From IMG/VR virus record IMGVR_UViG_3300014572_000008: a DNA stretch of 46,407 nt; one strand, given 5' to 3'. The stretch comes from a virus. Made by a program: the position numbers and the translations under genes. Shown one piece after another: positions 1-46,407 of the stretch; positions within the stretch are counted from its first letter, which is position 1; every line of letters starts with the position of its first letter. The notes below the pieces were generated by a model that did no database searches, had not been told where the DNA came from, and saw only the letters and a list, made by a program, of their open reading frames with translations.

Positions 1-87
1 CTAAGTTTTTCTTGACAACTTAGTGAATTGTGTTATTATGAAAGTACCACCTATCATTATTAAACAATCCGATAAGCTGTCCGGGGC
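1..87. repeat. Exact terminal direct repeat, copy 1
   Basis: Bases 1-87 read identically to 46321-46407 by direct comparison. Confidence 0.95.
12..39 (+). promoter_or_regulatory. Sigma-70-type promoter for the rightward lysogeny-side transcript
   Basis: TTGACA (12-17), 16-nt spacer, TGt-TATTAT extended -10 (31-39); same element present again at 46332-46359. Confidence 0.6.
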
Positions 88-125
88 GGTGTTCTTTTCA
101 CGCCTCATAAGCCGAGGCATGAATC

Positions 126-347
126 ATGTGCAAGTCGTTCAGAGAAAGAATCAGGTTGTTTCTCAATCGGAATAAGCGCTACAAGTCCATAGAAGAAAAC
201 GGTCTAAATGTGCTTGTCGAAACCGAAGGCTCGAAAGCACGCACGGAGAAAAGGCGGTTTCTTATCAACATGTTTTTCACCGTCGTATCTGCCGTCGCCG
301 CAGTCGCTGCCGCGATATTTGCCGCCCTTACTTACATCAACTCGTAA
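126..347 (+). CDS. Small C-terminally membrane-anchored protein (hypothetical)
   Basis: ATG with GAGG about 9 nt upstream; hydrophobic tail FFTVVSAVAAVAAAIFAALTYI; first ORF after the 12-39 promoter; competes with antisense ORF 204-449. Confidence 0.45.
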   Translation: MCKSFRERIRLFLNRNKRYKSIEENGLNVLVETEGSKARTEKRRFLINMFFTVVSAVAAVAAAIFAALTYINS

Positions 348-493
348 CGGAAGGCAATGACCGCACGCGCAATGGAACGTACCGAACTGGTCATATCCGC
401 AGTCTGAACCAACAATCTGAAATCCCCATATATACTTGTCTTTCTTCACGCCATCACCTCACTTGTAAGTTCCGCCCTAACGAAACCTAGTAT

Positions 494-514
494 ACACTAA
501 GTTGCTCCTAGTGT
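494..514. promoter_or_regulatory. Operator-like imperfect inverted repeat upstream of the XRE gene
   Basis: ACACTA(494-499)...TAGTGT(509-514); contains CACTAAGTT (495-503), the exact reverse complement of AACTTAGTG at 17-25. Confidence 0.4.
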
Positions 515-570
515 CAATAAAAACTTTGTAATTGCTAGGTGTAAAGTTATACAAAAAGGAGTGTTGCTTT

Positions 571-945
571 GTGGTTAAATCGCCCATAGTCGCACGAATC
601 AACGCCCTGCTTGCTGCAAAAGGTATACCGAAACAGCAGTTTTATAAGGATTGCAGTATTACGTCTGCATCGTACTCTCTATGGAACACAGGGAAAACAA
701 ACCCTTCTATGAAAAATCTTAAAATTATCGCAGAATATCTCGGTGTATCAGTGGCAGACCTGCTGCCGGACGAGGAACTCGTTCCGCAGGAGGGCATAAA
801 AAAAGACCCCATCCCGAAGGATGAGGCCGAAGATAGCGAAACCGCAGAACTCCGTGACATTTGGAGTTCTGCGGATGAAAATGAGCGCCGTGATTTGCTC
901 AAAATGGCGCGTATGCTAAAGAGCCGGAGAAAGCAGAATGGATGA
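571..945 (+). CDS. XRE-family HTH repressor (CI-like candidate)
   Basis: HTH segment QQFYKDCSITSASYSLWNTGKTNPSMKNLKIIAEYLGVSVADLL; GTG 571 preceded by AGGAG (557-561); track ORF starts at in-frame TTG 532; faces the Cro-like gene across the circular junction. Confidence 0.8.
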   Translation: MVKSPIVARINALLAAKGIPKQQFYKDCSITSASYSLWNTGKTNPSMKNLKIIAEYLGVSVADLLPDEELVPQEGIKKDPIPKDEAEDSETAELRDIWSSADENERRDLLKMARMLKSRRKQNG

Positions 946-1327
946 TGCAAGCGACCTTCCGTTTTCGGAAATCGAGTTGAGCAAAGATGAAAGAAAAATG
1001 CTTAAAGCGTTGGCAGATAGCAGAATATTTGCGACGGATGATATTTTCCAGACCGCAAATAGGCTGAAACATTTTGGACTTGCAAATCTGCACCCAATCC
1101 CCAGCAAAGATGGTGTCCCTGTGTTATCGTTTGGCGCGTCCTGCGCAATTGAAATAGAAGAACGCGGGAAGGACTACTTGGCGTATATTGATCAGCGGAA
1201 GAAGTCCACAAAGGCTAGTCGAATCCATGATTTAGTGATTGCAGTAATCTCATTCCTGCTCGGGATGCTTACGTCTGAACATTTCTGGAATTTCCTGAAC
1301 AAATGTCTGTCAGGATCCGAGGGCTAA
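938..1327 (+). CDS. Hypothetical protein with C-terminal TM helix, translationally coupled to the XRE gene
   Basis: 129 aa; ATG overlaps XRE stop (ATGGATGA); helix LVIAVISFLLGMLT near C-terminus; no recognisable domain. Confidence 0.6.
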   Translation: MDDASDLPFSEIELSKDERKMLKALADSRIFATDDIFQTANRLKHFGLANLHPIPSKDGVPVLSFGASCAIEIEERGKDYLAYIDQRKKSTKASRIHDLVIAVISFLLGMLTSEHFWNFLNKCLSGSEG

Positions 1328-1514
1328 AGTCGCTGCAAACTGCTTTAAGCTTTTTTTCGCAGACAAGCACGATGTCGCCGCCTGGGCTGGCCGCGCCGAT
1401 CGCGTGTTCGCACATCCGGCACGCTTCTCCGCACTCATCTTTTGTAGAAATTTCAGTCCTGATTCTGCACAACTGCAGCATAATATTATCGTACTTTTCC
1501 TTGCTCAGAAACAT
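1269..1514 (-). CDS. Small Cys-rich hypothetical protein
   Basis: 81 aa; ATG 1514 preceded by GGAG; several Cys (CGEACRMCEH, VLVCEKK, AVCSD); 5' end overlaps the 54-aa ORF upstream, 3' end converges into 938-1327. Confidence 0.4.
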   Translation of the reverse strand: MFLSKEKYDNIMLQLCRIRTEISTKDECGEACRMCEHAIGAASPGGDIVLVCEKKLKAVCSDFSPRILTDICSGNSRNVQT

Positions 1515-1650
1515 TGTTTCGCTCCTTCCACATTCTAATTAGTTCTAGTTTTTCCTCTGATGTAAGTTCCATTAAATACTGAAAGCCAATATCAGCGGGC
1601 GCAATTTCTTCACCCTTATTATAGCACAGATCACCCTGAACACAAGTCAT
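1486..1650 (-). CDS. Small hypothetical protein (54 aa, below ORF-track cutoff)
   Basis: Hand translation MTCVQGDLCYNKGEEIAPADIGFQYLMELTSEEKLELIRMWKERNNVSEQGKVR; GAAGGAGG RBS about 8 nt before ATG 1650; stop TAA 1486-1488. Confidence 0.45.
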   Translation of the reverse strand: MTCVQGDLCYNKGEEIAPADIGFQYLMELTSEEKLELIRMWKERNNVSEQGKVR

Positions 1651-1777
1651 TTTTGCGTCCTCCTTCTCTAATCTTCCAAATTCCGACGTTTATTTTTGTG
1701 CAGCTTCTATGTTGCGGTGGCTGGTTCTAAGTGGTAATATGTAATTGTTTACAAACCATATAAGGAGTGCCGCATTG

Positions 1778-2623
1778 ATGACTAAAAATGAATATATTGT
1801 GCAGTGCCCAAGATGCGGGGCAGAGTTCCCGGAACGGGAGAAGTTCTGCCCGCACTGTGACACGCCGAACCGGAAGATGATCTGCCGCTCTTGCGGAACG
1901 CAAATCAATGCAAGTGCCCGCGTCTGTCCGGAATGCGGCGCAAGAAACAAAAAGATGATTTCGGTTCAAAAAATCGCGATTCTTTCTGTTCCGTTCGCTG
2001 CCGTTGTGCTGGCAGTTGTCCTTATCGCATCAAAGCCCGCGAAGAAGCCAGCCGAGCCGATCAAGAGGCAGGAGCCGGATACAATCTCCGCATCGGAGTC
2101 GGCAAAGACGGAAGACGACGCACAGACCGAGGAAACGGCAACCACACCGATAACGGCTGAAAAAACATGGGGCAATAAGGTCAAGCTCACGATCCCAGCC
2201 GACTTTATCGGCGAAGATGCGACGCAGCAGGCATTGGACGAAAAGGTAAAGGAAACAGACGGGCTTCTGTCTATAGAGCTGAATCCTGACGGCTCCGCGA
2301 CCTACGTTATGACGGCGGCACGGCACAAAGAGCTTATGCAGGAGCTGGCGCAGAACATTGACGCCCAGCTTGCGGACATGGCCGGTTCCTCTGACTACCC
2401 AAACGTCATTTCCGCCGAAGCGTCCAGCGATTACACGTCCTTTACTGTAACGCTTTCTACTGATGTGGTTGGGCTTCAGGACTCACTCCTTACACTGGCA
2501 TTTTATATGTACGGCGGTATGTACAACGCATTCAACGGAACTCCGGCCGACAACGTGCGTGTGCAGTTTGTAGACCAGGCCGGAAATGTGCTGGAGGAAG
2601 CGAACTCGAGGGACGCACAATAA
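1778..2623 (+). CDS. Double zinc-ribbon membrane protein with large extracytoplasmic domain
   Basis: CPRCG..CPHC and CRSCG..CPECG ribbons, TM helix IAILSVPFAAVVLAVVLIA, about 190 aa beyond the helix; AAGGAG before ATG 1778 (track ORF begins at TTG 1745). Confidence 0.7.
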   Translation: MTKNEYIVQCPRCGAEFPEREKFCPHCDTPNRKMICRSCGTQINASARVCPECGARNKKMISVQKIAILSVPFAAVVLAVVLIASKPAKKPAEPIKRQEPDTISASESAKTEDDAQTEETATTPITAEKTWGNKVKLTIPADFIGEDATQQALDEKVKETDGLLSIELNPDGSATYVMTAARHKELMQELAQNIDAQLADMAGSSDYPNVISAEASSDYTSFTVTLSTDVVGLQDSLLTLAFYMYGGMYNAFNGTPADNVRVQFVDQAGNVLEEANSRDAQ

Positions 2624-2625
2624 AT

Positions 2626-2808
2626 TCAGTGCAGGATTCTCGGTTCCCGCCGATCGTCCTGTTCCCGGCCTACGTCCGCGACGCAGGAAAACAGGAGCGG
2701 AATGCCCCTGATGTAGTCCACGCTGACGCTATGCACGTCTGTCAGCTTCGCACCGTCGACCGTCACGTCGACCCGCCCATTGTTTACCCGGATATTGATG
2801 CACTCCAT
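2626..2808 (-). CDS. Small hypothetical protein (60 aa)
   Basis: MECINIRVNNGRVDVTVDGAKL...; GGAGG 7 nt before ATG 2808; has its own near-consensus promoter; converges on 1778-2623. Confidence 0.55.
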   Translation of the reverse strand: MECINIRVNNGRVDVTVDGAKLTDVHSVSVDYIRGIPLLFSCVADVGREQDDRREPRILH

Positions 2809-2828
2809 ATTTTTTCCTCCTGACATTT

Positions 2829-2856
2829 ATTATAGAACGATTGTTCTAAAAATCAA
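2829..2856 (-). promoter_or_regulatory. Near-consensus promoter with palindromic operator in the spacer
   Basis: Minus strand TTGATT (2856-2851), 16-nt spacer, TATAAT (2834-2829); perfect palindrome TAGAAC-gatt-GTTCTA at 2833-2848. Confidence 0.65.
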
Positions 2857-2936
2857 CATGGCATTATAAACAAACAGACCGCGTTATTTTTGGGAATCAG
2901 GAACCAGATGGTGTACAGGTTATGGGACTGATGATT

Positions 2937-2945
2937 TGATATAAT
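2937..2945 (+). promoter_or_regulatory. Extended -10 promoter candidate (TGaTATAAT)
   Basis: TG at 2937-2938 and TATAAT at 2940-2945; -35 region weak; points toward the 3153 gene. Confidence 0.35.
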
Positions 2946-2958
2946 ATTTGGTTTGACC

Positions 2959-2991
2959 GGCCCCATCGTATCTGGAACATACGGTGGGGCC
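2959..2991 (+). promoter_or_regulatory. Strong leader hairpin
   Basis: GGCCCCATCGTAT / ATACGGTGGGGCC arms (13 bp, one mismatch), 7-nt loop; no T-run after it. Confidence 0.4.
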
Positions 2992-3152
2992 ATTTCAGCA
3001 GATGCCGAATTCAGGAACTATCTGCTACGTTTTCATTGTACCAGATAATGTTTGTAAGAAAAGGGCGAATCCTGCGTTCTTGTCACATGTTTTGCATTTT
3101 TATATGGAAAATGTAAGAAATAAAACTGAAACTTACGAATGGAGGCGTAATC

Positions 3153-3728
3153 ATGTCCGCAATACAGGATCTCGCTCCGTTTATCGGCGCGTATCAGGGG
3201 AAGATCAGAAGGGCAAAAGATGCAAGCGGGATGACGTTGGAGGAGCTGTCGAACGAGTCCGGCGTTTCCTTCTCTGCCGTGAGCCGATTATACGCTGGAA
3301 CACAAGCGGATCCACGGCTTTACAACTCGGCTGCGCTATGCAAAACGCTCGGGTTGTCGCTCGACGAGCTGTTCGGCCTTGAAAATCGCGTCGGAAGCCC
3401 GGAAAAGCTGACCAAGCAGATCCATCACGTCGAGCTTGAAAACGCCAAGCTGGAGGCAGCAACAGCCCTACAGAGCGCGCAGATAAGGTCTACACATACA
3501 ATGTGTTACATTCTCGCCCTATTTTGTTTGCTGCTCTCCTTTACCCTGATTGCCTGCCTTGTAACGGATGCGCAGATTCGGAACGCAGGCCTCATTCGCG
3601 ATGGAGATTTGACCGTAACCGCATGGGCGTGTATCGCCCTGATCGTAGGTTCAGTTCTGGCTTCTGCAATTACTTTCTACGCGATCCGAAAAGAACGTGG
3701 AGGGAAACATGGAGTGCATCAAGTGTAA
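3153..3728 (+). CDS. Membrane-tethered XRE-family HTH protein
   Basis: HTH MTLEELSNESGVSFSAVSRLYAGTQ; coiled segment; two C-terminal TM helices (MCYILALFCLLLSFTLIACLV, AWACIALIVGSVLASAITFYAI); GGAGG 7 nt before ATG; overlaps integrase start. Confidence 0.75.
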   Translation: MSAIQDLAPFIGAYQGKIRRAKDASGMTLEELSNESGVSFSAVSRLYAGTQADPRLYNSAALCKTLGLSLDELFGLENRVGSPEKLTKQIHHVELENAKLEAATALQSAQIRSTHTMCYILALFCLLLSFTLIACLVTDAQIRNAGLIRDGDLTVTAWACIALIVGSVLASAITFYAIRKERGGKHGVHQV

Positions 3729-4812
3729 AAAAGAAATTCCAGACGGCGCGCCCTACTGTTGCTGGTGCGGGAAAAAACAGGAAGCGCGGCGAAACCGGAC
3801 ACGCGGGAACGGGCAAGGAAGCGCTTACCAGCGAGGGAAGACGTGGACGGCGCGTTGGACAGAAAGAACTTACCTAGACGAGAACGACAAGCTTCGGCAA
3901 AAGATGCGAACAAAAGGCGGGTTTACATCAAAGCGCGCCGCCCTCCAATATGCAGCAAACCCTCCGAAGGAAGAGCAGCGAATCCCCACTCTCAGAGAAT
4001 ACTACAAAACATATCTGCGTGGGGATTATCTGTCCTTATCGGCTGATCGTCAGGGAGCGGCGGAAAAGGCTTTCGAGCGCATGAGAGAAATCGCCGACCG
4101 TGAGATAGACGCGCTTACCATCGCGCAGATACAGGATGTTATCGACCGCAACGCCAGCACCTATTACACACGGAAAGATATGAAAACCGTCCTTTCCCAC
4201 TGTTATAACCTCGCAATCGCAGAAAAGCAGACAACCGTGAATCTTGCAAAGTACATAAAGCTTCCGGAATTGGAAGAGAAGTCGCCGGAGCCGTTTACCG
4301 ACGCCGACGTAAAAAAGCTATGGGAAGCGTATGCAAAAGACCACTTCGTTGGGTTTATTTTAACGATGATTTATACCGGCATGATGCCCGGTGAGCTTCT
4401 GAAACTCAAGAAAGATATGATTGACTTTGAAAAGAATGAGATCGTCCGAGGCGGCATAAAGACAAAGAAGCGGAAGGAAACGCCTATGGTCTTCCCGGAT
4501 TTCGTTGCGCCGGTGCTGCATGAACTATGCGAAGAAAGCAAATCGCGCGTCGGAAATATCTGCTGCATAAACAAAGATAATTTTTACAAGAGATATTATG
4601 AGTGTTTGGAGCTTGCCGGAGTGCAAAAGCTACCACCTTACTCATGCCGCCATACAACCGCTACAGCCCTCGCGATGAAAAACATCGACCCGTTTACGAT
4701 CAAGGAAATCATGCGCCACACGAAGATAACGACTACCCAACGGTACGTACACCCGGACATGAAAGGCATGGTCGATGCCGTAAATCAGTTGCAAAACGAC
4801 TCGACAGAGTGA
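3709..4812 (+). CDS. int: Tyrosine recombinase / phage integrase with N-terminal zinc ribbon
   Basis: MECIKCKKEIPDGAPYCCWCG ribbon; C-terminal catalytic region ...CRHTTATALAMKNIDPFTIKEIMRHTKITTTQRYVH (H-x-x-R ... Y); next to attP; track ORF starts at GTG 3697. Confidence 0.9.
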   Translation: MECIKCKKEIPDGAPYCCWCGKKQEARRNRTRGNGQGSAYQRGKTWTARWTERTYLDENDKLRQKMRTKGGFTSKRAALQYAANPPKEEQRIPTLREYYKTYLRGDYLSLSADRQGAAEKAFERMREIADREIDALTIAQIQDVIDRNASTYYTRKDMKTVLSHCYNLAIAEKQTTVNLAKYIKLPELEEKSPEPFTDADVKKLWEAYAKDHFVGFILTMIYTGMMPGELLKLKKDMIDFEKNEIVRGGIKTKKRKETPMVFPDFVAPVLHELCEESKSRVGNICCINKDNFYKRYYECLELAGVQKLPPYSCRHTTATALAMKNIDPFTIKEIMRHTKITTTQRYVHPDMKGMVDAVNQLQNDSTE

Positions 4813-4818
4813 ATTATG

Positions 4819-4839
4819 TATGCTACAAAATATGTTACA
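4819..4839 (+). repeat. Arm-type integrase-site candidates, left arm (2 direct copies)
   Basis: TATGCTACA (4819-4827) and TATGTTACA (4831-4839). Confidence 0.55.
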
Positions 4840-4874
4840 AACGCCAATTTCCCCAGTGTTTTCAATGGGTTTTT

Positions 4875-4939
4875 CTCCCCTGCTAAGGGAGTAGGCGTCT
4901 AAAAAGCGCGCGAGAGTTCAAATCTCTCCTTCCGCGCCA
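4875..4939 (+). tRNA. Partial tRNA-Ser(GCT): 3' fragment only (attP core candidate)
   Basis: Anticodon arm CTCCC-CTGCTAA-GGGAG (4875-4891, anticodon GCT 4882-4884), long variable region, T arm GAGAG-TTCAAAT-CTCTC (4912-4928), acceptor 3' strand CTTCCGC-G-CCA (4929-4939); no matching 5' acceptor/D arm upstream. Confidence 0.7.
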
Positions 4940-4984
4940 AAGTACCGATTTTAGCTGTTTTAAAGCTAAAATCGGTACTTTTTT
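4940..4984 (+). terminator. Rho-independent terminator
   Basis: Perfect 16-bp stem AAGTACCGATTTTAGC / GCTAAAATCGGTACTT, 9-nt loop, followed by T-run. Confidence 0.7.
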
Positions 4985-5046
4985 ATGATTTTCACCCTAT
5001 TTTCTGCGTATTTTCAAAAAGCAAAAAATAACGTTATGACACGCTC

Positions 5047-5130
5047 TGTAACATAAAATTATTTCCCGTATGCTACATTGTATGCTACAAATTCAGCGCA
5101 ATGCGAGGGGACTCCCCTATTTTTGCTACA
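5047..5130. repeat. Arm-type integrase-site candidates, right arm
   Basis: TGTAACATA (5047-5055, inverted copy), TATGCTACA (5069-5077), TATGCTACA (5081-5089), TTTGCTACA (5122-5130). Confidence 0.55.
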
Positions 5131-5473
5131 TGGACTTTATTTTCCGAAGCATAGAATCATAGACTTTTCGGTTCACAAGCGATAGTGTGTCCATAAGTTC
5201 ATCAACAACCGCCCAAGCCCTTGCCGGATCTTTCCCGGCTACCGCAAGTAAAAACTCACTGTCCCCGTACTCGCCCACGGTAGCCGGTTCTGCGGTCACA
5301 GGGGCGGGAGCGCCGGAGTAGCAACCCACATACCTACCGCCGTCGCCCCGTTCCTCCTCCTGCATCTTGTCGCGTATCACATAAAGATCTGCCAGTTTGG
5401 CATAATTGGGATAGCTGGATTCCTCATATTCCAGCCGCGCTATCTCCTTGCGGATCTCGGCTTTATCCAGCAT
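5126..5473 (-). CDS. Hypothetical protein (cargo, last gene before attP)
   Basis: 115 aa; AAGGAGG 6 nt before ATG 5473; MLDKAEIRKEIARLEYEESSYPNYAKLADLYV...; no domain recognised. Confidence 0.7.
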   Translation of the reverse strand: MLDKAEIRKEIARLEYEESSYPNYAKLADLYVIRDKMQEEERGDGGRYVGCYSGAPAPVTAEPATVGEYGDSEFLLAVAGKDPARAWAVVDELMDTLSLVNRKVYDSMLRKIKSM

Positions 5474-5484
5474 ATCGCGCCTCC

Positions 5485-5856
5485 TTATGCCCGCTCGATC
5501 TGCTCCATGCAGCGGCGGATCGCTTCGCGGGTCTTATCGTCGTCCGCATCGCGCATCATATCGTCCAGCTGCGCGCGCATATGATCGCGGGCGTCTGTGC
5601 GGCTGTAGCGGCCCATTGCGTCGCGGCGGCGGCCACGGTAAGAGCTGCCCCGTCCATATGTACCGCGCATATCCGCCTCCCACTCGCCATCGCGGGAATA
5701 GCCGCCGTCTTCAGCCATCTCGATCTTGTATGTATTCTTGATGGAGCTCGTCAGCTTCTGGATCGCGTCCAGATCGCCCGCAGACATTTCGCGCTTGTCG
5801 GCGATTTCGTCAAGCTCTTTGCAGAGCATTTCACGCAGGTTTCTCAAATCGTACAT
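5485..5856 (-). CDS. Hypothetical protein with Arg/Gly/Ser/Tyr-rich centre
   Basis: 123 aa from ATG 5856 (AAGGAGG upstream); helical ends flank GGYSRDGEWEADMRGTYGRGSSYRGRRRDAMGRYSR. Confidence 0.7.
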   Translation of the reverse strand: MYDLRNLREMLCKELDEIADKREMSAGDLDAIQKLTSSIKNTYKIEMAEDGGYSRDGEWEADMRGTYGRGSSYRGRRRDAMGRYSRTDARDHMRAQLDDMMRDADDDKTREAIRRCMEQIERA

Positions 5857-5870
5857 ATTGCATCCTCCTT

Positions 5871-6293
5871 TCACGATACGCGCTCGATGATCATATTGCT
5901 ATTTGCGAAATTGATCGCCTGGGCGCTGGTGTTCTTCGCCGCTACAGTCAGGCAGCAGCCGCGCGGGACTTCCACGAATGTGGAAACAAAGATGTTAAAA
6001 TAGTTTTCAACAGCCGCAGGGGTTACGGTCGCTGTGGCGCTGCTCAGAGGTTCGCCGTTGATTGCAAGCGCAGCGGTAATGGCACCTACTGTTCCGCCTG
6101 TAGGGATGGCGATATTCGCGCCAAAGGATACGCGGAACTTCGCCTTGCATTGCTGCGTAAGCCCGCGCAACGTAACAAGCCCGCTTCCTTCTCGATGTAC
6201 GATGCACGGCTTTCCGCAAGCCGCCGTGGAGATAAGCGGGACGTTCTGCCCAGCGGCGACAGTTTGAATCCCGGATGATGTAAATTCAGCCAT
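5871..6293 (-). CDS. BclA C-terminal-domain-like (C1q/TNF-like jelly roll) protein, no collagen region
   Basis: 140 aa; pattern FRVSFGANIAIPTGGTVGAITAALAINGEPL ... NSNMIIERVS resembles BclA-CTD strands (..IQVNGVPV.. / ..IIIEKV at the end); recognised from memory only. Confidence 0.6.
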   Translation of the reverse strand: MAEFTSSGIQTVAAGQNVPLISTAACGKPCIVHREGSGLVTLRGLTQQCKAKFRVSFGANIAIPTGGTVGAITAALAINGEPLSSATATVTPAAVENYFNIFVSTFVEVPRGCCLTVAAKNTSAQAINFANSNMIIERVS

Positions 6294-6310
6294 AAAATCA
6301 TTCCTTTCAT

Positions 6311-6343
6311 AAAAATACAGCGGCAGGGCGATTGCCCCGCCGC
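6311..6343 (-). terminator. Rho-independent terminator after the 6413-7174 gene
   Basis: 10-bp GC-rich stem (6320-6329 / 6334-6343, one G-U on the minus strand) followed on the minus strand by TGTATTTTT. Confidence 0.55.
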
Positions 6344-6412
6344 GTTGTTGTCAGTATCGGCACGGGGCCGACCATTTTCGTGAGGTCACGAAAAAGCTAT
6401 GCTATGCAGTTG

Positions 6413-7174
6413 TCAGCAGCCGCACCCCTGATTGCAGCCACAGCCGCCATAGCCGCTACCAGCCCACGGGTTACAGGTAATGTAAGCGGGGGAAGGGCAC
6501 GGACGCAGCTGCGAAATGAGGTAGTTGTTCTGCGCGGCCTGAGATGCCGCCAGCTTCAGATTCTGATTCTCGGTCTGGAGGTCGGACAGCTTGCTTTGCG
6601 TCAGGAAGTCGAGGATGGCGCGGCTGTTCTGGTTGTTCGCGTCAATGATGTCGCGCGTGGCGTTCTGCACGGTGTTGCGCGTGTCACACGCCTGCGTCGC
6701 CATGTCGTAGCGCACCTGGGCGATAGCTGCACGGTTTTCGCAGCAGCAATCTGCGGCCTGCATCTGCATGGCGTTGAGCTGCTGCATGAGAGCTGCCTGC
6801 TGGTTGCAGCGGGAAAGCTCGGCATTCTGGAAACCGCTGTTCATGTTCTGATTGACGCCCGCAAAGCCGTTCAGCAGCGTAGTGTTCATGGCGTAGAAGC
6901 CATCGCAGATGCCCTGCTGCGTAATGTCGCTTTTACGTTCGATCGTCGATGCTGCGCTGTCGATCTGGCGCTGAAGAGTGGCAAAATCACTTGCAAGGAC
7001 GTAATTGTCAGCAGCACCGCTGTTGCCGTTGTTTCCCCAGCCGCAGAAAACAAACAGGAAAAGAATGATGATCCACCACGCGCCATCGCCGCCGAAGCCG
7101 CCAAAGCCGCTGTTCATCATGCCGGTTGGCGCAACAGGCATAGTGGCCTGAACGCCGCCGTCAGAAAGAGACAT
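6413..7174 (-). CDS. Membrane protein: Gly-rich YjcZ-like N-terminus + TM, Gln/Asn-rich helical body, Cys-rich C-terminus
   Basis: GFGGFGGDGAWWIIILFLFVFCGWGNNGNSG; internal CCCENR; C-terminus SGYGGCGCNQGCGC; AAGGAG before ATG 7174. Confidence 0.75.
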   Translation of the reverse strand: MSLSDGGVQATMPVAPTGMMNSGFGGFGGDGAWWIIILFLFVFCGWGNNGNSGAADNYVLASDFATLQRQIDSAASTIERKSDITQQGICDGFYAMNTTLLNGFAGVNQNMNSGFQNAELSRCNQQAALMQQLNAMQMQAADCCCENRAAIAQVRYDMATQACDTRNTVQNATRDIIDANNQNSRAILDFLTQSKLSDLQTENQNLKLAASQAAQNNYLISQLRPCPSPAYITCNPWAGSGYGGCGCNQGCGC

Positions 7175-7240
7175 AGTATCACTCCTTTGAAAAATTTTTA
7201 TTCATCAAATCGTGGCCACGATGTTGATTTATGTTGATGA

Positions 7241-7453
7241 TTACTGCATCAGGCTTTGAAACTGCTTCGCCATCTGCTGTAGCTGATTGAGCTGCTGCTG
7301 GTTTAGCTTACCACTCTGCAAGAGCTTTTCGACCTCGGCTTTGGGGTCGCCCTTGAAATTTGCTTTGAACTGGTTGAACTGCTGCACCATCTGTGCAAAA
7401 TTGCCCATCGGCATCTGCCCGCCGCCCAGCGCGGCCATAAACGGATTACTCAT
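7241..7453 (-). CDS. Small Gln-rich hypothetical protein
   Basis: 70 aa; ATG overlaps upstream stop (ATGAGTAA); ...LNQQQLNQLQQMAKQFQSLMQ. Confidence 0.6.
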   Translation of the reverse strand: MSNPFMAALGGGQMPMGNFAQMVQQFNQFKANFKGDPKAEVEKLLQSGKLNQQQLNQLQQMAKQFQSLMQ

Positions 7454-7895
7454 CGTCTTCGTCCTCCTCGGCCTTGCGTTTCTTTTTGCCCTTTATTTCG
7501 CCCACAAGAGCCGCCAGCGCGTCAAACTCTTTACGGGTGACAAATTCCATGCCCTTTCCCTGCGGAGATGTACGGGGCGTCTCTGCGCGCTCTACAAGGT
7601 CGTAAATCTTGAGAGTCGGCTTCCCGCTTGCATCCGCCTGCTTGAGATACACAGTCGGCGCGGTAGAATCCCACAGCGCCACAGCGGAGTTGGGCGCGAT
7701 GAGATAACCCCTTGCCTCCTGCTCGCCGTTTACCCACTGCACACCGCTCTGCGCGATGGGGTTCTGTTGCACTGGCTGCGACATAGGCTGCTGCATGGGC
7801 TGCATCTGTGGCTGCTGCATCTGCCGCATCTGCATGAGGTTATCCGGCATCGGCTGCGGATAATAGGGATTGAAATAGGGATATGCCATGTTCAT
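7446..7895 (-). CDS. Hypothetical protein: Pro/Gln/Met-rich N-terminus, globular core, acidic/basic tail
   Basis: PYFNPYYPQPMPDNLMQMRQMQQPQMQPMQQP...; core GEQEARGYLIAPNSAVALWDSTAPTVYLK; ATG 7895 overlaps upstream TGA (ATGA); alternative ATG 7889. Confidence 0.7.
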   Translation of the reverse strand: MNMAYPYFNPYYPQPMPDNLMQMRQMQQPQMQPMQQPMSQPVQQNPIAQSGVQWVNGEQEARGYLIAPNSAVALWDSTAPTVYLKQADASGKPTLKIYDLVERAETPRTSPQGKGMEFVTRKEFDALAALVGEIKGKKKRKAEEDEDDE

Positions 7896-8278
7896 TCCTC
7901 CGTTTCTTTTACCCAGTAATAAAGCGGGATTTCGTTCTCGCTATTCCAGCTGTCATAGATCGTCCCATCCTGCACGCACACTACATGCCCAGAGAGGGCG
8001 AGAATATACGTCCCGCGCGGGTGCTCATCGGCAAACCTGCCGACCGTGTAGCAGTCCGGGCAGGTGTTCGGCATCACGTTCCGGGTAAAACCATGCTGCC
8101 GTAGGTATGCACCCCATACACTGTTTGCGCTCGGCAGATCTCCCATGATGAGTCCTTGCAGGCACAATCCGATATACACCTCGTCCCAGCTCTTCCCGGT
8201 CGCCTTTGCGATGGCCCGGACGGTGCAGTCCCCGACCTTCTGCCCGGCGGGGTTTGGATTAAAATAAGAAAAGCCCAT
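7892..8278 (-). CDS. Putative papain-fold cysteine peptidase-like protein
   Basis: 128 aa from ATG 8278 (AGGAG upstream; track ORF longer); candidate Cys in VGDCTVRAIAKATG and His in LSGHVVCVQDGTIYDSW; fold call is inference. Confidence 0.6.
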   Translation of the reverse strand: MGFSYFNPNPAGQKVGDCTVRAIAKATGKSWDEVYIGLCLQGLIMGDLPSANSVWGAYLRQHGFTRNVMPNTCPDCYTVGRFADEHPRGTYILALSGHVVCVQDGTIYDSWNSENEIPLYYWVKETEE

Positions 8279-8361
8279 ACCGAACACTCCTTTGTGTGTC
8301 CAGTATGGGCCTTTTTGCGGCTTCTTGTGCCTCAGTTGTGTATCAATTTGGTTCAAAATTT

Positions 8362-8386
8362 AAGCCCGCGGTTATTCCACGGGCTT
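8362..8386 (-). terminator. Weak terminator candidate after the HTH gene
   Basis: AAGCCCG / CGGGCTT 7-bp stem; minus strand continues AAATTTT. Confidence 0.4.
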
Positions 8387-8394
8387 AGTTTTTG

Positions 8395-8736
8395 TTATCG
8401 TTCGTTTACAGCCAGAATCTCCGCCGCCATCGCGGCCACATACGGCGGGCATCCACGCCGTCCGCCGCACCAGTCCTGCACGGTGCGCAGCGGGATTCCA
8501 AAATACTGCGCAAATCCGGTCTGCGTCAGGCCGTATTTTTTGATCACATCCGGGATCGTGCAGTGCGCGCCGTCCCAGATCCCGCCGAGCAGCGCCAGCC
8601 GCTCCGCCAGAATCTCTTCGTCTTCGGCATCGCCCCAGACGCTGGACAGCGCCATATCGGAGATGTAGGAGTCGCGGTCGGTGTATGCACCGGTTTCGGC
8701 GTAGAGGGCGGAGCGGATAAAGGGTGTGAGTTTCAT
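8395..8736 (-). CDS. HTH DNA-binding protein (Aca-like autoregulator candidate)
   Basis: 113 aa; C-terminal HTH KKYGLTQTGFAQYFGIPLRTVQDWCGG; GGAGG before ATG 8736; last gene of the 9877-8395 operon. Confidence 0.8.
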   Translation of the reverse strand: MKLTPFIRSALYAETGAYTDRDSYISDMALSSVWGDAEDEEILAERLALLGGIWDGAHCTIPDVIKKYGLTQTGFAQYFGIPLRTVQDWCGGRRGCPPYVAAMAAEILAVNER

Positions 8737-8748
8737 TTTTCGATCCTC

Positions 8749-9285
8749 CTATACTGATGAATTTTGCTGCATGAGCGCGTCCCAGCTGGCCCAGAGTTCG
8801 CGGTTGCAAGGTTCGCCGTGCAGCGAATCGAGAATATCAGCAACTTCTGCCGGGCTTTGATAGTACAGGACGCACGTTTCGCCGGTCTGCGTGCGCTGAA
8901 ATTGCAGCTTTTTCGGCCCTGCCGAAAAATGCGAGGATATTTGCGTTAAAAGCTCAGGCTGCCCGTAAACCCGCAGCCGTGGCGTCCTGGTGGGCTTGCC
9001 ACGTACCTTGTGCGGCCAGAGATCAAGGCAAGCTTGCAGCTCCACCACACCGCGGCAAAATCCCTGCCAATCCGTCACGTCGGCGAGGGACGGGAGAAGA
9101 TGCACCTTCGCGGATTTCACAACCCAAAAGTCTTTCTTCCCGTCTGCACGGTGCTGGAGGTATGGCGCAGTAGGGAAAAGCTCGGCAACCGCGTTGATGT
9201 ACCACCGATCAACACAGCGGACAAGGAACTTGCCGCAGGTATCAACGCCGAGCAGCATGAGGATCGCTTGCTGATAGCCGTTCAA
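8749..9285 (-). CDS. Hypothetical protein (178 aa)
   Basis: Starts at TTG 9285 overlapping upstream TGA (TTGA); no domain recognised; alternative ATG 9258 lacks an RBS. Confidence 0.6.
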   Translation of the reverse strand: MNGYQQAILMLLGVDTCGKFLVRCVDRWYINAVAELFPTAPYLQHRADGKKDFWVVKSAKVHLLPSLADVTDWQGFCRGVVELQACLDLWPHKVRGKPTRTPRLRVYGQPELLTQISSHFSAGPKKLQFQRTQTGETCVLYYQSPAEVADILDSLHGEPCNRELWASWDALMQQNSSV

Positions 9286-9641
9286 TCGTCCTCTTCCCCC
9301 AAATCTGCACGAAGTTCATCGGCCCATGCTTCTATTTCCGCCCGGCAGTGGGCCGCGTACTCCTCATACGTTTCGAAGTCCCCGATAATGTATCGGATAT
9401 TGGTAAGCCTGTAGATTTCGAATGTATGGATATCCGCAAAACGGTCCGCGATCTTATGCCCTTGTAAGTTCTTATCGTAAGGTTCGTCTCCTACTGGAGC
9501 CATAACCTTCGCCAGAATTTCCGTTTGTTCCTCATACCATGCGTTGCGCTCTTCCTGCGTCGAAAACCGCATCGGTTCCTGTGCGCGGCCTGCGTCGCGC
9601 CCGGCCTCCATGATTCTAGTGATTTCCTCTACGTTCGTCAT
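9282..9641 (-). CDS. Acidic hypothetical protein (119 aa)
   Basis: ATG 9641 with GGAGGG 7 nt upstream (track ORF starts earlier); Asp/Glu-rich, ends ADELRADLGEEDD. Confidence 0.65.
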   Translation of the reverse strand: MTNVEEITRIMEAGRDAGRAQEPMRFSTQEERNAWYEEQTEILAKVMAPVGDEPYDKNLQGHKIADRFADIHTFEIYRLTNIRYIIGDFETYEEYAAHCRAEIEAWADELRADLGEEDD

Positions 9642-9658
9642 CTGTAGTTCCCTCCGTT

Positions 9659-9877
9659 TCAAATTCTATCGCCGTAAACCTGCACACGCTCCCACACGTC
9701 TTCGGGGATGTTGTGCTCAACCTTGCCGAAGTACCATGCGGCAAGCATACTGCCGTCGCTGTCGCGGCTTTCCTTGTTCGCAAGCGCCAGAAGACGGTAT
9801 GCATAATCGGAACGATGGTTGAAAATGATCTGGCCGTTCTCGTCGGTGACTTTGTAAAAGTATTTGTACTGTTTCAT
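9659..9877 (-). CDS. Small hypothetical protein (72 aa), first gene of the cargo operon
   Basis: GGGAGGG RBS before ATG 9877; about 45 nt downstream of the consensus promoter. Confidence 0.65.
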   Translation of the reverse strand: MKQYKYFYKVTDENGQIIFNHRSDYAYRLLALANKESRDSDGSMLAAWYFGKVEHNIPEDVWERVQVYGDRI

Positions 9878-9921
9878 TTTTGTTCCCTCCCGGCTTTCGC
9901 CTTGCTTTATCTTATGGCTTT

Positions 9922-9950
9922 ATTATACACGCAATGCGTGTAATTGTCAA
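9922..9950 (-). promoter_or_regulatory. Perfect sigma-70 consensus promoter with palindromic operator
   Basis: Minus strand TTGACA (9950-9945), 17-nt spacer, TATAAT (9927-9922); perfect 15-bp palindrome ACACGCA-a-TGCGTGT at 9927-9941. Confidence 0.8.
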
Positions 9951-9961
9951 GAGGAAAATGC

Positions 9962-10001
9962 AAAAATTTTTAAAAATAAGCGCCGATTTCTCGGCGCTTA
10001 T
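9962..10001 (-). terminator. Rho-independent terminator closing the late operon
   Basis: ATAAGCGCCGA / TCGGCGCTTAT 11-bp stem, 4-nt loop, long T-run on the minus strand (plus-strand A-run 9962-9975). Confidence 0.8.
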
Positions 10002-10002
10002 C

Positions 10003-10251
10003 TCAGTTATACAGTTTGCTGGATGTCCGCTGCATCTCCCGCATGATCTCCGGCAGGCGGCGCTGGACCGTGGCGCGGCCCAGGAACAGCTCCGTCGCAA
10101 CGTCTACCTGGGGAAGCTTATCCACAAAATAGAGCTGCGCGATCTTCTCATTTTCCCGGCCAAGATTGGCCTGATAGATTACGGCCTCCATATCCTTTCT
10201 GGTCAGCCTGCCCAGCTCTGGCGGCAGCTTGGCCCGCGCCTGCGGCGACAT
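10003..10251 (-). CDS. Sigma-70 region-4-like HTH protein
   Basis: 82 aa; LPQVDVATELFLGRATVQRRLPEIM resembles region 4.2; AAGGAGG before ATG; directly follows the endolysin gene. Confidence 0.65.
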   Translation of the reverse strand: MSPQARAKLPPELGRLTRKDMEAVIYQANLGRENEKIAQLYFVDKLPQVDVATELFLGRATVQRRLPEIMREMQRTSSKLYN

Positions 10252-10264
10252 ACGCCCCGCCTCC

Positions 10265-10975
10265 TTACTTTTCCTTGTGCTTCAGCACGGCAATATTTCC
10301 TTTATTGCCGACTTCGAGATCCAGCGCGGCGGCGATATCGCGCACCTTTACGTAGTTCGTACCGTTTTTCAGGATACGCTCAACGGCGACTTCCTTTCCG
10401 TCGACGATGATCTTGCTCTTTTCTACCATTTCGGTTTCCTCCTCTGCATTTTTTCCATCTTCGAGGGCCATCACGGTATGGCCCTCGCTTACCAGTACGT
10501 CCCCGCGCAGGAGATTCGCGTCCGTCGTCAGATACTTGCTGCCGGTCAGCAGCACAAAATCTCCCGTTGCTGGCCAATCGTGCAGCATACAGTAGGTGGT
10601 GCAGCTGTTGCCCTGCCGACGGTAGAGCGCTTCGACCGACGCGCAGCCTGCAGCCACGGCGCAGAGCATCATGAGCGCGGAGCAGTCCGTCTCCACGGGC
10701 TTTGCGATCCTGCTCACGTCCCACCCGACGGCTCTGGCGGCCTCATACGCCGTGTTCCTGTTGTCCATGTCGTAGCCGATGTTCCGGTTCTTAATGGCCG
10801 CCTCGCACGTCTGCGCGGCCCGCTCGGCCTTTTTGCGGCTCTTGTAGCGCAGGACGCCGAGCCAGCGGCCATTGTACCAGTTGGAGATATTCAGCTCCCG
10901 CCCGGTCTGGTTGCCGGGCTGCTGGTTGCGGCCGCCCGTCTCTCCAAGGCTGGCCTGCCCGATCTTGATGCTCAT
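10265..10975 (-). CDS. Endolysin: NlpC/P60- or CHAP-like catalytic domain + C-terminal wall-binding domain
   Basis: Cys in PVETDCSALMMLC and His in VSEGHTVMAL; C-terminal DGKEVAVERILKNGTNYVKVRDIAAALDLEV resembles copper-amine-oxidase-N-like stalk domains; ATGA overlap with holin stop. Confidence 0.85.
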   Translation of the reverse strand: MSIKIGQASLGETGGRNQQPGNQTGRELNISNWYNGRWLGVLRYKSRKKAERAAQTCEAAIKNRNIGYDMDNRNTAYEAARAVGWDVSRIAKPVETDCSALMMLCAVAAGCASVEALYRRQGNSCTTYCMLHDWPATGDFVLLTGSKYLTTDANLLRGDVLVSEGHTVMALEDGKNAEEETEMVEKSKIIVDGKEVAVERILKNGTNYVKVRDIAAALDLEVGNKGNIAVLKHKEK

Positions 10976-11190
10976 TTCTGCGCATCCTCCTTCGTGGCGT
11001 TGTCAATCGCGTCCTGCGCTTTCTGGCTCTGTGTGCCAAAGTAAAACGCGATCACGACGGTATACACCATCATAAAGTCCTGCGAGATCTTCCCGGCGAC
11101 TGCCATGTACGCAAATACCGCCGTCAGCACCAGCGTGACGATGGATTTGACGCTCAGCAGATTGCCGAGCCGCTTCTTGATGTTTTCCAT
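10972..11190 (-). CDS. Holin (two TM helices)
   Basis: 72 aa from ATG 11190 (GGAG upstream); SIVTLVLTAVFAYMAVAG and FMMVYTVVIAFYFG helices, charged tail; immediately before the endolysin. Confidence 0.8.
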   Translation of the reverse strand: MENIKKRLGNLLSVKSIVTLVLTAVFAYMAVAGKISQDFMMVYTVVIAFYFGTQSQKAQDAIDNATKEDAQK

Positions 11191-11203
11191 ATGTATGCTC
11201 CTT

Positions 11204-11416
11204 TCAGTCCTCTGTTTCGCTTTCGCTTCTCGTCGCAACCGCGTCAGAGATTGCGAGGTTCGCACGAAGCATTGTATCCTCCAACTTTGTCAGGGCGATA
11301 CTTCTATTCCTTCCCGCCGGGAGCTGCATGATGAGCGCCTCCGCTTCTTCAAGCTTCCCCCGAATGCTTTCCGACAGGTGTTTATCCATCGGTTCAAAAT
11401 TCACTCGCTTATACAT
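11204..11416 (-). CDS. Small helical hypothetical protein
   Basis: 70 aa; ...RNRSIALTKLEDTMLRANLAI...; lies in the lysis cassette. Confidence 0.6.
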   Translation of the reverse strand: MYKRVNFEPMDKHLSESIRGKLEEAEALIMQLPAGRNRSIALTKLEDTMLRANLAISDAVATRSESETED

Positions 11417-11438
11417 ATTGTGTACCCCTTTCGTTATT

Positions 11439-11696
11439 CTACCGGATCATTTTTTTTGCAAAAACCCGCTTGAATGCAAGCAGGCCAAGCTCTGTGATGG
11501 TTGCCCAGCCGGTAAAGCCGAGCACGTCGGACAGGTCGACCGACGCGCCGAACTCCGGGCTGTGGATGACTGCAATTAGGACGGCGACGGTTTTCAGAGC
11601 GCAGGCCCAGACAATTACCGTCGTGATGAGCTGGAGCAAATACACGACAATGGTACGCGCCATTTCACCCTTGCTCCATTTGCCTTTTGTCCGCAT
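11439..11696 (-). CDS. Two-TM membrane protein (holin-like or lysis accessory)
   Basis: 85 aa; AAGGAGG before ATG; helices IVVYLLQLITTVIVWACALKTVAVLIAVI and GFTGWATITELGLLAF. Confidence 0.6.
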   Translation of the reverse strand: MRTKGKWSKGEMARTIVVYLLQLITTVIVWACALKTVAVLIAVIHSPEFGASVDLSDVLGFTGWATITELGLLAFKRVFAKKMIR

Positions 11697-11710
11697 ATCT
11701 GCCTCCTTCT

Positions 11711-12055
11711 CTACTGTGCTGCGCTATGCCCGCATTGCGCCTCCAGCTGGTGTAAAAACTTCTTCACGTCGCCGTTTCCGCCCAGGTTGACGTATTTCTG
11801 CCCGGCGATCAGACGCTCGCCCATGGGCATTTCCTCGCTCATGATCGTGAGGCGGAGGATAGCCAGATACTGCTCGTCCTGATGCTCCTGCATTTTCCCG
11901 AGCTTTTTATCGATCTCGGCGAGGTGCGTATCCTGCGATGTGGCCTTTCCGCGCTTTTTCTGTATCGCGCTGACGATGGCATTGACTACCGCCGTCAGCG
12001 CGGACGAGCCGAGCACGGCGCAGACGAGGGTGACGATGATGGTTTTGGTGTCCAT
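11711..12055 (-). CDS. N-terminally membrane-anchored protein
   Basis: 114 aa from ATG 12055 (track ORF longer); MDTKTIIVTLVCAVLGSSALTAVVNAIVSAI then coiled region; first 11 aa identical to those of 13964-14461. Confidence 0.6.
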   Translation of the reverse strand: MDTKTIIVTLVCAVLGSSALTAVVNAIVSAIQKKRGKATSQDTHLAEIDKKLGKMQEHQDEQYLAILRLTIMSEEMPMGERLIAGQKYVNLGGNGDVKKFLHQLEAQCGHSAAQ

Positions 12056-12086
12056 TTTTCTGTACCTTTCTCTTTTATTTGCCGGG

Positions 12087-12512
12087 CTAATCGTCCGCCA
12101 TTTTGATGTAGGTGGTGGTATCGCTGGAATAGCTGATCGTCGGCAGCGTCGTGCCGCCGAGGGCTGCGTAGAGGGCCGGGTATGCAGTCTGGTCGAATGT
12201 TGAGCCATCGCACGCGTGCCACGGGGCGGAGAGGACGCGGACGGTTGTCAGAATATCTCCGACCTCCTTTGCCTCTGTGATCTTGCCAAATGCATCATTC
12301 ACAGTTGGATTCGCAGGTTTCCCGCTCGCGGGCCATATAACGGCTTCCGCTTCGGCCGACAGTAGCGTTTCTCTGTTGAGCGGCGTCCCGGCTTCCAGCG
12401 GCTCGTCTTCCGGGCGGAGCCATGCATACCGCAGCAGATTCCCGCCCGCGTCATACGCCCCGTATCGGACAGCGCCGTTTGCAAGGTTGTTTGTTCCGAT
12501 CCTGTCCCGCAT
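12087..12512 (-). CDS. Short tail-fibre paralog (tail-collar-like)
   Basis: 141 aa; N-terminal about 105 aa align with 12516-13967; collar-like motif WHACDGSTFDQTAYPALYAALGGTTLP; GGAGGA before ATG. Confidence 0.75.
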   Translation of the reverse strand: MRDRIGTNNLANGAVRYGAYDAGGNLLRYAWLRPEDEPLEAGTPLNRETLLSAEAEAVIWPASGKPANPTVNDAFGKITEAKEVGDILTTVRVLSAPWHACDGSTFDQTAYPALYAALGGTTLPTISYSSDTTTYIKMADD

Positions 12513-12515
12513 TGC

Positions 12516-13967
12516 TTATTCCTCCAGTGCCTTGATATAGGCGTGGCTGCGGCTATCAGCTACAATCGTCGGTACCGGTTTCGCCAAGTCTCCATAATTA
12601 CATATGGATATCGCTCCAGCAGCTGGCGGATTCGCTGCCAAAGCAGCAGGCGATAGTGCGCCGCTGAAAATACCGGCAGTCTTGTATATTTGATCTTCCG
12701 GGTCTGAAGCGCTGCAAATATATCGAGTGCTTCCGCCGTCTAGGCGGGCCGTAAATAGCAGGAACCCAGACACAAACTCGAACCCGTATGTGAGATCTAT
12801 GTAGTCTGCTGAGTTTGCGGAGATTACTTCGGCCCCACTATGCCAAGTCGTACTATTATCGATTGTGTAAGCGTACTTTAGCCCCCCATCCTGATATATC
12901 GCAATTATTGTATTTGTGGCCGCGCAGATGTACTTGTGTATTGCCCTCTTTTGTATGCTGCTCGGAATAACTGCGTTTGGAATTGTCCCTATTAGATATT
13001 CCGCGCTATTTCCTCCCAATTCTTCTGCCGAATAAATATTTCTGTCATCCGTCCAGCAAAAATGCCCTGTGCTTTCGTCGTAGCTTGCTGCGTCTACGTA
13101 GTAAATTCTGCTCCAGTTGAATGTGCCAGTATCTTTAAACGCATCCGCGTAAACACCGCCATTGGCAGTTTCGTACGTGTATCTTACGCAATACACATTG
13201 CCGTAGCTTGAGACGTATAATTCCAACTTGGAGCACCTAGAGGAGCCGTTGCTCCATATCCATCCTCCTTCTGTCACGGTTTGCAAATCTTCTGAAATTG
13301 TGTAGTATATGCAGTAGTTGTTTGTTGAAGAAGTTGCGCGTACGATAGCCATGCAATAAACGTTTTTCAGTTCATGATAGCATATTGCAACACCGCCAAT
13401 ATATTCGTTGCTTCCAAGTTCGTGGTTGAACGGATAGTCCGCCCATGTGTCTGCATCATCCGATACATACATATGCATTTTTGCATTCGAGCTATCGTAA
13501 GCAAAGGCGAACCATTTCCCGTTTGTGTACTTTATCCTAGACGTATCTCTATCGACACCTGTTATGCTTTTGCTTGTCCACGGGGCCGGAGACGCCGCAG
13601 GCCGTAAAATGTCGAATAGTTTTGGATACGTAGACTTTGTGATGGCCTGCCCATTGCAGAGCAGCCATGCGTCGGACGGCTTTGCGCGGACCGACATGAG
13701 GATATCACCCACTTTCGACGTGCCTTTCTGCAACTCGACAAGCGCGTCGTTGACGGTCGGGTCTTCCGGCCTCGTGGTTGCTTTCGGCCAGATCTTCGCG
13801 GCGGTTGCATCGGATAGCAGATTTGCCTTGTTAAGGGGCGTTCCCTCGACGGTGGGCGCGTCCTCGCGCTTGAGGTATTCGTAGTGGTTGAGCGTGCCGT
13901 CGGCGTTATAGACGCCGTAGCGGATCGCACCGTTGGCGAGAATTTTTGTGGGTTGTCGATCTGTCAT
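12516..13967 (-). CDS. Tail fibre / receptor-binding protein with large inserted beta-rich domain
   Basis: 483 aa from ATG 13967 (ATGA overlap with upstream stop; track ORF longer); WLLCNGQAITKSTYPKLFDIL collar motif split from the C-terminal ...PVPTIVADSRSHAYIKALEE by about 340 aa; degenerate Asp-box-like YVSDDADTW, YTIDNSTTW. Confidence 0.8.
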   Translation of the reverse strand: MTDRQPTKILANGAIRYGVYNADGTLNHYEYLKREDAPTVEGTPLNKANLLSDATAAKIWPKATTRPEDPTVNDALVELQKGTSKVGDILMSVRAKPSDAWLLCNGQAITKSTYPKLFDILRPAASPAPWTSKSITGVDRDTSRIKYTNGKWFAFAYDSSNAKMHMYVSDDADTWADYPFNHELGSNEYIGGVAICYHELKNVYCMAIVRATSSTNNYCIYYTISEDLQTVTEGGWIWSNGSSRCSKLELYVSSYGNVYCVRYTYETANGGVYADAFKDTGTFNWSRIYYVDAASYDESTGHFCWTDDRNIYSAEELGGNSAEYLIGTIPNAVIPSSIQKRAIHKYICAATNTIIAIYQDGGLKYAYTIDNSTTWHSGAEVISANSADYIDLTYGFEFVSGFLLFTARLDGGSTRYICSASDPEDQIYKTAGIFSGALSPAALAANPPAAGAISICNYGDLAKPVPTIVADSRSHAYIKALEE

Positions 13968-14461
13968 GTCAGAAGTCCTCCTGCGGCGCACTCCGCCGCG
14001 CCGGTGTGGCGAAAAGATTTTGCAACGTTGACGATTAAGTCCTCGCAGAGTTTCAGGATGCGCTCGATGTTGTTTGCATCGGTGTAGGTCAGGCGGCCCA
14101 GCTCCGGCGCGTCCGGCGTCCCGGCAGGATACGCAAGTGCGTCGCGAATGTCCTGTATCTGCCGCCGGTATTCCGCCGCCTGTGAGGCCGTTATAATGTC
14201 CGTTACGGCCCAATCGGTTTTCGCCGTCCATGCAATGCTCCTGCCGCAAATCGAGCTGAGGCGCGCCGCCAGATAGTTCAGGGCGGTTCCCACGCGATTG
14301 AGATCAGCGGCGTTGTACGCACCCTTCATCCCGGCCAGCCATTCCGCCTGCTCGTCGGAAGTCATGGCGGCAAAGCCCTTCGCCGCCAGCTCCCGCACCC
14401 GCTCCACATCCGCCTGCGTGCGGTCGGTGACGAGCGTAACGATGATAGTCTTGGTGTCCAT
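13964..14461 (-). CDS. Tail-fibre-associated protein
   Basis: 165 aa; MDTKTIIVTLVTDRTQADVERVRELAAKG...; AAGGGAG before ATG; directly precedes and overlaps the fibre gene. Confidence 0.7.
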   Translation of the reverse strand: MDTKTIIVTLVTDRTQADVERVRELAAKGFAAMTSDEQAEWLAGMKGAYNAADLNRVGTALNYLAARLSSICGRSIAWTAKTDWAVTDIITASQAAEYRRQIQDIRDALAYPAGTPDAPELGRLTYTDANNIERILKLCEDLIVNVAKSFRHTGAAECAAGGLLT

Positions 14462-14638
14462 GGTGTCTCCCTTCTGTGTTTATCAGATCGGCACGAAGGC
14501 CGCGTCTGTCCAGTCGGCCTTTTTCCCTGCCTCGCCCCTTTTTCCGTCAGATACCGGCAATGCAAGCTCACGTCTCCGTTTTTGCGGTAGGCGTATTTGC
14601 AATAATGAGGCTCCATGTTTCCTCCCATATTCTCAAAT

Positions 14639-15040
14639 TTACGCCTGTTCCTGCCAACCAGCCGGATATGCCGATGGTGAATATACATTCGCGTCAATCA
14701 AGCTAATGTAATGCTTTCCATTGAACGTCACCTTGTCGCCCTTTTTGTAAGCATCATGCGCACCAGTGGGTTGTACAAATTCAGGCCATTCATCCAGTGA
14801 AACGACTACGAACAGCGCCGGTGTAATATCAGGTGTCCAGTCTGCCTGTGAGGTATGCGCCTGAACCACGCGATATAATACGCCATTATATTGTAGCCGC
14901 TCATCTACCACATAAGTATGTCCTACTACCCACTGTGGGAATAGCTCTACTGCTTGCAGCGCATCCTCATCAGGTAAGCTAATCGACGCTTTTTCGATAT
15001 ACGGACGCAATGCTCTGGCTCTTTCTATGTAACTCATCAC
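14639..15040 (-). CDS. Carbohydrate-binding (CBM5/12-like, two repeats) tail-associated protein
   Basis: YNGVLYRVVQAHTSQADWTPDITPALF and YKKGDKVTFNGKHYISLIDANVYSPSAYPAGW resemble chitin-binding type-3 repeats; start GTG 15040 or ATG 15037. Confidence 0.65.
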   Translation of the reverse strand: MMSYIERARALRPYIEKASISLPDEDALQAVELFPQWVVGHTYVVDERLQYNGVLYRVVQAHTSQADWTPDITPALFVVVSLDEWPEFVQPTGAHDAYKKGDKVTFNGKHYISLIDANVYSPSAYPAGWQEQA

Positions 15041-15348
15041 TCTGTCTCCCCAAGTAAAATTTTCGCTGCTGTTTCTGCATCTGTGAGTGGTAGTGCCGCG
15101 CCCATTTCCTCATAGCTGCCTTCTGGCTCAGTACCTTTCAGCGTATGGTCTGTGAGATGAAACACCATGTCGGAAAGCACCTGATGTTCAGTTCCTTCTT
15201 CATCCGTAATAGTCACAGCCATCTTCGCGCAAAATCCTTCTGCTTGATCTTCCTTGCACGGGGCATAACAACCGTTGCCGTGCAGTCGGATGGGCACAAT
15301 ACTGTCCGCATAACCTGCAAATGCGCCGTCTTGTTTTACTGCATACAT
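15037..15348 (-). CDS. Hypothetical tail-region protein
   Basis: 103 aa from ATG 15348 (GGAGGG upstream); MYAVKQDGAFAGYADSIVPIRLHGNG... Confidence 0.55.
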   Translation of the reverse strand: MYAVKQDGAFAGYADSIVPIRLHGNGCYAPCKEDQAEGFCAKMAVTITDEEGTEHQVLSDMVFHLTDHTLKGTEPEGSYEEMGAALPLTDAETAAKILLGETE

Positions 15349-15707
15349 GGTATCCCTCCAAATTTCTCTTGATAAATTTTCTCTAATCGCTCTGTGCTTG
15401 CTGTTCTCAACCGATTTTTCCAGTAGCCGTTTTCCTGCCCCGGCCATTTGTCATCCGTAAAATCTTCACCGCAGCCGTTTTTTTCATACCAGCGATAAAG
15501 GCGCTCAAGCATTTCCTGCCGCATCGCGCCCTCTGGTGTATTCTGCCTAAAATGCTCCCATCCGTTTTCGGATGTCGCAGCGCATATCCGCCTGCCATCT
15601 GCTGCAAACAGGAACCCTTCAATCTCCGATACCGCAGTTCCATATCGGAGATTAAATTCTCCATCGATGCCATTCCCGCGGAAACGCTTATACACGATAT
15701 ACTCCAT
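15336..15707 (-). CDS. Hypothetical tail-region protein
   Basis: 123 aa from ATG 15707; MEYIVYKRFRGNGIDGEFNLRYG... Confidence 0.6.
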   Translation of the reverse strand: MEYIVYKRFRGNGIDGEFNLRYGTAVSEIEGFLFAADGRRICAATSENGWEHFRQNTPEGAMRQEMLERLYRWYEKNGCGEDFTDDKWPGQENGYWKNRLRTASTERLEKIYQEKFGGIPCMQ

Positions 15708-15718
15708 GCGCTTTTCCC

Positions 15719-16849
15719 TCATACGCAAAAGCCGGGTGGGAAGCCGAAGGAAGCGCGCGCGGTGCGGTCTTCGACTGTCCCGTTGGTGTTCACATTCTCG
15801 AAACCGTCGGAGCTGCTCGCAAGCGGAGAACGGAGCCACCAACGAGCGGCGGCGCTCGTTCCGTTGTGCTTGTACTTTACCTTGCTGTTTCCAGCGGAAT
15901 AATAGGCGTACTGCGCTTGCTTACTCGCCTCGTTCGAGTTTGCTCTCGAAATGCTCCCGAAAACCTCAAACTCCGAGAGGAGGAAAAAGTAATCCTTTGT
16001 CGCCGTGACCGCACTCGCGGATGTGCTATTATTTCCCGTATTGTCCGTGTACTTGGTAACGGACTTTAGGACTGCACGGAGCGCCGCCGGAATGACTGCG
16101 ATAATCGTTCCGGAATAGCTCGAGAGGCTTGTCCCGCAAATATTTGTACGCATTTGCGAGCTCGCCCATCCGCCGGAGTTCGTTGCACTACTGTTCATAG
16201 AGAAATAGCCGGTTGTCGAAACGGGCGAGGTATAGTAACTGTCGCAGAAACACACGTCCGTACCGCCGGAGAGCGCCGTTTTGCCTAACTGGAAATGAAT
16301 ACGGTTTTCCCCTTCTAGGCTCGCATTATGGTTGAATCCAATGACAAATGCGTATATTGTGTAATTAGATAGTGTAAGATGTCCAACCGTGCCGTTTAGC
16401 GTTACCGCCTTTCGGTCGCCAATGCTCCAATAGTTCGCGCCCTGTCCCGCGTCGGATATATCTTTTATTGTTTCCCAAGTATTTTTATTCAGTGTCGGAT
16501 ATACAAAATTAAGCGACACCGCGTAACTGTCCGTGATAGTTACGGCTTTTGTGTCAGATGTTTTCCCGTCCAGCGTCGCGGATACGCTCCATGTTCCGGC
16601 TTCCGGTACGGTAAGCGTGCACGTTCCATTGATCGATGTACCGCTCACAGACAGACTTCCTTTTGTAGCAGTAACGGTTGCACCAGATTTCACAGTTACA
16701 ATGATTTGCAGTTCTGTGCCAGTCTGAATGGCCTGAATGGCTGTCACAAATCCGTCCGGGTAGACCAGCGGGTCAGATGTGCTGCCTTTCTCCCGGATAG
16801 CTGACGCAACCTTTGTTAGGTCGGTTGTGTTTGTCAAATATTCAGCCAT
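15719..16849 (-). CDS. Putative receptor-binding / tail spike-like protein (WWLRSP motif family)
   Basis: 376 aa from ATG 16849 (TGATG overlap); Ig-like N-part, C-terminal ...TSAAARWWLRSPLASS... typical of a DUF6273-type domain (from memory); visibly AT-richer DNA. Confidence 0.7.
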   Translation of the reverse strand: MAEYLTNTTDLTKVASAIREKGSTSDPLVYPDGFVTAIQAIQTGTELQIIVTVKSGATVTATKGSLSVSGTSINGTCTLTVPEAGTWSVSATLDGKTSDTKAVTITDSYAVSLNFVYPTLNKNTWETIKDISDAGQGANYWSIGDRKAVTLNGTVGHLTLSNYTIYAFVIGFNHNASLEGENRIHFQLGKTALSGGTDVCFCDSYYTSPVSTTGYFSMNSSATNSGGWASSQMRTNICGTSLSSYSGTIIAVIPAALRAVLKSVTKYTDNTGNNSTSASAVTATKDYFFLLSEFEVFGSISRANSNEASKQAQYAYYSAGNSKVKYKHNGTSAAARWWLRSPLASSSDGFENVNTNGTVEDRTARASFGFPPGFCV

Positions 16850-17211
16850 CAGAAGCTCCCTCCATTCGCGTTTGCGATCTCTACCGCCGCCCACGCACCG
16901 GAAACAACCCGCAGAAATTTTCCATTATCAGCGGCGGTGACAGACGGCACTTCGCGAACCTTGACAGCTCCTGTTTTCCCGTTCACGCTCGTCACGGGCG
17001 CTTCCGTTAGATAATCCGTGCCAGCCGCGGCCACCTCCCACGCCGTCGGCTTCCCTCTGGCGTCCACCGCCTTGACCTTGATCAGGTCCCCGACGGCCGC
17101 ACCGGAGGCGAGGATCACATCTTGCTTTCCGTTCCACGCGTCTTTGTTGCTGCGCACGTCGGCGATAGCCTCGTCGATCTGCGCGCCGGTAAACTGGCTG
17201 TTGTAAGCCAT
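16849..17211 (-). CDS. Tail fibre N-terminal/adaptor-like protein
   Basis: 120 aa; MAYNSQFTGAQIDEAIADV... as in fibre N-termini. Confidence 0.6.
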   Translation of the reverse strand: MAYNSQFTGAQIDEAIADVRSNKDAWNGKQDVILASGAAVGDLIKVKAVDARGKPTAWEVAAAGTDYLTEAPVTSVNGKTGAVKVREVPSVTAADNGKFLRVVSGAWAAVEIANANGGSF

Positions 17212-17215
17212 ACGA

Positions 17216-17593
17216 TCACTCCTTCATACACAGAAAATCCTCGCCGTCCGCGGTCTTCAGCGCCTGCGACTCTCCCAGCGGGATAAAGCCGTAGTTGTCG
17301 TTCCAGCTGCCGTCCGCGCTTTGCGCGAACAGCGAAATGCGGTATTCCCCATCACCGGAAAGCAGAAAATCGTCGTATACCTCAAAGGTGCGCTGCGTGC
17401 CCGCCGGGGTCTGGGAGAAGGACGCGATCAAAGCGCCCTTCCCGCGGCCCCAATCCTCGCCGGACTTCGTCGCGCGGCACTCAAAAGCCGTATAGGCGAT
17501 GTCCGACGAGAATGTGACGGTGATCGAGTCGAATCCCGAGACTGCCGATATCTTGTTTCCGGTGATGGAGAAGGTCAACTCCGGCGCGGCCAT
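17216..17593 (-). CDS. Ig-like baseplate/tail decoration protein
   Basis: 125 aa from ATG 17593; beta-rich; related in style to 17593-18255. Confidence 0.6.
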   Translation of the reverse strand: MAAPELTFSITGNKISAVSGFDSITVTFSSDIAYTAFECRATKSGEDWGRGKGALIASFSQTPAGTQRTFEVYDDFLLSGDGEYRISLFAQSADGSWNDNYGFIPLGESQALKTADGEDFLCMKE

Positions 17594-18255
17594 TAGGCTG
17601 CGCTCCACGTCCCGGCGGCGTTCTTGACGAAGACCTTCACGATCTTCACGCCGTCGCCGGAGGACGCTGCTTCGAGATCCGCGCCCTTGACGGTGACGTT
17701 GATGGCGGTGTTCTTCTTGTAGCCGCCCGCCGTGCCGCTGACGTTGGTGGAGCCGCCCGTCGTCGGGATCTGGGTGCCCGCCGTGTGCAGGCTGCTCGTC
17801 GCCGGGACGACGCGGACGGTGTATTCCTCAAAGTCCACATCGCAGACGAAGGAGAACGCCGCTGCGTCGTAGCCCGTGACCTTGGAAATGCGGCTCTTGT
17901 CGGGGCCGGTGATGGTCACGGCGGGGATCGAGGTGTTGAGCGTGATGGAGTCGCTGGCCGCAGTCGATTCGTTGCCGACGTCGTCGCGCACCTTTACATA
18001 GATCGTCTTCAGGCCGTCGCCGTCCGGGAGCGTAATGGATTTTGTTGCGGCGAACGTCTCCCACGACGCATCTGCTTCCTTTGCCGCCGCCTTTGTGCCC
18101 CAGATCTTCATCTGGTAGCCGGTCGTCGCGGCGTCGGTGACTGAGATCTTCGCGGTGACGGTCGCGCTGGTCGCGTACTGCGCGCCGTCGTTCAGGATCA
18201 GCGATAGGCCGGCAGGTGCCAGCGTATCAAGTGTCAGATTGAAAAAACTTGCCAT
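17593..18255 (-). CDS. Ig-like tandem-domain tail protein
   Basis: 220 aa; repeated beta-sandwich-like segments (ATVTAKISVTD..., KTIYVKVRDDVGNES, KIVKVFVKNAAGTWS). Confidence 0.65.
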   Translation of the reverse strand: MASFFNLTLDTLAPAGLSLILNDGAQYATSATVTAKISVTDAATTGYQMKIWGTKAAAKEADASWETFAATKSITLPDGDGLKTIYVKVRDDVGNESTAASDSITLNTSIPAVTITGPDKSRISKVTGYDAAAFSFVCDVDFEEYTVRVVPATSSLHTAGTQIPTTGGSTNVSGTAGGYKKNTAINVTVKGADLEAASSGDGVKIVKVFVKNAAGTWSAA

Positions 18256-18261
18256 CTGGAT

Positions 18262-18405
18262 TTATCCCCTTTCTTCGCTTGTGAGTTCGATGTACAAAAA
18301 GCCGCCAGGCCTTTCGTAGATGGTTTCTGTGCCCAAGCGGGCGGATTTGATGCCCATGGAGCCGATGAACAGCTCCAGAATGCGTTTGATTCCAACTGCC
18401 AGCAT
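18262..18405 (-). CDS. Very small hypothetical protein (47 aa)
   Basis: ATG 18405 with GGAGGG upstream; track ORF longer. Confidence 0.4.
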   Translation of the reverse strand: MLAVGIKRILELFIGSMGIKSARLGTETIYERPGGFLYIELTSEERG

Positions 18406-18406
18406 G

Positions 18407-18607
18407 TTATCCCTCCAACAGATACAGTGTCCGCGCGTCCTTTTTGTCCAGCGCGTCATAGTCCGATTTTGTCAGCACGCGGATCTCGTCGATCTGCGCC
18501 GATGCAATGCCTCCGCCGCCGGAGCCGCCGCCAGCACGCACGGAAACGTTAAAGGAAACGTCGATCGGGTCGCGGTTCTTGAGTTCAAATTCAATGCCGC
18601 CCATCAC
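18407..18607 (-). CDS. Small hypothetical tail protein
   Basis: 66 aa; start overlaps upstream stop (GTGATG); Gly-run GGGSGGGG. Confidence 0.5.
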   Translation of the reverse strand: MMGGIEFELKNRDPIDVSFNVSVRAGGGSGGGGIASAQIDEIRVLTKSDYDALDKKDARTLYLLEG

Positions 18608-18900
18608 AACACCGCCTTTGATAGCGCGTGCGCAACGTCGATCTGCTTGATCTCCGAGCCAATCACGTCACCGCTCTTGAATTTCACGCGCACCTGCATC
18701 TGGCAGAGCTTCGGGAGCCGAAAGGTCTCCTGCTGGGTGAGGGGAAACAGAAACTTTCCGTCCTCGTATCCGATCTCTCCCGGATAGCTCTTTTGCAGAT
18801 AAAGCAGAGAAATTTCCACCTTTTCAACGCTTGCAACGTCCAGAGGCTGCCCTTTATTCTTGATGGTAACACTAAGGTTATACGAATCTCCCTGTACCAA
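18604..18900 (-). CDS. Hypothetical tail protein (98 aa)
   Basis: TTG 18900 placed 8 nt after GGAGG, just after the stop of the upstream 18917-20380 gene; the upstream part of the track ORF overlaps that gene. Confidence 0.5.
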   Translation of the reverse strand: MVQGDSYNLSVTIKNKGQPLDVASVEKVEISLLYLQKSYPGEIGYEDGKFLFPLTQQETFRLPKLCQMQVRVKFKSGDVIGSEIKQIDVAHALSKAVL

Positions 18901-18916
18901 ATGCCGCACCTCCGTT

Positions 18917-20380
18917 CTATGTGCCGATAATCTTGCATTCTGCCGCCGCGATTCCGCTGAGGCGAATGTCCATACTGGTGATCGTTCCGGTGATCTTCGT
19001 GCCCCACGGCGTTGTGGTCTGCACGTAATCGCCGGGGGCCTCTTTGTCCATGACGATGCGGACGTTGTGTGTCTGGCGACGCATATAGTAATCATAAATG
19101 TGCTGCGCAATGGCGGCTACGTTTTCGCTGTTTACCAACGTCGCATCGCGCACCTCAATGACGTTCGGCTTGGTCTGCGTGGTGGCGTTCGGATTGGCCT
19201 TGGACGTGACCGACGTCGTGTGATAGTAGGTCGTACCGCCGACCTCCACACTCTCTCCGCTTCCGGACGTCGAGTAGCTGTGTGCCGTCACGCGGATCTC
19301 CGTGACCACAGCCGCCGTTTCCACGCTGCCGCCGGTATATGTCCGGTCAAGTGGGATCGTGGCAGGAGAGGCCGCTGTGAGCCTCCGAACGCGCACGCCA
19401 CGCGACGCGCTTGTGTCAATGGTCGCACGAAGCGCGAAAACGATCTGTTGCAGCGCTTCTCGTTTCGTGCAGTCCGGGATATAGCCAGTTACGGTCTCGT
19501 CTTCCAGCGCAGGGTCGAAGTCCAGCGTGAAGTGCGCGCCGAGAATCGAGGCTATCAGCTCCTTCGCGTTTTTGCTGCTGTAGACCGCCGCCGCGAAGGG
19601 CTCGTCGTCCAGAATGCCGAGCGCGTCCTGGCAGGATACATCATAGAGCCGTTCGCTCGACCGGGACGAGATTTTGATGTAAAAGACGCCGATTAGCTTT
19701 GCACCGTCGTAGGCGCTGACGGGCTGCTTTTCCTGAAAAATGAAGTCGATGTTGTCCGAATTGTCGAGCGTGAAATCCAGTGTGTTGATCTCCACGTCGT
19801 CAGAAATCACGCTGACGCCCTCGGTGACGCTGACGCTGCGCAGGTCCTCCCGCTCGAATTCCCGGACGATGCCGAAGAAGATCTGTCTGAGTTTCGCGTA
19901 CCGGTACGGCAGGCTCGTCTTTTTCAGCTCGATCACGAGTTTGTTGTATCCGGAGACAGGCTTTGCGCAGAAATACTTCTGGCCGTCCGGCGTGAAGTCC
20001 TGCGACGCGACGGTTGTCTCGCCGTTGTACCACGTCATGGTCAGGGCGCTGCAATAGTCGCCGGTGCCACCGTCAAAATAGAGGTAAATGCCGGAGCTTG
20101 CGAACGTGCCGTCCAGCGTGATGGTCAGCGTCGGGTTTGCGTCGAAGGTGCAGTCTGCTTTGCTCGGCTCGGTAGACCAGAAGGCCGCCCGCTCGGTCGT
20201 GAGGATCGGGCGGGAGCCGTCCAGCATCCACTGGTTCAGCTCGTTTGTTGCGACGATCACCGACTCTGTGCCATACGGCAGTTCCGGAAGGTCGGAGAAG
20301 GGCTGCGCAGCGGTGCTTGCAACGCTTGCCGCCGCTGCTGCGCCTACCGCTACGTCCTCATAGATCACGCGTACACTCAT
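18917..20380 (-). CDS. Tail tip / Tal-like protein
   Basis: 487 aa from ATG 20380 (ATGA overlap); second gene after the tape measure. Confidence 0.7.
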   Translation of the reverse strand: MSVRVIYEDVAVGAAAAASVASTAAQPFSDLPELPYGTESVIVATNELNQWMLDGSRPILTTERAAFWSTEPSKADCTFDANPTLTITLDGTFASSGIYLYFDGGTGDYCSALTMTWYNGETTVASQDFTPDGQKYFCAKPVSGYNKLVIELKKTSLPYRYAKLRQIFFGIVREFEREDLRSVSVTEGVSVISDDVEINTLDFTLDNSDNIDFIFQEKQPVSAYDGAKLIGVFYIKISSRSSERLYDVSCQDALGILDDEPFAAAVYSSKNAKELIASILGAHFTLDFDPALEDETVTGYIPDCTKREALQQIVFALRATIDTSASRGVRVRRLTAASPATIPLDRTYTGGSVETAAVVTEIRVTAHSYSTSGSGESVEVGGTTYYHTTSVTSKANPNATTQTKPNVIEVRDATLVNSENVAAIAQHIYDYYMRRQTHNVRIVMDKEAPGDYVQTTTPWGTKITGTITSMDIRLSGIAAAECKIIGT

Positions 20381-20769
20381 ACCGGCGTCCTCTTGGGTTT
20401 CATAGCGACAAAATTGATCGTCAAATTGCCCCAATCATTGCGCCCGTCGTAGCTCCCGGTGAGCTCATCGTCGCCGTTTGCTACATAGGCGTCAAAGGTC
20501 ATAGTCCCCTGCGCATATGGGACGGTCAGCACGTGGCTGTCGACCGGGGCAGAAATGCTCTCATAAAAATCATCGTATTCCTCCGGGTCTGACGATACAG
20601 GATCAATTTCAAGGCTGTAGTTGTAATACGTGCCGATAATATCACGGGTCATCGCGCCGGTCATAACGCGCCCGGCATTGTCGCCGTCTAGGACGGAGAA
20701 CGACCGCTTGCAGCTTACGATGTGCAGATTGTAATACGCCTTGCCATCAAGGCTCAGTGCGCTTCTCAT
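20377..20769 (-). CDS. Distal tail protein (Dit)-like
   Basis: 130 aa; ATGA overlap with tape-measure stop; position-based call. Confidence 0.6.
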   Translation of the reverse strand: MRSALSLDGKAYYNLHIVSCKRSFSVLDGDNAGRVMTGAMTRDIIGTYYNYSLEIDPVSSDPEEYDDFYESISAPVDSHVLTVPYAQGTMTFDAYVANGDDELTGSYDGRNDWGNLTINFVAMKPKRTPV

Positions 20770-23048
20770 GTCTTCACCCCCGCAAGCTTCACGCCGACGC
20801 GCTGCGTCTCTTCGTTGTTCAGCTGATAGATCGCACGGCCCAGCTCCCGGCGGTCAAGCTGGAGGATGACGGTCATCTGCCGTCCTCCCGCGCCGCCGGT
20901 CTCGTTCATGGCCTGTTTGAAGGCCTGCACCATCGTGGAAAGCGGCGTCTCGATGTTCGTCCCGCTCTTTTGGTCGCCAAGAACGGCCATAAATTCCCGG
21001 TTTGGGGGAATGACCGCGCCGGAGGCGAGACGGGGGAGCTGGACGCGCGACACTGGCGGAATGTTGATTCCAATGGTTTTCCCGCCAACCAGCGGTACAC
21101 CATCCGGAATCTCGAAATGAATTTTATTCAGCGCCGAAAGCAGTAGGTTGATGCCGTCGATGATGAAGTTAATTCCGCCCTCTATTGTGCCGATTACGAG
21201 ATTCCAGACACCTTTCAGAATGTCAAGGACGCCATTCCAGGCTTTTTTCCAGTCTCCGGTAAACACGCCGGAAATAAACGTGATAAGCCCGCTAAGGATT
21301 TTCTTCCACGCCTCGTACTGATCTCCGAACAATTTGCCAATCGTTTCAAAGATGTTCGCAAGCGCCGGGTTTTTGCTGCGCAACCATTCAACAAATGCAT
21401 TCCATGCATCCTTGATAGAATTTACAATCGCATTCCACGTCTGTTTCAAGCCGTTCCAGATCTGCTTTGCGCCCTCTGCGGCAAGCTTCATATCGCCGGT
21501 AAATACGCCCTTGAAGAACTTCCCGAAGCCCCCAACAACATCTTTCAGCCCGTTGATCAGCTCCTCGCCGTGCCCTGTAAAGGAGACAAGTGCAACAAGG
21601 ATCGATGCAATTGCGGCGATCAGCAGCGGAATCCAGCTGCCCGTCAGGATGCTGATCCCGATGCCGGCGGCAAGCAGTCCAGCGATGATGGTCAGTGTGT
21701 TTTCCAGCGTAAAGCCGTTTTCGATCACATCTTTGATCCCGACGACTAACATCGCAAGGCCGCCTACCACGAGAGCGATTGCCGCAGCGGTCGGCCCAAA
21801 CGCAAGGGCGAGTCCACCCGCAAGCGCCGCAAGACCGCCGAGCATACCGAGGAAGTTTGTCATGTCGATTCCGTTGTTCCATGCGTCCAGCCAGAAATAG
21901 ACGAGCGCGAACGCGCCAGCCGCAGCGAGCGCGATGCCGCCGATCTTGCCGAGGTCGTCGGTAAACATACTGGCGATCTTCCACGCAAGGAGCCCTGCGG
22001 CGATTGCCCCGACAATGCCAAGAATGTCGTTCAGTTTGTCTTCGGCAAGATCCAGATTGGAGAAATCCGGCGTGATCCCGCTCGAAGCGCCTGCTCCGCT
22101 CGTCCCGCCGCCGCCGGACGCCTGATTGCTGGTGATCTGGTTGATTTCATCAAAGCCCGCCATGCTTTTGCTTGCGTCTTCTGCGGCAGCGCCCACCCCT
22201 TCAAGGGCTTCTTTTTCGGCATTCAGACCCTTTGCTGCTGAAACCTGCGCGCCCCAGCTCTTTCCGGATAGCATACCGAAAAACTTCGCGATTGCCGTCA
22301 CGACTTGGGTTAAAATGTTCACTAACTTCACAAAAACCGGGATCACAACTTCTAGGATCGGCTGCGCAAGTGTCAAAAGGGCGGCTTTCAGTCGCGCAAT
22401 AGATGCGCGGGCGGCTTCGTTCTGCATGATTGTCTCGCCGAGCCAGCTACGCAGCTGCGAAAGGCCGCGGGACAGGACGGTAAAGATCAGCGCGCTCCTT
22501 AGTACCCCGCTTAATCTTCTTCCGAATTTGTTCATGCTCTTTTCGACGCTCGCCGATACCTCCGCCATTTTAGCCGAGGCTCCGCTGGCGTTCGTGATCT
22601 GCTGCACCAGCTCACCGGCTTTGGTCTTTGCAGCGTCAAGCGCATCGGTCTGGGTTATCACCTTGTCGGTGATCTTTGCATATTGACTCCCGAGCTTTTC
22701 CGCCGTTTTGTTTTGCTGCACCAGCAGCTGTTCCTGCTCTTTGATCTGCGCAGCAACCTCCGCCTGTCGAGAATAAGCGTCTATGTACTCAGCTGGATTA
22801 GCCGAAGTGTTTCCGGACGTGATGCCCTTTAGGCGGTCAGCCTCCGAGCGGAGCGATTTCAGCGCGTCTTCCGTCTGCTTTGCGGACTGAAGCGCAGCGT
22901 CCAGCTCCTTTTTAAGCCCGCTCTGCGTTCCGGTATCCTCGTTTAGCTTGGCTTCCATCTTGTCGATTTTCGCAGACAGCGTATCAAGCTCCTTCTGTGC
23001 CTTTTTCGCGTCCGCGTCGACGGCGATCACAATTTTTCCATCCGCCAT
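20766..23048 (-). CDS. Tail tape measure protein
   Basis: 760 aa from ATG 23048 (GGTGGTG RBS); N-terminal coiled coils, central multi-TM Gly/Ala-rich block, repeated W-x-x motifs (AWNAFVEW, AWKKIL, AWNGVLDIL); track N-extension is antisense to the moron. Confidence 0.9.
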   Translation of the reverse strand: MADGKIVIAVDADAKKAQKELDTLSAKIDKMEAKLNEDTGTQSGLKKELDAALQSAKQTEDALKSLRSEADRLKGITSGNTSANPAEYIDAYSRQAEVAAQIKEQEQLLVQQNKTAEKLGSQYAKITDKVITQTDALDAAKTKAGELVQQITNASGASAKMAEVSASVEKSMNKFGRRLSGVLRSALIFTVLSRGLSQLRSWLGETIMQNEAARASIARLKAALLTLAQPILEVVIPVFVKLVNILTQVVTAIAKFFGMLSGKSWGAQVSAAKGLNAEKEALEGVGAAAEDASKSMAGFDEINQITSNQASGGGGTSGAGASSGITPDFSNLDLAEDKLNDILGIVGAIAAGLLAWKIASMFTDDLGKIGGIALAAAGAFALVYFWLDAWNNGIDMTNFLGMLGGLAALAGGLALAFGPTAAAIALVVGGLAMLVVGIKDVIENGFTLENTLTIIAGLLAAGIGISILTGSWIPLLIAAIASILVALVSFTGHGEELINGLKDVVGGFGKFFKGVFTGDMKLAAEGAKQIWNGLKQTWNAIVNSIKDAWNAFVEWLRSKNPALANIFETIGKLFGDQYEAWKKILSGLITFISGVFTGDWKKAWNGVLDILKGVWNLVIGTIEGGINFIIDGINLLLSALNKIHFEIPDGVPLVGGKTIGINIPPVSRVQLPRLASGAVIPPNREFMAVLGDQKSGTNIETPLSTMVQAFKQAMNETGGAGGRQMTVILQLDRRELGRAIYQLNNEETQRVGVKLAGVKT

Positions 23049-23067
23049 ATTTTCACCACCTTTTCGG

Positions 23068-23096
23068 TTGATTTTTGTTATTATTTGTGTTATCTT
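23068..23096 (+). promoter_or_regulatory. Promoter of the reverse-oriented moron
   Basis: TTGATT (23068-23073), 17-nt spacer ending TGt, TATCTT (23091-23096). Confidence 0.6.
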
Positions 23097-23117
23097 CCAA
23101 GTAAGGAGGGAAGAAAT

Positions 23118-23960
23118 ATGAGTGATTGCATTATCCAAATCAGCCGGGACAATTCTTTTTACGGTTCTGGCCTGACCGTCGGCGTTGCATTGGATGGCTG
23201 TGATGTCGGCACGCTGAAAAACGGTGAAGAACTTCGAGCCGTGGCCGCTCCGGGCCAGCACGAACTTTCTTTTTACCGGTATCGCCGTCTGGATAAAACC
23301 ATATCCTTTACCATTGCCGAAGGGCAACAGAATGCGTTTTTTACCATCAAGATTAACGCCTCGAACCGCGTTGACGTTGTTGGCGGGCTAAAAACCAAAA
23401 AGCAGGCGAAACGCCCCAGCGGCTGCCTGACGGCTTTAATCGTATTCCTCTGTCTTTTCGTCTTTATTGGCGCGGCCTTTGCTTCCTGCGGATCGTCCTT
23501 CAAGCCGGAAAAGGTCGGAACCTCAGTTTCTTCTTCGCAGCAGCCGCCGCAGCAATCCGATTCCGGGCCTGAAACATTTGGCGTTGGGGATCAGGTCGTT
23601 CTAGACGGCGTGGCGGTCACGTTGCTCAGTGTTACCGAGAATTCCGGCCAAAATTACGTCTCGCCGGATGATGGAAAGGTCTTTGTTCTGTGCGAATTCG
23701 AGATCGAAAACAATTCATCCCGCGATATTGCGTCCAGCACCATGCTTTCATTCGAAAGCTACATTGATGGCTATACAACCAGCCTCAGCCTCACCGCCAT
23801 GATGAGTTCCGACGAGCCGCAGCTTGACGGCACGATTGCCGCCGGGAAGAAAATGAAAGGTGTCGTCGGATATGAAGCGCCGCAGGATTGGAGTGAGATC
23901 GAGATTCGATTCTCTCCAAGCTTCTGGGGTGGCGAAATCGTTTTCGAGTATAAAAAATAA
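23118..23960 (+). CDS. Membrane protein with extracellular DUF4352-like domain (moron)
   Basis: 280 aa from ATG 23118 (AAGGAGGG upstream); about 95-aa cytoplasmic beta-rich part, TM LTALIVFLCLFVFIGAAFA, Ser/Gln/Pro linker, then GVGDQVVLDGVAVTLLSV...KVFVLCEFEIENNSSRDI...GYEAP typical of DUF4352; only plus-strand gene inside the structural block. Confidence 0.8.
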   Translation: MSDCIIQISRDNSFYGSGLTVGVALDGCDVGTLKNGEELRAVAAPGQHELSFYRYRRLDKTISFTIAEGQQNAFFTIKINASNRVDVVGGLKTKKQAKRPSGCLTALIVFLCLFVFIGAAFASCGSSFKPEKVGTSVSSSQQPPQQSDSGPETFGVGDQVVLDGVAVTLLSVTENSGQNYVSPDDGKVFVLCEFEIENNSSRDIASSTMLSFESYIDGYTTSLSLTAMMSSDEPQLDGTIAAGKKMKGVVGYEAPQDWSEIEIRFSPSFWGGEIVFEYKK

Positions 23961-23972
23961 GTTTTTCCTGCT

Positions 23973-24002
23973 GCCGCCCCTTAACCGGGGCGGCTGTTTT
24001 TT
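23973..24002 (+). terminator. Rho-independent terminator of the moron
   Basis: GCCGCCCC / GGGGCGGC perfect 8-bp stem, 6-nt loop, TGTTTTTT; stop codon of the minus-strand Gp15-like gene lies in the loop. Confidence 0.8.
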
Positions 24003-24565
24003 GTCCCGACTCCCCATACGGCAAGCAGGTCGGCTTCGGCCTCCGAGTATGTTGTCTTCAGATCGACGATATCCCGGTTGCGCCGGTAGAAATCCCTCTC
24101 CTGTTTGTCGAGACTCTTCCCTCTGGCCTTTTTATCGCGGATAGAAACCACCTGTGCATACAGGCAATCTCCGATTTCTTGATAGTACGATAGAAACGAA
24201 TACCAATGCAGGTATTCCAGCGCCCGGACCTCGCAGCCCGCGATTCGGTTGATAGGCGCAATATAGAGATCAAAGTCCTGCGCCCATGACATGATCTCTG
24301 GCTGCTTTCTCTTCTCTCGATTCTCCTGCCCGTGGTCGATGAAGCGGAAGCACTGGTTCAGGGCTTCCTGATAGTCGCTGACGGGCATTTCTTCGAAGTC
24401 GGGATAGAAGATGGTCAGCGCCGCTTCCGCCTTATCCCGCTCGTCCAGTTCCCTGTCTGTCAGGGCTACGAGGATATCGAGGATTGCGCGGTAATCAGAT
24501 TGGATCGCGTATTCTGTTCCGTCGACCTCAACAGAGGTCGGCAGGGAATAGATCACTTTCCCCAT
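23981..24565 (-). CDS. Gp15-family tail assembly protein
   Basis: 194 aa; ...DYRAILDILVAL... ALEYLHWYSFLSYYQEIGD... matches my memory of the Bacteriophage Gp15 family; sits where a tail chaperone belongs. Confidence 0.7.
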   Translation of the reverse strand: MGKVIYSLPTSVEVDGTEYAIQSDYRAILDILVALTDRELDERDKAEAALTIFYPDFEEMPVSDYQEALNQCFRFIDHGQENREKRKQPEIMSWAQDFDLYIAPINRIAGCEVRALEYLHWYSFLSYYQEIGDCLYAQVVSIRDKKARGKSLDKQERDFYRRNRDIVDLKTTYSEAEADLLAVWGVGTKNSRPG

Positions 24566-24568
24566 CTA

Positions 24569-25015
24569 TCAATATATTTCGCGAACAGGGGGCCTGCGCG
24601 TTTTCCATCTATCTGTATATTTCGCAATCCTCGGGTTGGTCTTCTTCTGCTCTGCCGCGAAGCTCGTGTCGATCTGATCGATCACGGCCAGCATGAGGTT
24701 GCACCATACTGGCAGGCCGTCGGCCAGCGCGTAGACGTTCATAGTGCCGAACAGGTCTGCGCAGACAGGCTTGGCAAACAGGCCGTCGATCATGTCCCGC
24801 ATTTCCGCGTCGCGGCGGCGGGCAATGGCGAAAATCTCCTTCTTGTCCGCGCAGCGGTCAATCTCGGCCTTATACGCCTCCTGCTTCCCGTCCAGTTCGT
24901 CAAACGTGTTGAATATCTGTTCAACAAATGCGCTGTCGGTCGGGTTGAAGGAGACTTCCGCCGCGTCGTTCAGCTTGAACGATACGATACCGGTTTCAAA
25001 TTTGATTTCAGGCAT
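24569..25015 (-). CDS. Tail assembly chaperone
   Basis: 148 aa, acidic; between the major tail protein and the Gp15-like gene. Confidence 0.65.
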   Translation of the reverse strand: MPEIKFETGIVSFKLNDAAEVSFNPTDSAFVEQIFNTFDELDGKQEAYKAEIDRCADKKEIFAIARRRDAEMRDMIDGLFAKPVCADLFGTMNVYALADGLPVWCNLMLAVIDQIDTSFAAEQKKTNPRIAKYTDRWKTRRPPVREIY

Positions 25016-25028
25016 TTATGCAGCCTCC

Positions 25029-25562
25029 TTAATCCGAATCCGGCGTGAACGTGATGGTTCCATCCGAACCGCGCGCTGCGGTTCCTGTTGTCCTGTTTCC
25101 GCCGTATGTCACTTCAATGTCCGAAGCAAGAACGCCGCCGCCCTCGCCTCCGTCTGTCGTGACGAGCACCGCGCAGGCGTCATACTGCTCTGCAAACGAC
25201 TTCCCTTCGGAGTCCTGCAGGTATGTGTGGATGATCAGGCATTTCTGATTTACCAGAGCGGCATGGTTCTTCTCCACGACTGCAAGATTGAGCAGATGGT
25301 TCATCACGTCGTCACCGCCTACAATCTCACTGCCGGAAAAGCTCTGTGTCATTTCTGGTGTCTGTGCGTTCGTGTACACGTGCCCCAGAATGTCCTTCTT
25401 CGTTTCCTGCCCCCAATCGTAGTTGATGGAGCTCTCCGTCACCTTGACGCCCATCGCCGACCACTTCGATGTGGTGCTGTCGCTGGTGTCCAGAGCGGTA
25501 ATCAGCATTTCACGGACTGCGCTCTCGCCGTTTTTTGCCGCGATTGTGTATTTATTTGCCAT
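25029..25562 (-). CDS. Major tail protein
   Basis: 177 aa; position after head-tail connectors; beta-rich, Thr/Gly-rich C-terminus. Confidence 0.8.
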   Translation of the reverse strand: MANKYTIAAKNGESAVREMLITALDTSDSTTSKWSAMGVKVTESSINYDWGQETKKDILGHVYTNAQTPEMTQSFSGSEIVGGDDVMNHLLNLAVVEKNHAALVNQKCLIIHTYLQDSEGKSFAEQYDACAVLVTTDGGEGGGVLASDIEVTYGGNRTTGTAARGSDGTITFTPDSD

Positions 25563-25564
25563 AG

Positions 25565-26020
25565 TTAAATCACCTCATATGTCAGTTTCATTAGAATTTG
25601 ATGATCCTCTGTGCCGTCCTCATACCGGGCGAACAGGGCCGAGCGGCTGACAGCTTCCATGCGCCGGACGCGCATCCCGTCGCCCAAATCCGGCGGGTTC
25701 TGCATGGCCCAATCCCCGAAGCGGTTCAGCATGGCGTCGCATTTCAGGCGCTTGTCGTTGCTGTTTCCGGGCTTGATGCGGGCGATGATCTTGAATTGAT
25801 ATTCCGCCTCATGCCCGCCGAGGATGAATTTTCGTGTGATGTACGCGCCCTGAATGGCGGACAGGGCCATGCTTGCCGAGTCGGCGGCGAGGAATTCGTA
25901 GTTGATCGTTGCGGTCGGCATATCGTCGTCTGAGAAGGAATTTGCCCAGATCATCATCTTTCGGGAGATATCCTGTTCTTCCTCCGCAGATACCAGCCTT
26001 TTTTGCTTTTCAGAGTCCAT
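25565..26020 (-). CDS. Tail terminator / head-tail joining protein
   Basis: 151 aa; position directly before the major tail gene. Confidence 0.6.
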   Translation of the reverse strand: MDSEKQKRLVSAEEEQDISRKMMIWANSFSDDDMPTATINYEFLAADSASMALSAIQGAYITRKFILGGHEAEYQFKIIARIKPGNSNDKRLKCDAMLNRFGDWAMQNPPDLGDGMRVRRMEAVSRSALFARYEDGTEDHQILMKLTYEVI

Positions 26021-26420
26021 TCTTCACCGCCTTATCCGCTACACGGATCCATTTGTCGAGGTTCTCGGCCTTTGAAGCCTCAAACCAATGCGATTGCGCC
26101 TGATTGTGTCCTGACGTGTTGAACACAAGATTTTTGTCGGTCAGTACCTTTGTCCCGCCTTTCGGCGCGTAGGTGCTTCCGGTCTCCGGGTCTACCATGA
26201 CTTTCCCGTAGTACAGGAACCTTGCGTATGGGCCGGGATAGATAATCGCATTCCCTTCCACCTGTGTTCTGCGGTCGAGGGAACCGGTCAAGAATGGCAC
26301 ATACGGGGCTGTGTCCTTTCTTGCCTGAAGTGCGACAATATGCTCCGCTTTGGTACACGCCTGCGCGATTGTCTCATGCAATTCATCAAAGCCGTCTGCC
26401 TTTACGCTGAATTTCAGCAT
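26010..26420 (-). CDS. Minor capsid / neck protein (HK97 gp10-like)
   Basis: 136 aa; PYARFLYYGKVM ... QAQSHWFE motif as in the Minor_capsid_1 family (from memory). Confidence 0.65.
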   Translation of the reverse strand: MLKFSVKADGFDELHETIAQACTKAEHIVALQARKDTAPYVPFLTGSLDRRTQVEGNAIIYPGPYARFLYYGKVMVDPETGSTYAPKGGTKVLTDKNLVFNTSGHNQAQSHWFEASKAENLDKWIRVADKAVKNGL

Positions 26421-26421
26421 A

Positions 26422-26883
26422 TTAGGCCCCTCCGACTTCGAAGTGTCTCATGTCCTGGCTTCCGAAGTCCTTCATATCGACCTTTGTGACCTTGTAAACG
26501 TCGTCATAGAGCATTTCAAGCGCCTGCTCGGTCTTGTCCGGCTCCACGACTTCACCCTTAATAAAAAATGTCGTTCCGCCGTTGCCGTCCGTGGAGAGCG
26601 TCCAGATTCCGCTTTTATCGGCTGCCCGCCAGAATTCCTGCGGGCCGACGTAGCGCTTCTCTGTGCCTGTCACGCCGTCTACGGCAGGCGTAGAGAACGG
26701 GATGTAAAGATTCACCGCATCCGCGCCCTCAAGCCCGCTCTGGCGGACGTTGGCCGCCTTGGAGGCTTCCAGCAGAACGCCGCGCAGGACGGTGATGTAG
26801 GTTTTCTCCACGTCCTTGAATGTCGCCGGGTCTGTCTCCTGTGAGACGTTGTAGATGGTTACGGTGTGGGGGAACATGGACAC
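26422..26883 (-). CDS. Head closure / head-tail adaptor protein
   Basis: 153 aa; GTG 26883 start (ATG 26877 alternative); position-based. Confidence 0.6.
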   Translation of the reverse strand: MSMFPHTVTIYNVSQETDPATFKDVEKTYITVLRGVLLEASKAANVRQSGLEGADAVNLYIPFSTPAVDGVTGTEKRYVGPQEFWRAADKSGIWTLSTDGNGGTTFFIKGEVVEPDKTEQALEMLYDDVYKVTKVDMKDFGSQDMRHFEVGGA

Positions 26884-27275
26884 GGCCCATACCCCCTTGC
26901 TTTGAGTAATCCAGTCGGCCCGAGGTACGCCAGCACGATCTCACGGCGGCGCGTCTCTGTCCGCTGCATATCTGCCTGCGACAGATTGCGTGAGCCAAAG
27001 CTGCGCGACCAGCCGCCTACCGTCTCACTCGATACCGGCCTGTCGGTCGTGTAGACGAGGCTGTCCAGCTTCCCGGCGTCCTGCTCCAGCTCGGCCAGCG
27101 CGCAGACGCAGTTCTGGACTGCTTCGAGCTTATCCCCGGCGGCGGAGCGCGCGCGGCTCATGGTGATGTAATCGACATAAGCCGACGCCTTGCGGGCGAG
27201 GCCGCAGAATTGCTCTTCGTCCAGCGCCGTCCCACGGTACACGGTCGCGTAAAACTCATAATCGGCGTAGATCAT
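26859..27275 (-). CDS. Head-tail connector (gp6-like) protein
   Basis: 138 aa; MIYADYEFYATVYRGTALDEEQF... typical N-terminus of this class; follows the capsid gene. Confidence 0.65.
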   Translation of the reverse strand: MIYADYEFYATVYRGTALDEEQFCGLARKASAYVDYITMSRARSAAGDKLEAVQNCVCALAELEQDAGKLDSLVYTTDRPVSSETVGGWSRSFGSRNLSQADMQRTETRRREIVLAYLGPTGLLKARGYGPCPCSPTP

Positions 27276-27333
27276 GCTGCGCCCTCCTTCCGGTCAGCCT
27301 CCGCGCCCGTCATGCAGGCGCGGAGGCTCGATT

Positions 27334-28371
27334 TTACTTGCTGACGTCCGCGCCAATAAACAGGCCGTAAGGATCGGGCACGACCGGAATAAACAGGCCG
27401 CTTGCCTTTGTCCAGGTGGTCTTCGGGTCAGGCGTTTCCCACTGGGTGATCGTGATATACTGCTGTGCACTCTTGTCGGTGTACGGGCCATAGCCCTTTT
27501 CTTCCGGCGTCACGCCCCACAGGCCAACGCCGAAGGAATTGGCCGTGCCGTTGGACAGGAACGCAACCTTGTCCTCCGGGAAGAATCGATGCGTCTTTTC
27601 CGCGCCGTTTGCGGCCTGCGCCTTATAGCGCTGGTCGTTGGTCGTGATCTGGCCGAAGCCGAACAGCTCGGTAAAGAGGCTGCGCAGCTTCTCGGTGGTG
27701 ACGTATGTACCAGCGCCGACCGTACCGTATACGAGGGTCTGAATGCCCTTGTTGGACGCGAGTTTGCGCAGGATCTTCGTACCGACGACCATTTCGCTCA
27801 GGGCGTGGCCGGAGGCCGCCGCCTGATCCGCGATGGCCTGAAGCTGGCCGACGATATCAGCATCTGCGCCGAAGTCGATCTTGAAGCCGGTGTTTGCGGA
27901 CGGAACGCCGTAATCGACGGTCATGTTGAGATTGTTTTCCTTGATGGTCATCTTGCCGGTCGCGATAACTTCCATTTTCGCGACCTCGGTTCTGACCTTG
28001 ACTGCATCGGCCATCAGGCGCATATCGTCAAAGACATAGCTCACGATCGCGCTGTCGGCATATACGCCGTTTTCGTTGAGCAGCTGCACCCGCTCGGACT
28101 GGTTGATCTTGCGCTTGATAAACAGTTTTTCGACCTCAGTCTTTTCGAGTGCCGGCCGCGTGGCGATCTCAGCCTCGGTGTCAAAGGCGTGGACGGTCGC
28201 CATCGTGGGGATCTGTGCGCCGTTTGCGAGGCGCAGGTACTCGGCCTTGAGGCTTTCGGTTTTCTGATCCGGGAACAGCCGGTCTCCGAGGTAGGCCGGG
28301 CGCGCGACGGAAATGTTCTGCGAGAAATCCAGACGGTCAGCGTCGGAAATCAGTTCAAGAATGTCAGGCAT
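27334..28371 (-). CDS. Major capsid protein (protein E-like family)
   Basis: 345 aa; LFPDQKTESLKAEYLRL..IPTMATVHAFDTEAEIATRP typical N-terminal region; follows scaffold and decoration genes. Confidence 0.9.
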   Translation of the reverse strand: MPDILELISDADRLDFSQNISVARPAYLGDRLFPDQKTESLKAEYLRLANGAQIPTMATVHAFDTEAEIATRPALEKTEVEKLFIKRKINQSERVQLLNENGVYADSAIVSYVFDDMRLMADAVKVRTEVAKMEVIATGKMTIKENNLNMTVDYGVPSANTGFKIDFGADADIVGQLQAIADQAAASGHALSEMVVGTKILRKLASNKGIQTLVYGTVGAGTYVTTEKLRSLFTELFGFGQITTNDQRYKAQAANGAEKTHRFFPEDKVAFLSNGTANSFGVGLWGVTPEEKGYGPYTDKSAQQYITITQWETPDPKTTWTKASGLFIPVVPDPYGLFIGADVSK

Positions 28372-28389
28372 GGTGTTTTTCCTCCTTCT

Positions 28390-28944
28390 TTAGGCCGTAG
28401 TCCACACGGGGTACAGGGTCACATTGCCGGTCATTTCGACCTTGGAGACGGCAGCGCCGCCCTTAGACGTGCTCCAGCCGGTCTGGGTGTTGCCGCTCTT
28501 GGTCAACGGGTATTCGGTCGAGACGTCGGCATAGGAGCCCTCTGTGTAGACGTTCTCGTCGACGGGCGGCGTGCCGCTGCCGTCGTTTTTGTCGTAGGTC
28601 ACGGTATAGCCGCGCGTGATCTCCGGCGCATCAACAAATGTGAAGCCCTTGCCGGACAGCGCGGTCTTTGCTGCGGAGGCCAGCGACAGGCGGTCTGCCA
28701 GCACACGGCCCGCGACCATCACGGAGCCGGGCATATTGCCGTCCGTCACGTCGATGTCCTCAAATACGAGGCCGACGGCGTTCGAATTGTCGGACGGGAA
28801 CGGCGTGCCTGCCTTGACGATCTTGTACTTGCCGTCCTGCACGCCCATCGACGCGGGGATTTCACGGGTTTTCAGGACGAGGCCGACTTCGCTTTCGAGG
28901 AAATTCGGCCTGACTTCTGCTTTTGTGTTTACAACGATAGACAT
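28390..28944 (-). CDS. Head decoration protein with C-terminal Listeria-Bacteroides (Flg_new-like) repeat
   Basis: 184 aa; C-terminus YTVTYDKNDGSGTPP...YPLTKSGNTQTGWSTSKGG...VTLYPVW. Confidence 0.65.
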   Translation of the reverse strand: MSIVVNTKAEVRPNFLESEVGLVLKTREIPASMGVQDGKYKIVKAGTPFPSDNSNAVGLVFEDIDVTDGNMPGSVMVAGRVLADRLSLASAAKTALSGKGFTFVDAPEITRGYTVTYDKNDGSGTPPVDENVYTEGSYADVSTEYPLTKSGNTQTGWSTSKGGAAVSKVEMTGNVTLYPVWTTA

Positions 28945-28952
28945 TTTTCAAA

Positions 28953-29543
28953 TCACTCCTTGTTTGGTGTCTGCGCAAACTGCGCGTTGAACTGCTGCGC
29001 GTACATTGCGCCCTTGCTCTTTGCCGCCGGTGCGCCGCCCTGGCCGACGGGCTTGACGAATGTGGGCGTGGGCTTATCTGCCTGAAACGCAGTCGGATCT
29101 GCTTCGAGCTGAGCCTTGTGCCACTCGTCGAAGCCGGTCAGCTCGCCGTCTTTCAGTTCAAGGTGTTTCTCCTTGAGGTCTGCAAGGTAAGCTTTCTCGG
29201 CGGCTTTGGAAGAGAACTTGACGCCCTTGGCCGTAATCGCGCGGTTCATGGCGTCGGCGTAGTCCCGGCTTGCCAGCTGCGCCTTGTAATCTTCGGTTTC
29301 CTTGGTGTACCGGCCCTGAAGGTCTTCGAGCTGCTTGCGGACGCTCTCGGCGTCCCCGCTGGACTTCCGCAGGTCTTCGATGTCCTTGTCGCGGTCGGCC
29401 AGCTGCTGCCGGGCGGCGTTCAGGTCTTCCTTGGCCTGGTCCGCTTTTTGCTTCTCCCGGCCGATGTCGCGGCTGTTCTCGTCAAGGATCTTGTCGACGG
29501 TATCCTTATCGAGCCCCAGTCCTTCCAAAAAATCTCGCTTCAT
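28953..29543 (-). CDS. Scaffolding protein (GP20-like)
   Basis: 196 aa, highly charged coiled coil; immediately upstream of decoration and capsid genes. Confidence 0.75.
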   Translation of the reverse strand: MKRDFLEGLGLDKDTVDKILDENSRDIGREKQKADQAKEDLNAARQQLADRDKDIEDLRKSSGDAESVRKQLEDLQGRYTKETEDYKAQLASRDYADAMNRAITAKGVKFSSKAAEKAYLADLKEKHLELKDGELTGFDEWHKAQLEADPTAFQADKPTPTFVKPVGQGGAPAAKSKGAMYAQQFNAQFAQTPNKE

Positions 29544-29629
29544 GGGTTCTCCTTCACAGCTTCGCTTTGTTCTCGCGGGTCGCGTCCGCTGCTGCCCCGT
29601 AGTTTAGCGACTTCGGGCCGGTCAAGATT

Positions 29630-29678
29630 TGATAAAACAAAAAGAGCCAACCTGTAAGAAAACCTTACAGGTTAGCTC
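29630..29678 (-). terminator. Strong rho-independent terminator inside the head module
   Basis: 15-bp stem 29644-29658 / 29664-29678 (perfect on the minus strand with one G-U), 5-nt loop, then TTTTTGTTTT on the minus strand. Confidence 0.8.
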
Positions 29679-29720
29679 ATCGTGCCATTCCGCGCACTCG
29701 ATTGTGCTGCGGTATCTGTA

Positions 29721-29849
29721 TTACTTTTTCAGCTCTTCCGCCTTGATGATCTGCGCCTTGACTGTTCCGTCCTTCATGCGCTTCAGCTGGACGCGGAATC
29801 CGGCGGCAAGCGCCCGCTCGATGGCGGCTTTCAGTTTTTCGTCGATCAT
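29721..29849 (-). CDS. Micro-protein (42 aa, below ORF-track cutoff)
   Basis: Hand translation MIDEKLKAAIERALAAGFRVQLKRMKDGTVKAQIIKAEELKK; GAGGA before ATG 29849. Confidence 0.45.
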   Translation of the reverse strand: MIDEKLKAAIERALAAGFRVQLKRMKDGTVKAQIIKAEELKK

Positions 29850-29859
29850 ACGGCGTTCC

Positions 29860-30177
29860 TCACGGGATCAGGTCTACAATGCCCTTCGCGGCATTATAGA
29901 TCCGCTTCATGATCGCGTTCTCCTGCAAGTATTCAAGCCCCTGCAGCGTGATCTGAATCCGGCGCTCATTCCTCAGGTGCATTTCGCCCGTGACGTCGGT
30001 ATAAAGCTCCGCGCCCTTGATAAGCCCCGCGTCCTGAAGCATTTCCAGATACCTGTAGAGACGTTCTCCGGACACCTGCATGGAGTCCAGGCCGAAGCTC
30101 TCCACGCTGAACGCCGGAAGATCCATCGCGCGTTCCAGCGCAGACAGCATTTTATAAATCGCTTTGAAGTTGTCCAT
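29860..30177 (-). CDS. YjcQ-like winged-helix protein
   Basis: 105 aa from ATG 30177 (GGGGGA RBS); MDNFKAIYKMLSALERAMD...YLEMLQDAGLIKG as in the YjcQ family (from memory). Confidence 0.6.
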   Translation of the reverse strand: MDNFKAIYKMLSALERAMDLPAFSVESFGLDSMQVSGERLYRYLEMLQDAGLIKGAELYTDVTGEMHLRNERRIQITLQGLEYLQENAIMKRIYNAAKGIVDLIP

Positions 30178-30289
30178 TTGAATTTCCCCCCTTGCATTTT
30201 TTGTGAGAGTGTGGTATAGAATAGATAAGAGCCGGTCGCTGTCCACGACCCCTTCCCAGAAGGGCGAGATGGTGTGTCGGCTTCTTTTT

Positions 30290-32080
30290 TTATTTTCTTT
30301 TTACGATTCTCTGCACTTTTCCATTTCGGATTTCAATGATCTCATCAACCCACTCAGTATCCTTTCTGGCAAATATTTTTTCAATTTGCGCATCTATTGT
30401 TTTTTCGTCAAGCTTGGTCTTGGTGACATCCAGAATAAACCGCTGCCCCTGCTTGGCTGCCTTTTTCACACGATTGAAAATCGTATTTCCCCCGGCTTTT
30501 TCTCCGAGCGTTTTCAGGTCATACGCTTCCCCTCGGAAAATATAGTCCGGTGTGGACACCCCCTGCGGATTATTGACACGCGGAACTAGCCCAATTTCGC
30601 CGCCGAATTCCTTTTCAAGGAGTCCGGCAATTTCTTTTTCGTGCTCTGTGTGGTCAAGCACGACATTATGCCCGTCGACCTTGTATGTAACGCCGTTTGC
30701 AGTATACTCCTGCAAGTCCTGTACAGTGTGGCTGTTCGGAGTGGCCTCCGCGCGCCACTTTTCCGTTACGTCGGTGTATCTCGGCTGAAAGCCGGCGCTT
30801 TCTGCTGGTTCTGTGTTGGTCGGAGGTTCCACCCGCTCAACCGTTTTCGCTTTGCTGGCCGCAGCCTCGGATTTTGCGTCTGTATACAGAACCCTTGTCC
30901 GCTCCGGCTGCTCTGGCAGTCCTGCTGCCTTGCTGAAATCATGGTATTTCGTGTTCAGGCGGCGCAGCTTGGCTGCTGCGGCGGTCTCCTTGTCCTTTTG
31001 TCCGGATGCTTTATAGGCGTTTTTCAAACGCTTCTGTTTGCGAATCGACCGTTCGAGCCGTCTTTGCATTTGGGTCGCTTCGTACGCGGTATATTTCTTC
31101 CCGTCAAACTCGCAGCCGAGACCATCATCAATGTGTTCCAGCTGCTCCTCGGAATAGGTTGGCTCCATGACGCCCGGGATATAGGCGTGCTTATAGTGTC
31201 GGCAATTTGCGCCGGTCAGGCCGTCTACATAGCCGTAGCCTGTCGTTTCCACAAAATCTTTGTACTGTCCAAGCGGGTCAGGCTCCCCGTTCTCGCTTTT
31301 GTAATAAATGCGCCCCTGCCAATCCTTGTGGCTCGACCACGGGGACGGGCCGGGCTTGTCTCGTGCGCCGGAGTGGGCTGTGATCTCAAAATACCGGGTA
31401 TCCAGATATTCCGCCGACTGGTCGGAATACTTGTCGCAGATTTGCGCCACGCCCGTCATAACGGCCCGGCGGGCGGCCACGTCGATTTGATCTGTGTGTC
31501 CGCTCTCATAGTCTACGACTTTGATTCCGCTTTCTGCCAGCTGCTTGACGGCGTTGGCAATCGCCTGATTATAGCTGATCGCCCCGCTCTGAATTTGCAG
31601 CGTTGACGAATTTAGGGCCCACTGATATGCTTGCGCAGGCGGAAGCATTCTCTGGCCATTGTCCACTAAAAACCCCAAAGATTGCGTCAGATTTCGGAAT
31701 TCTCCGAGCGTCTGCCTGCGGATCGCGTCGATATCGGAGGCGTCTACCAGCCGGTCAGGCTTCGTCACATCGGCCAGCGTAATAAGGTCGTTGTAATATC
31801 GCCGGTTGCGCTCCACAACATCGTCGAGCAGCTTGTTCAGTTTTTCTTCGCTGACGTCCGCTGTCTTCTGGATGGCCCTTTTGATCTTCTTGAGATCAAT
31901 GCCGTGCGACCGCAGCGCCCGGATATCCTGAACCGTTACTTCGTTGAGCTGATCGGCAATTTTAAGCCGGGAACAGACTTCATCCAGCAGCGTATCTTCC
32001 AGCGCACGGAACAGCTCCGCGAGTTCTTCCGGGAGGGCGTCGAGCAGCTCCGGACTGAACGGATACTTGACCTTTCTCAT
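30290..32080 (-). CDS. Minor head (MuF / SPP1 gp7-type) protein fused to a C-terminal PD-(D/E)xK nuclease toxin-like domain
   Basis: 596 aa; N-terminal about 390 aa resemble minor capsid protein 2; Ala/Pro/Glu linker; last about 150 aa carry HEKEIAGLLEKEF - GEIGLVPRV - STPDYIF - GEAYDLKTL; follows the portal gene. Confidence 0.85.
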   Translation of the reverse strand: MRKVKYPFSPELLDALPEELAELFRALEDTLLDEVCSRLKIADQLNEVTVQDIRALRSHGIDLKKIKRAIQKTADVSEEKLNKLLDDVVERNRRYYNDLITLADVTKPDRLVDASDIDAIRRQTLGEFRNLTQSLGFLVDNGQRMLPPAQAYQWALNSSTLQIQSGAISYNQAIANAVKQLAESGIKVVDYESGHTDQIDVAARRAVMTGVAQICDKYSDQSAEYLDTRYFEITAHSGARDKPGPSPWSSHKDWQGRIYYKSENGEPDPLGQYKDFVETTGYGYVDGLTGANCRHYKHAYIPGVMEPTYSEEQLEHIDDGLGCEFDGKKYTAYEATQMQRRLERSIRKQKRLKNAYKASGQKDKETAAAAKLRRLNTKYHDFSKAAGLPEQPERTRVLYTDAKSEAAASKAKTVERVEPPTNTEPAESAGFQPRYTDVTEKWRAEATPNSHTVQDLQEYTANGVTYKVDGHNVVLDHTEHEKEIAGLLEKEFGGEIGLVPRVNNPQGVSTPDYIFRGEAYDLKTLGEKAGGNTIFNRVKKAAKQGQRFILDVTKTKLDEKTIDAQIEKIFARKDTEWVDEIIEIRNGKVQRIVKRK

Positions 32081-33468
32081 TCGACCTCAGCCGGGGCGTT
32101 TGCATCTGTCATGTCCTGCGCCCTCGGCAGCATTGCCTTTGCTGTCGCTTCGTCCTCGCCGTACCACTTTGCGCGGTATTCCCAGTGGTTCAGAATTCCA
32201 TCAGCGAGGTCAAGCCGGTCGTTTGCCCGCTCTTGTTCCTTCTTCTCAGCGTCGTCAAGGACGGAATCGCCCCAACTGTAATCGGCGTTGTACGTCCCGG
32301 CAGGCGCGAGGTTATAGAGTGTTGCGTATGTATCGAGCGCATAGAGCAGGCTGTCAAACGTGTGCTCAAGCGCCGTCTGGATGCTGTCGATCAGCACATA
32401 TTTGCGCTGCTTGCTGTTGCGGATCTCCGTCGCCGTCTTCTCGATGGTCTGCGGGTCGGAAATATCTCCATAAGCCAATCCGACGTTGAACTCGATACGG
32501 CGAAGCGTATTCTGGAAACCTCGGTAGATTGCTTCGTCGCGGATCTGCGGCTCGATGTACTGAAAGAATTCGCCGCTAGGGGAGAACGGTCCCAGTTCAA
32601 ACATACGCTTGTTGAACATATCCGCAGTCGAACTCGTGCCATCCATCAGGACTTTGCGCTCGCTGGAGCGATATTCCCAGCGCAGGCGCTCCCACTGCTC
32701 ATCGGCCTGCTTGATCAGCTGCACAGTAGCCGCGTCTCCGTAGACGGACATTCCGCAGGGGCTGTTTGCGTCCGTTGTGTTGGCCGCAGGCGGGCGGAAG
32801 TACGCGAAGAGCGGCCCGCTCATATCCTGGATCGTGATTTCCGGCTGAATGTCCGCCCATTCCGGGACGGCATTCAGGGGTGCTTCCGCGCCGACCGTGC
32901 CGGAGGCGTCGCTGTAATATGCTTTATTGCGGATCGTATAGGTCGTGCCGTCCAGCTCGTGCGATTCGAGGCGGATATAATACTTCCCGCCCACTTTCGC
33001 GGGCTTGTCCCGGAAGACGCCTCCGATGCAGCGCCCGGCAGGATCAAATTTCGTCGGCTGGAACGCCGCCGCGCCGGTCACGTCGACCAGCAGCTGCTCA
33101 CCGTAGATATACGGCTTAAATGCCACGCCGCCGAGCGCAAGCCCCAGTTCTAAGGCGCTGTGAAAATTCTCTTCCGCCCGCTCAAAGCAGTCTTTCAGAT
33201 AATCCGCACGGGCGCTGCCGGTGATGTTAGCCGTCAGCTCGGCCAGCGTCGGTCGCGCGATCTCCCGGCAGATCGCCGCCGGAAGCCCGACAGCAATGAC
33301 ATCGCACGTCTGCCAGGGTGGATTTCCAATAAACATCGCGTACCAGAGGCTTATATTCTGCTCCATCTTCGGGCTGACTGCCGGAGATACGCCGAATTCC
33401 CGCTCGGCAACCGCCTGCGGGAAAAGCATATTCCGGAACCACCCTCGAATGTTTGTCAAAAGGCTCAT
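32077..33468 (-). CDS. Portal protein (SPP1 gp6-like)
   Basis: 463 aa from ATG 33468 (ATGA overlap with TerL stop); size and position. Confidence 0.85.
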   Translation of the reverse strand: MSLLTNIRGWFRNMLFPQAVAEREFGVSPAVSPKMEQNISLWYAMFIGNPPWQTCDVIAVGLPAAICREIARPTLAELTANITGSARADYLKDCFERAEENFHSALELGLALGGVAFKPYIYGEQLLVDVTGAAAFQPTKFDPAGRCIGGVFRDKPAKVGGKYYIRLESHELDGTTYTIRNKAYYSDASGTVGAEAPLNAVPEWADIQPEITIQDMSGPLFAYFRPPAANTTDANSPCGMSVYGDAATVQLIKQADEQWERLRWEYRSSERKVLMDGTSSTADMFNKRMFELGPFSPSGEFFQYIEPQIRDEAIYRGFQNTLRRIEFNVGLAYGDISDPQTIEKTATEIRNSKQRKYVLIDSIQTALEHTFDSLLYALDTYATLYNLAPAGTYNADYSWGDSVLDDAEKKEQERANDRLDLADGILNHWEYRAKWYGEDEATAKAMLPRAQDMTDANAPAEVE

Positions 33469-34640
33469 TTCTTGATTTCTCTCCTCAAAACGGTCATGCA
33501 GAAATATCGAATCGCGTCCATGCAATGGTCGTTTTCTTTTATCACGCGGTCTTCGCCTGCGTCTTTGTCCCAGCTATAAAGTCCAAATTCCCGAAACGCG
33601 TTTTTGCAACTCTCATGGAATTTGATTATGCCGCTTTTGATGCAGGCCCCCGTGAAACGAATGCCGTCCAGCACGGCGTTGTTTGCTTTCCATGCAGAAA
33701 ACTTTCCGTGCCGCCGGATGCACTCGGCAAAGGACGCTGCCGATGGGTCGAGCACGACACGCTCAATGCGGTATCCGTCCGCGAATGCCTCTAAATCCTG
33801 ATAATATTCTTCGTCAGTCTTCTGCCGCCCGCTCTCGCGCCCGCTGTGGTAATATTCTTTCTCCATGACGGCCTTGCCGCCATATTCCCGCCACAATGCA
33901 AAGACGGTAGGGTTCTGTGTGCCGTAGTCCGATGAGATCCAGTACCGCCCCGGCCCGCCCCGCTCACTCGTGACGTTTCTGGCCCGATCAAACATTGGGT
34001 AAACCAGACCCTCGGCGATTCTCCAGAGGCCGAGAATGTAGCGGTCGTAATAAACCGTCCCTTCGTATTCTTTTTTCAGATTTTCTTTAAAAGATTCCGG
34101 CAGGAACGGATTGTCGTCGATCGTGTATGTCTGGCTGAAAATATCCGCGTTGCTATCGAGGAATTTTTTCAGCCAGTGGTCAGGATATTGCGGATTGAAC
34201 GTCCCATCAAAACAGGAGTATTCCTTATCAAGACGGCTTTTTAGCAGTGCGAAGACTTCGTCCGACCAGTCCGCGACCTCGTCGCCGTAGCAATATTTAA
34301 TCGACGCGCCGCGGATCTTTGAAACCTGAGAAACCTTTTCCGCACCGAGGCAATAGCACTTTTCCCCGAAAATCCACGCTGTGTTGTCGCTGGAGATTGT
34401 TCCGACAAGCATATCGCCATACAGGTTCCGCATCGGCTCCAGCACATTTCGCTCAATCGTGGATTTTGTTACGCCGAGAATGACGGCCAGACCATCTTTT
34501 CCGATTCGCTCACGAATCCGGATCGGTATGATCCATCGAAAATCGAGGTAAGTCTTCCCACTTCTGGTGGCTCCGCCCTTGAAGTTCCATCGATGCGTCC
34601 CGTATTTTACAAATTCACGTTGTTTCGGACTTAACAGCAT
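33465..34640 (-). CDS. terL: Terminase large subunit (PBSX-type)
   Basis: 391 aa; Walker A GGATRSGKTY, ...YGDEVADW..., C-terminal nuclease region with DHCMDAIRY. Confidence 0.95.
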   Translation of the reverse strand: MLLSPKQREFVKYGTHRWNFKGGATRSGKTYLDFRWIIPIRIRERIGKDGLAVILGVTKSTIERNVLEPMRNLYGDMLVGTISSDNTAWIFGEKCYCLGAEKVSQVSKIRGASIKYCYGDEVADWSDEVFALLKSRLDKEYSCFDGTFNPQYPDHWLKKFLDSNADIFSQTYTIDDNPFLPESFKENLKKEYEGTVYYDRYILGLWRIAEGLVYPMFDRARNVTSERGGPGRYWISSDYGTQNPTVFALWREYGGKAVMEKEYYHSGRESGRQKTDEEYYQDLEAFADGYRIERVVLDPSAASFAECIRRHGKFSAWKANNAVLDGIRFTGACIKSGIIKFHESCKNAFREFGLYSWDKDAGEDRVIKENDHCMDAIRYFCMTVLRREIKK

Positions 34641-35031
34641 CTTGGAACTCCTTCAGCATCGAATCAAGCTTCTCCATTGTCGTCCTGTTGCGGTCGGAAG
34701 CTGCCGCGTATCGCTTCATGAGACTGTCACCGGCTTTCAGCCGGTCGGACAGCGATGCGTCCATGCCGAACTGGTCTTTGACCTCCCCGCGCATGACGGC
34801 AGTGTAAAATTTCAGAATTTCGTTGGAATCTGCGACAAGCGCCGCTTCCTGTTCGTCCAGCCTGCGCTTTATATACGCAGAAATAGCTGGTTTTGACAGG
34901 TTTTCTGCCGCAATCACTCTGCATGATGTTTCTTTGTACCCGGCCTTTTTCGCTGCTTCTGTCGCGTTCCCGGATTTTAGATATTCTTCGCAGAATCGTC
35001 TCTGCTTCGGCGTAAGTTTTTCATCCGCCAT
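34615..35031 (-). CDS. terS: Terminase small subunit
   Basis: 138 aa; LTPKQRRFCEEYLKSGNATEAAKKAGY HTH typical of Terminase_2. Confidence 0.85.
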   Translation of the reverse strand: MADEKLTPKQRRFCEEYLKSGNATEAAKKAGYKETSCRVIAAENLSKPAISAYIKRRLDEQEAALVADSNEILKFYTAVMRGEVKDQFGMDASLSDRLKAGDSLMKRYAAASDRNRTTMEKLDSMLKEFQDAVKSETT

Positions 35032-35257
35032 CGCTGTAAAGCCCGGCCAGCAGCTTCACCACATCCGCAATCTGGTAAGTTTCCAGCAAAGTGACATTCT
35101 TCGGTTTTTCATTAGGTCGATATTCGTAAACCATGTATTTCGTCACCATCCTGTCATTTTTCGCGGAATAGATCTGCATTTGATTGATTTTTATTTTGAT
35201 TCCGTTGTACAAGAGCGCTGTTTGCAGCTTGTGTGCAAGGGCGCGCAAACTCGCCAT
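35021..35257 (-). CDS. Hypothetical protein upstream of terS
   Basis: 78 aa from ATG 35257 (AAGGAG 6 nt upstream). Confidence 0.5.
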   Translation of the reverse strand: MASLRALAHKLQTALLYNGIKIKINQMQIYSAKNDRMVTKYMVYEYRPNEKPKNVTLLETYQIADVVKLLAGLYSDGG

Positions 35258-35284
35258 AGCCGCTCCTTTCTGCCTCATTCTTTC

Positions 35285-35342
35285 GTTCTCGTGTCTCCGT
35301 GTGTGAATAAATATATTTATTCACACCGGAGAACACGAGAAC
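35285..35342. repeat. 58-bp near-perfect palindrome between the late activator and the packaging genes
   Basis: Arms GTTCTCGTGTCTCCGTGTGTGAATAAATA / TATTTATTCACACCGGAGAACACGAGAAC; two single-base bulges; AT-rich centre. Confidence 0.7.
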
Positions 35343-35384
35343 AGGAGGAGGAGGTTTCCGCAGAACGCTGCGGTGCCGATGAAG

Positions 35385-35413
35385 AAGGGCGTAGAGTTGA
35401 TCTCTACGCCCTT
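35385..35413 (-). terminator. Weak terminator candidate after the late-activator gene
   Basis: AAGGGCGTAGAG / CTCTACGCCCTT 12-bp stem; only a poor T-run (CTTCTTC). Confidence 0.35.
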
Positions 35414-35452
35414 ATAGTAAATGTTAAATTTGGCTCTGGGACGCAGACTTTT

Positions 35453-35743
35453 TCATAAAAGCCCTCTTTTTTGCCCCACAAGGCGAATAAATTGCCTGTG
35501 CCATTCCTGCGCGGTGCGTTCGGATACATAAACCGCCATTGCAGCGCCCTGTAAGGTGTGCGTCCGCTTCCAAAGAACCAAGTCTATGAGCCGGAGTCTC
35601 TCCGCGCCGTCAACGAGCCGTTCCGTCTCCGCGATTGCCTCCGCAACGGCAGCGCGCTCGGCCCTCGTCATCAGCCCGCCGCCCTTATAGCTGCGAATCA
35701 TCCATTTTGCATAGGCCCACCAGCCGTATCGCGGCGTGCTCAT
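35453..35743 (-). CDS. Late-gene transcriptional activator candidate (RinA/ArpU-like position)
   Basis: 96 aa; HTH LQGAAMAVYVSERTAQEWHRQFI; last early gene before the packaging operon. Confidence 0.6.
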   Translation of the reverse strand: MSTPRYGWWAYAKWMIRSYKGGGLMTRAERAAVAEAIAETERLVDGAERLRLIDLVLWKRTHTLQGAAMAVYVSERTAQEWHRQFIRLVGQKRGLL

Positions 35744-35782
35744 TTGAAAACTCCCGCGTCTTCATCGTCATACTTTGCACCC

Positions 35783-36043
35783 TTAATCTGTTCCATCGTC
35801 TACGCCCTCCATCATGGCCTTGATTTCTGCGGCATTTGCCTTGATAATGTCCAACACGATATCGCTCTGGATATGGTGGGCAAACACGGCCTTGTCCTGT
35901 GCGTCCGCATTGTAGTAGCCCGTAAGCGTATTGCCCGATTCCGTTTTTGCCACAATCGCGATTGCAAGCGGCTTGGATTTATAGAGCGCTTGCAACGCCT
36001 TTTCCAGCCACGCCGCATATTCCTGCTCTGTGATCCCGCTCAT
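35783..36043 (-). CDS. Hypothetical protein (86 aa)
   Basis: ATG 36043 overlaps upstream TGA; GGGAGG upstream; MSGITEQEYAAWLEKALQ... Confidence 0.55.
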   Translation of the reverse strand: MSGITEQEYAAWLEKALQALYKSKPLAIAIVAKTESGNTLTGYYNADAQDKAVFAHHIQSDIVLDIIKANAAEIKAMMEGVDDGTD

Positions 36044-36273
36044 CAGTAATGTTGCCTCCCTTCGCGCTTTGCGCGGTTCGCATCGTGCAGCGTCCGCATA
36101 CAGCCCCGTGTCGTTGCATATCTCGCCGCGTCCTTTGATTGCTCCTGCTTGTATCTGTCCGCCTCCCGGCGGAATGCTATGTATCGGGTGCAGTCCGTGT
36201 GACAGCCGGTGTGCCTGTCCGCACAGCCTTTGCACGGAGCCTGCACCGGTGTAAGCCCTAGATTTCCCTGCAT
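36043..36273 (-). CDS. Cys/His-rich small protein (76 aa)
   Basis: CKGCADRHTGCHTDC motif; ATG 36273 after GAGGGTGG. Confidence 0.5.
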   Translation of the reverse strand: MQGNLGLTPVQAPCKGCADRHTGCHTDCTRYIAFRREADRYKQEQSKDAARYATTRGCMRTLHDANRAKREGRQHY

Positions 36274-36599
36274 TCGTCCACCCTCACACATACGCGCTTG
36301 CCGCCCACCTCGACGACATAGCCCGTCCGGTTTGACCTGTATTTGTATTTCTCGGCGGGATAGACCCGCCCGCAGACAGGCCGCATTTCTGGATATACCG
36401 GGATCGAGCACGTGATCAGGATCCGCACGCGCTCCGCCCGGCCCATCACAGCGTCCCTATGTGCCGTCCAGGCGCACGCTTCGCTGCAAAAATTATATTT
36501 TGCCTTGTACTTCGACGGTGCGCGCATAAACGTTTTCCCGCAGGCATCGCACGTCAGCTGCATCGGCGGTCTTGGTGGCTTTCGCTGCGTCTTGCTCAT
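36258..36599 (-). CDS. Zinc-finger protein (113 aa)
   Basis: CDACGKTF...CSEACAW; ATG 36599 after GGTGGAGG. Confidence 0.55.
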   Translation of the reverse strand: MSKTQRKPPRPPMQLTCDACGKTFMRAPSKYKAKYNFCSEACAWTAHRDAVMGRAERVRILITCSIPVYPEMRPVCGRVYPAEKYKYRSNRTGYVVEVGGKRVCVRVDECREI

Positions 36600-36757
36600 G
36601 GCCTCCACCCGGAAATCCATTTTGCCTTCTCCCATTCCGTCAGCGTGCAAAACTTGATATAATCCGGCAGATCCGAATTGAGAATCGCTTCTCTTATCAA
36701 AAGCGAAACAAACACGGCAGCCGCAAATAAAAGCAGCATTTCAACGAATTTTTTCAC
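36596..36757 (-). CDS. Small membrane protein (53 aa, below ORF-track cutoff)
   Basis: GTG 36757 directly after the RuvC-like TAA; VKKFVEMLLLFAAAVFVSLLIREAIL...; its TGA overlaps the next ATG (ATGA). Confidence 0.45.
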   Translation of the reverse strand: MKKFVEMLLLFAAAVFVSLLIREAILNSDLPDYIKFCTLTEWEKAKWISGWRP

Positions 36758-37258
36758 TTACAGCTTTACCCCCCTTATGTACTTATCAAAATACGTTGTT
36801 GCTACCGCCATAGCCGCCCACATGTCCGCGGAGAAACCGTAAAAGAAACCGGGGTTCTTCTTTGTTCCCTTGCCGTAGTTCGGCTGACCGGGCGCGTAGC
36901 GGTCGACGAGGGCTTGTCTAATGTTTGCATCCTTCGCCGACGCTCTGCCGCATAAGTAAAGCTTCTCTTCCCGGCGGAAGATCTTCTGTATCTGGTACCC
37001 CTTCCGGTAAAGCTCGGCATATTCCCAGAACCGTCCAATCCAGAAGCAGGTGTCAAACACCTCTTGACCGACTGGCATTCCCATACCGGCAACCATTTCG
37101 ATTGCCAAGTGCTGATACTCCCGGCAGAGAACGGGGAATATCTCCCCGTTCGGAACTTTCCCAACGTCCAGCACCTTCCGGATTTCCTGCCCGTCGTGCT
37201 CTACGAGGACATACCCTGATTCCATATTCCCCGGGTCAATCGCCAGAATTGTTCCCAT
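36758..37258 (-). CDS. RuvC-like Holliday junction resolvase
   Basis: 166 aa from ATG 37258 (AGGAGGA upstream); MGTILAIDPGNMESGYVL, HLAIEMV, FSADMWAAMAVA acidic motifs. Confidence 0.8.
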   Translation of the reverse strand: MGTILAIDPGNMESGYVLVEHDGQEIRKVLDVGKVPNGEIFPVLCREYQHLAIEMVAGMGMPVGQEVFDTCFWIGRFWEYAELYRKGYQIQKIFRREEKLYLCGRASAKDANIRQALVDRYAPGQPNYGKGTKKNPGFFYGFSADMWAAMAVATTYFDKYIRGVKL

Positions 37259-37421
37259 CTTTTTCCTCCTTTTTCGCAAGGGCTCCGGCATAGTACAGCT
37301 TGCAACGGTTTATCTCAATCCACTGCCATGCATCGTCTTTGTAAATCAAAAACAAATTTGCATACGAGTCGACGGCATACACCGTAAAAATACCGCCGGA
37401 TAAAAGCTCAATCTGAAACAT
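37236..37421 (-). CDS. Small hypothetical protein (61 aa)
   Basis: ATG 37421 after GGAGGGGAGGAGG. Confidence 0.45.
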   Translation of the reverse strand: MFQIELLSGGIFTVYAVDSYANLFLIYKDDAWQWIEINRCKLYYAGALAKKEEKDGNNSGD

Positions 37422-37719
37422 TGTCGTCACCTCCTCCCCTCCGTTCTCCGTAGCTGCAAAAATCGTCAGGTTTCGGTGCGTCCTCTGGGGTAATCCGAAC
37501 GACATGAAACATCTTGCAGCCATACCACTCTCCACCGTTGTTGTCCGCAAACCACTTGCAATTTTTGCACCGCGTCACGATCACGGCATCGTCTACGGTC
37601 GGCACCCTGTCAATCAGCGTGCATGTATTGTCGTCTTGAAGGTCCGAACAGCACCCGCAGTCTCCCACGCATTGCTCTTTATTCAGCTTTTTGGCTTCGT
37701 CGGCGTCAATCAGTCGCAT
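37408..37719 (-). CDS. Cys-rich zinc-ribbon paralog 4
   Basis: MRLIDADEAKKL..., CKNCKWF, ...FCSYGERR; ATG 37719 after GGAGGG. Confidence 0.6.
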   Translation of the reverse strand: MRLIDADEAKKLNKEQCVGDCGCCSDLQDDNTCTLIDRVPTVDDAVIVTRCKNCKWFADNNGGEWYGCKMFHVVRITPEDAPKPDDFCSYGERRGGGDDNVSD

Positions 37720-38029
37720 CGCCGTTCCCTCCATCCATCTTCGCCCCGCAGTTGGGGCAGTATTTGTAATTCAGCAAGCTCACGTCATCGTCCGTCTCAA
37801 AGCACCACTCTTCGCTGCAAAGGGAGCACTGAATTGTCGTGAGGCTATTCCAGTCATCATCTGCTCGCAGCCATTCCCCATGCACCACCTCCGCAACGTC
37901 GGCGGCGGGCACTTTCGCAAGTTTATCGAACAATCGGCTTACCCTCATCACGGGCGCCATGCACGCCTCGCTTACCCATTCATTCGCTGCTTTCACCGCC
38001 GCTTCGCGGCTGATATAGCCTTCAAGCAT
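37706..38029 (-). CDS. Zinc-ribbon paralog 3
   Basis: GYISREAAVKA..VVHGEW..CSLC...YCPNCGAKMD. Confidence 0.65.
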   Translation of the reverse strand: MLEGYISREAAVKAANEWVSEACMAPVMRVSRLFDKLAKVPAADVAEVVHGEWLRADDDWNSLTTIQCSLCSEEWCFETDDDVSLLNYKYCPNCGAKMDGGNGDATD

Positions 38030-38291
38030 CGTTCATCCTCCTCATTTTTGCTCCGCAGTCCTCGCAGTAAGATGCACGGTAGTCATCCCATTCGTGTTCT
38101 TCGCCGCAATTTGAGCAGATTTGCATACCGTCTTCCTCCAGCCATACGCCATACACAATCGGCGCAGCATCGGCAGTGCGCTGACGCAGCAGGAGCGTTT
38201 TCACCCGCTGAGGTGTCCAGTTCGGATTGTGAGCGTTGCTGGCTTCAAAATCTTCCAGCGCCGCTTCGCGGCTGATGTAATCCGCCATCAT
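38022..38291 (-). CDS. Zinc-ribbon paralog 2
   Basis: DYISREAALEDF..VYGVW..CSNCG...YCEDCGAKM. Confidence 0.65.
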   Translation of the reverse strand: MMADYISREAALEDFEASNAHNPNWTPQRVKTLLLRQRTADAAPIVYGVWLEEDGMQICSNCGEEHEWDDYRASYCEDCGAKMRRMNDA

Positions 38292-38678
38292 TTATCCCTC
38301 CGAAATTTCCGCTCCGCACATTGGGCAAAACGGCGTTGGCGTCCACGGTTCTTCTGTGTATCCATCATACGAGCAGCAGTCAGGGAACTCCCAGCCGCAG
38401 ACAGTACAGCATCCATCAAGCCACCTGCCGTGCCGGATGGTCCGAGTTTTGCCGCCTGCTGCGTTCCACGCTGCAACCGCGTTTTCCGGATCTTCGTCGC
38501 TTTCATCAAAGACCTGCCCCATTGCGTGGCATGTCTGGCATTCGACCCACGATGGCTCGACTTCGATGTCTGCCCCAACATAAGCACCGTTCCTATCAAT
38601 TTCCGGAATCGTATAGACTCTGCCTCCCATGAGTTTTGCTTTGCCTCCGCAGAACGGACACCGTTTCACTTCATCCAA
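38292..38678 (-). CDS. Lar-like (restriction alleviation family) zinc-ribbon protein fused to a second ribbon
   Basis: KRCPFCGGKAKL...CQTCHAMG...ENAVAAWN as in Lar-family proteins; C-terminal HGRWLDGCCTVCG..FCPMCGAEI like the paralogs; start TTG 38678 or GTG 38669. Confidence 0.65.
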   Translation of the reverse strand: MDEVKRCPFCGGKAKLMGGRVYTIPEIDRNGAYVGADIEVEPSWVECQTCHAMGQVFDESDEDPENAVAAWNAAGGKTRTIRHGRWLDGCCTVCGWEFPDCCSYDGYTEEPWTPTPFCPMCGAEISEG

Positions 38679-39208
38679 TGTGACGCCGCCTCCTTTGCTT
38701 CCTCCTGACTAAGAAAAACAACGCTCCCGAAGTTGCTTAGTCTCTCATAGTCTCCGCCATGTCTTCCCTCCAGATAAACTGCATCCGCCATGACGTGTAG
38801 CGGAATTACGGGCTCCGTGTCCGCAGCCCACACCGTATCGCCGATTTTGCACGGTCGGATGACAATTTGATGGTTTCTGTCGGCCTCGGCAAGCTCGCGG
38901 AGGCGGCTAGGCTCCACGCCCAGCGCCTGCGCTGCCAGATTTATCATCGCGTCCTCCGTAAATGGAGCCTTGATTTCCTCCGGCGTCAGCCCCGTGTCCT
39001 CGTAGGCTTTCAGACGTCCGTACAGATCACGGACCATCTTGCGGAAAATATCCTTGCCAAAGCCGTTGCTCGTTGGGCCGTTGATCAGCACGTTGAGCGT
39101 GCTGTCCCGGCACTGCTTCCAGTCGATTTCCTTGCCGCCGATCGCGGCGTGCAGAAATCGGTCGGTATCCGGGTCTACGTTGATATTAGGACTTGTCAGT
39201 CGTTCCAT
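38666..39208 (-). CDS. Hypothetical protein (180 aa)
   Basis: MERLTSPNINVD...LKAYEDTGLTPEEI... Confidence 0.65.
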   Translation of the reverse strand: MERLTSPNINVDPDTDRFLHAAIGGKEIDWKQCRDSTLNVLINGPTSNGFGKDIFRKMVRDLYGRLKAYEDTGLTPEEIKAPFTEDAMINLAAQALGVEPSRLRELAEADRNHQIVIRPCKIGDTVWAADTEPVIPLHVMADAVYLEGRHGGDYERLSNFGSVVFLSQEEAKEAASHWMK

Positions 39209-39645
39209 GTCTCTTCCTCCACATACCGCCAGCTCTGCGGCGGGCGGGTAATCGGCTTGGGTTTTGCCTTGAGCGCTACCTCTACCTCATTTGGCACAGC
39301 GTAAAATTCCCGCAGTTCTCGCGGGGTGTCGTAAATCTTGAGATTGGAGATGTGCCAGCCATATAACTCATTCGCGCCATTTGCATACGCTCGAATTTCA
39401 TCAGCAGTTAGGCACGTGCGCAAGATATCATCTTCGTTCAGCCAAAAGCGGCTATTCTCGAAAAGATCTGTCACACGATCACATATAAACTCGCCGACGA
39501 CGCCGCCCAGAACCGAACGGTAAATGTAGCACTTAAACGGCGTATCCATCTTCGGGCGCGTCTTGCGCACCTCAATGGTCTTCCGCCCGTTGATGATCTT
39601 CTCACACCACTCCGGGCGAATTCTGATCAAAACAGCTTTACTCAT
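39196..39645 (-). CDS. ASCH (PUA-like) domain protein
   Basis: 149 aa from ATG 39645; VLIRIRPEWCEKIINGRKTIEVRKTRP typical ASCH N-terminus. Confidence 0.7.
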   Translation of the reverse strand: MSKAVLIRIRPEWCEKIINGRKTIEVRKTRPKMDTPFKCYIYRSVLGGVVGEFICDRVTDLFENSRFWLNEDDILRTCLTADEIRAYANGANELYGWHISNLKIYDTPRELREFYAVPNEVEVALKAKPKPITRPPQSWRYVEEETWND

Positions 39646-40003
39646 GCTTGCCTCCTTCCTCCGGCGCTTCCGGCAATCCGCGCCATTCCCACGCATTCTT
39701 GTCGAGATGACACTCACGGCATTTGCACGTCTTTGATTTACAGCTGGAGCAGTCGCGCGTATCGCACGCATACTTGCAATTCTTGCAACTCCGTGCATCC
39801 GCGAGGTCTGCTAACGCCGCGTCCCTCTCGGCTTCTGCCTTCGCGTTCTCGGCGGTCAGGCGCTCGATCACGTTAGCAGCCGCAAACTCGATGTATTCCC
39901 GCCGATCTTGGATTTCTCCGACCTTGCAGTTTTCGCACGCGTCGTCGTGTCCAAGCCCCTTCGCGCAGCACCGAAGCGCCTGCACGATTTCCTGTCCTGT
40001 CAT
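39638..40003 (-). CDS. Cys-rich hypothetical protein
   Basis: 121 aa; CCAKG..CENCKVG and CKNCKYACDTRDCSSCKSKTCKCRECH clusters around a coiled coil. Confidence 0.6.
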   Translation of the reverse strand: MTGQEIVQALRCCAKGLGHDDACENCKVGEIQDRREYIEFAAANVIERLTAENAKAEAERDAALADLADARSCKNCKYACDTRDCSSCKSKTCKCRECHLDKNAWEWRGLPEAPEEGGKHE

Positions 40004-41121
40004 ATATCCTCCATTCCTTCAAAAACCATTTGTCCCGGCAGTTCATCCGGATTTAACAGCGCGGCTTCCGGATCCCGCCACTCGACGCCGATGTAGTCCA
40101 GCACACGGCCCCAGCCGTACCAGTTCCCGCGATCATCCTGCATTACGTGATTCATCCACATTTCCCACTCCTTTGGATTCCGCTCCCACAGCCGGTCGAA
40201 CCGGTGTGGGCGTTTTTCCATGTGCACGCCGAACCCGCACATGGAGCACCCGGTTCTCTGTGCTTTTGTCGTCCTGAGTGTTCCGTCTGCGTCGCGCACG
40301 ATCTCTCCGTAGATTTCCGGCACTGGAACCTGCAAATCCAGCGCAAGCTGCAAAAGATCCTGCCGCGAAAAAATCGCGAATGGACAGCTGCGTTTCGTTC
40401 CCGGCGATATGTAGTTGCACCCGTGCATCATCAACGCTTTCTGCCTGCGCCCTCCTTCGGACGCCATCAGGCCCATATACGGGAAGCTTCCGGTTTCTTT
40501 GGCATAATCGCTGCAAGGCTTTTCTTTCAGGTAATAGCAGCACTTATCCGATACGAGAAAATCCGGCGTTTTGTAGCTAACGCCTTCATTCTCATTTTCG
40601 TATCCGCCGAAGATCTCCAGCCATTTTTGCGCCAGCTTCATCCGCGTCCCCGTGCGGAACCCGCCGTAAGCCCCTGTTTCCCCAGTGATGATCGCATGGC
40701 GTACCGTTGCGTTTTTCTCGCTTGGATTTTGCAAAAGCGAGATTTTCCCCGCAACTTCCTTGGAGATCACCGGCCATCCGTACTCCCGCAGCACTTCCAC
40801 TTTGCTTTTCAGCGGTTTCAGCGGCTTCACGCCGAGTTGCTTGTGAATCAGCTGAATGCTTTTATCCTCAAGCGACGATACCGAGATGGCAGGCACATCA
40901 ATACCGATGCTGCGAAGAAACAGGAGCAGCGTGATGGAATCCAGCCCGCCGACAGCTACGTAGCAGCTACCTGCAACGTCTGGGTGATCGTAGAATTCCC
41001 ATGCGCGGATTTTGGCGTATTTCACCTTGAACGCATAATCCATCTGCTGTTTTACTCGAAAATCCGCAATCTTCCGTTCGGTATCCAGCCTTGCATTTCG
41101 CTCCAGCACATTCTCTTTCAT
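40000..41121 (-). CDS. PAPS reductase-family (PP-loop ATPase-like) protein
   Basis: 373 aa from ATG 41121 (GGAGGGAGGAGG upstream); VAVGGLDSITLLLFL PP-loop-like motif; C-terminal Cys cluster GCSMCGFG. Confidence 0.8.
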   Translation of the reverse strand: MKENVLERNARLDTERKIADFRVKQQMDYAFKVKYAKIRAWEFYDHPDVAGSCYVAVGGLDSITLLLFLRSIGIDVPAISVSSLEDKSIQLIHKQLGVKPLKPLKSKVEVLREYGWPVISKEVAGKISLLQNPSEKNATVRHAIITGETGAYGGFRTGTRMKLAQKWLEIFGGYENENEGVSYKTPDFLVSDKCCYYLKEKPCSDYAKETGSFPYMGLMASEGGRRQKALMMHGCNYISPGTKRSCPFAIFSRQDLLQLALDLQVPVPEIYGEIVRDADGTLRTTKAQRTGCSMCGFGVHMEKRPHRFDRLWERNPKEWEMWMNHVMQDDRGNWYGWGRVLDYIGVEWRDPEAALLNPDELPGQMVFEGMEDI

Positions 41122-41288
41122 TTTGCCTCCTCCCTCCCCGGCGTCAGCTTCGCCAGCATGATCTGCCCCAGATCCGCCACGTAGACCAGCCGTCCGCGGC
41201 TGTACACCATCAGCTTGTCGCCCTGGATCTCCATCCGGTCGGCCTCGATGTTCGTCAGATCGTGGCAGCAATCGCAAACAAATCTCAT
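41118..41288 (-). CDS. Small protein (56 aa, below ORF-track cutoff)
   Basis: MRFVCDCCHDLTNIEADRMEIQGDKLMVYSRGRLVYVADLGQIMLAKLTPGREEAK; ATGA overlaps at both ends. Confidence 0.5.
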   Translation of the reverse strand: MRFVCDCCHDLTNIEADRMEIQGDKLMVYSRGRLVYVADLGQIMLAKLTPGREEAK

Positions 41289-42115
41289 GCTTTATCCTCC
41301 TTGTTTTCCGCAAGCATTCGCTCGACCGCCTCCAGCTGGAACGCATCAAGTTCGTCCCCGTGGCGCTGCACGCCTTGTTGCAATCGGGCAGCGCCCTTTG
41401 ACACCGGCCCCATCACCCTGTCCACAGCTGCACGTTCCAGCGGATTCAGATCATCATTGTGTCCCTGCACGCCGTAGCCGGGCTTTGCAGCGCGGCCAAG
41501 CGCCGCAGGGCGTGTGCTGGCCTCTTTCAACCAGTCAAACACGATCCCCTTGTAATTTGCGGCCATAGAGCGGGTTATCACGTCGATCATTGCAGCCTCG
41601 CCGTATTCCTCCGCAGCCTTTGTGATCTGCGTAACAAGGCTTTGCAGGCCGACAGGCTTATACTCCTCCCGTCGTTCTCCCTTGTATGCCACCCATTTCT
41701 CAACGGATTCGCGCAGCGTGGGGGGTAGGGGGGAAAGAATACTGTCCTTGTCCTTTTCCTTTGGCCTTTTCCTTTGTCCATAGCTTTTTTTGCTTTCCTC
41801 GGAAAGCATTTGCTTTTTTTGCTTTTCGTTGCTTTCGTCAAAAACATTTGCTTTTTCGGATTCAGGCCGACCGCCCTGCTTTCCTGCCTCGCTTCTGGAC
41901 GCGGAGATGGCTTTTTGAGCCGCTACGGATTCGTCAATGTCCCGTCGAATCGCAGGCCAAATGAAACGTTCACTCCCGCTGAACTCTGGCTCTGCTCCCG
42001 ACTCGCGATAATCCATCGCGGCCAGCACCAAGCGCCCCACCTCAGCAGCACTGTACGCCTCGAAATAGCTCCTGTAACTCAGCCACAGCTTGACGTATTC
42101 CTTTTTATCTCCCAT
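41285..42115 (-). CDS. Replication-associated / replisome-organizer-like protein (function unassigned)
   Basis: 276 aa from ATG 42115; N-terminal YVKLWLSYRSYFEAYSAAEVGRLVLAAMDYRESG; Lys/Glu-rich centre; position after the recombination genes. Confidence 0.55.
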   Translation of the reverse strand: MGDKKEYVKLWLSYRSYFEAYSAAEVGRLVLAAMDYRESGAEPEFSGSERFIWPAIRRDIDESVAAQKAISASRSEAGKQGGRPESEKANVFDESNEKQKKQMLSEESKKSYGQRKRPKEKDKDSILSPLPPTLRESVEKWVAYKGERREEYKPVGLQSLVTQITKAAEEYGEAAMIDVITRSMAANYKGIVFDWLKEASTRPAALGRAAKPGYGVQGHNDDLNPLERAAVDRVMGPVSKGAARLQQGVQRHGDELDAFQLEAVERMLAENKEDKA

Positions 42116-42125
42116 CCGTCGGCCC

Positions 42126-42581
42126 TCAGAACGGCAGATCGTCGTCGCTTTCGTCAAGCTGTTTGAACTCCTCTGCGCTGGCCGGTGCGGGCGTTACAAA
42201 GGATTCTGCCTTGCTGGGCTTGAGATACCGGATACAGTCGCGCGTCACACCGTCATTGCCCTCAAACGGCTCCATGTGCAAAATGCAGTTGCGGCCTACC
42301 AGATCGTCAAGTTCAAAATCTGTGCCCGGCTCAATGCCAAGCGCATTTGCATATTTGCCGATCTTGTCGGCGTCATACTCTCCGGTATCGCGGTCGGGCC
42401 AGAAGTTCTTGAAGATGTGCTTCTTCTGGTATTCCTGCTCGACGTCCTCACGGACAACGAAATCGAACTTGATGCACTCATTTCCGTTCTTCGTTACGCT
42501 GTAGCCGCACGATTTCAAATAGCACTCATAGTCGCCAGCCTTCATCAGGCCGCCATCATTCTTTACTGCCTTAAATCCCAT
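42126..42581 (-). CDS. DUF669-type SSB-like protein
   Basis: 151 aa; GDYECYLKSCGYSVTKNGNECIKFDFVV...; acidic SSB-style tail DESDDDLPF. Confidence 0.7.
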   Translation of the reverse strand: MGFKAVKNDGGLMKAGDYECYLKSCGYSVTKNGNECIKFDFVVREDVEQEYQKKHIFKNFWPDRDTGEYDADKIGKYANALGIEPGTDFELDDLVGRNCILHMEPFEGNDGVTRDCIRYLKPSKAESFVTPAPASAEEFKQLDESDDDLPF

Positions 42582-43200
42582 CTATCTTGTCCATCCTTTC
42601 AGTGTTCATTTCCCAATGTGTAAAATAATCGTTGATATGACCGTTTGCCAAAAGCCAGTTGATAAAGCATGAAATCGTATCTTCGATAGGCTCGAAATCG
42701 CCGCGCCGGTACGTCTCCGCGTAAGTGTTCGCGCCGTCGAAGATCAGGTATGTAAATTTTGATGCACCGGGCAGCAGATGCAGATACATCGGATGCTGCG
42801 GGCTGTGCAGATACTTGCCGTATTCGTACCGCTGCACGCGCTTGATATCGTAGATGATTCCGGCCTTTACGTAGTCGCAGACGCCGTATAACTGGAAATC
42901 CAAGCCCGCCACACGAAGCCGCCCGGCAACCGGCACTTGCGGTTGACCTCCTGTACAGATACGGGAAAACTTTGCTACAGCCCGGTCGTATTTCTCGCTG
43001 ATAGGCTCAATTGGTACGCCCGCAACCGTGCTGTTGATCGCCGCCTCGAAGTCAATGCCAGCCTGCATCGCCTGCGTTGTTTCCTTCTCTTCACGCCGAA
43101 GCGTGGAGAGGAAGGAGGACAGCGCCGCGTCTGCATACGCATCATCCGCATCAAGAAAGTGCTTCCAGCTGCTCAGAAGGCTTTGCGTCAACCAATACAT
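42571..43200 (-). CDS. PD-(D/E)xK (RecB/Cas4-like) recombination nuclease
   Basis: 209 aa; GVCDYVKAGIIYDIKR motif; between the Sak4-like ATPase and the SSB-like gene. Confidence 0.65.
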   Translation of the reverse strand: MYWLTQSLLSSWKHFLDADDAYADAALSSFLSTLRREEKETTQAMQAGIDFEAAINSTVAGVPIEPISEKYDRAVAKFSRICTGGQPQVPVAGRLRVAGLDFQLYGVCDYVKAGIIYDIKRVQRYEYGKYLHSPQHPMYLHLLPGASKFTYLIFDGANTYAETYRRGDFEPIEDTISCFINWLLANGHINDYFTHWEMNTERMDKIDGI

Positions 43201-44110
43201 AGGCCCCAGCCTCCTTATCGTATTTCAGCCCAAGCTCTTTGCATTTGCGCTTGAATTCTGCGCCGAGTTCTGCCGCGCTCGTCAGCGCGTGCTCGATCTT
43301 TGCAAGCCCTTCTCGTGCTTTGAGCGCTGTTTCGGGGTCGCCGACAAGGGCGATAAAGGCGCGCCCGGATTTCATTGCTGCGTCGTAGGCTGCTTTCTCA
43401 CCGCTGTAGATTGCGGCCTGCGCATTGATATCCTCCTGCGCCTTACGGAACAGATCTGTTAGGAACGTGGACTTCTGGCCGGGCTTGAGTTCCGGCAGTT
43501 GCATCACGCCGCGCACACCGAAGCAGCCTTTTGCAAAGTATTCGTCTGTCGGTGTAAAGCCGATCATGCGCTTGTTGCCCATCATGAACATATAGCCACC
43601 AAAATCGGCAGGCGTCCAAACAATATCCTTCGCGCCGCCCTCACAGGAAAGGCGCGTCTGGATGGTGTCTCCCTTCTGCTGTTCCGTCGTGTGGAACACC
43701 ACGATCAAATGCTTCCGGTCTTTTGCGCGGATCTGGTAACACAGCCGGTCGAACTCGGATTTGATCACGCCATACATTGCACGGCCATCCTTTGCAGCTT
43801 TGCTGTCCTGCTTCTTTGCCCAGTCCTTCATCAGCTGTACCAGCATACCGCCGGTGTCGATCACGACGGACTCAGCCGCCTTGTATTCTTCGGAGTCCAT
43901 ATCGCCAAGCATTTCTTCGTAGGATTCCACAACAGAGGTCACGCCGCGCTGCTCCGGCCTGACGCGGGCAATGCCGTTGTCCGTGTCGAACAGAAACGGC
44001 TTCGGTGCGGAAAGCGCCAGCGTTGTCTTGCCAAGGCCGGGCTGTCCGGAAATGATGCACATGAATTTCTTGTTGCTGAAATCGAGTTCAGCGGGTTTCT
44101 TGATTGCCAT
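43151..44110 (-). CDS. Sak4-like RecA-fold ATPase (AAA_24-type)
   Basis: 319 aa; Walker A ISGQPGLGKTTLA, FLFDTDNG, Walker B-like VVIDTGG. Confidence 0.85.
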   Translation of the reverse strand: MAIKKPAELDFSNKKFMCIISGQPGLGKTTLALSAPKPFLFDTDNGIARVRPEQRGVTSVVESYEEMLGDMDSEEYKAAESVVIDTGGMLVQLMKDWAKKQDSKAAKDGRAMYGVIKSEFDRLCYQIRAKDRKHLIVVFHTTEQQKGDTIQTRLSCEGGAKDIVWTPADFGGYMFMMGNKRMIGFTPTDEYFAKGCFGVRGVMQLPELKPGQKSTFLTDLFRKAQEDINAQAAIYSGEKAAYDAAMKSGRAFIALVGDPETALKAREGLAKIEHALTSAAELGAEFKRKCKELGLKYDKEAGAYVLVDAKPSEQLEALS

Positions 44111-44111
44111 T

Positions 44112-44270
44112 TTATCCTTCCTCCTGTTTCATCTTTCCCACCAGCCACAGCGGCGGGAACAAATAACGATCTTCGTCCTCCGGCTCGTCCGGCTCGTACT
44201 CCGGCTCGTACTCCGGCTCGTACTCCGGCTCTGGAATGCTCAAGTACAGGTTTTCGCCGTCATACGCCAT
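44112..44270 (-). CDS. Acidic micro-protein with (EPEY)3 repeat (52 aa, below ORF-track cutoff)
   Basis: MAYDGENLYLSIPEPEYEPEYEPEYEPDEPEDEDRYLFPPLWLVGKMKQEEG; stop 1 nt before the Sak4-like ATG. Confidence 0.5.
   Translation of the reverse strand: MAYDGENLYLSIPEPEYEPEYEPEYEPDEPEDEDRYLFPPLWLVGKMKQEEG
44180..44232. repeat. 12-bp tandem repeat (CCGGCTCGTACT, 3 full copies plus partial flanks)
   Basis: Full units at 44189-44200, 44201-44212, 44213-44224; encodes the EPEY repeat on the minus strand. Confidence 0.9.
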
Positions 44271-44604
44271 TCCGGCTCACCTCCTGGCGGATCAGCGCTT
44301 CACAGAAGCTCTGCACCGTGGAATAGCCCAGCTTTTTCAGAAGCCTGTCCAACTTCTTAGCCTGCTCGTCCGTCAGCCGGAAATAATACCGGTTCACCTT
44401 CCGGCGCTTATCGCTGCGGTTCTTCGGCGCGTCCAGCGCCTTGATCGCCGCAGCTGCCTCCGGAACAAGCTGCACGCCGTATTTCTCCGGCGCTTCGCAC
44501 TGAGAAAGCAGGCATTTGTTGAACTTCGGGTAGTCGGCCCGATGTACCGCGTCGACGCAGGCTTTCGCACCATGCCGGACGCGGGAATCCGTTAAACTTG
44601 ACAT
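44260..44604 (-). CDS. Hypothetical protein, possible RHH-like C-terminus
   Basis: 114 aa; YYFRLTDEQAKKLDRLLKKLGYSTVQSFCEALI; AAAGGAA before ATG 44604. Confidence 0.6.
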   Translation of the reverse strand: MSSLTDSRVRHGAKACVDAVHRADYPKFNKCLLSQCEAPEKYGVQLVPEAAAAIKALDAPKNRSDKRRKVNRYYFRLTDEQAKKLDRLLKKLGYSTVQSFCEALIRQEVSRNGV

Positions 44605-44626
44605 ATGTTCCTTTCTGCCCTATAAT
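44598..44626 (+). promoter_or_regulatory. Perfect sigma-70 consensus promoter, antisense to the early operon
   Basis: TTGACA (44598-44603), 17-nt spacer, TATAAT (44621-44626); -35 box overlaps the start codon of 44260-44604. Confidence 0.7.
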
Positions 44627-44688
44627 GAGGGCGACAATCGTTTTCCTTTCGGCCTCTGTCGCGTTGCCGCGCGGCAGGGGTCATTTCT

Positions 44689-44934
44689 TTATGCCAGACC
44701 ATACAGCAGCGCTACGAGCGCGACGAAGCCAGTCACGACGCATTCATACGTCATTTCGGCCGTCCCGGCCATTGCGGCCAAGATCATCGCTGCGCCGCTG
44801 ACCCAAAGGCACAGGCCCTTGACGATCCGCCGCGCCGCCTTGCGGGCCTCCAATTCTTCACGCAGCCGCTCCCGGCGCTCCTCGGTCGTTTCCTCCGGCT
44901 CATACCCGAGCCGTTCTGCAAGATTGGTTCTCAT
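44689..44934 (-). CDS. Small membrane protein
   Basis: 81 aa; charged N-half, two hydrophobic helices (LCLWVSGAAMILAAMAG, VVTGFVALVALLYGL). Confidence 0.6.
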   Translation of the reverse strand: MRTNLAERLGYEPEETTEERRERLREELEARKAARRIVKGLCLWVSGAAMILAAMAGTAEMTYECVVTGFVALVALLYGLA

Positions 44935-45179
44935 TCTGCGTCCTCCTTCGTATCCGGCAGCCGTTCTGCCGATTCTACCAGTGCCATAAGCCGTTTATAG
45001 TTCTCCATCCTTTCCCGGCGGCGTTTTGCGAGGTTTGCAGCCCGCTCCGCTATTTCCGCGGGCTGGTGTGCGGCCATTGCCTCAAACTCATTGGCCTCAT
45101 TGTGGGTCGCGATCACAAGTAGCTCCAGCGTGTGCTTCAGCTCAAACCAATCGTCTCCGCTGAGAATCAGTTTCCGCAT
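44931..45179 (-). CDS. Hypothetical early protein
   Basis: 82 aa; AAGGAGGA before ATG 45179; 38-nt overlap with the upstream gene. Confidence 0.55.
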   Translation of the reverse strand: MRKLILSGDDWFELKHTLELLVIATHNEANEFEAMAAHQPAEIAERAANLAKRRRERMENYKRLMALVESAERLPDTKEDAE

Positions 45180-45393
45180 TCCGCTTATCCTCCTTCGTCT
45201 CCTGCATCCGCCTGACGAGACGCGCCAGACGGGCGTTTTGTGTCACGAGCTTCTGCGCGTCCAGATCCAGTCCCTTTCGCTTGAGTCCGTTTATGATCTG
45301 CGCCGCCTGGCACTCACACACCAGCGCCGCCTCGATCAGATCATGCAGCTCCTGCCCGCTCAATGTGAGGGTGTAGGTCTTTTCCTTCCCCAT
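45142..45393 (-). CDS. Hypothetical early protein
   Basis: 83 aa; GGGAGGCGGGAGG upstream of ATG 45393. Confidence 0.55.
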   Translation of the reverse strand: MGKEKTYTLTLSGQELHDLIEAALVCECQAAQIINGLKRKGLDLDAQKLVTQNARLARLVRRMQETKEDKRNAETDSQRRRLV

Positions 45394-45458
45394 GGGTCAG
45401 CCTCCCGCCTCCCGCACGTCGCACGTCAGGCGGAAAAGGCTCAAAAGCTCCTTGATCT

Positions 45459-45869
45459 TCATGGCCTTACCTCAACATCGACCGGGAATTCCGTGTGGAA
45501 GTACATCTTGTAGTGGTACGGGTCTGTGTGCGTCCCGGAAATGTCCTCTACCACGTAGAGGGTGTAGCCGTTCAAGTATATGTAATTCTTCTTGTACTCG
45601 CCGGGGCCAACCTTGCAGGTCACGACGAGCTCACTGCTTCCGTTGTTGGAAATGCTCATGTAACCCTCGGCCTCGAGGATGATCTTGTCTGTCCGGGCGT
45701 TGTATACGGTGATCCGGCGCTCGGCTTCGAAATAATCCGCCTGCTTGCTGATGTTGGCATTGACCTTGTCTGCCTCCGAGCAGCCAGTCAACATGGCCGT
45801 AATCAGCAGTGCCAGCAGAGCCGCCGCAATCAGGGATACGACGGTGGTGGTGGTTTTGGCTTTTCTCAT
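45459..45869 (-). CDS. Lipoprotein (early operon)
   Basis: Signal peptide plus lipobox MRKAKTTTTVVSLIAAALLALLITAMLTGC; AAGGAGGA before ATG. Confidence 0.8.
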   Translation of the reverse strand: MRKAKTTTTVVSLIAAALLALLITAMLTGCSEADKVNANISKQADYFEAERRITVYNARTDKIILEAEGYMSISNNGSSELVVTCKVGPGEYKKNYIYLNGYTLYVVEDISGTHTDPYHYKMYFHTEFPVDVEVRP

Positions 45870-45897
45870 GGTGTTCAGTATCCTCCTTTGTTCCTCC

Positions 45898-46098
45898 TCA
45901 TGCTCCGAGAAACCGCAAAAACGGCTCTCTCGGGATCTTTACTCTGTGCTTGCTTGTGCAGCAAACCGGGAAGCCCAGCTTTTCGGGCTGTTCCCTCGCC
46001 ATCAAGCGAAGCCATTGCGGGGTACAGCCGAGCACCTGCGCCGCCTCGCTTGCGAGGATTGTTGGCTTTGACATTGCCCGGATATCGTCCAGCGTCAT
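45898..46098 (-). CDS. Excisionase-like / MerR-type HTH protein
   Basis: 66 aa from ATG 46098 (ATGA overlap with Cro-like stop); TILASEAAQVLGCTPQWLRLMA. Confidence 0.6.
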   Translation of the reverse strand: MTLDDIRAMSKPTILASEAAQVLGCTPQWLRLMAREQPEKLGFPVCCTSKHRVKIPREPFLRFLGA

Positions 46099-46292
46099 TT
46101 TTCCTCCTTCCTCGGCTTTAATAGCTCGTCCACTGTGCAGCCGTACAGATCTGCGATTTCGTGCAGGCGCGCCGTCTTCGGATACATCTGCCCGGTTTCC
46201 CACAGATAAACGGATGCGTCTGAAACCTTTAGCGCCTTGACCACCTGTTGAACGGTCAATCCAGCGGCAAGCCTCGCTTCCTTAAAACCCAT
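46095..46292 (-). CDS. Cro-like XRE-family HTH protein
   Basis: 65 aa; LTVQQVVKALKVSDASVYLWETGQMYPKTARLHEIADLYGCTVDELL; first gene of the leftward early operon, divergent from the XRE repressor gene. Confidence 0.8.
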   Translation of the reverse strand: MGFKEARLAAGLTVQQVVKALKVSDASVYLWETGQMYPKTARLHEIADLYGCTVDELLKPRKEEK

Positions 46293-46319
46293 GCCTTTAC
46301 ATACCTCCTGTCTGTGAAT

Positions 46320-46344
46320 ACTAAGTTTTTCTTGACAACTTAGT
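46320..46344. promoter_or_regulatory. Dyad-symmetric operator candidate ACTAAGTT-N9-AACTTAGT
   Basis: Perfect 8-bp inverted repeat bracketing the -35 hexamer of the rightward promoter; same site at the window start (bases 1-24, first base lost at the junction). Confidence 0.5.
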
Positions 46345-46407
46345 GAATTGTGTTATTATGAAAGTACCACCTATCATTATTAAACAATCCGATAAGCTGT
46401 CCGGGGC
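46321..46407. repeat. Exact terminal direct repeat, copy 2
   Basis: Identical to bases 1-87. Confidence 0.95.

Follow-up and report, generated by a model that had tools for sequence, protein, structure and literature searches.

The accessory gene cassette described here, from a temperate gut phage, very probably encodes its own repressor: on the evidence of sequence comparison, the 113-aa HTH protein of its last gene would bind a palindrome lying within the cassette's consensus promoter and so repress that promoter. With moderate confidence we regard the cassette as a self-contained accessory operon (a "moron") that follows the logic of acr-aca operons and whose cargo most likely serves counter-defence or takeover. 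We propose its regulator as a candidate for a new family of Aca-like regulators marking a hypervariable accessory hotspot. The window referred to below is the whole stretch of DNA that was analysed, the 46,407 nucleotides of IMG/VR record IMGVR_UViG_3300014572_000008.

Organisation of the cassette and its place in the phage genome

The four ORFs of the cassette (72, 119, 178 and 113 aa, the acidic 119-aa product ending in DLGEEDD), closely spaced and in one orientation, lie where a first-pass annotation, made from the letters alone, had put them (Table 1). The same annotation had placed the cassette just 3' of the lysin gene, near the prophage end. It does come after the lysis genes, but a gene for a protein resembling sigma-70 region 4 stands before the terminator, and the cassette is not the last element before the prophage end, as seven conserved genes intervene before the integrase gene.

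Table 1. Features of the cassette and of its surroundings (coordinates in the window)
Feature	Position	Strand	Remarks
Lysin	10265-10975		ELLD domain, E 9e-60
82-aa protein resembling sigma-70 region 4	10003-10251		gene directly before the upstream terminator
Intrinsic terminator of the lysis-module transcript	9962-10004	-	stem 9973-10004 and U-rich tail; insulates the cassette promoter
Cassette promoter	9922-9950	-	perfect sigma-70/sigma-A consensus TTGACA-17 nt-TATAAT; AT-rich stretch upstream
Putative operator	9927-9941		7-1-7 palindrome ACACGCA-N-TGCGTGT; presumed site of the 113-aa HTH dimer
5' untranslated region	9878-9921	-	Shine-Dalgarno GGGAGGG
Cargo gene 1, 72 aa	9659-9877	-	near-neutral product, pI 6.05
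Cargo gene 2, 119 aa	9282-9641	-	net charge -16, pI 4.4, C-terminus DLGEEDD
Cargo gene 3, 178 aa	8749-9285	-	TTG start overlaps the preceding stop in ATTGA
Terminal regulator, 113 aa	8395-8736	-	putative autorepressor
Hairpin directly 3' of the HTH gene	8361-8387	-	terminator-like, short U-tract
Second terminator-like hairpin, stronger	8269-8314	-	followed by UUUUCUUAUUU
Seven further conserved genes	5126-8281		between the cassette and the integrase gene
Integrase gene	3697-4812		convergent
CI-like repressor	3153-3728
Putative operator of the 63-aa RHH protein			TATACGGTATTACGGTATATAAT

The strong terminator said to end the late operon was recovered on folding as a hairpin at 9973-10004 with its U-tract (-21.5 kcal/mol, z -5.3; a 14-bp stem, then UUAUUUUU), and it is kept in the related loci whose upstream flanks were compared. 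At the other end of the cassette, the hairpin reported after the HTH gene is likewise present (-22.6 kcal/mol, z -6.6), and locus L001 has one too. The second hairpin further downstream folds at -30.3 kcal/mol (z -6.3), and its loop and 3' arm include the Shine-Dalgarno sequence and the AUG of the gene at 7892-8281.

With its own promoter, terminators on both sides, an insertion point flanked by lysis genes and a downstream block that are both conserved, and a presence and content that vary among relatives, the cassette resembles phage morons, a label that carries no functional meaning. It differs from them in having a dedicated putative autorepressor matched to an operator; to our knowledge, classical morons are usually described without one. 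A megablast search of positions 5000-11300 against GenBank phages returned nothing for the cassette itself, and an Rfam search of positions 8200-10100, under an E-value threshold, gave chance-level matches only.

A consensus promoter with a palindrome in its spacer

On the minus strand the -35 hexamer TTGACA (9950-9945) and the -10 hexamer TATAAT (9927-9922) are separated by exactly 17 nt, and the palindrome occupies the 3' part of this spacer and has one base in common with the -10 box, so that both elements described in the first-pass annotation are borne out by the letters. Its claim that such a promoter is rare by chance holds as well: the consensus pattern has two perfect matches in the window and three at no more than one mismatch, against 0.09 expected at the latter stringency in dinucleotide-preserving shuffles, none of 100 shuffles having reached three. 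The palindrome occurs once in the whole window and is by itself statistically unremarkable there; its significance comes from the comparative data below, not from the palindrome alone.

Two other accounts of the palindrome were considered. The CI-like repressor is an unlikely binder, because the site is single in the window and travels with the 113-aa gene into other phage backbones. As for an RNA hairpin, the palindrome sits 5' of the predicted transcription start, directly after the terminator.

The regulator and its putative operator change together

The 113-aa protein has two domains, a family-specific N-terminal part (residues 1-60) and an XRE-type HTH (residues 62-105). For its earlier description as an HTH protein Pfam gives only a sub-threshold match (HTH_3, E 0.067), but support comes from phrog_25567 (E 2.8e-9) and from the PDB, where the match is of XRE type (E 0.0016). 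The family comprises 592 representatives at E <= 1e-10 among 1.84 billion cluster representatives; GTDB matches from Azospirillum and Lachnospiraceae (L018-L045), which cover the generic HTH segment only, were left out of it. One distant HTH relative was found in the plasmid collection, on the Butyrivibrio plasmid pCY360, where an imperfect repeat adjoins a TATAAT box and the annotation gives no further clue. A Pfam scan of ten longer proteins containing the HTH-family domain yielded only one AP2 and one HTH_3 match.

The promoter TTGAC[A/T]-17 nt-TATAAT, at 10 or more of 12 positions, was found 350-1214 bp upstream in 94 of the 98 loci with a full-length HTH homolog; the other four either lack the upstream DNA or are the single exception L069. 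A perfect inverted repeat, with arms of 5 bp or more and its end at the -10 box, lies in the spacer of 87 of these 94 promoters, and an imperfect one in the other seven. The repeats fall into three types, each of which goes with a given residue 88 and given residues 91-95 of the HTH protein: (i) type A, D88/GGRRG with (A/G)CACGCA.TGCGTGT (17 distinct pairs, 46 loci), (ii) type B, H88/LGDRA with.CGCCCA.TGGGCG. (21 distinct pairs, 29 loci) and (iii) type C, G88/.GER. with.CGCTCA.TGAGCGT (7 distinct pairs, 12 loci). This covariation has no exception in 50 distinct pairs, and the rule relating residue 88 to the operator is also kept in relatives of 40-46% identity (D in L012, L014 and L128, G in L016). 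From one type to another both half-sites change symmetrically, which points to the site of a dimeric protein. That the terminal HTH protein is an autoregulator acting at the palindrome, as first suggested from this one genome, is strongly, if indirectly, supported by an architecture recurring in about 95 loci and by a covariation of recognition helix and operator that is free of exceptions; the turnover of the cargo and the exchange of the regulator, described next, are consistent with it.

Cargo turnover and exchange of the regulator

The same flanking genes enclose 109 loci, which represent 66 distinct sequences and at least 15 gene orders, these gene-order counts being approximate because the automatic ORF caller made some wrong-frame calls (e.g. 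family 7). The promoter is perfect (12/12) in 49 of the 66 sequences and agrees at 10 or more of 12 positions in 65. About 25 unrelated cargo families were counted across all HTH-linked loci, and HTH proteins that are 85-100% identical occur with entirely different cargo sets. Sister phages, for instance, have unrelated genes of 87, 91 or 67 aa in place of the 72-aa gene, and minimal cassettes consist of two genes, one of 67-101 aa and that of the HTH protein. A 5' UTR motif, ...CCATAAGATAAAGCAAGGCGA(A/T)AAGCCGG..., is common to the cassettes that start with 72-, 87-, 91-, 67- or 89-aa genes. The same architecture occurs in unrelated phages: in L005, which has a P22-like portal, in L008, where it is flanked by genes for an integrase and a CHAP lysin, in L126 and L127, where it follows amidase lysin genes, and in L128. 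The hosts are uncultured gut Clostridia (Oscillospiraceae MAGs). Judging from these sequences, the cargo is freely swapped between related phages behind a conserved regulator.

The regulator itself is exchanged too. The cargo set of 72-, 119- and 178-aa genes stands behind operator A in the window and behind operator B in L092 and L096, and the same cargo is also found with an unrelated RHH protein. About 42 of the 55 IMG/VR loci with the 119-aa gene end in an RHH regulator, not an HTH one; these RHH cassettes encode a 63-aa regulator, and their promoter, equally perfect, contains an ACGGTAT-repeat operator. The cassette of L133 has an RHH regulator and a different palindrome, and its 5' UTR motif is the same as that of the HTH cassettes.

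The cargo proteins

The three cargo proteins had been described as being without recognisable domains. This stands for the sequence searches, but the 178-aa protein has a clear fold in its predicted structure. No significant family or PDB match was obtained for the 72-aa protein. The 119-aa protein belongs to a narrow family (12 clusters), and its AlphaFold2 model (pLDDT 53.5) was too poor for a fold search; its proposed role as a DNA mimic is an idea that takes its charge alone as its basis. Nearly every cassette encodes a small protein with a net charge of -10 to -18.

The AlphaFold2 model of the 178-aa protein (pLDDT 93.6) consists of two alpha-beta-beta-alpha-beta-beta-alpha repeats, and its top Foldseek matches are all LAGLIDADG endonucleases or WhiA (PDB E 4e-6, BFVD E 3e-7; probability 1.0, query-normalised TM-score up to 0.69). 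The pseudo-dimeric fold is that of LAGLIDADG homing endonucleases and of the non-catalytic WhiA and maturases. The protein differs from the enzymes in being very compact, in being encoded in a regulated accessory operon and not in an intron or intein, and in having L and Q in place of D/E at position 8 of its two degenerate motifs, QQAILMLLG (L12) and CRGVVELQ[A/G] (Q84, nearly invariant), the register of the motifs being read from where the helices of the model end rather than from aligned structures. The catalytic Asp/Glu is thus missing from both motifs, in the model as in the family alignment. No Pfam LAGLIDADG match and no PDB sequence match was found for this protein, and the family profile gave no significant match to I-CreI (compared through an approximate sequence). 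Still, 23 residues are invariant across 33 sequences of the family, down to 46% identity, and such conservation without the catalytic acids indicates that selection maintains something other than cleavage. In some relatives (P0126 and P0136) zinc-ribbon repeats are fused to the N-terminus. On the predicted structure, the protein is probably a non-cutting nucleic-acid-binding scaffold; its gene, which had been listed with its neighbours as a candidate inhibitor of host defences, is not a typical small inhibitor.

In many cassettes the penultimate gene is likewise of DNA-binding type: LAGLIDADG-like, zinc-ribbon repeats, AP2-like, or a zinc ribbon combined with an HTH paralog. Cargo of this last kind has an MqsA_antitoxin match below the Pfam cut-off (E 2e-5), and the zinc-ribbon and AP2-like cargo matches DNA-binding parts of phage HNH-endonuclease PHROGs. 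DNA-binding penultimate genes are unusual for classical acr loci, and they could point to a regulatory role.

Comparison with acr-aca operons

In all ten bacterial Aca families analysed in one study, an inverted repeat lies inside the core promoter, and the type of Aca and the type of Acr are not functionally coupled (PMC9410906). Among the Aca proteins, Aca14 belongs to the RHH type, its repeat overlapping the -10 box, and the cargo of Aca-controlled operons is diverse, nucleases included (PMC13551039). The cassette shares with acr-aca operons (i) an inverted repeat set within a strong core promoter, (ii) small, unrelated, exchangeable genes followed by a small DNA-binding regulator as the last gene, (iii) a regulator type not tied to the cargo type, in the guilt-by-association pattern of a conserved regulator with variable cargo, and (iv) the possible replacement of HTH by RHH, with the repeat overlapping the -10 box in Aca14. 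It differs in that it has no validated or homologous anti-CRISPR gene, that its cargo often includes DNA-binding proteins (LAGLIDADG-like, zinc-ribbon repeats) and that the hosts are uncultured gut Clostridia. Whereas Aca1-Aca13 are HTH proteins and Aca14 an RHH protein, the regulator here is a two-domain protein of 113 aa with a C-terminal HTH. It showed no significant similarity to the Aca proteins of solved structure: its profile, run against all PDB chains, reached Aca1 (7c0g) at a non-significant E of 1.5 and no other chain named Aca or Acr. The three cargo families and six sister families gave no anti-CRISPR or anti-restriction match in Pfam, PHROGs, NCBIfam or PDB sequences. Sequence searches of the PDB, which includes solved anti-CRISPR proteins, gave no match for any of the six cargo proteins used as queries.

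One might picture the cassette as follows. The host sigma-A RNA polymerase would fire the perfect promoter immediately upon entry of the phage DNA, without help from any phage factor, and the transcript would carry the three cargo genes first and the 113-aa HTH gene last. The HTH protein, probably as a dimer, would then bind the 7-1-7 palindrome between spacer and -10 box and block the polymerase, so that a burst of expression would be followed by shut-off, with a low steady state in the lysogen. Promoter, operator and regulator would form a portable control module and the genes between them its exchangeable cargo, directed most likely against the host or against rival mobile elements. That at least one of the cargo genes has anti-defence activity is plausible, although we put it at somewhat less than an even chance. 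More tentative, and on balance unlikely, is the wider proposal that the two-domain HTH proteins are a family of new Aca-type controllers, interchangeable with the 63-aa RHH protein, at a counter-defence hotspot, and that the roughly 25 cargo families are anti-defence proteins.

Alternative readings

It is rather improbable that we are dealing with a lysogenic-conversion or defence moron whose products protect the lysogen and whose expression from the prophage the autorepressor keeps at a set level. Such protection might take the form of abortive infection or superinfection exclusion, or depend on a toxin-antitoxin pair of reversed gene order (as in HigBA and MqsRA), in which the HTH protein would be the antitoxin. 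Morons typically lie, as the cassette does, between the lysis genes and the integrase end, and toxin-first type II systems too have a small gene first, an HTH autoregulator next and a palindromic operator in the promoter through which autoregulation acts. The two-gene cassettes resemble such pairs, and MqsA combines a zinc ribbon with an HTH, as does some of the cargo here with its sub-threshold match. However, the HTH has no conserved partner: HTH proteins of 85-100% identity stand beside differing cargo and the same cargo stands beside an RHH protein, a pattern that a cognate toxin-antitoxin interface would not allow. The small partners are moreover strongly acidic, whereas the known toxins of these pairs are mostly basic RNases, and neither PADLOC nor NCBIfam gave any match for the cargo, with no toxin domains in Pfam or NCBIfam.

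A module of developmental control is also improbable. The model here is immI of phage P22, where a very strong late-region promoter is shut off by a small repressor of the same transcript: Pant, the RHH autorepressor Arc and an antirepressor (the region also includes Mnt) would have their counterparts in the cassette, the acidic proteins being antirepressors or anti-sigma factors and the LAGLIDADG-like and zinc-ribbon proteins sequence-specific transcription factors for promoters of the phage or the host. The RHH variant of sister phages, behind its own very strong late-region promoter, is indeed reminiscent of Arc and of the arc-ant arrangement, many cassettes encode a second DNA-binding protein, and the sigma-70-region-4-like protein is encoded directly upstream. 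Yet a core developmental switch should be conserved, and the variety of gene orders on a conserved backbone, with some cassettes reduced to one small gene and the regulator, counts against this reading, as does the hypervariable cargo. The regulator gene is here last and not first, no Ant, KilA or Bro domains were found, and the operator is present only once in the window.

Finally, it is very improbable that the LAGLIDADG-like, zinc-ribbon and AP2-like genes are selfish DNA, decayed free-standing homing-endonuclease genes that entered this intergenic site as invaders and are of no benefit to the phage: the fold of the 178-aa protein, the matches to HNH-endonuclease PHROGs and the varying presence of these genes among related phages would fit, but the 178-aa family is well conserved without its catalytic acids, and decay leaves the consensus promoter, the matched operator and regulator and the many small acidic genes unexplained.

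Implications

We retain the reading of an autoregulated accessory operon with acr-aca logic. If its cargo is anti-defence, the regulator family would allow inhibitors to be sought by guilt by association in phages of uncultured gut Clostridia, for which we know of almost no anti-defence proteins; no cargo family that we found resembles any solved or annotated protein. Should the wider proposal of new Aca-type controllers be true, these would mark a hotspot in phages of gut Oscillospiraceae and other Clostridia, and the new anti-defence proteins would include small acidic ones as well as DNA binders of the zinc-ribbon and catalytically dead LAGLIDADG kinds. Instead of inhibiting proteins, these DNA binders might work through sequence-specific binding, for instance to silence host defence loci or to mask phage DNA. 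The presence in such a cassette of a conserved LAGLIDADG protein that has lost its catalytic amino acids, and in some relatives is joined to zinc ribbons, suggests that the scaffold has been put to a new use.

Independently of what the cargo does, the evolution of repressor specificity can be followed at this locus in an unusually clean natural setting. Three operator variants, differing at two symmetric positions, track one or two residues of the recognition helix, and a non-homologous RHH protein with an operator of its own has been swapped into the same promoter frame. If true, the D/H/G88 code would be a natural, readable set of orthogonal repressor-operator pairs.

Organization of the cassette

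The window covers what is essentially an entire temperate phage, with replication, structural and lysis genes on the minus strand. The cassette, a minus-strand operon behind the lysis genes, has the anatomy proposed in the first-pass annotation: terminator, promoter, palindrome, four genes and hairpins were all confirmed, with the genes tightly packed behind the promoter. With at most one mismatch, TTGACA-N17-TATAAT matches the window three times (twice perfectly) versus 0.09 expected; the palindrome by itself is not statistically significant.

Features of the cassette and its surroundings in the window
Feature	Position	Strand	Remarks
CI-like HTH_3 gene	3153-3728	+	left end of window
Integrase gene	3697-4812	+	left end of window; convergent with minus-strand block
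Seven conserved genes	5126-8281	-	between cassette and convergent integrase gene; phage-only families
129-aa gene	7892-8281	-	next gene after cassette; phrog_3754
Second hairpin past 113-aa gene	8269-8314	-	19 bp, then U-rich tail; -30.3 kcal/mol, z -6.3
First hairpin past 113-aa gene	8361-8387	-	-22.6 kcal/mol
113-aa HTH gene	8395-8736	-	good Shine-Dalgarno sequence
178-aa gene	8749-9285	-	TTG start overlaps stop of preceding gene
119-aa gene	9282-9641	-	net charge -16, pI 4.4
72-aa gene	9659-9877	-	near-neutral, pI 6.05
Perfect palindrome ACACGCA-N-TGCGTGT	9927-9941		last 14 nt of spacer and first T of -10 box
Promoter TTGACA, exactly 17 nt, TATAAT	9950-9945 and 9927-9922	-	about 10 bases past terminator
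Terminator of 82-aa gene	9962-10004	-	14-bp GC-rich hairpin and U-tract; -21.5 kcal/mol, z -5.3
82-aa gene, sigma-70 region 4-like	10003-10251	-	between endolysin gene and terminator
ELLD-type endolysin gene	10265-10975	-	Pfam E 9e-60

The 82-aa protein is weakly similar to sigma-70 region 4/ECF sigma factors (Pfam E 0.045, TIGR02937 E 9e-4), and every related phage has its gene next to that of the ELLD lysin, whichever way the cassette points. The seven-gene block comprises phrog_3754, 21718, 16490, 20016 and other families, and its products include a 149-aa protein rich in Q and P and one of 253 aa whose C-terminus is Cys-rich; no site resembling a promoter was detected ahead of it. The second hairpin past the HTH gene, also found in L001 (L numbers denote related loci fetched from other phages or contigs), includes the Shine-Dalgarno sequence and AUG of the 129-aa gene within its loop and 3' arm. 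It could terminate the cassette transcript and also mask this translation start.

The gap separating the integrase gene from the minus-strand block that converges on it contains a perfect 18-bp AT-rich hairpin with T-runs on either side (4939-4981), which resembles a bidirectional terminator. The opposite edge of the lysogeny module, upstream of the genes for the CI-like repressor and the integrase, encodes a 292-aa protein (1745-2623, plus strand) whose N-terminus has double zinc-ribbon domains (Pfam E 2e-10). The second perfect TTGACA-17 nt-TATAAT promoter (44598-44626, plus strand) has no cassette-type palindrome, and its -35 box shares bases with the start codon of ORF 44260-44604 on the minus strand. 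A GC-rich hairpin of 14 bp (44651-44682; -25.8 kcal/mol, z -3.0) with a U-rich stretch behind it lies about 25 nt downstream. Promoter and hairpin together could yield a short antisense RNA (about 60-70 nt) against the early/replication operon leader.

A promoter-operator module that covaries with its probable regulator

In each locus the HTH gene was mapped and the DNA upstream of it searched for a promoter (98 loci with a full-length HTH homolog). TTGAC[A/T]-17 nt-TATAAT, with at least 10 of 12 matches, lies 350-1214 bp upstream of the HTH gene in 94; three of the other four have too little upstream DNA, and one (L069) is an exception. A perfect inverted repeat with arms of 5 bp or more occupies the same place in the spacer, against the -10 box, in 87 of the 94 promoters; in the remaining 7 the repeat is imperfect. 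This architecture recurs in unrelated phages (L005-7, L008, L126, L127, L128). The cassette is an opposite-strand island in L005-7, a phage with a P22-like portal; it lies between the integrase and CHAP lysin genes in L008 (palindrome TACCACCGA-T-TCGGTGGTA) and after amidase lysin genes in L126 and L127 (palindrome TACCACGCA.TGCGTGGTA, with 8-bp arms and a 3-nt loop in L126). The Butyrivibrio plasmid pCY360 carries a weaker version.

Operators in the window's own lineage fall into three types, distinguished by symmetric differences at positions 3 and 5 of the half-sites. The types sort perfectly with the recognition-helix region of the HTH protein (50 distinct protein-operator pairs, 94 loci). 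The rule is kept in proteins only 40-46% identical overall: the distant loci L012, L014 and L128 combine D at residue 88, in the recognition helix, with operator A, and L016, also distant, combines G88/GER with GCGCTCA.TGAGCG.

Operator types and the matching HTH motif
Operator	Sequence	HTH motif	Distinct pairs	Loci
A	(A/G)CACGCA.TGCGTGT	RTVQ-D-WCGGRRG	17	46
B	.CGCCCA.TGGGCG.	RTVQ-H-WCLGDRA	21	29
C	.CGCTCA.TGAGCGT	RTVQ-G-WC[LI]GER	7	12

Because a symmetric half-site change tracks residues of one co-encoded protein in independent lineages, the two are best read as a dimeric repressor and its operator. Repression is predicted because the site overlaps the -10 box of a promoter that needs no activator; the 113-aa protein would thus repress the cassette promoter. 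The earlier proposal of an HTH autoregulator acting at the palindrome is strongly supported by this comparative evidence.

The family of the regulator is real and large. The 113-aa protein has only sub-threshold Pfam HTH matches; it matches phrog_25567 (E 2.8e-9), and its residues 63-94 match XRE-type regulators in PDB (2ppx, E 0.0016). A metagenome protein collection holds 96 clusters at 90% identity, and the family is found on 326 IMG/VR contigs. Among 1.84 billion cluster representatives, 592 match at E <= 1e-10, more than 100 of them along the entire length; the match is in some cases a protein of its own, 105-125 aa long, and in others the C-terminal part of a longer one. Conservation covers both the HTH and the N-terminal 60 residues. 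Full-length relatives are present in Oscillospiraceae, Clostridia and Bacillota MAGs. One contig with a Clostridia-type phage cassette (L010, CAKUYG010000035.1) is binned in a MAG labelled Bacteroidales, probably a binning error and unfit for host inference.

Exchangeable cargo and swapped regulators

Downstream of the conserved 5' untranslated region, the cargo that precedes the HTH gene varies from phage to phage. The first position is held by the 72-aa gene in the window and elsewhere by an 87-aa acidic, a 91-aa or a 67-aa acidic gene; later positions hold the window's 119-aa or 178-aa gene, a 125-aa, 79-aa or 140-aa gene, or genes for proteins with zinc-ribbon repeats (185, 201 or 236 aa; two of these proteins also contain an HTH paralog). 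Distant loci add further families, some recurrent across lineages, such as a 91-aa family in L001, L015/L017 and L127. The 109 loci with the same flanking genes reduce to 66 distinct sequences, with a promoter that matches at 10 or more of the 12 positions in 65 (perfectly in 49); at least 15 gene orders occur among them, an approximate figure from automatic ORF calling. The set of 72-, 119- and 178-aa genes occurs both with operator A (window, L046-48) and with operator B (L092, L096). Zinc-ribbon cargo of 201-236 aa (L001 4294-5004; L090 and similar) has three or four zinc-ribbon repeats and a C-terminal HTH paralog, and in L129 (2617-3309) zinc ribbons are fused to a complete regulator, giving a 230-aa protein.

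The regulator is also exchanged. A search with the 119-aa gene gave 55 loci, in about 42 of which the cassette ends in a 63-aa ribbon-helix-helix (RHH) protein, not in the HTH gene; orientation is inverted in some. These RHH cassettes of sister phages occupy the same locus (L140-L189, e.g. L140 1853-3371), usually in the order 184-aa Cys-rich protein, 119-aa gene, 101-aa protein, RHH gene, behind an equally perfect promoter, TTGACA-TATACGGTATTACGGTA-TATAAT, with ACGGTAT repeats. The 119-, 79- and 67-aa genes are common to HTH- and RHH-governed cassettes. L133 combines an RHH regulator and the palindrome ACGGTA-T-TACCGT with the window's 5' untranslated region, and in L131 the regulator is of a third kind, an HTH_3 protein of 163 aa, and the palindrome is TATACCGT-AA-ACGGTATA. 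That cargo and regulator combine so independently speaks against interpreting the cassette as a toxin-antitoxin system.

Cargo proteins

The window's three cargo proteins and six sister families have no match in Pfam, NCBIfam, PADLOC, annotated PHROGs or any PDB chain. The initial description of the three as lacking recognisable domains holds for sequence searches, but not for the predicted structure of the 178-aa protein. Its family comprises 41 homologous clusters, down to 45% identity with the window protein, and the AlphaFold2 model built with the family alignment (pLDDT 93.6, pTM 0.88) has two alpha-beta-beta-alpha-beta-beta-alpha repeats. Foldseek matched it solely to LAGLIDADG homing endonucleases, maturases, the WhiA N-terminal domain and intein endonuclease domains (PDB E 4e-6, query-normalised TM-score up to 0.69; BFVD E 3e-7). 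The equivalent motifs, in the register set by the model's helix ends, are QQAILMLLG and CRGVVELQ[A/G], with small residues kept at positions 3 and 9. As the catalytic acids at position 8 are replaced by L and Q, we infer from the model a DNA- or RNA-binding scaffold that would not cleave; many invariant basic residues on the beta-sheets are consistent with such a scaffold.

Some relatives of the 178-aa protein (P0126, P0136) have N-terminal zinc-ribbon repeats, and in other cassettes its position is taken by zinc-ribbon proteins fused to an HTH or AP2-like domain, which weakly match DNA-binding parts of phage HNH endonucleases. The model of the 119-aa protein is unusable (pLDDT 53.5). Its charge is its one suggestive property, and almost every cassette has one small protein of net charge -10 to -18; such proteins may be DNA mimics.

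Relationship to acr-aca operons

All ten bacterial Aca families analysed have an inverted repeat within the core promoter, Aca and Acr types show no functional coupling, and for many aca-like genes no acr gene is known in the vicinity (PMC9410906). Aca14 belongs to the RHH proteins and has a repeat overlapping the -10 box; nucleases, helicases and restriction-modification genes occur in operons under Aca control (PMC13551039). Cargo is independent of the regulator in acr-aca operons, as in the window's cassette family, and in its organization the cassette appears to work like one. We do not class it as such, because the searches of these libraries found neither the defining link to a known anti-defence gene nor homology to a named Aca family (Aca1 in the PDB search, E 1.5, not significant).

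An anti-defence function of the cargo is possible, and is proposed here tentatively. That the cassette is a moron protecting the lysogen seems doubtful, and a developmental module like immI of P22 is unlikely; that the variable cargo represents decayed homing-endonuclease genes is very improbable. The cassette unites a large, uncharacterised regulator family with a readable operator specificity code, exchanges its regulator for a non-homologous one (HTH versus RHH) inside one promoter frame, and offers, among gut Clostridia phages, a range of cargo families that are all novel.

What the first reader, a model, noticed from the sequence alone, without database searches (positions are those of the whole stretch)
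23049..24002. Self-contained reverse-strand moron (promoter, membrane DUF4352-like protein, terminator) inserted between the tail chaperones and the tape measure gene
In an otherwise unbroken minus-strand structural block of more than 30 kb, one plus-strand gene sits exactly between the Gp15-like chaperone gene and the tape measure gene. It has:
- Its own promoter: TTGATT, 17 nt, TGt-TATCTT (23068-23096).
- A strong RBS (AAGGAGGG).
- A clean terminator (8-bp GC stem plus T-run, 23973-24002), whose loop contains the stop codon of the chaperone gene.

The product has a 95-aa cytoplasmic part, one TM helix, a Ser/Gln/Pro linker and an extracellular beta-sandwich resembling DUF4352.

Consequences:
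1. The late transcript must read about 0.9 kb antisense through this gene to reach the tape measure.
2. The gene can be expressed from the prophage independently of late transcription.

This is the moron pattern, and a candidate for superinfection exclusion or another lysogen-surface function. Blocking DNA injection would be a plausible role given its neighbours, but that is speculation.
Basis: partly seen in the sequence, partly recalled or inferred. Interest (0 to 1): 0.65.

Follow-up and report, generated by a model that had tools for sequence, protein, structure and literature searches.

The report
Reverse-strand moron between tail genes
A temperate phage of gut Clostridia carries a backwards-facing gene cassette between its Gp15 tail gene and its tape measure gene. 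It encodes a membrane protein with a surface-exposed DUF4352 domain. Related phages hold similar proteins, restriction-type nucleases or nothing at that spot, so it is most likely an accessory gene that protects the lysogen, not a tail part.

Summary
A real 280-aa gene (+ strand, 23118-23960) lies between the tape measure gene (TMP, minus, 20766-23048) and a Gp15-family gene (minus, 23981-24565). It has a Shine-Dalgarno site, a conserved extended -10 promoter-like site and the best intrinsic terminator in the region.

The product has four parts: a cytoplasmic beta-sandwich, one TM helix, a disordered linker and an external DUF4352 sandwich.

- The cassette sits in the same slot and orientation in more than 90 related loci (54-100% protein identity), under purifying selection.
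- Other relatives have Gp15 abutting TMP directly (gaps of 12-80 nt).
- In a wider set of 80 phages the slot holds Zn-ribbon-TM-DUF4352 proteins (53), Mrr-type nucleases (13 plus one remnant), an unknown gene (1) or nothing (10).
- A paralogue sits between a CI-like repressor and the integrase of another prophage.
- 5 of 80 alleles are frameshifted or truncated, so the gene is dispensable.

This is the slot of HK97 gene 15, the archetypal moron, which excludes superinfecting phage. The moron structure is well supported. An exclusion function is inferred, not shown. I rate it a new member of a known kind, of moderate interest.

The parts
23068..23096 (+). Promoter-like site: -35 TTGATT (23068-23073), 17-nt spacer, extended -10 TGtTATCTT (23088-23096)
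   Evidence: Read from the sequence. It matches 8 of 12 consensus positions and was not listed by the generic scan. TTG, TGnTAT..T and the spacing are invariant in five divergent cassettes. Similar extended -10 promoters precede other DUF4352 cassettes. The pattern is rare in the window: 2 found against 0.18 expected.
23103..23110 (+). Shine-Dalgarno site AAGGAGGG, 7 nt upstream of the ATG
   Evidence: AGGAGG is conserved in alignment A2.
23118..23960 (+). CDS of the 280-aa bitopic membrane protein (stop codon included)
   Evidence: dN/dS is 0.10-0.26. Full-length homologues share 54-99% identity.
23118..23402 (+). N-terminal cytoplasmic beta-sandwich domain (aa 1-95), weakly DUF2846-like
   Evidence: AlphaFold2 pLDDT is about 90. 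The Pfam DUF2846 hit (E 2.6e-4) is below the gathering cut-off. Only generic sandwich matches were found in PDB. The domain recurs at the N terminus of other TM proteins. The basic stretch KTKKQAKR before the TM helix argues for an N-in orientation.
23421..23486 (+). Single transmembrane helix (aa 102-123), preceded by the conserved GCLTA motif
   Evidence: Helix 102-123 in the model. Motif conservation.
23487..23570 (+). Disordered Ser/Gln/Pro-rich linker (aa 124-151)
   Evidence: pLDDT below 50 over aa 136-150. It has the highest dN of the three parts.
23571..23957 (+). Extracytoplasmic DUF4352 / DUF5067 beta-sandwich (aa 152-280)
   Evidence: Pfam. Foldseek matches to YxkC, YcdA, CD630_09570 and YjhA. 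It is 44% identical to the Zn-ribbon cassette protein of L108.
23973..24002 (+). Intrinsic terminator of the cassette, functional on the + strand only: 8-bp G-C stem, loop TTAACC, T-run
   Evidence: A hairpin plus T-run is kept, with different stem sequences, in L001, L004 and all other cassette types. On the minus strand no U-run follows the stem (sequence).
20766..23048 (-). Tape measure protein gene (760 aa). Its SD (GGTGGTG, 23054-23060 on the minus strand) lies in the shared 69-nt intergenic region.
   Evidence: phrog_1535 E 3e-66. CACCACC is invariant in A2.
23981..24565 (-). Gp15-family gene (PF06854) at the tail-assembly-chaperone position. Its last 22 nt overlap the cassette terminator.
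   Evidence: The overlap is read from the sequence. The chaperone role is inferred from position only.

Best explanation
The feature is a moron: an autonomous accessory transcription unit (promoter, SD, gene, one-way terminator). It lies head-on in the late tail operon of a temperate siphovirus of gut Clostridia, exactly between the stop codon of the Gp15-family gene and the ribosome-binding site of the tape measure gene.

The product inserts in the cytoplasmic membrane N-in/C-out. A roughly 95-aa beta-sandwich stays in the cytoplasm. A DUF4352 Ig-like sandwich is held outside the membrane on a flexible linker of about 28 aa.

The most likely role (inferred) is protection of the lysogen from incoming phages at the envelope or DNA-entry step, that is, superinfection exclusion. 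This would resemble HK97 gp15, which occupies the same slot, and the TM-DUF4352 protein Mpr of mycobacteria. The protein would be made from the repressed prophage through its own promoter. During lytic growth the late transcript reads through the cassette in antisense to reach the tape measure gene, because the hairpin has no U-run on that strand.

Shown: gene, fold, topology signals, cassette borders, presence/absence, alternative cargo, purifying selection and dispensability. Inferred: promoter activity, expression in the lysogen, and the exclusion function and its target.
For: Cassette anatomy:
- Gene, domains and flanks.
- Best terminator in the region, and it works in one direction only.
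- Promoter and terminator are conserved or structurally replaced across cassettes.

Presence and absence:
- Same slot and orientation in L001-L006, in 80 of 80 IMG/VR loci and in L088.
- Empty slots with Gp15 12-80 nt from TMP in L089, L090, L091 and 10 of 80 more distant loci.
- A clean 711-nt cassette is delimited by the pair L108 / L163.

Association with defence and lysogeny:
- The same slot carries Mrr_cat nucleases, whose nuclease domains match those of defence proteins.
- Further Zn-ribbon-TM-DUF4352 homologues sit in this slot in phages with other capsid types.
- One paralogue lies between a CI-like S24 repressor and the integrase, the classical sie position.
- The window encodes an integrase and a repressor-like protein.

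Selection:
- dN/dS is 0.10-0.26 in all three parts of the protein.
- 5 of 80 alleles are disrupted, against 0 of 80 for Gp15.

Precedents:
- HK97 gene 15 lies between the chaperone and TMP genes and blocks DNA entry.
- Exclusion by Ltp and by HK97 gp15 is escaped through the TMP or tail region.
- Mpr is a TM-DUF4352 protein giving non-abortive phage resistance, escaped through a minor tail protein.
- The Tab and P-FimU morons lie in late or tail operons.
Against: - There are no expression data of any kind.
- The promoter matches only 8 of 12 consensus positions and implies a leader of about 15 nt starting at the SD.
- No PADLOC model matches the protein.
- DUF4352 is a broad envelope-protein family. 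It has chromosomal members (P0047 in a housekeeping neighbourhood). Its structural neighbours are linked to cell-wall or unknown functions (YxkC-DacA, YcdA, YjhA).
- Base composition differs only slightly from the flanks (GC 0.48-0.53 against 0.55-0.60).
- TMP varies a great deal (73-99% identity) among loci whose DUF4352 protein is 94-99% identical. This gives no sign of tight co-evolution with the whole TMP.
- The exclusion function rests on analogy and neighbourhood only.
Confidence: 0.5

Rival explanations
1. Lysogenic conversion that is not aimed at phages. The surface DUF4352 domain would alter envelope physiology, for example by binding a penicillin-binding protein, a cell-wall enzyme or a glycan, or by affecting adhesion or colonisation in the gut. 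It would benefit the host in some way other than phage resistance.
For: The cassette architecture is the same as for the main explanation. DUF4352 relatives include chromosomal genes in housekeeping neighbourhoods. The closest structural matches are B. subtilis YxkC modelled in complex with DacA, and the lipoproteins YcdA and YjhA. No PADLOC model matches.
Against: The slot alternates with Mrr-type nucleases, which make sense as anti-phage cargo. The association with the Gp15-TMP module persists across phages with three different capsid types. The only DUF4352 protein with a tested phenotype, Mpr, confers phage resistance.
Confidence: 0.25
2. A lytic-cycle accessory function. The gene would be expressed early after infection or induction, before late transcription collides with it. 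It would mask the receptor or entry site so that progeny are not wasted on infected cells or debris (as with T5 Llp; that comparison is from my own knowledge). Alternatively it would tune lysis.
For: The head-on position inside the late operon implies that expression is shut down by late transcription (inference). The gene is adjacent to tail genes. A strong SD is present.
Against: A paralogue sits next to the CI-like repressor and the integrase, which is typical of lysogen-expressed genes. The phage is temperate. No lysis-related domain is present. In mechanism this largely overlaps with the main explanation and differs mainly in timing.
Confidence: 0.12
3. A selfish or decaying passenger with no current function, retained only through linkage to essential tail genes.
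For: 5 of 80 alleles are frameshifted or truncated, and many truncated protein clusters exist in public data. A remnant of the Mrr cassette is seen in L177.
Against: dN/dS is 0.10-0.26 in the N domain, the TM-linker segment and the C domain, similar to Gp15. Promoter, SD and terminator are conserved. 75 of 80 alleles are intact. Protein architecture is conserved down to 54% identity.
Confidence: 0.06
4. A structural or assembly component of the tail, for example a membrane-associated assembly factor needed with Gp15 and TMP.
For: Its position between two tail genes is conserved in more than 90 loci.
Against: It is on the opposite strand with its own terminator and has a TM helix. It is absent from relatives with intact Gp15-TMP junctions. 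It is replaced by nucleases in others. It is disrupted in otherwise intact loci.
Confidence: 0.03

Closest known systems
HK97 gene 15 moron (gp15, YebO-like inner-membrane superinfection exclusion protein)
   Same: It occupies the same slot, between the tail assembly chaperone gene(s) and the tape measure gene, with its own terminator (GenBank AF069529 annotation; PMC3594210). It is a membrane protein expressed from the prophage. It blocks DNA entry, and the block is escaped by swapping the tail tube and TMP region.
   Different: HK97 gp15 is 62 aa, lies on the same strand as the operon and comes from a Gram-negative host. It shows no sequence similarity to the protein here. The protein here is 280 aa, sits on the reverse strand and has folded domains on both sides of the membrane. 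Its function is untested.
Mpr (multicopy phage resistance) of Mycobacterium smegmatis, and the DUF4352 proteins of temperate mycobacteriophages (Stink gp33, Fionnbharth gp44)
   Same: Both have an N-terminal region, a TM helix and a C-terminal DUF4352 domain. Mpr gives non-abortive resistance acting after adsorption, and escape maps to a minor tail protein. Phage-encoded DUF4352 domains can replace that of Mpr (PMC9262609, PMC12596739).
   Different: The papers describe the Mpr N terminus as a largely unstructured exonuclease region. Here the N terminus is a well-folded beta-sandwich, or a Zn ribbon in sister cassettes. The phyla differ. No direct sequence comparison with Mpr was made here. 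No nuclease or NTPase motif was identified.
Ltp (TP-J34) and Sie2009-type exclusion proteins of Gram-positive siphoviruses
   Same: They are surface-exposed, membrane-anchored, prophage-encoded proteins that block DNA injection. Ltp is overcome by changes in TMP. A DUF4352 paralogue occupies the equivalent repressor-integrase position.
   Different: Ltp is a lipoprotein. That its ectodomain is made of helix-turn-helix repeats is from my own knowledge, not from a paper read here. The protein here has no conserved lipobox and a beta-sandwich ectodomain. It lies in the tail operon rather than the lysogeny module.
Defence or moron hotspots in phage genomes (Tab of JBD26, P-FimU of F10-like phages, the HK97 'reverse moron' gene 23)
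   Same: These are accessory genes embedded in late or tail operons and expressed from the prophage. Tab targets the TMP and P-FimU lies between the tail tube and chaperone genes. HK97 has an annotated reverse-strand moron in its tail region. Here too there is alternative cargo at a fixed site.
   Different: The slot, host group (gut Clostridia) and cargo families (TM-DUF4352, Mrr_cat) all differ. No phenotype is available here.

Membership tests
Moron (Juhala/Hendrix sense) | An extra gene present in some phages and absent at the same site in related phages | tested here: met
   Empty Gp15|TMP junctions occur in L089 (Gp15 76% identical), L090, L091 and 10 of 80 more distant loci. The pair L108 / L163, with nearly identical flanks, differs by a 711-nt cassette.
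Moron (Juhala/Hendrix sense) | Its own terminator | tested here: met
   An 8-bp G-C hairpin plus T-run, listed first in the scan. An equivalent terminator is present in every cassette type.
Moron (Juhala/Hendrix sense) | Its own promoter | tested here: inconclusive
   A sub-consensus site (8 of 12) with an extended -10. Key bases and spacing are invariant across divergent cassettes. There is no transcript evidence.
Moron (Juhala/Hendrix sense) | Expression from the repressed prophage | not testable with these tools
   This needs lysogen RNA-seq or 5'-RACE. The phage is temperate.
Moron (Juhala/Hendrix sense) | Base composition deviating from the neighbours | tested here: inconclusive
   GC is 0.48-0.53 against 0.55-0.60 in the flanks, a small difference.
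DUF4352 (PF11611) / DUF5067 (PF16729) | Profile match above the Pfam gathering score | tested here: met
   66.3 bits against a cut-off of 25.9, and 51.7 bits against 27.
DUF4352 (PF11611) / DUF5067 (PF16729) | Ig-like beta-sandwich fold as in YjhA and YcdA | tested here: met
   Foldseek matches to 4r4g, 5bxg, 3cfu, 4les and 9a4z with E between 4e-7 and 1e-4.
Mpr-like phage resistance proteins | TM anchor followed by a C-terminal DUF4352 domain | tested here: met
   The Mpr architecture is taken from PMC12596739.
Mpr-like phage resistance proteins | N-terminal Mg-dependent 3'-5' exonuclease region | not tested
   The Mpr sequence was not at hand. The N domain here is a generic beta-sandwich with no nuclease match.
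Mpr-like phage resistance proteins | Confers phage resistance when expressed | not testable with these tools
   This needs an experiment.
Ltp-type sie lipoproteins | N-terminal signal peptide with a lipobox cysteine | tested here: not met
   There is no N-terminal signal peptide. The Cys after the TM helix (ASC) is not conserved in P0014-P0016.
HK97 gp15 / YebO family | Sequence similarity to gp15 | tested here: not met
   BLASTP finds no alignment with E <= 100.
HK97 gp15 / YebO family | Position between the tail assembly chaperone and TMP genes | tested here: met
   The orientation differs.
Known defence systems (PADLOC-DB v2) | Match to any defence protein model | tested here: not met
   No hit for the window protein or for the Zn-ribbon DUF4352 proteins. 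Only the Mrr cargo gives hits.

The most novel reading that the evidence does not exclude
The Gp15|TMP junction of a large family of temperate siphoviruses of gut Clostridia would be a dedicated reverse-strand defence-cargo hotspot. Its dominant cargo would be a previously unrecognised, widespread family of Mpr-like superinfection-exclusion proteins: bitopic proteins with an external DUF4352 domain and a small cytoplasmic module (a Zn ribbon or the DUF2846-like sandwich). The ectodomain would engage the incoming tail tip or tape measure protein. The cytoplasmic module would act on the entry channel or the entering DNA. Tight linkage to the TMP gene would keep the blocker and its target type together.
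Probability: 0.3. Interest if true: 0.65.

Novelty: new member of a known kind. Interest (0 to 1): 0.45.

Why it matters
Prophage genes that exclude other phages shape which phages can spread in the gut microbiome. Almost none are known for the abundant, mostly uncultured Clostridia.

This cassette is found in many human-gut assemblies: its 90% identity cluster alone has 1025 member sequences. It marks a fixed cargo site that can be recognised from sequence, at the same place as the archetypal HK97 moron.

If the TM-DUF4352 proteins do exclude phages, three things follow:
- The single experimental DUF4352 precedent (mycobacterial Mpr) would extend to Firmicutes.
- A function would be assigned to a very common 'domain of unknown function' in phage genomes.
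- There would be a simple genomic rule (look between Gp15 and TMP) for finding new defence genes in gut phages.

If they do not, the site is still a clean example of how accessory genes are tolerated head-on inside an essential late operon.

Tried and rejected
1. Lipoprotein idea. The motif AFASC after the TM helix looked like a lipobox. The Cys is not conserved in homologues at 54-60% identity and there is no N-terminal signal peptide. Rejected.
2. Separate 90-aa N-domain gene. Proteins P0128-P0135 suggested a two-gene version. They are frameshifted alleles, with 1-nt indels at different sites that all run into the same out-of-frame TAA.
3. PADLOC gave no match for the DUF4352 proteins.
4. 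Megablast of 20700-25100 against the INPHARED phage collection gave no match. tblastn found only two partial hits.
5. A fold search of the N domain alone gave only generic transthyretin, CBM or Ig-like sandwiches, with no E below 1e-3. A sequence search of PDB gave nothing significant.
6. The 'unknown 183-aa' reverse ORF seen next to many cassettes is an antisense ORF inside the TMP gene. It is also present at empty sites and was discarded.
7. The start codons I assumed for the Mrr ORFs are over-extended into TMP antisense, so their promoters were not assessed.
8. The + strand ORF at 29629-30219 is spurious, because small minus-strand genes lie there.
9. Rfam and tRNA scans of the window found nothing.
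10. Co-evolution with TMP. TMP is highly mosaic among loci with near-identical DUF4352 proteins. In L006 and L088 the break point lies inside the gene, which fits simple linkage. No specific co-variation signal was found.
Full report
**1. What is there**

The + strand ORF starting at ATG 23118 and ending at TAA 23960 encodes 280 aa. It is a real gene.
- Pfam DUF4352 matches aa 154-273 (E 3.9e-18, 66 bits against a cut-off of 25.9). DUF5067 matches at E 1e-13.
- PHROG 806, of unknown function, covers aa 105-279 (E 6e-25).
A 760-aa tape measure protein (TMP) gene lies on the minus strand at 20766-23048 (phrog_1535, E 3e-66). A Phage_Gp15 (PF06854) gene lies on the minus strand at 23981-24565. 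I treat Gp15 as chaperone-like from its position only.
- The + strand AT skew loses its negative sign inside the gene, as expected for a gene on the other strand. GC is only slightly lower than in the flanks.

**2. Expression signals**

- The hairpin at 23973-23994 (8 G-C pairs, loop TTAACC) followed by TGTTTTTTGT is listed first among the 24 terminator-like sites between 17 and 30 kb. It folds at -20.5 kcal/mol, z = -3.5.
- On the minus strand the same hairpin is not followed by a U-run, so it should not stop the late transcript.
- The Gp15 stop codon lies in the loop. The last six Gp15 codons are the antisense of the T-run and the 3' arm.
It scores only 8 of 12, so the scanner did not list it.
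- Conservation supports the promoter. I aligned the 70-nt intergenic region of cassettes whose proteins are 54-70% identical. The invariant columns are the TTG of the -35, TGnTAT..T of the extended -10, the SD, the start codon and the SD of TMP on the other strand.
- The distance from the -10 to the start codon is fixed at 21-22 nt. This implies a very short leader of about 15 nt that starts at the SD, which is a weakness.
- Every cassette examined, whatever its cargo, ends in a strong hairpin plus T-run whose stem sequence differs between lineages.

**3. The protein**

- An AlphaFold2 model built from 76 homologues (pLDDT 82.6) shows four parts. They are a beta-sandwich (aa 4-89), a helix (102-123), a disordered Ser/Gln/Pro linker (124-150) and a second beta-sandwich (152-280).
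- The basic stretch KTKKQAKR before the helix indicates an N-in/C-out orientation.
- The C domain matches the DUF4352 structures YxkC (modelled with DacA), YcdA, CD630_09570, YjhA and a B. anthracis protein.
- A 99% identical protein is already in UniProt as 'DUF4352 domain-containing protein [Siphoviridae sp. ctOIB27]'.
- Modelled alone (pLDDT 90.5), the N domain resembles only generic transthyretin or Ig-like sandwiches. It matches DUF2846 weakly, below the cut-off.
- The N domain recurs at the N terminus of other bitopic proteins whose ectodomain is a tRNA_anti-like OB fold. It therefore behaves as an interchangeable cytoplasmic module, like the Zn ribbon of the sister proteins.
- The apparent lipobox is not conserved.

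**4. Distribution in related phages**

- Full-length homologues at 54-70% identity sit in exactly the same place and orientation. Their phages have different capsid and terminase modules.
- All 80 IMG/VR loci retrieved through Gp15 (92-100% identity) carry the gene. So does a Clostridiales MAG contig.
- MAG titles point to uncultured Clostridiales and Oscillospiraceae as hosts.
- Other relatives have no cassette. These are L089 (Gp15 76% identical, 12-nt gap), L090 (80 nt) and L091 (21 nt).
- A second scan used distant Gp15 sequences and returned 80 more loci. Their slots hold:
  - Zn-ribbon-TM-DUF4352 proteins in 53, one of them truncated;
  - Mrr_cat restriction-endonuclease proteins in 13, plus one remnant;
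  - an unknown 174-aa gene in 1;
  - nothing in 10;
  - 2 could not be classified, mostly because the contig ends before TMP.
- The Mrr cargo matches the nuclease domains of defence proteins in PADLOC. The DUF4352 cargo matches nothing there.
- L108 (occupied) and L163 (empty) have nearly identical flanks. They differ by a 711-nt block consisting of terminator, reverse gene, SD and promoter. The block sits between the Gp15 stop codon and the TMP SD and is flanked by a short A-rich direct repeat.
- Of four further Zn-ribbon-DUF4352 homologues sampled, two are again in the Gp15|TMP slot. One lies between a CI-like S24 repressor and an integrase. One is chromosomal.
- A GenBank gut phage (MT835513.1) shows the same Gp15 / reverse DUF4352 / TMP order.
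- The window's C-terminal part is 44% identical to the L108 protein. In the window's lineage the Zn ribbon has evidently been replaced by the beta-sandwich module.

**5. Selection and dispensability**

- Intact alleles give dN/dS of 0.10-0.26 in all three parts of the protein, similar to Gp15 (0.08-0.17). The linker evolves fastest.
- In L006 and L088 the N domain is as diverged as the adjacent TMP, while the C domain is as conserved as the adjacent Gp15. A recombination break point therefore lies inside the gene.
- The 90-aa 'N-domain proteins' in public data are frameshifted alleles.
- In the unbiased IMG/VR set the gene is disrupted in 5 of 80 loci, by at least three different mutations. 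No disruption was seen in Gp15 (80 loci), the 148-aa gene (58) or TMP (52 full-length matches). Per nucleotide this would occur by chance with probability of roughly 0.005-0.02.
- The gene is therefore functional but dispensable for the phage. This fits an accessory gene and argues against a virion component.

**6. Interpretation**

- The window is from a temperate phage. It has an integrase (3697-4812) and a repressor-like gene (3153-3728).
- The cassette meets the structural definition of a moron. It lies in the very slot of the first moron described, HK97 gene 15. That gene sits between the chaperone genes 13/14 and the TMP gene 16 and is followed by a terminator. It encodes a membrane protein that blocks DNA entry in a tail-dependent way.
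- HK97 also has an annotated reverse moron in its tail region.
- The only DUF4352 protein with a tested phenotype is mycobacterial Mpr. It has the same overall architecture and gives non-abortive resistance, which is escaped through a minor tail protein.
- The slot alternates with nuclease cargo, and a paralogue sits next to a repressor. Taken together, these points make an envelope-level, phage-directed protective role the best explanation. I put it at about 0.5.
- A non-phage envelope function is the main rival.
- Promoter activity, lysogen expression and any phenotype remain untested.

**7. Verdict**

What is new is not the moron concept. It is that this junction is a long-lived, recurrently used reverse-strand cargo site in a large family of gut phages, dominated by TM-DUF4352 proteins. 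I rate it a new member of a known kind, with interest of about 0.45.

Noticed in passing
window 1745-2623 (+): A second bitopic protein: a double Zn ribbon, a TM helix, an acidic/Thr-rich linker and an unassigned ectodomain of about 150 aa. It lies just upstream of the repressor-like gene (3153-3728) and the integrase (3697-4812), the classical sie/moron position. It has no similarity to the DUF4352 protein.
   Followed up: partly
L099-L103, L014, L039, L067, L075, L082 (gene equivalent to window 23118-23960): Recurrent loss-of-function alleles. There are 1-nt deletions in the T6 run (gene position about 219) and in a G/C run (about 135), a 1-nt insertion and a nonsense codon. The frameshifted alleles produced by the 1-nt deletions end at the same out-of-frame TAA (window 23389-23391), giving '90-aa proteins' in databases.
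   Followed up: yes
L156, L157, L168, L171, L173-L176, L178-L181, L144; remnant in L177: The same Gp15|TMP slot carries reverse-strand Mrr_cat restriction-endonuclease genes of 391 aa, or 295 aa with an FtsK-gamma-like domain. L177 keeps only the last 62 codons.
   Followed up: partly
L007-L086, TMP genes (equivalent to window 20766-23048): TMP is strongly mosaic. Among loci with Gp15 at least 92% identical, TMP identity ranges from about 73 to 99%, and in many only the first 305-342 aa align in one piece. The DUF4352 protein stays at 94-99%.
   Followed up: no
window 23981-24002: The Gp15 reading frame runs into the cassette terminator. Its last codons (K N S R P G, then stop) are the antisense of the T-run, the 3' arm and the loop. 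Gp15 of L001 and L004 lacks this tail.
   Followed up: partly
P0146, P0147, P0152, P0153, P0154, P0157 (remote homologues of aa 1-90): The N-terminal DUF2846-like sandwich also heads proteins built as N domain, TM helix, TPR-like helices and a tRNA_anti-like OB fold. One also has a Zn ribbon. This points to a family of modular bitopic proteins with swappable ectodomains. Their genomic contexts were not examined.
   Followed up: partly
window 29644-29678 (-) and 30185-30290: A 16-bp hairpin plus T-run lies on the minus strand after small head-region genes. There is also a + strand promoter-like site (TTGCAT, 17 nt, TGgTATAGA), followed within about 60 nt by a hairpin and T-run. The late head operon may be punctuated by further signals or a small RNA unit.
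   Followed up: no
window 11105-11790 (+): Two + strand ORFs (122 and 106 aa) fill a 735-nt gap in minus-strand coding next to the endolysin-like gene (10265-10975, PF25309). They have no family hits and may be another reverse-strand unit.
   Followed up: partly
L006 11134-11787 (+): A 217-aa reverse-strand gene sits between two ORFs that both hit Phage_min_cap2. This may be another reverse-strand insertion, in the head module of a related phage. It is unrelated to the window ORF at 29629-30219.
   Followed up: partly
L108 4545-5260 versus L163 4545-4552: The 711-nt cassette is flanked by a short A-rich direct repeat (TAAAA(AA)GC) that is present once at the empty site. This fits gain or loss by microhomology.
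   Followed up: partly

Follow-up and report, generated by a model that had tools for sequence, protein, structure and literature searches.

A predicted convergent small-RNA gene occupies the immunity slot beside the CdiA_C nuclease cassette of a MuF polymorphic toxin from a temperate gut phage

MuF toxins are abundant in gut prophages, and how the producing population is protected and what the toxins are for are standing questions. MuF toxins described so far have a small protein immunity ORF downstream, in 89% of cases in Jamet et al. 2017 (PMC5576092), and immunity has been shown experimentally for IapK/Aph1 in the Apk2/IapK/Aph1 MuF system (PMC12226406). The locus described here, part of a 46,407-nucleotide stretch of viral DNA that was analysed as a whole (the window), raises the question of what stands in for such a gene: the 112 nt between the toxin stop codon and the next gene, which encodes a YjcQ-family protein, contain no ORF.

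The toxin gene (30290..32080, minus strand) encodes a 596-aa protein assigned to PHROG 581 (minor head protein), in which PF06152 and PF18451 both score far above their Pfam cut-offs. The ORF list places it directly downstream of a portal-sized ORF (32077-33525, minus strand) that overlaps the MuF start and has the terminase ahead of it, in agreement with a sequence-only reading of this DNA, which had put the protein after the portal. That reading had also recognised a minor-capsid N-terminal region, which corresponds to the MuF2 (Phage_min_cap2) head-incorporation domain at residues 9-382 (30935..32056, minus strand; PF06152, E = 2e-84), and an Ala/Pro/Glu-rich linker, which is indeed present after MuF2 and is A/E/P/T-rich. 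The motif AAGLPEQPER (residues 385-394; 30899..30928, minus strand) marks the boundary between the conserved MuF part and the variable C-terminus, and CdiA_C (PF18451) matches residues 510-589 at 63.9 bits with E = 1.6e-17 (a PF18451 match of 67.8 bits was also obtained; cut-off 26.6). The phage also carries an integrase (3697-4812) and HTH repressors. The features by which MuF polymorphic toxins were described (Jamet et al. 2017), namely a MuF-superfamily N-terminus (here PF06152) right after the portal, a temperate phage (here of gut Firmicutes) and a variable, shared C-terminal toxin domain, are found at this locus, with the exception of the small immunity ORF directly downstream. We read the locus as encoding a polymorphic toxin of the MuF family, carried by a temperate siphophage of gut Oscillospiraceae. 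MuF-CdiA_C fusions were known before: Jamet et al. 2017 (PMC5576092) describe them and name cd13442, the CdiA-2 Bp1026b domain, among MuF toxin domains, so the suggestion that the toxin family might be new does not hold.

The C-terminus is predicted, from sequence profiles and a structural model, to be an REase-fold nuclease like CdiA-CT of strain Bp1026b with an intact E481/D512/D521-x-K523 motif. From the AF2 model, Foldseek and the profile search, this PD-(D/E)xK domain of the CdiA-CT Bp1026b type was delimited to residues 435-596 (30293..30778, minus strand). The model (pLDDT 96.4) has 4g6v_A as its top Foldseek match (E = 6e-5, probability 1.0, TM 0.54/0.65), followed by YaeQ, SfsA and XPF, all weak matches and all presumably PD-(D/E)xK folds themselves. 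4g6v_A was likewise the sole PDB match in the profile search, and a single-sequence search of the PDB with the nuclease domain gave nothing useful. Across 30 homologues, E481 (codon 30638-30640), D512 (30545-30547), D521 (30518-30520) and K523 (30512-30514; all on the minus strand) are invariant or at least 90% conserved. The fold and the Burkholderia 1026b relationship proposed in the sequence-only reading are thus supported by Pfam, profile search and Foldseek (4G6V) alike, and its order of elements, one helix and then three strands, proved correct: the Glu helix HEKEIA carries E481, the PD strand carries D512, whose codon had been placed at exactly 30545-30547, and the D-L-K strand carries D521 and K523. 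The C-terminal module that it had started near residue 445 exists, but the fold model begins at about residue 435. NCBIfam assigned neither the nuclease nor YjcQ nor the 42-aa ORF further downstream to a family, and PADLOC likewise made no assignment for the nuclease domain, its free-standing copies or YjcQ.

CdiA-CT/CdiI of Burkholderia pseudomallei 1026b combines a PD-(D/E)xK tRNase toxin with a protein immunity partner. The window domain shares with it the Pfam family, the closest solved fold (PDB 4G6V), the Glu, the PD-Asp and the second Asp, with a D-D spacing of 9 (D512/D521) that is equal to that of D214/D223 in the active site of the 1026b toxin (PMC9086364). It differs in sequence (~19% identity), in an extra N-terminal three-stranded sheet, in the putative route of delivery, which by analogy would be a phage capsid rather than type V secretion, and in having no CdiI-like protein gene beside it. 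The lysine also differs: K242 of the 1026b toxin lies on a helix, whereas the lysine here is K523 of the canonical D-L-K motif, and where K242 aligns, the window protein has Ala and the family consensus Lys. As the family has kept the canonical DxK lysine, its substrate may differ from that of the 1026b toxin.

Comparison with sibling phages shows that the nuclease is an exchangeable cassette, which spans 30178 to ~30884 (30178..30884 as annotated) and comprises the linker, the nuclease domain and the small-RNA gene described below. Four siblings with ~70% DNA identity (L178, L183, L186 and L190) align with the window up to 30858-30899 and again from 30177/30178, with no alignment between; homology is lost at the AAGLPEQxER junction (~30884) and picks up again precisely with the start codon of YjcQ (30177). 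The swapped-in cassette suspected from composition thus has DNA breakpoints at the MuF/C-terminus junction and at the YjcQ ATG. Three orphan CdiA_C proteins (P0030, P0032 and P0033) open with the same junction motif, which in locus L001 precedes an ADP-ribosyltransferase C-terminus, and CdiA_C occurs in fusions with MuF domains of two kinds, PF06152 and PF04233. The sliding-window GC analysis that had been called for does reveal a discontinuity, with a GC content of 0.469 and a GC3 of 0.507 in the nuclease DNA compared to 0.557 and 0.655 for residues 1-444. This drop is real but moderate (5th-8th percentile among same-size windows of the 46-kb window), although it is the only stretch with a 300-bp GC below 0.45 between 16.3 and 34.9 kb. 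Most of it comes from the last 76 codons (GC 0.417) and from the spacer. The break falls within the nuclease domain and not at the cassette boundary, and the linker is GC-rich (0.597).

Between the toxin stop codon and the YjcQ gene, the cassette is predicted, from conserved sequence and covariation, to hold a convergent small-RNA gene with a sigma-A-like promoter, a three-stem RNA and a terminator that abuts the toxin stop. The predicted sigma-A-type promoter (30192..30220, plus strand) consists of a -35 element TTGCAT (30192-30197), a 17-nt spacer and an extended -10 element, TGG plus TATAGA (30212-30220), and would drive a structured RNA of ~65 nt (~30227..30291, plus strand; ends predicted). 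Its stems are P1 (30227-30235/30277-30286), P2 (30237-30243/30268-30274) and P3 (30250-30255/30259-30264), and its T-run (30285-30291) overlaps the MuF stop codon (30290-30292). The TTGnnn-17-TATAnn layout recurs in ~77 of 80 distinct loci, where its distance to the toxin stop is constant (median 71 nt), and the plus-strand promoter accounts for the conserved 'TATACCA...AAAATGCAAG' block on the toxin strand. A generic promoter/terminator scan missed this promoter because the -35 hexamer in the window matches the consensus at only three of six positions.

Folding of the plus strand gives a three-stem structure of -25.5 kcal/mol (z = -2.41 compared to shuffles). In the Lachnospiraceae-type alignment, 25 pairs are 98.1% paired and 20 of them show compensatory changes, with a covariation of 0.617 compared to 0.305 in shuffles (0/500) and at most 0.228 when the structure is slid along the alignment; the Oscillospiraceae-type alignment, which includes the window, has 14 pairs that are 95% paired, seven of them compensatory. 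P3 is always a hairpin, and its sequence differs by lineage. The pairing is strand-specific: read opposite to the toxin, the first alignment contains 43 G-U pairs and 11 non-pairs compared to 8 and 46 on the toxin strand, and the second contains 85 and 16 compared to 8 and 93. Spacer DNA is 83-93% identical where the adjacent coding DNA is 68-72% identical. The sequence-only reading had seen in this 112-nt spacer two hairpins within an outer stem, which is the minimum-energy fold in the toxin sense; that fold has no advantage over shuffled sequences (z = -1.03), its second hairpin lacks conservation and only one compensatory pair occurs in the seven closest sequences, and we abandoned it for the conserved fold on the opposite strand. 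Rfam 15 gave no match to the window spacer at E ≤ 10, only chance-level matches over locus L110 and no match at gathering score to the RNA element in 13 sources, and ARAGORN found no tRNA-like gene. The motif may already be present, unnamed, in large candidate-RNA catalogues.

The RNA is linked to CdiA_C far beyond the window. Covariance models match 68 of 96 distinct CdiA_C loci; the strong matches all lie on the strand opposite the toxin, and 66 of the 68 overlap the toxin stop codon, with those in L006 and L143 lying within ~95 nt of it. Model R2, which was built without the window, matches 30212-30295 (plus strand; 25 bits, E = 2e-4), the only match in the window. The exact RNA core occurs 42 times in IMG/VR, 39 of these at 34-68 nt after a CdiA_C stop and the other three in stretches cut short, from contigs that carry a CdiA_C domain. 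Copies elsewhere comprise a tandem pair (L128), an orphan (L135) and one weak match (L129). At least six of the 28 unmatched CdiA_C loci are cut by contig ends, and ~15 of the 28, judged by eye, combine the same promoter layout with a simpler hairpin. Free-standing CdiA_C genes of 160-180 aa in chromosomes retain the RNA; one such gene lies beside ORFs that by eye resemble HicB-like and UPF0175-like antitoxins, and an orphan RNA copy is found there too. Searches of 39 sibling loci with other C-termini gave no covariance-model match at E < 0.1, and where the window has the RNA gene between the MuF stop and YjcQ, all 12 of the sibling loci examined have a C-terminus-specific ORF of 58-101 aa. 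When ORFs within 2.5 kb of CdiA_C were clustered across 102 loci, no conserved protein neighbour emerged, as only structural and spurious antisense ORFs recurred, and none of the 70 first-downstream ORFs scanned with Pfam matched a known immunity family. The spacer, and not YjcQ, is the conserved partner of the nuclease. Compared to described MuF toxins, the immunity slot here and in most CdiA_C cassettes is filled by this predicted convergent RNA gene and no ORF. A large family of toxins, which forms 1347 clusters at 50% identity in the representative library, is systematically without a protein immunity gene in that slot.

We lean slightly toward explaining the whole locus as a MuF polymorphic toxin that is packaged and injected, with the convergent cassette RNA as its neutralising partner. 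By analogy with SPP1 gp7, the MuF2 domain would place a few copies of the protein in the capsid at the portal; the toxin would then be ejected with the DNA into the next cell, where the CdiA-CT-like nuclease would cut nucleic acid, tRNA being the target suggested by its relatives. The RNA might pair with the 3' end of the toxin transcript, in a type I-like manner, or bind the nuclease as a decoy, in a type III-like manner, and its own constitutive-type promoter means that it could be made in lysogens while the late operon is silent. The likeliest role for the RNA is that of an antitoxin or immunity element. The broader proposal that Clostridia CdiA_C cassettes, both MuF-fused and free-standing in chromosomes, use a convergent RNA in place of protein immunity or antitoxin is a tentative one, about which we are somewhat more doubtful than convinced. 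If true, it would give a polymorphic toxin an RNA 'immunity' partner for the first time and amount to a toxin/RNA-antitoxin architecture of a new kind; at its boldest, the proposal has the RNA bind the nuclease itself as a substrate mimic and shield lysogens from toxin that sibling virions inject. Searches of the literature on PF18451 and on RNA antitoxins of polymorphic toxins found no precedent, and the covarying, strand-specific RNA gene offers a testable candidate for RNA-based neutralisation that would tie polymorphic toxin systems to the biology of type I and type III RNA antitoxins.

Neither of these types matches the arrangement fully. The Bacillus subtilis prophage type I systems txpA/RatA and bsrG/SR4 have 3'-overlapping convergent antisense RNAs. 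The present locus resembles them in its convergent toxin and predicted small-RNA genes, common terminator region, constitutive-type RNA promoter and prophage location, but their toxins are small hydrophobic, membrane-active peptides whereas the toxin here is a 160-aa nuclease domain (162 aa as delimited) within a 596-aa structural fusion, and the predicted RNA ends at the stop codon, with complementarity only to a read-through 3' UTR. Type III systems (ToxIN) have a tandem-repeat RNA upstream of the toxin, on the same strand, that is processed by the toxin. ToxIN and its relatives likewise couple a nuclease toxin to a structured RNA instead of a protein, but here a single copy of the RNA (two in L128) lies downstream of the toxin gene on the other strand, and the toxin fold differs.

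The element could instead be transcriptional punctuation only, a moron-like pairing of bidirectional terminator and promoter that moves along with the cassette, beside a toxin that is made only late and has no neutralising partner. An A-run and a U-run border P1, as in a bidirectional terminator, an immunity ORF would not fit behind most MuF::CdiA_C genes and, if expression is late, self-protection would be dispensable since the producer cell lyses. A generic terminator, however, would not account for the G-U strand bias, the conserved internal loops and the compensatory changes in three stems, which indicate selection on an RNA of the opposite strand, nor for the absence of the element from the same genomic position in the 39 siblings with other cassettes. 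Its retention by free-standing CdiA_C genes outside late operons, where a toxin needs an antidote, and the existence of orphan and tandem copies argue in the same direction, and we regard punctuation alone as unlikely, if still a serious contender.

A second alternative, which is compatible with an RNA partner, concerns purpose: the virion-delivered nuclease might serve the phage itself in host take-over, in removal of competing DNA or RNA, or in countering defence. A fusion inside the capsid would be delivered at the very start of infection, the family is abundant, with C-terminal MuF fusions making up 57 of the 96 distinct copies examined, and a Tad2-like anti-defence gene lies directly downstream of CdiA_C in L078 and L088. 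In its exchangeable C-termini, its orphan copies and its junction motif, the domain nevertheless conforms to a polymorphic-toxin cassette, and its nearest solved relative is an antibacterial tRNase; service to the phage strikes us as rather improbable.

Much less probable still is that the PD-(D/E)xK module is a mobile, homing-type DNA endonuclease with the structured DNA or RNA belonging to its mobility apparatus. The split MuF gene of L001-L005 harbours a free-standing CdiA_C gene with its RNA at residue ~265, the position at which L010 has a putative HNH/AP2-type homing endonuclease (motifs assigned by eye), and the DxK motif retained in the family is the canonical one of DNA endonucleases. 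The MuF fusions counted above, however, are in-frame and C-terminal behind the toxin junction motif and are not insertions, the insertion in L001 further includes a small ORF and a C-terminus of the ADP-ribosyltransferase type, as recombination of toxin cassettes predicts, and the strand bias of the element points to an RNA and not a DNA site. The window MuF domain is 61% identical to that of L001 over residues 5-265 and 54% identical over residues 270-398.

The YjcQ-family winged-helix gene (105 aa; 29860..30177, minus strand; PF09639, E = 1e-20) and the 42-aa ORF (phrog_29211; 29721..29849, minus strand) lie where the sequence-only reading had placed them, and are conserved phage backbone genes rather than parts of the cassette. 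That reading had proposed YjcQ as a non-canonical immunity protein, and it is the next ORF downstream, small, without known function and also found after three distant CdiA_C genes (L103, L123 and L141), but we find such a role for it or for the 42-aa ORF scarcely credible, because YjcQ lies outside the exchanged DNA, makes up only four of the 70 distinct ORFs that come first downstream of CdiA_C genes (compared to 13 of 70 for the scaffold gene, into which many MuF::CdiA_C genes run straight) and has homologues (54-73% identity) after MuF toxins whose C-termini are Ntox50, ADP-ribosyltransferase, C80-like, metallopeptidase-like or unknown, with a separate small ORF for each toxin in the gap, and because the 42-aa ORF is 83% identical in L183, whose MuF bears Ntox50. 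A sequence search of the PDB with YjcQ gave no match, and a YjcQ literature search found nothing relevant. In many types of MuF toxin locus, the immunity slot has YjcQ as a conserved neighbour, and its case cautions that a small ORF next downstream of a toxin gene is not necessarily an immunity gene.

The next structural gene encodes the scaffold protein (Phage_scaffold/GP20; 28953..29543, minus strand). The RNA candidates that have been reported ahead of GP20 genes are at most 25 nt away from GP20 (PMC10690425) and are therefore probably a different element from the spacer RNA; ahead of the scaffold gene, the window has a GP20-b-like leader (29561-29624, minus strand) and a terminator-like hairpin (29644-29678, minus strand).

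The toxin gene, a MuF2::CdiA_C fusion at 30290..32080 on the minus strand, encodes a 596-aa protein and overlaps the end of a portal-sized ORF (32077..33525, minus strand). Pfam assigns residues 9-382 to Phage_min_cap2 (PF06152, E 2e-84) and residues 510-589 to CdiA_C (PF18451, 63.9 bits, cut-off 26.6), and PHROGs classifies the protein as a minor head protein. The core of the sequence-only reading, a MuF head protein joined to a restriction-endonuclease-type nuclease module, was right; the motifs lie where it placed them, with E481 in HEKEIA (30638-30640), D512 in PD (30545-30547), and D521/K523 in D-L-K (30512-30520). Downstream are a YjcQ-family gene (29860-30177, E 1e-20), a 42-aa ORF (phrog_29211), and the scaffold gene. 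The phage is temperate, as the window encodes an integrase (3697-4812) and HTH repressors. The same locus occurs at 99-100% identity in 30 IMG/VR contigs; MAGs of Oscillospiraceae, Lachnospiraceae, and Clostridium are genomic relatives. A low-GC lysogeny region (window 1-5000) holds HTH genes at 532-945 and 3153-3728, a zinc-ribbon protein gene at 1745-2623, and the integrase gene at 3697-4812; a Phage_VG64-family gene lies at 45459-45869 (minus strand).

The identity of the C-terminal domain, its fold, and the integrity of its catalytic motif are established. The domain has 70 close homologues, and in a 30-sequence alignment E481, D512, D521, L522, K523, and Q544 were invariant or nearly so. 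Profile searches, which the sequence-only reading proposed as a check against 1026b-like and other restriction-endonuclease-fold families, returned CdiA_C (PF18451) in Pfam and, for the 30-sequence profile, a single PDB match, 4g6v_A (E 1.5e-3), the CdiA-CT toxin of Burkholderia pseudomallei 1026b. An AlphaFold model of residues 435-596 (pLDDT 96.4, pTM 0.90) placed E481 on the first long helix, D512 just ahead of a strand, and D521/K523 on the following strand. 4g6v_A was also the sole significant Foldseek match to this model in the PDB (E 6e-5, probability 1.0, TM 0.54/0.65), followed by weak matches to YaeQ, SfsA, and XPF, which we take to be PD-(D/E)xK folds. The toxin of 1026b cleaves tRNA in a Mg-dependent manner, and its active site comprises E187, D214, D223, and K242 (PMC9086364). 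Both it and the phage nuclease have two Asp residues 9 apart, but they differ in the canonical DxK lysine: the phage family retains it and the 1026b toxin does not, so the substrate may differ. With 1347 clusters (50% identity) at E ≤ 1e-3, the phage nuclease belongs to a large family, and 57 of the 96 distinct CdiA_C copies seen in genomic context are C-terminal MuF fusions in proteins of at least 400 aa. As a MuF toxin, however, the class is already known, contrary to the suggestion that the family might be new, as Jamet et al. (2017), who defined MuF2 as PF06152, named cd13442, the CdiA-2 1026b domain, among MuF-fused toxin domains (PMC5576092).

The boundaries of the toxin cassette were fixed by alignment with sibling phages that share the backbone and carry other MuF C-termini. 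Four such siblings (L178, L183, L186, and L190; ~70% DNA identity) match the window across the portal and MuF genes as far as 30858-30899, the AAGLPEQPER junction (residues 385-394), and resume at 30177/30178, exactly the YjcQ ATG, with nothing aligned in between. The exchanged unit is therefore 30178-~30884, comprising linker, nuclease, and 112-nt spacer, and the idea of a swapped-in cassette holds at DNA level. The junction motif also opens orphan CdiA_C proteins and precedes an ADP-ribosyltransferase C-terminus in L001. The AT-richness that the sequence-only reading saw by eye in the nuclease module is real on calculation but moderate, with GC of 0.469 for nuclease DNA versus 0.557 for residues 1-444 (GC3, 0.507 versus 0.655). 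Most of the fall lies within the final 76 codons (GC 0.417) and the spacer, and it ranks at the 5th-8th percentile among same-size windows; the linker DNA between MuF and nuclease is GC-rich (0.597).

The sequence-only reading proposed the YjcQ-family protein as a possible immunity partner. This proposal is refuted, as YjcQ also stands behind other toxin types and accounts for only 4 of the 70 distinct ORFs found first downstream of CdiA_C genes, of which 13 are Phage_scaffold. No known immunity family occurred among these 70 ORFs, and clustering of all neighbouring ORFs did not find a conserved non-structural partner of CdiA_C. Among 80 viral loci fetched for YjcQ homologues, those not identical to the window's copy (54-73% identity) follow MuF proteins without CdiA_C, whose C-termini are Ntox50 (E 1e-13), ADPrib_exo_Tox (E 1.5e-24), Peptidase_C80-like, SprT/metallopeptidase-like, or unknown. 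The gap between the MuF stop and YjcQ, which is the classical immunity position, was wholly taken by a C-terminus-specific ORF of 58-101 aa in 12/12 sibling representatives examined. The 42-aa ORF is 83% identical in the Ntox50 phage L183. YjcQ and the 42-aa ORF are backbone genes placed after the immunity slot, and the window's own slot contains no protein immunity ORF.

In this large toxin family, what the immunity slot holds is the structured spacer that the sequence-only reading noted just briefly, a predicted and previously uncurated small-RNA gene; Rfam 15 contains no family for it. Lineages with only 68-72% identity in their nuclease DNA still share 83-93% identity in the spacer. IMG/VR has 42 exact occurrences of the spacer core. 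Of these, 39 have sufficient DNA upstream, and each of the 39 lies 34-68 nt beyond a CdiA_C stop; the remaining three are truncated, yet come from contigs carrying the CdiA_C domain. Whether the gene is MuF-fused or free-standing, a common layout is kept across nuclease identities from 32 to 100%. Read on the toxin strand, it consists of an A-run, a GC-rich multi-stem structure of 55-75 nt with stems of entirely different sequence from one group to the next, a U-rich run, and a conserved 'TATACCA ... AAAATGCAAG' block. On the opposite strand this block is a predicted promoter (-35 TTGnnn, 17-nt spacer, extended -10 TGnTATAnn; commonest -10 hexamers TATAAT in 25 loci, TATAAA in 15, and TATATA in 13) with a median distance of 71 nt from the -10 end to the toxin stop, and the A-run would be the U-tract of an intrinsic terminator. 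In the window, all on the plus strand, we predict a -35 TTGCAT (30192-30197), TGG plus TATAGA as an extended -10 (30212-30220), and a small RNA at about 30227-30291 with stems P1 (30227-30235/30277-30286), P2 (30237-30243/30268-30274), and P3 (30250-30255/30259-30264), ending in a T-run (30285-30291) that overlaps the MuF stop codon. The plus-strand fold has a predicted energy of -25.5 kcal/mol (z -2.41).

Two alignments support this structure. In the Lachnospiraceae-type alignment, read opposite the toxin, 25 pairs in three stems had 98.1% of cells paired, and 20 pairs had compensatory changes; the covariation score was 0.617, versus 0.305 in shuffles (0/500) and ≤0.228 with partners slid. 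In the Oscillospiraceae-type alignment, which includes the window, P1 and P2 together have 14 pairs (95% paired, 7 compensatory), and P3 is always a hairpin of lineage-specific sequence. Counts of G-U to non-pairs were 43/11 opposite the toxin versus 8/46 on the toxin strand in the first alignment and 85/16 versus 8/93 in the second. This strand bias in the aligned sequences decisively assigns the predicted RNA to the strand opposite the toxin.

Covariance models were built from the Oscillospiraceae type (R1) and, without the window, from the Lachnospiraceae type (R2), and each detects the other's group. R2 matched the window at 30212-30295 (plus strand) with 25 bits (E 2e-4; 3 kb, filters off), versus 13 bits on the other strand. 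Across the 46-kb window, this site was the only R1 match and the only R2 match with E < 0.1; R2's other match (8255-8323) had E 0.45. The 39 sibling loci whose toxins have different C-termini (~261 kb) gave no R1 or R2 match with E < 0.1, and 68 of 96 distinct CdiA_C loci had a match. Every strong match in these 96 loci lay on the strand opposite the nuclease gene; R2's mirror-strand matches (n = 14) scored 25-32 bits versus 86-102 bits on the opposite strand. The toxin stop codon was overlapped in 66 of the 68 matched loci, and the matches in L006 and L143 lay within ~95 nt. Unmatched loci include contig-end truncations and two groups with a simpler hairpin that, by eye, keep the same promoter and terminator layout. 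Elsewhere, L128 carries tandem copies (4468-4565 and 4599-4696, minus strand) behind a PF04233-type MuF::CdiA_C, L129 has a weak match, and L135 has an orphan copy (2846-2940, minus strand), without an adjacent CdiA_C gene, that adjoins ORFs read by eye as a JAB/RadC-like gene and as HicB-like and UPF0175-like antitoxin genes. The element is conserved, strand-specific, and structured, has promoter-like and terminator-like flanks, and is specifically linked to CdiA_C.

Jamet et al. (PMC5576092) discuss SPP1 gp7, and on that analogy the toxin protein may be packaged in the capsid and ejected; on the analogy of the 1026b toxin, the nuclease may be toxic and may cut tRNA. We infer that the RNA is transcribed and neutralises the toxin, plausibly in either of two modes. 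The RNA could pair with the 3' end of a toxin transcript that reads through, in a type I-like manner, which would silence leaky late transcription in lysogens, or it could bind the nuclease directly in a type III-like manner, which would also shield lysogens when sibling virions inject the toxin. In the chief rival explanation, the cassette merely brings a terminator and a promoter with it, a toxin made late needing no antidote; the strand bias, the conservation of the loops, the lack of the element in sibling cassettes, and its retention beside free-standing toxin genes all argue against this. RNA immunity is a testable and potentially important hypothesis.

Several neighbouring features were recorded in the compared loci. 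Free-standing CdiA_C genes outside phage head modules occur at L006:5001-5729 and L009:547-1233 and in L124, L130, and L140; one lies near RHS remnants with the MuF junction sequence kept, one adjoins FtsK/TcpC/TcpE-type conjugation genes, and several precede an ORF that we take to be MiaB-like from its combined UPF0004, Radical_SAM, and TRAM domains. YjcQ-family genes (L178-L230 loci; window 29860-30177) directly follow MuF toxin-immunity pairs of at least six C-terminal types, three distant CdiA_C genes also have one behind them, and the MuF genes seen upstream of YjcQ are all long, toxin-bearing forms. In two lineages, a Tad2-like gene (anti-Thoeris, PF11195) lies directly 3' of MuF::CdiA_C (L078:4614-5111 and L088:4626-5090).

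Directly upstream of the scaffold gene, window 29561-29624 (minus strand) gave a sub-threshold, full-length match to GP20-b RNA (RF03003; 22.6 bits versus gathering 36.2), and in relatives this position reaches the gathering score (57.3 bits in L040, 47.8 in L001, and 47.2 in L206); the window's copy is probably a diverged GP20-b leader. Between it and the 42-aa ORF sits a strong terminator-like hairpin (29644-29678, minus strand; 16 pairs, then TTTTTGTTTT). Gut-2 RNA (RF02990) had no match in the window and scored 47 bits, above gathering, at L178:5434-5481 and L190:4047-4094, ~130 nt upstream of the scaffold gene.

L001:4202-7546 (also in L002-L005) is a rearranged toxin locus, in which MuF(1-265), joined via an AGLPEQRER junction to an ADP-ribosyltransferase C-terminus, is followed by a 108-aa ORF, then by CdiA_C as a free-standing gene of 175 aa accompanied by its RNA, and last by MuF(270-398), which ends in another unknown C-terminus of 160 aa. 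In the near-identical phage L010, the MuF gene is split at ~residue 265 (pieces 1952-2749 and 3608-4489) around a 229-aa ORF (2803-3492) that, from motifs seen by eye, reads as an HNH/AP2-type homing endonuclease; MuF is split at the same place in L037 and L099. A ~1-kb insertion between portal and MuF (L022:1647-2710; also in the near-identical phages L012, L023, L025, L029-L031, L035, L066, and L068) holds ORFs of 146 and 208 aa, the latter resembling, by eye, an L095 ORF that Pfam assigns to DUF4417.
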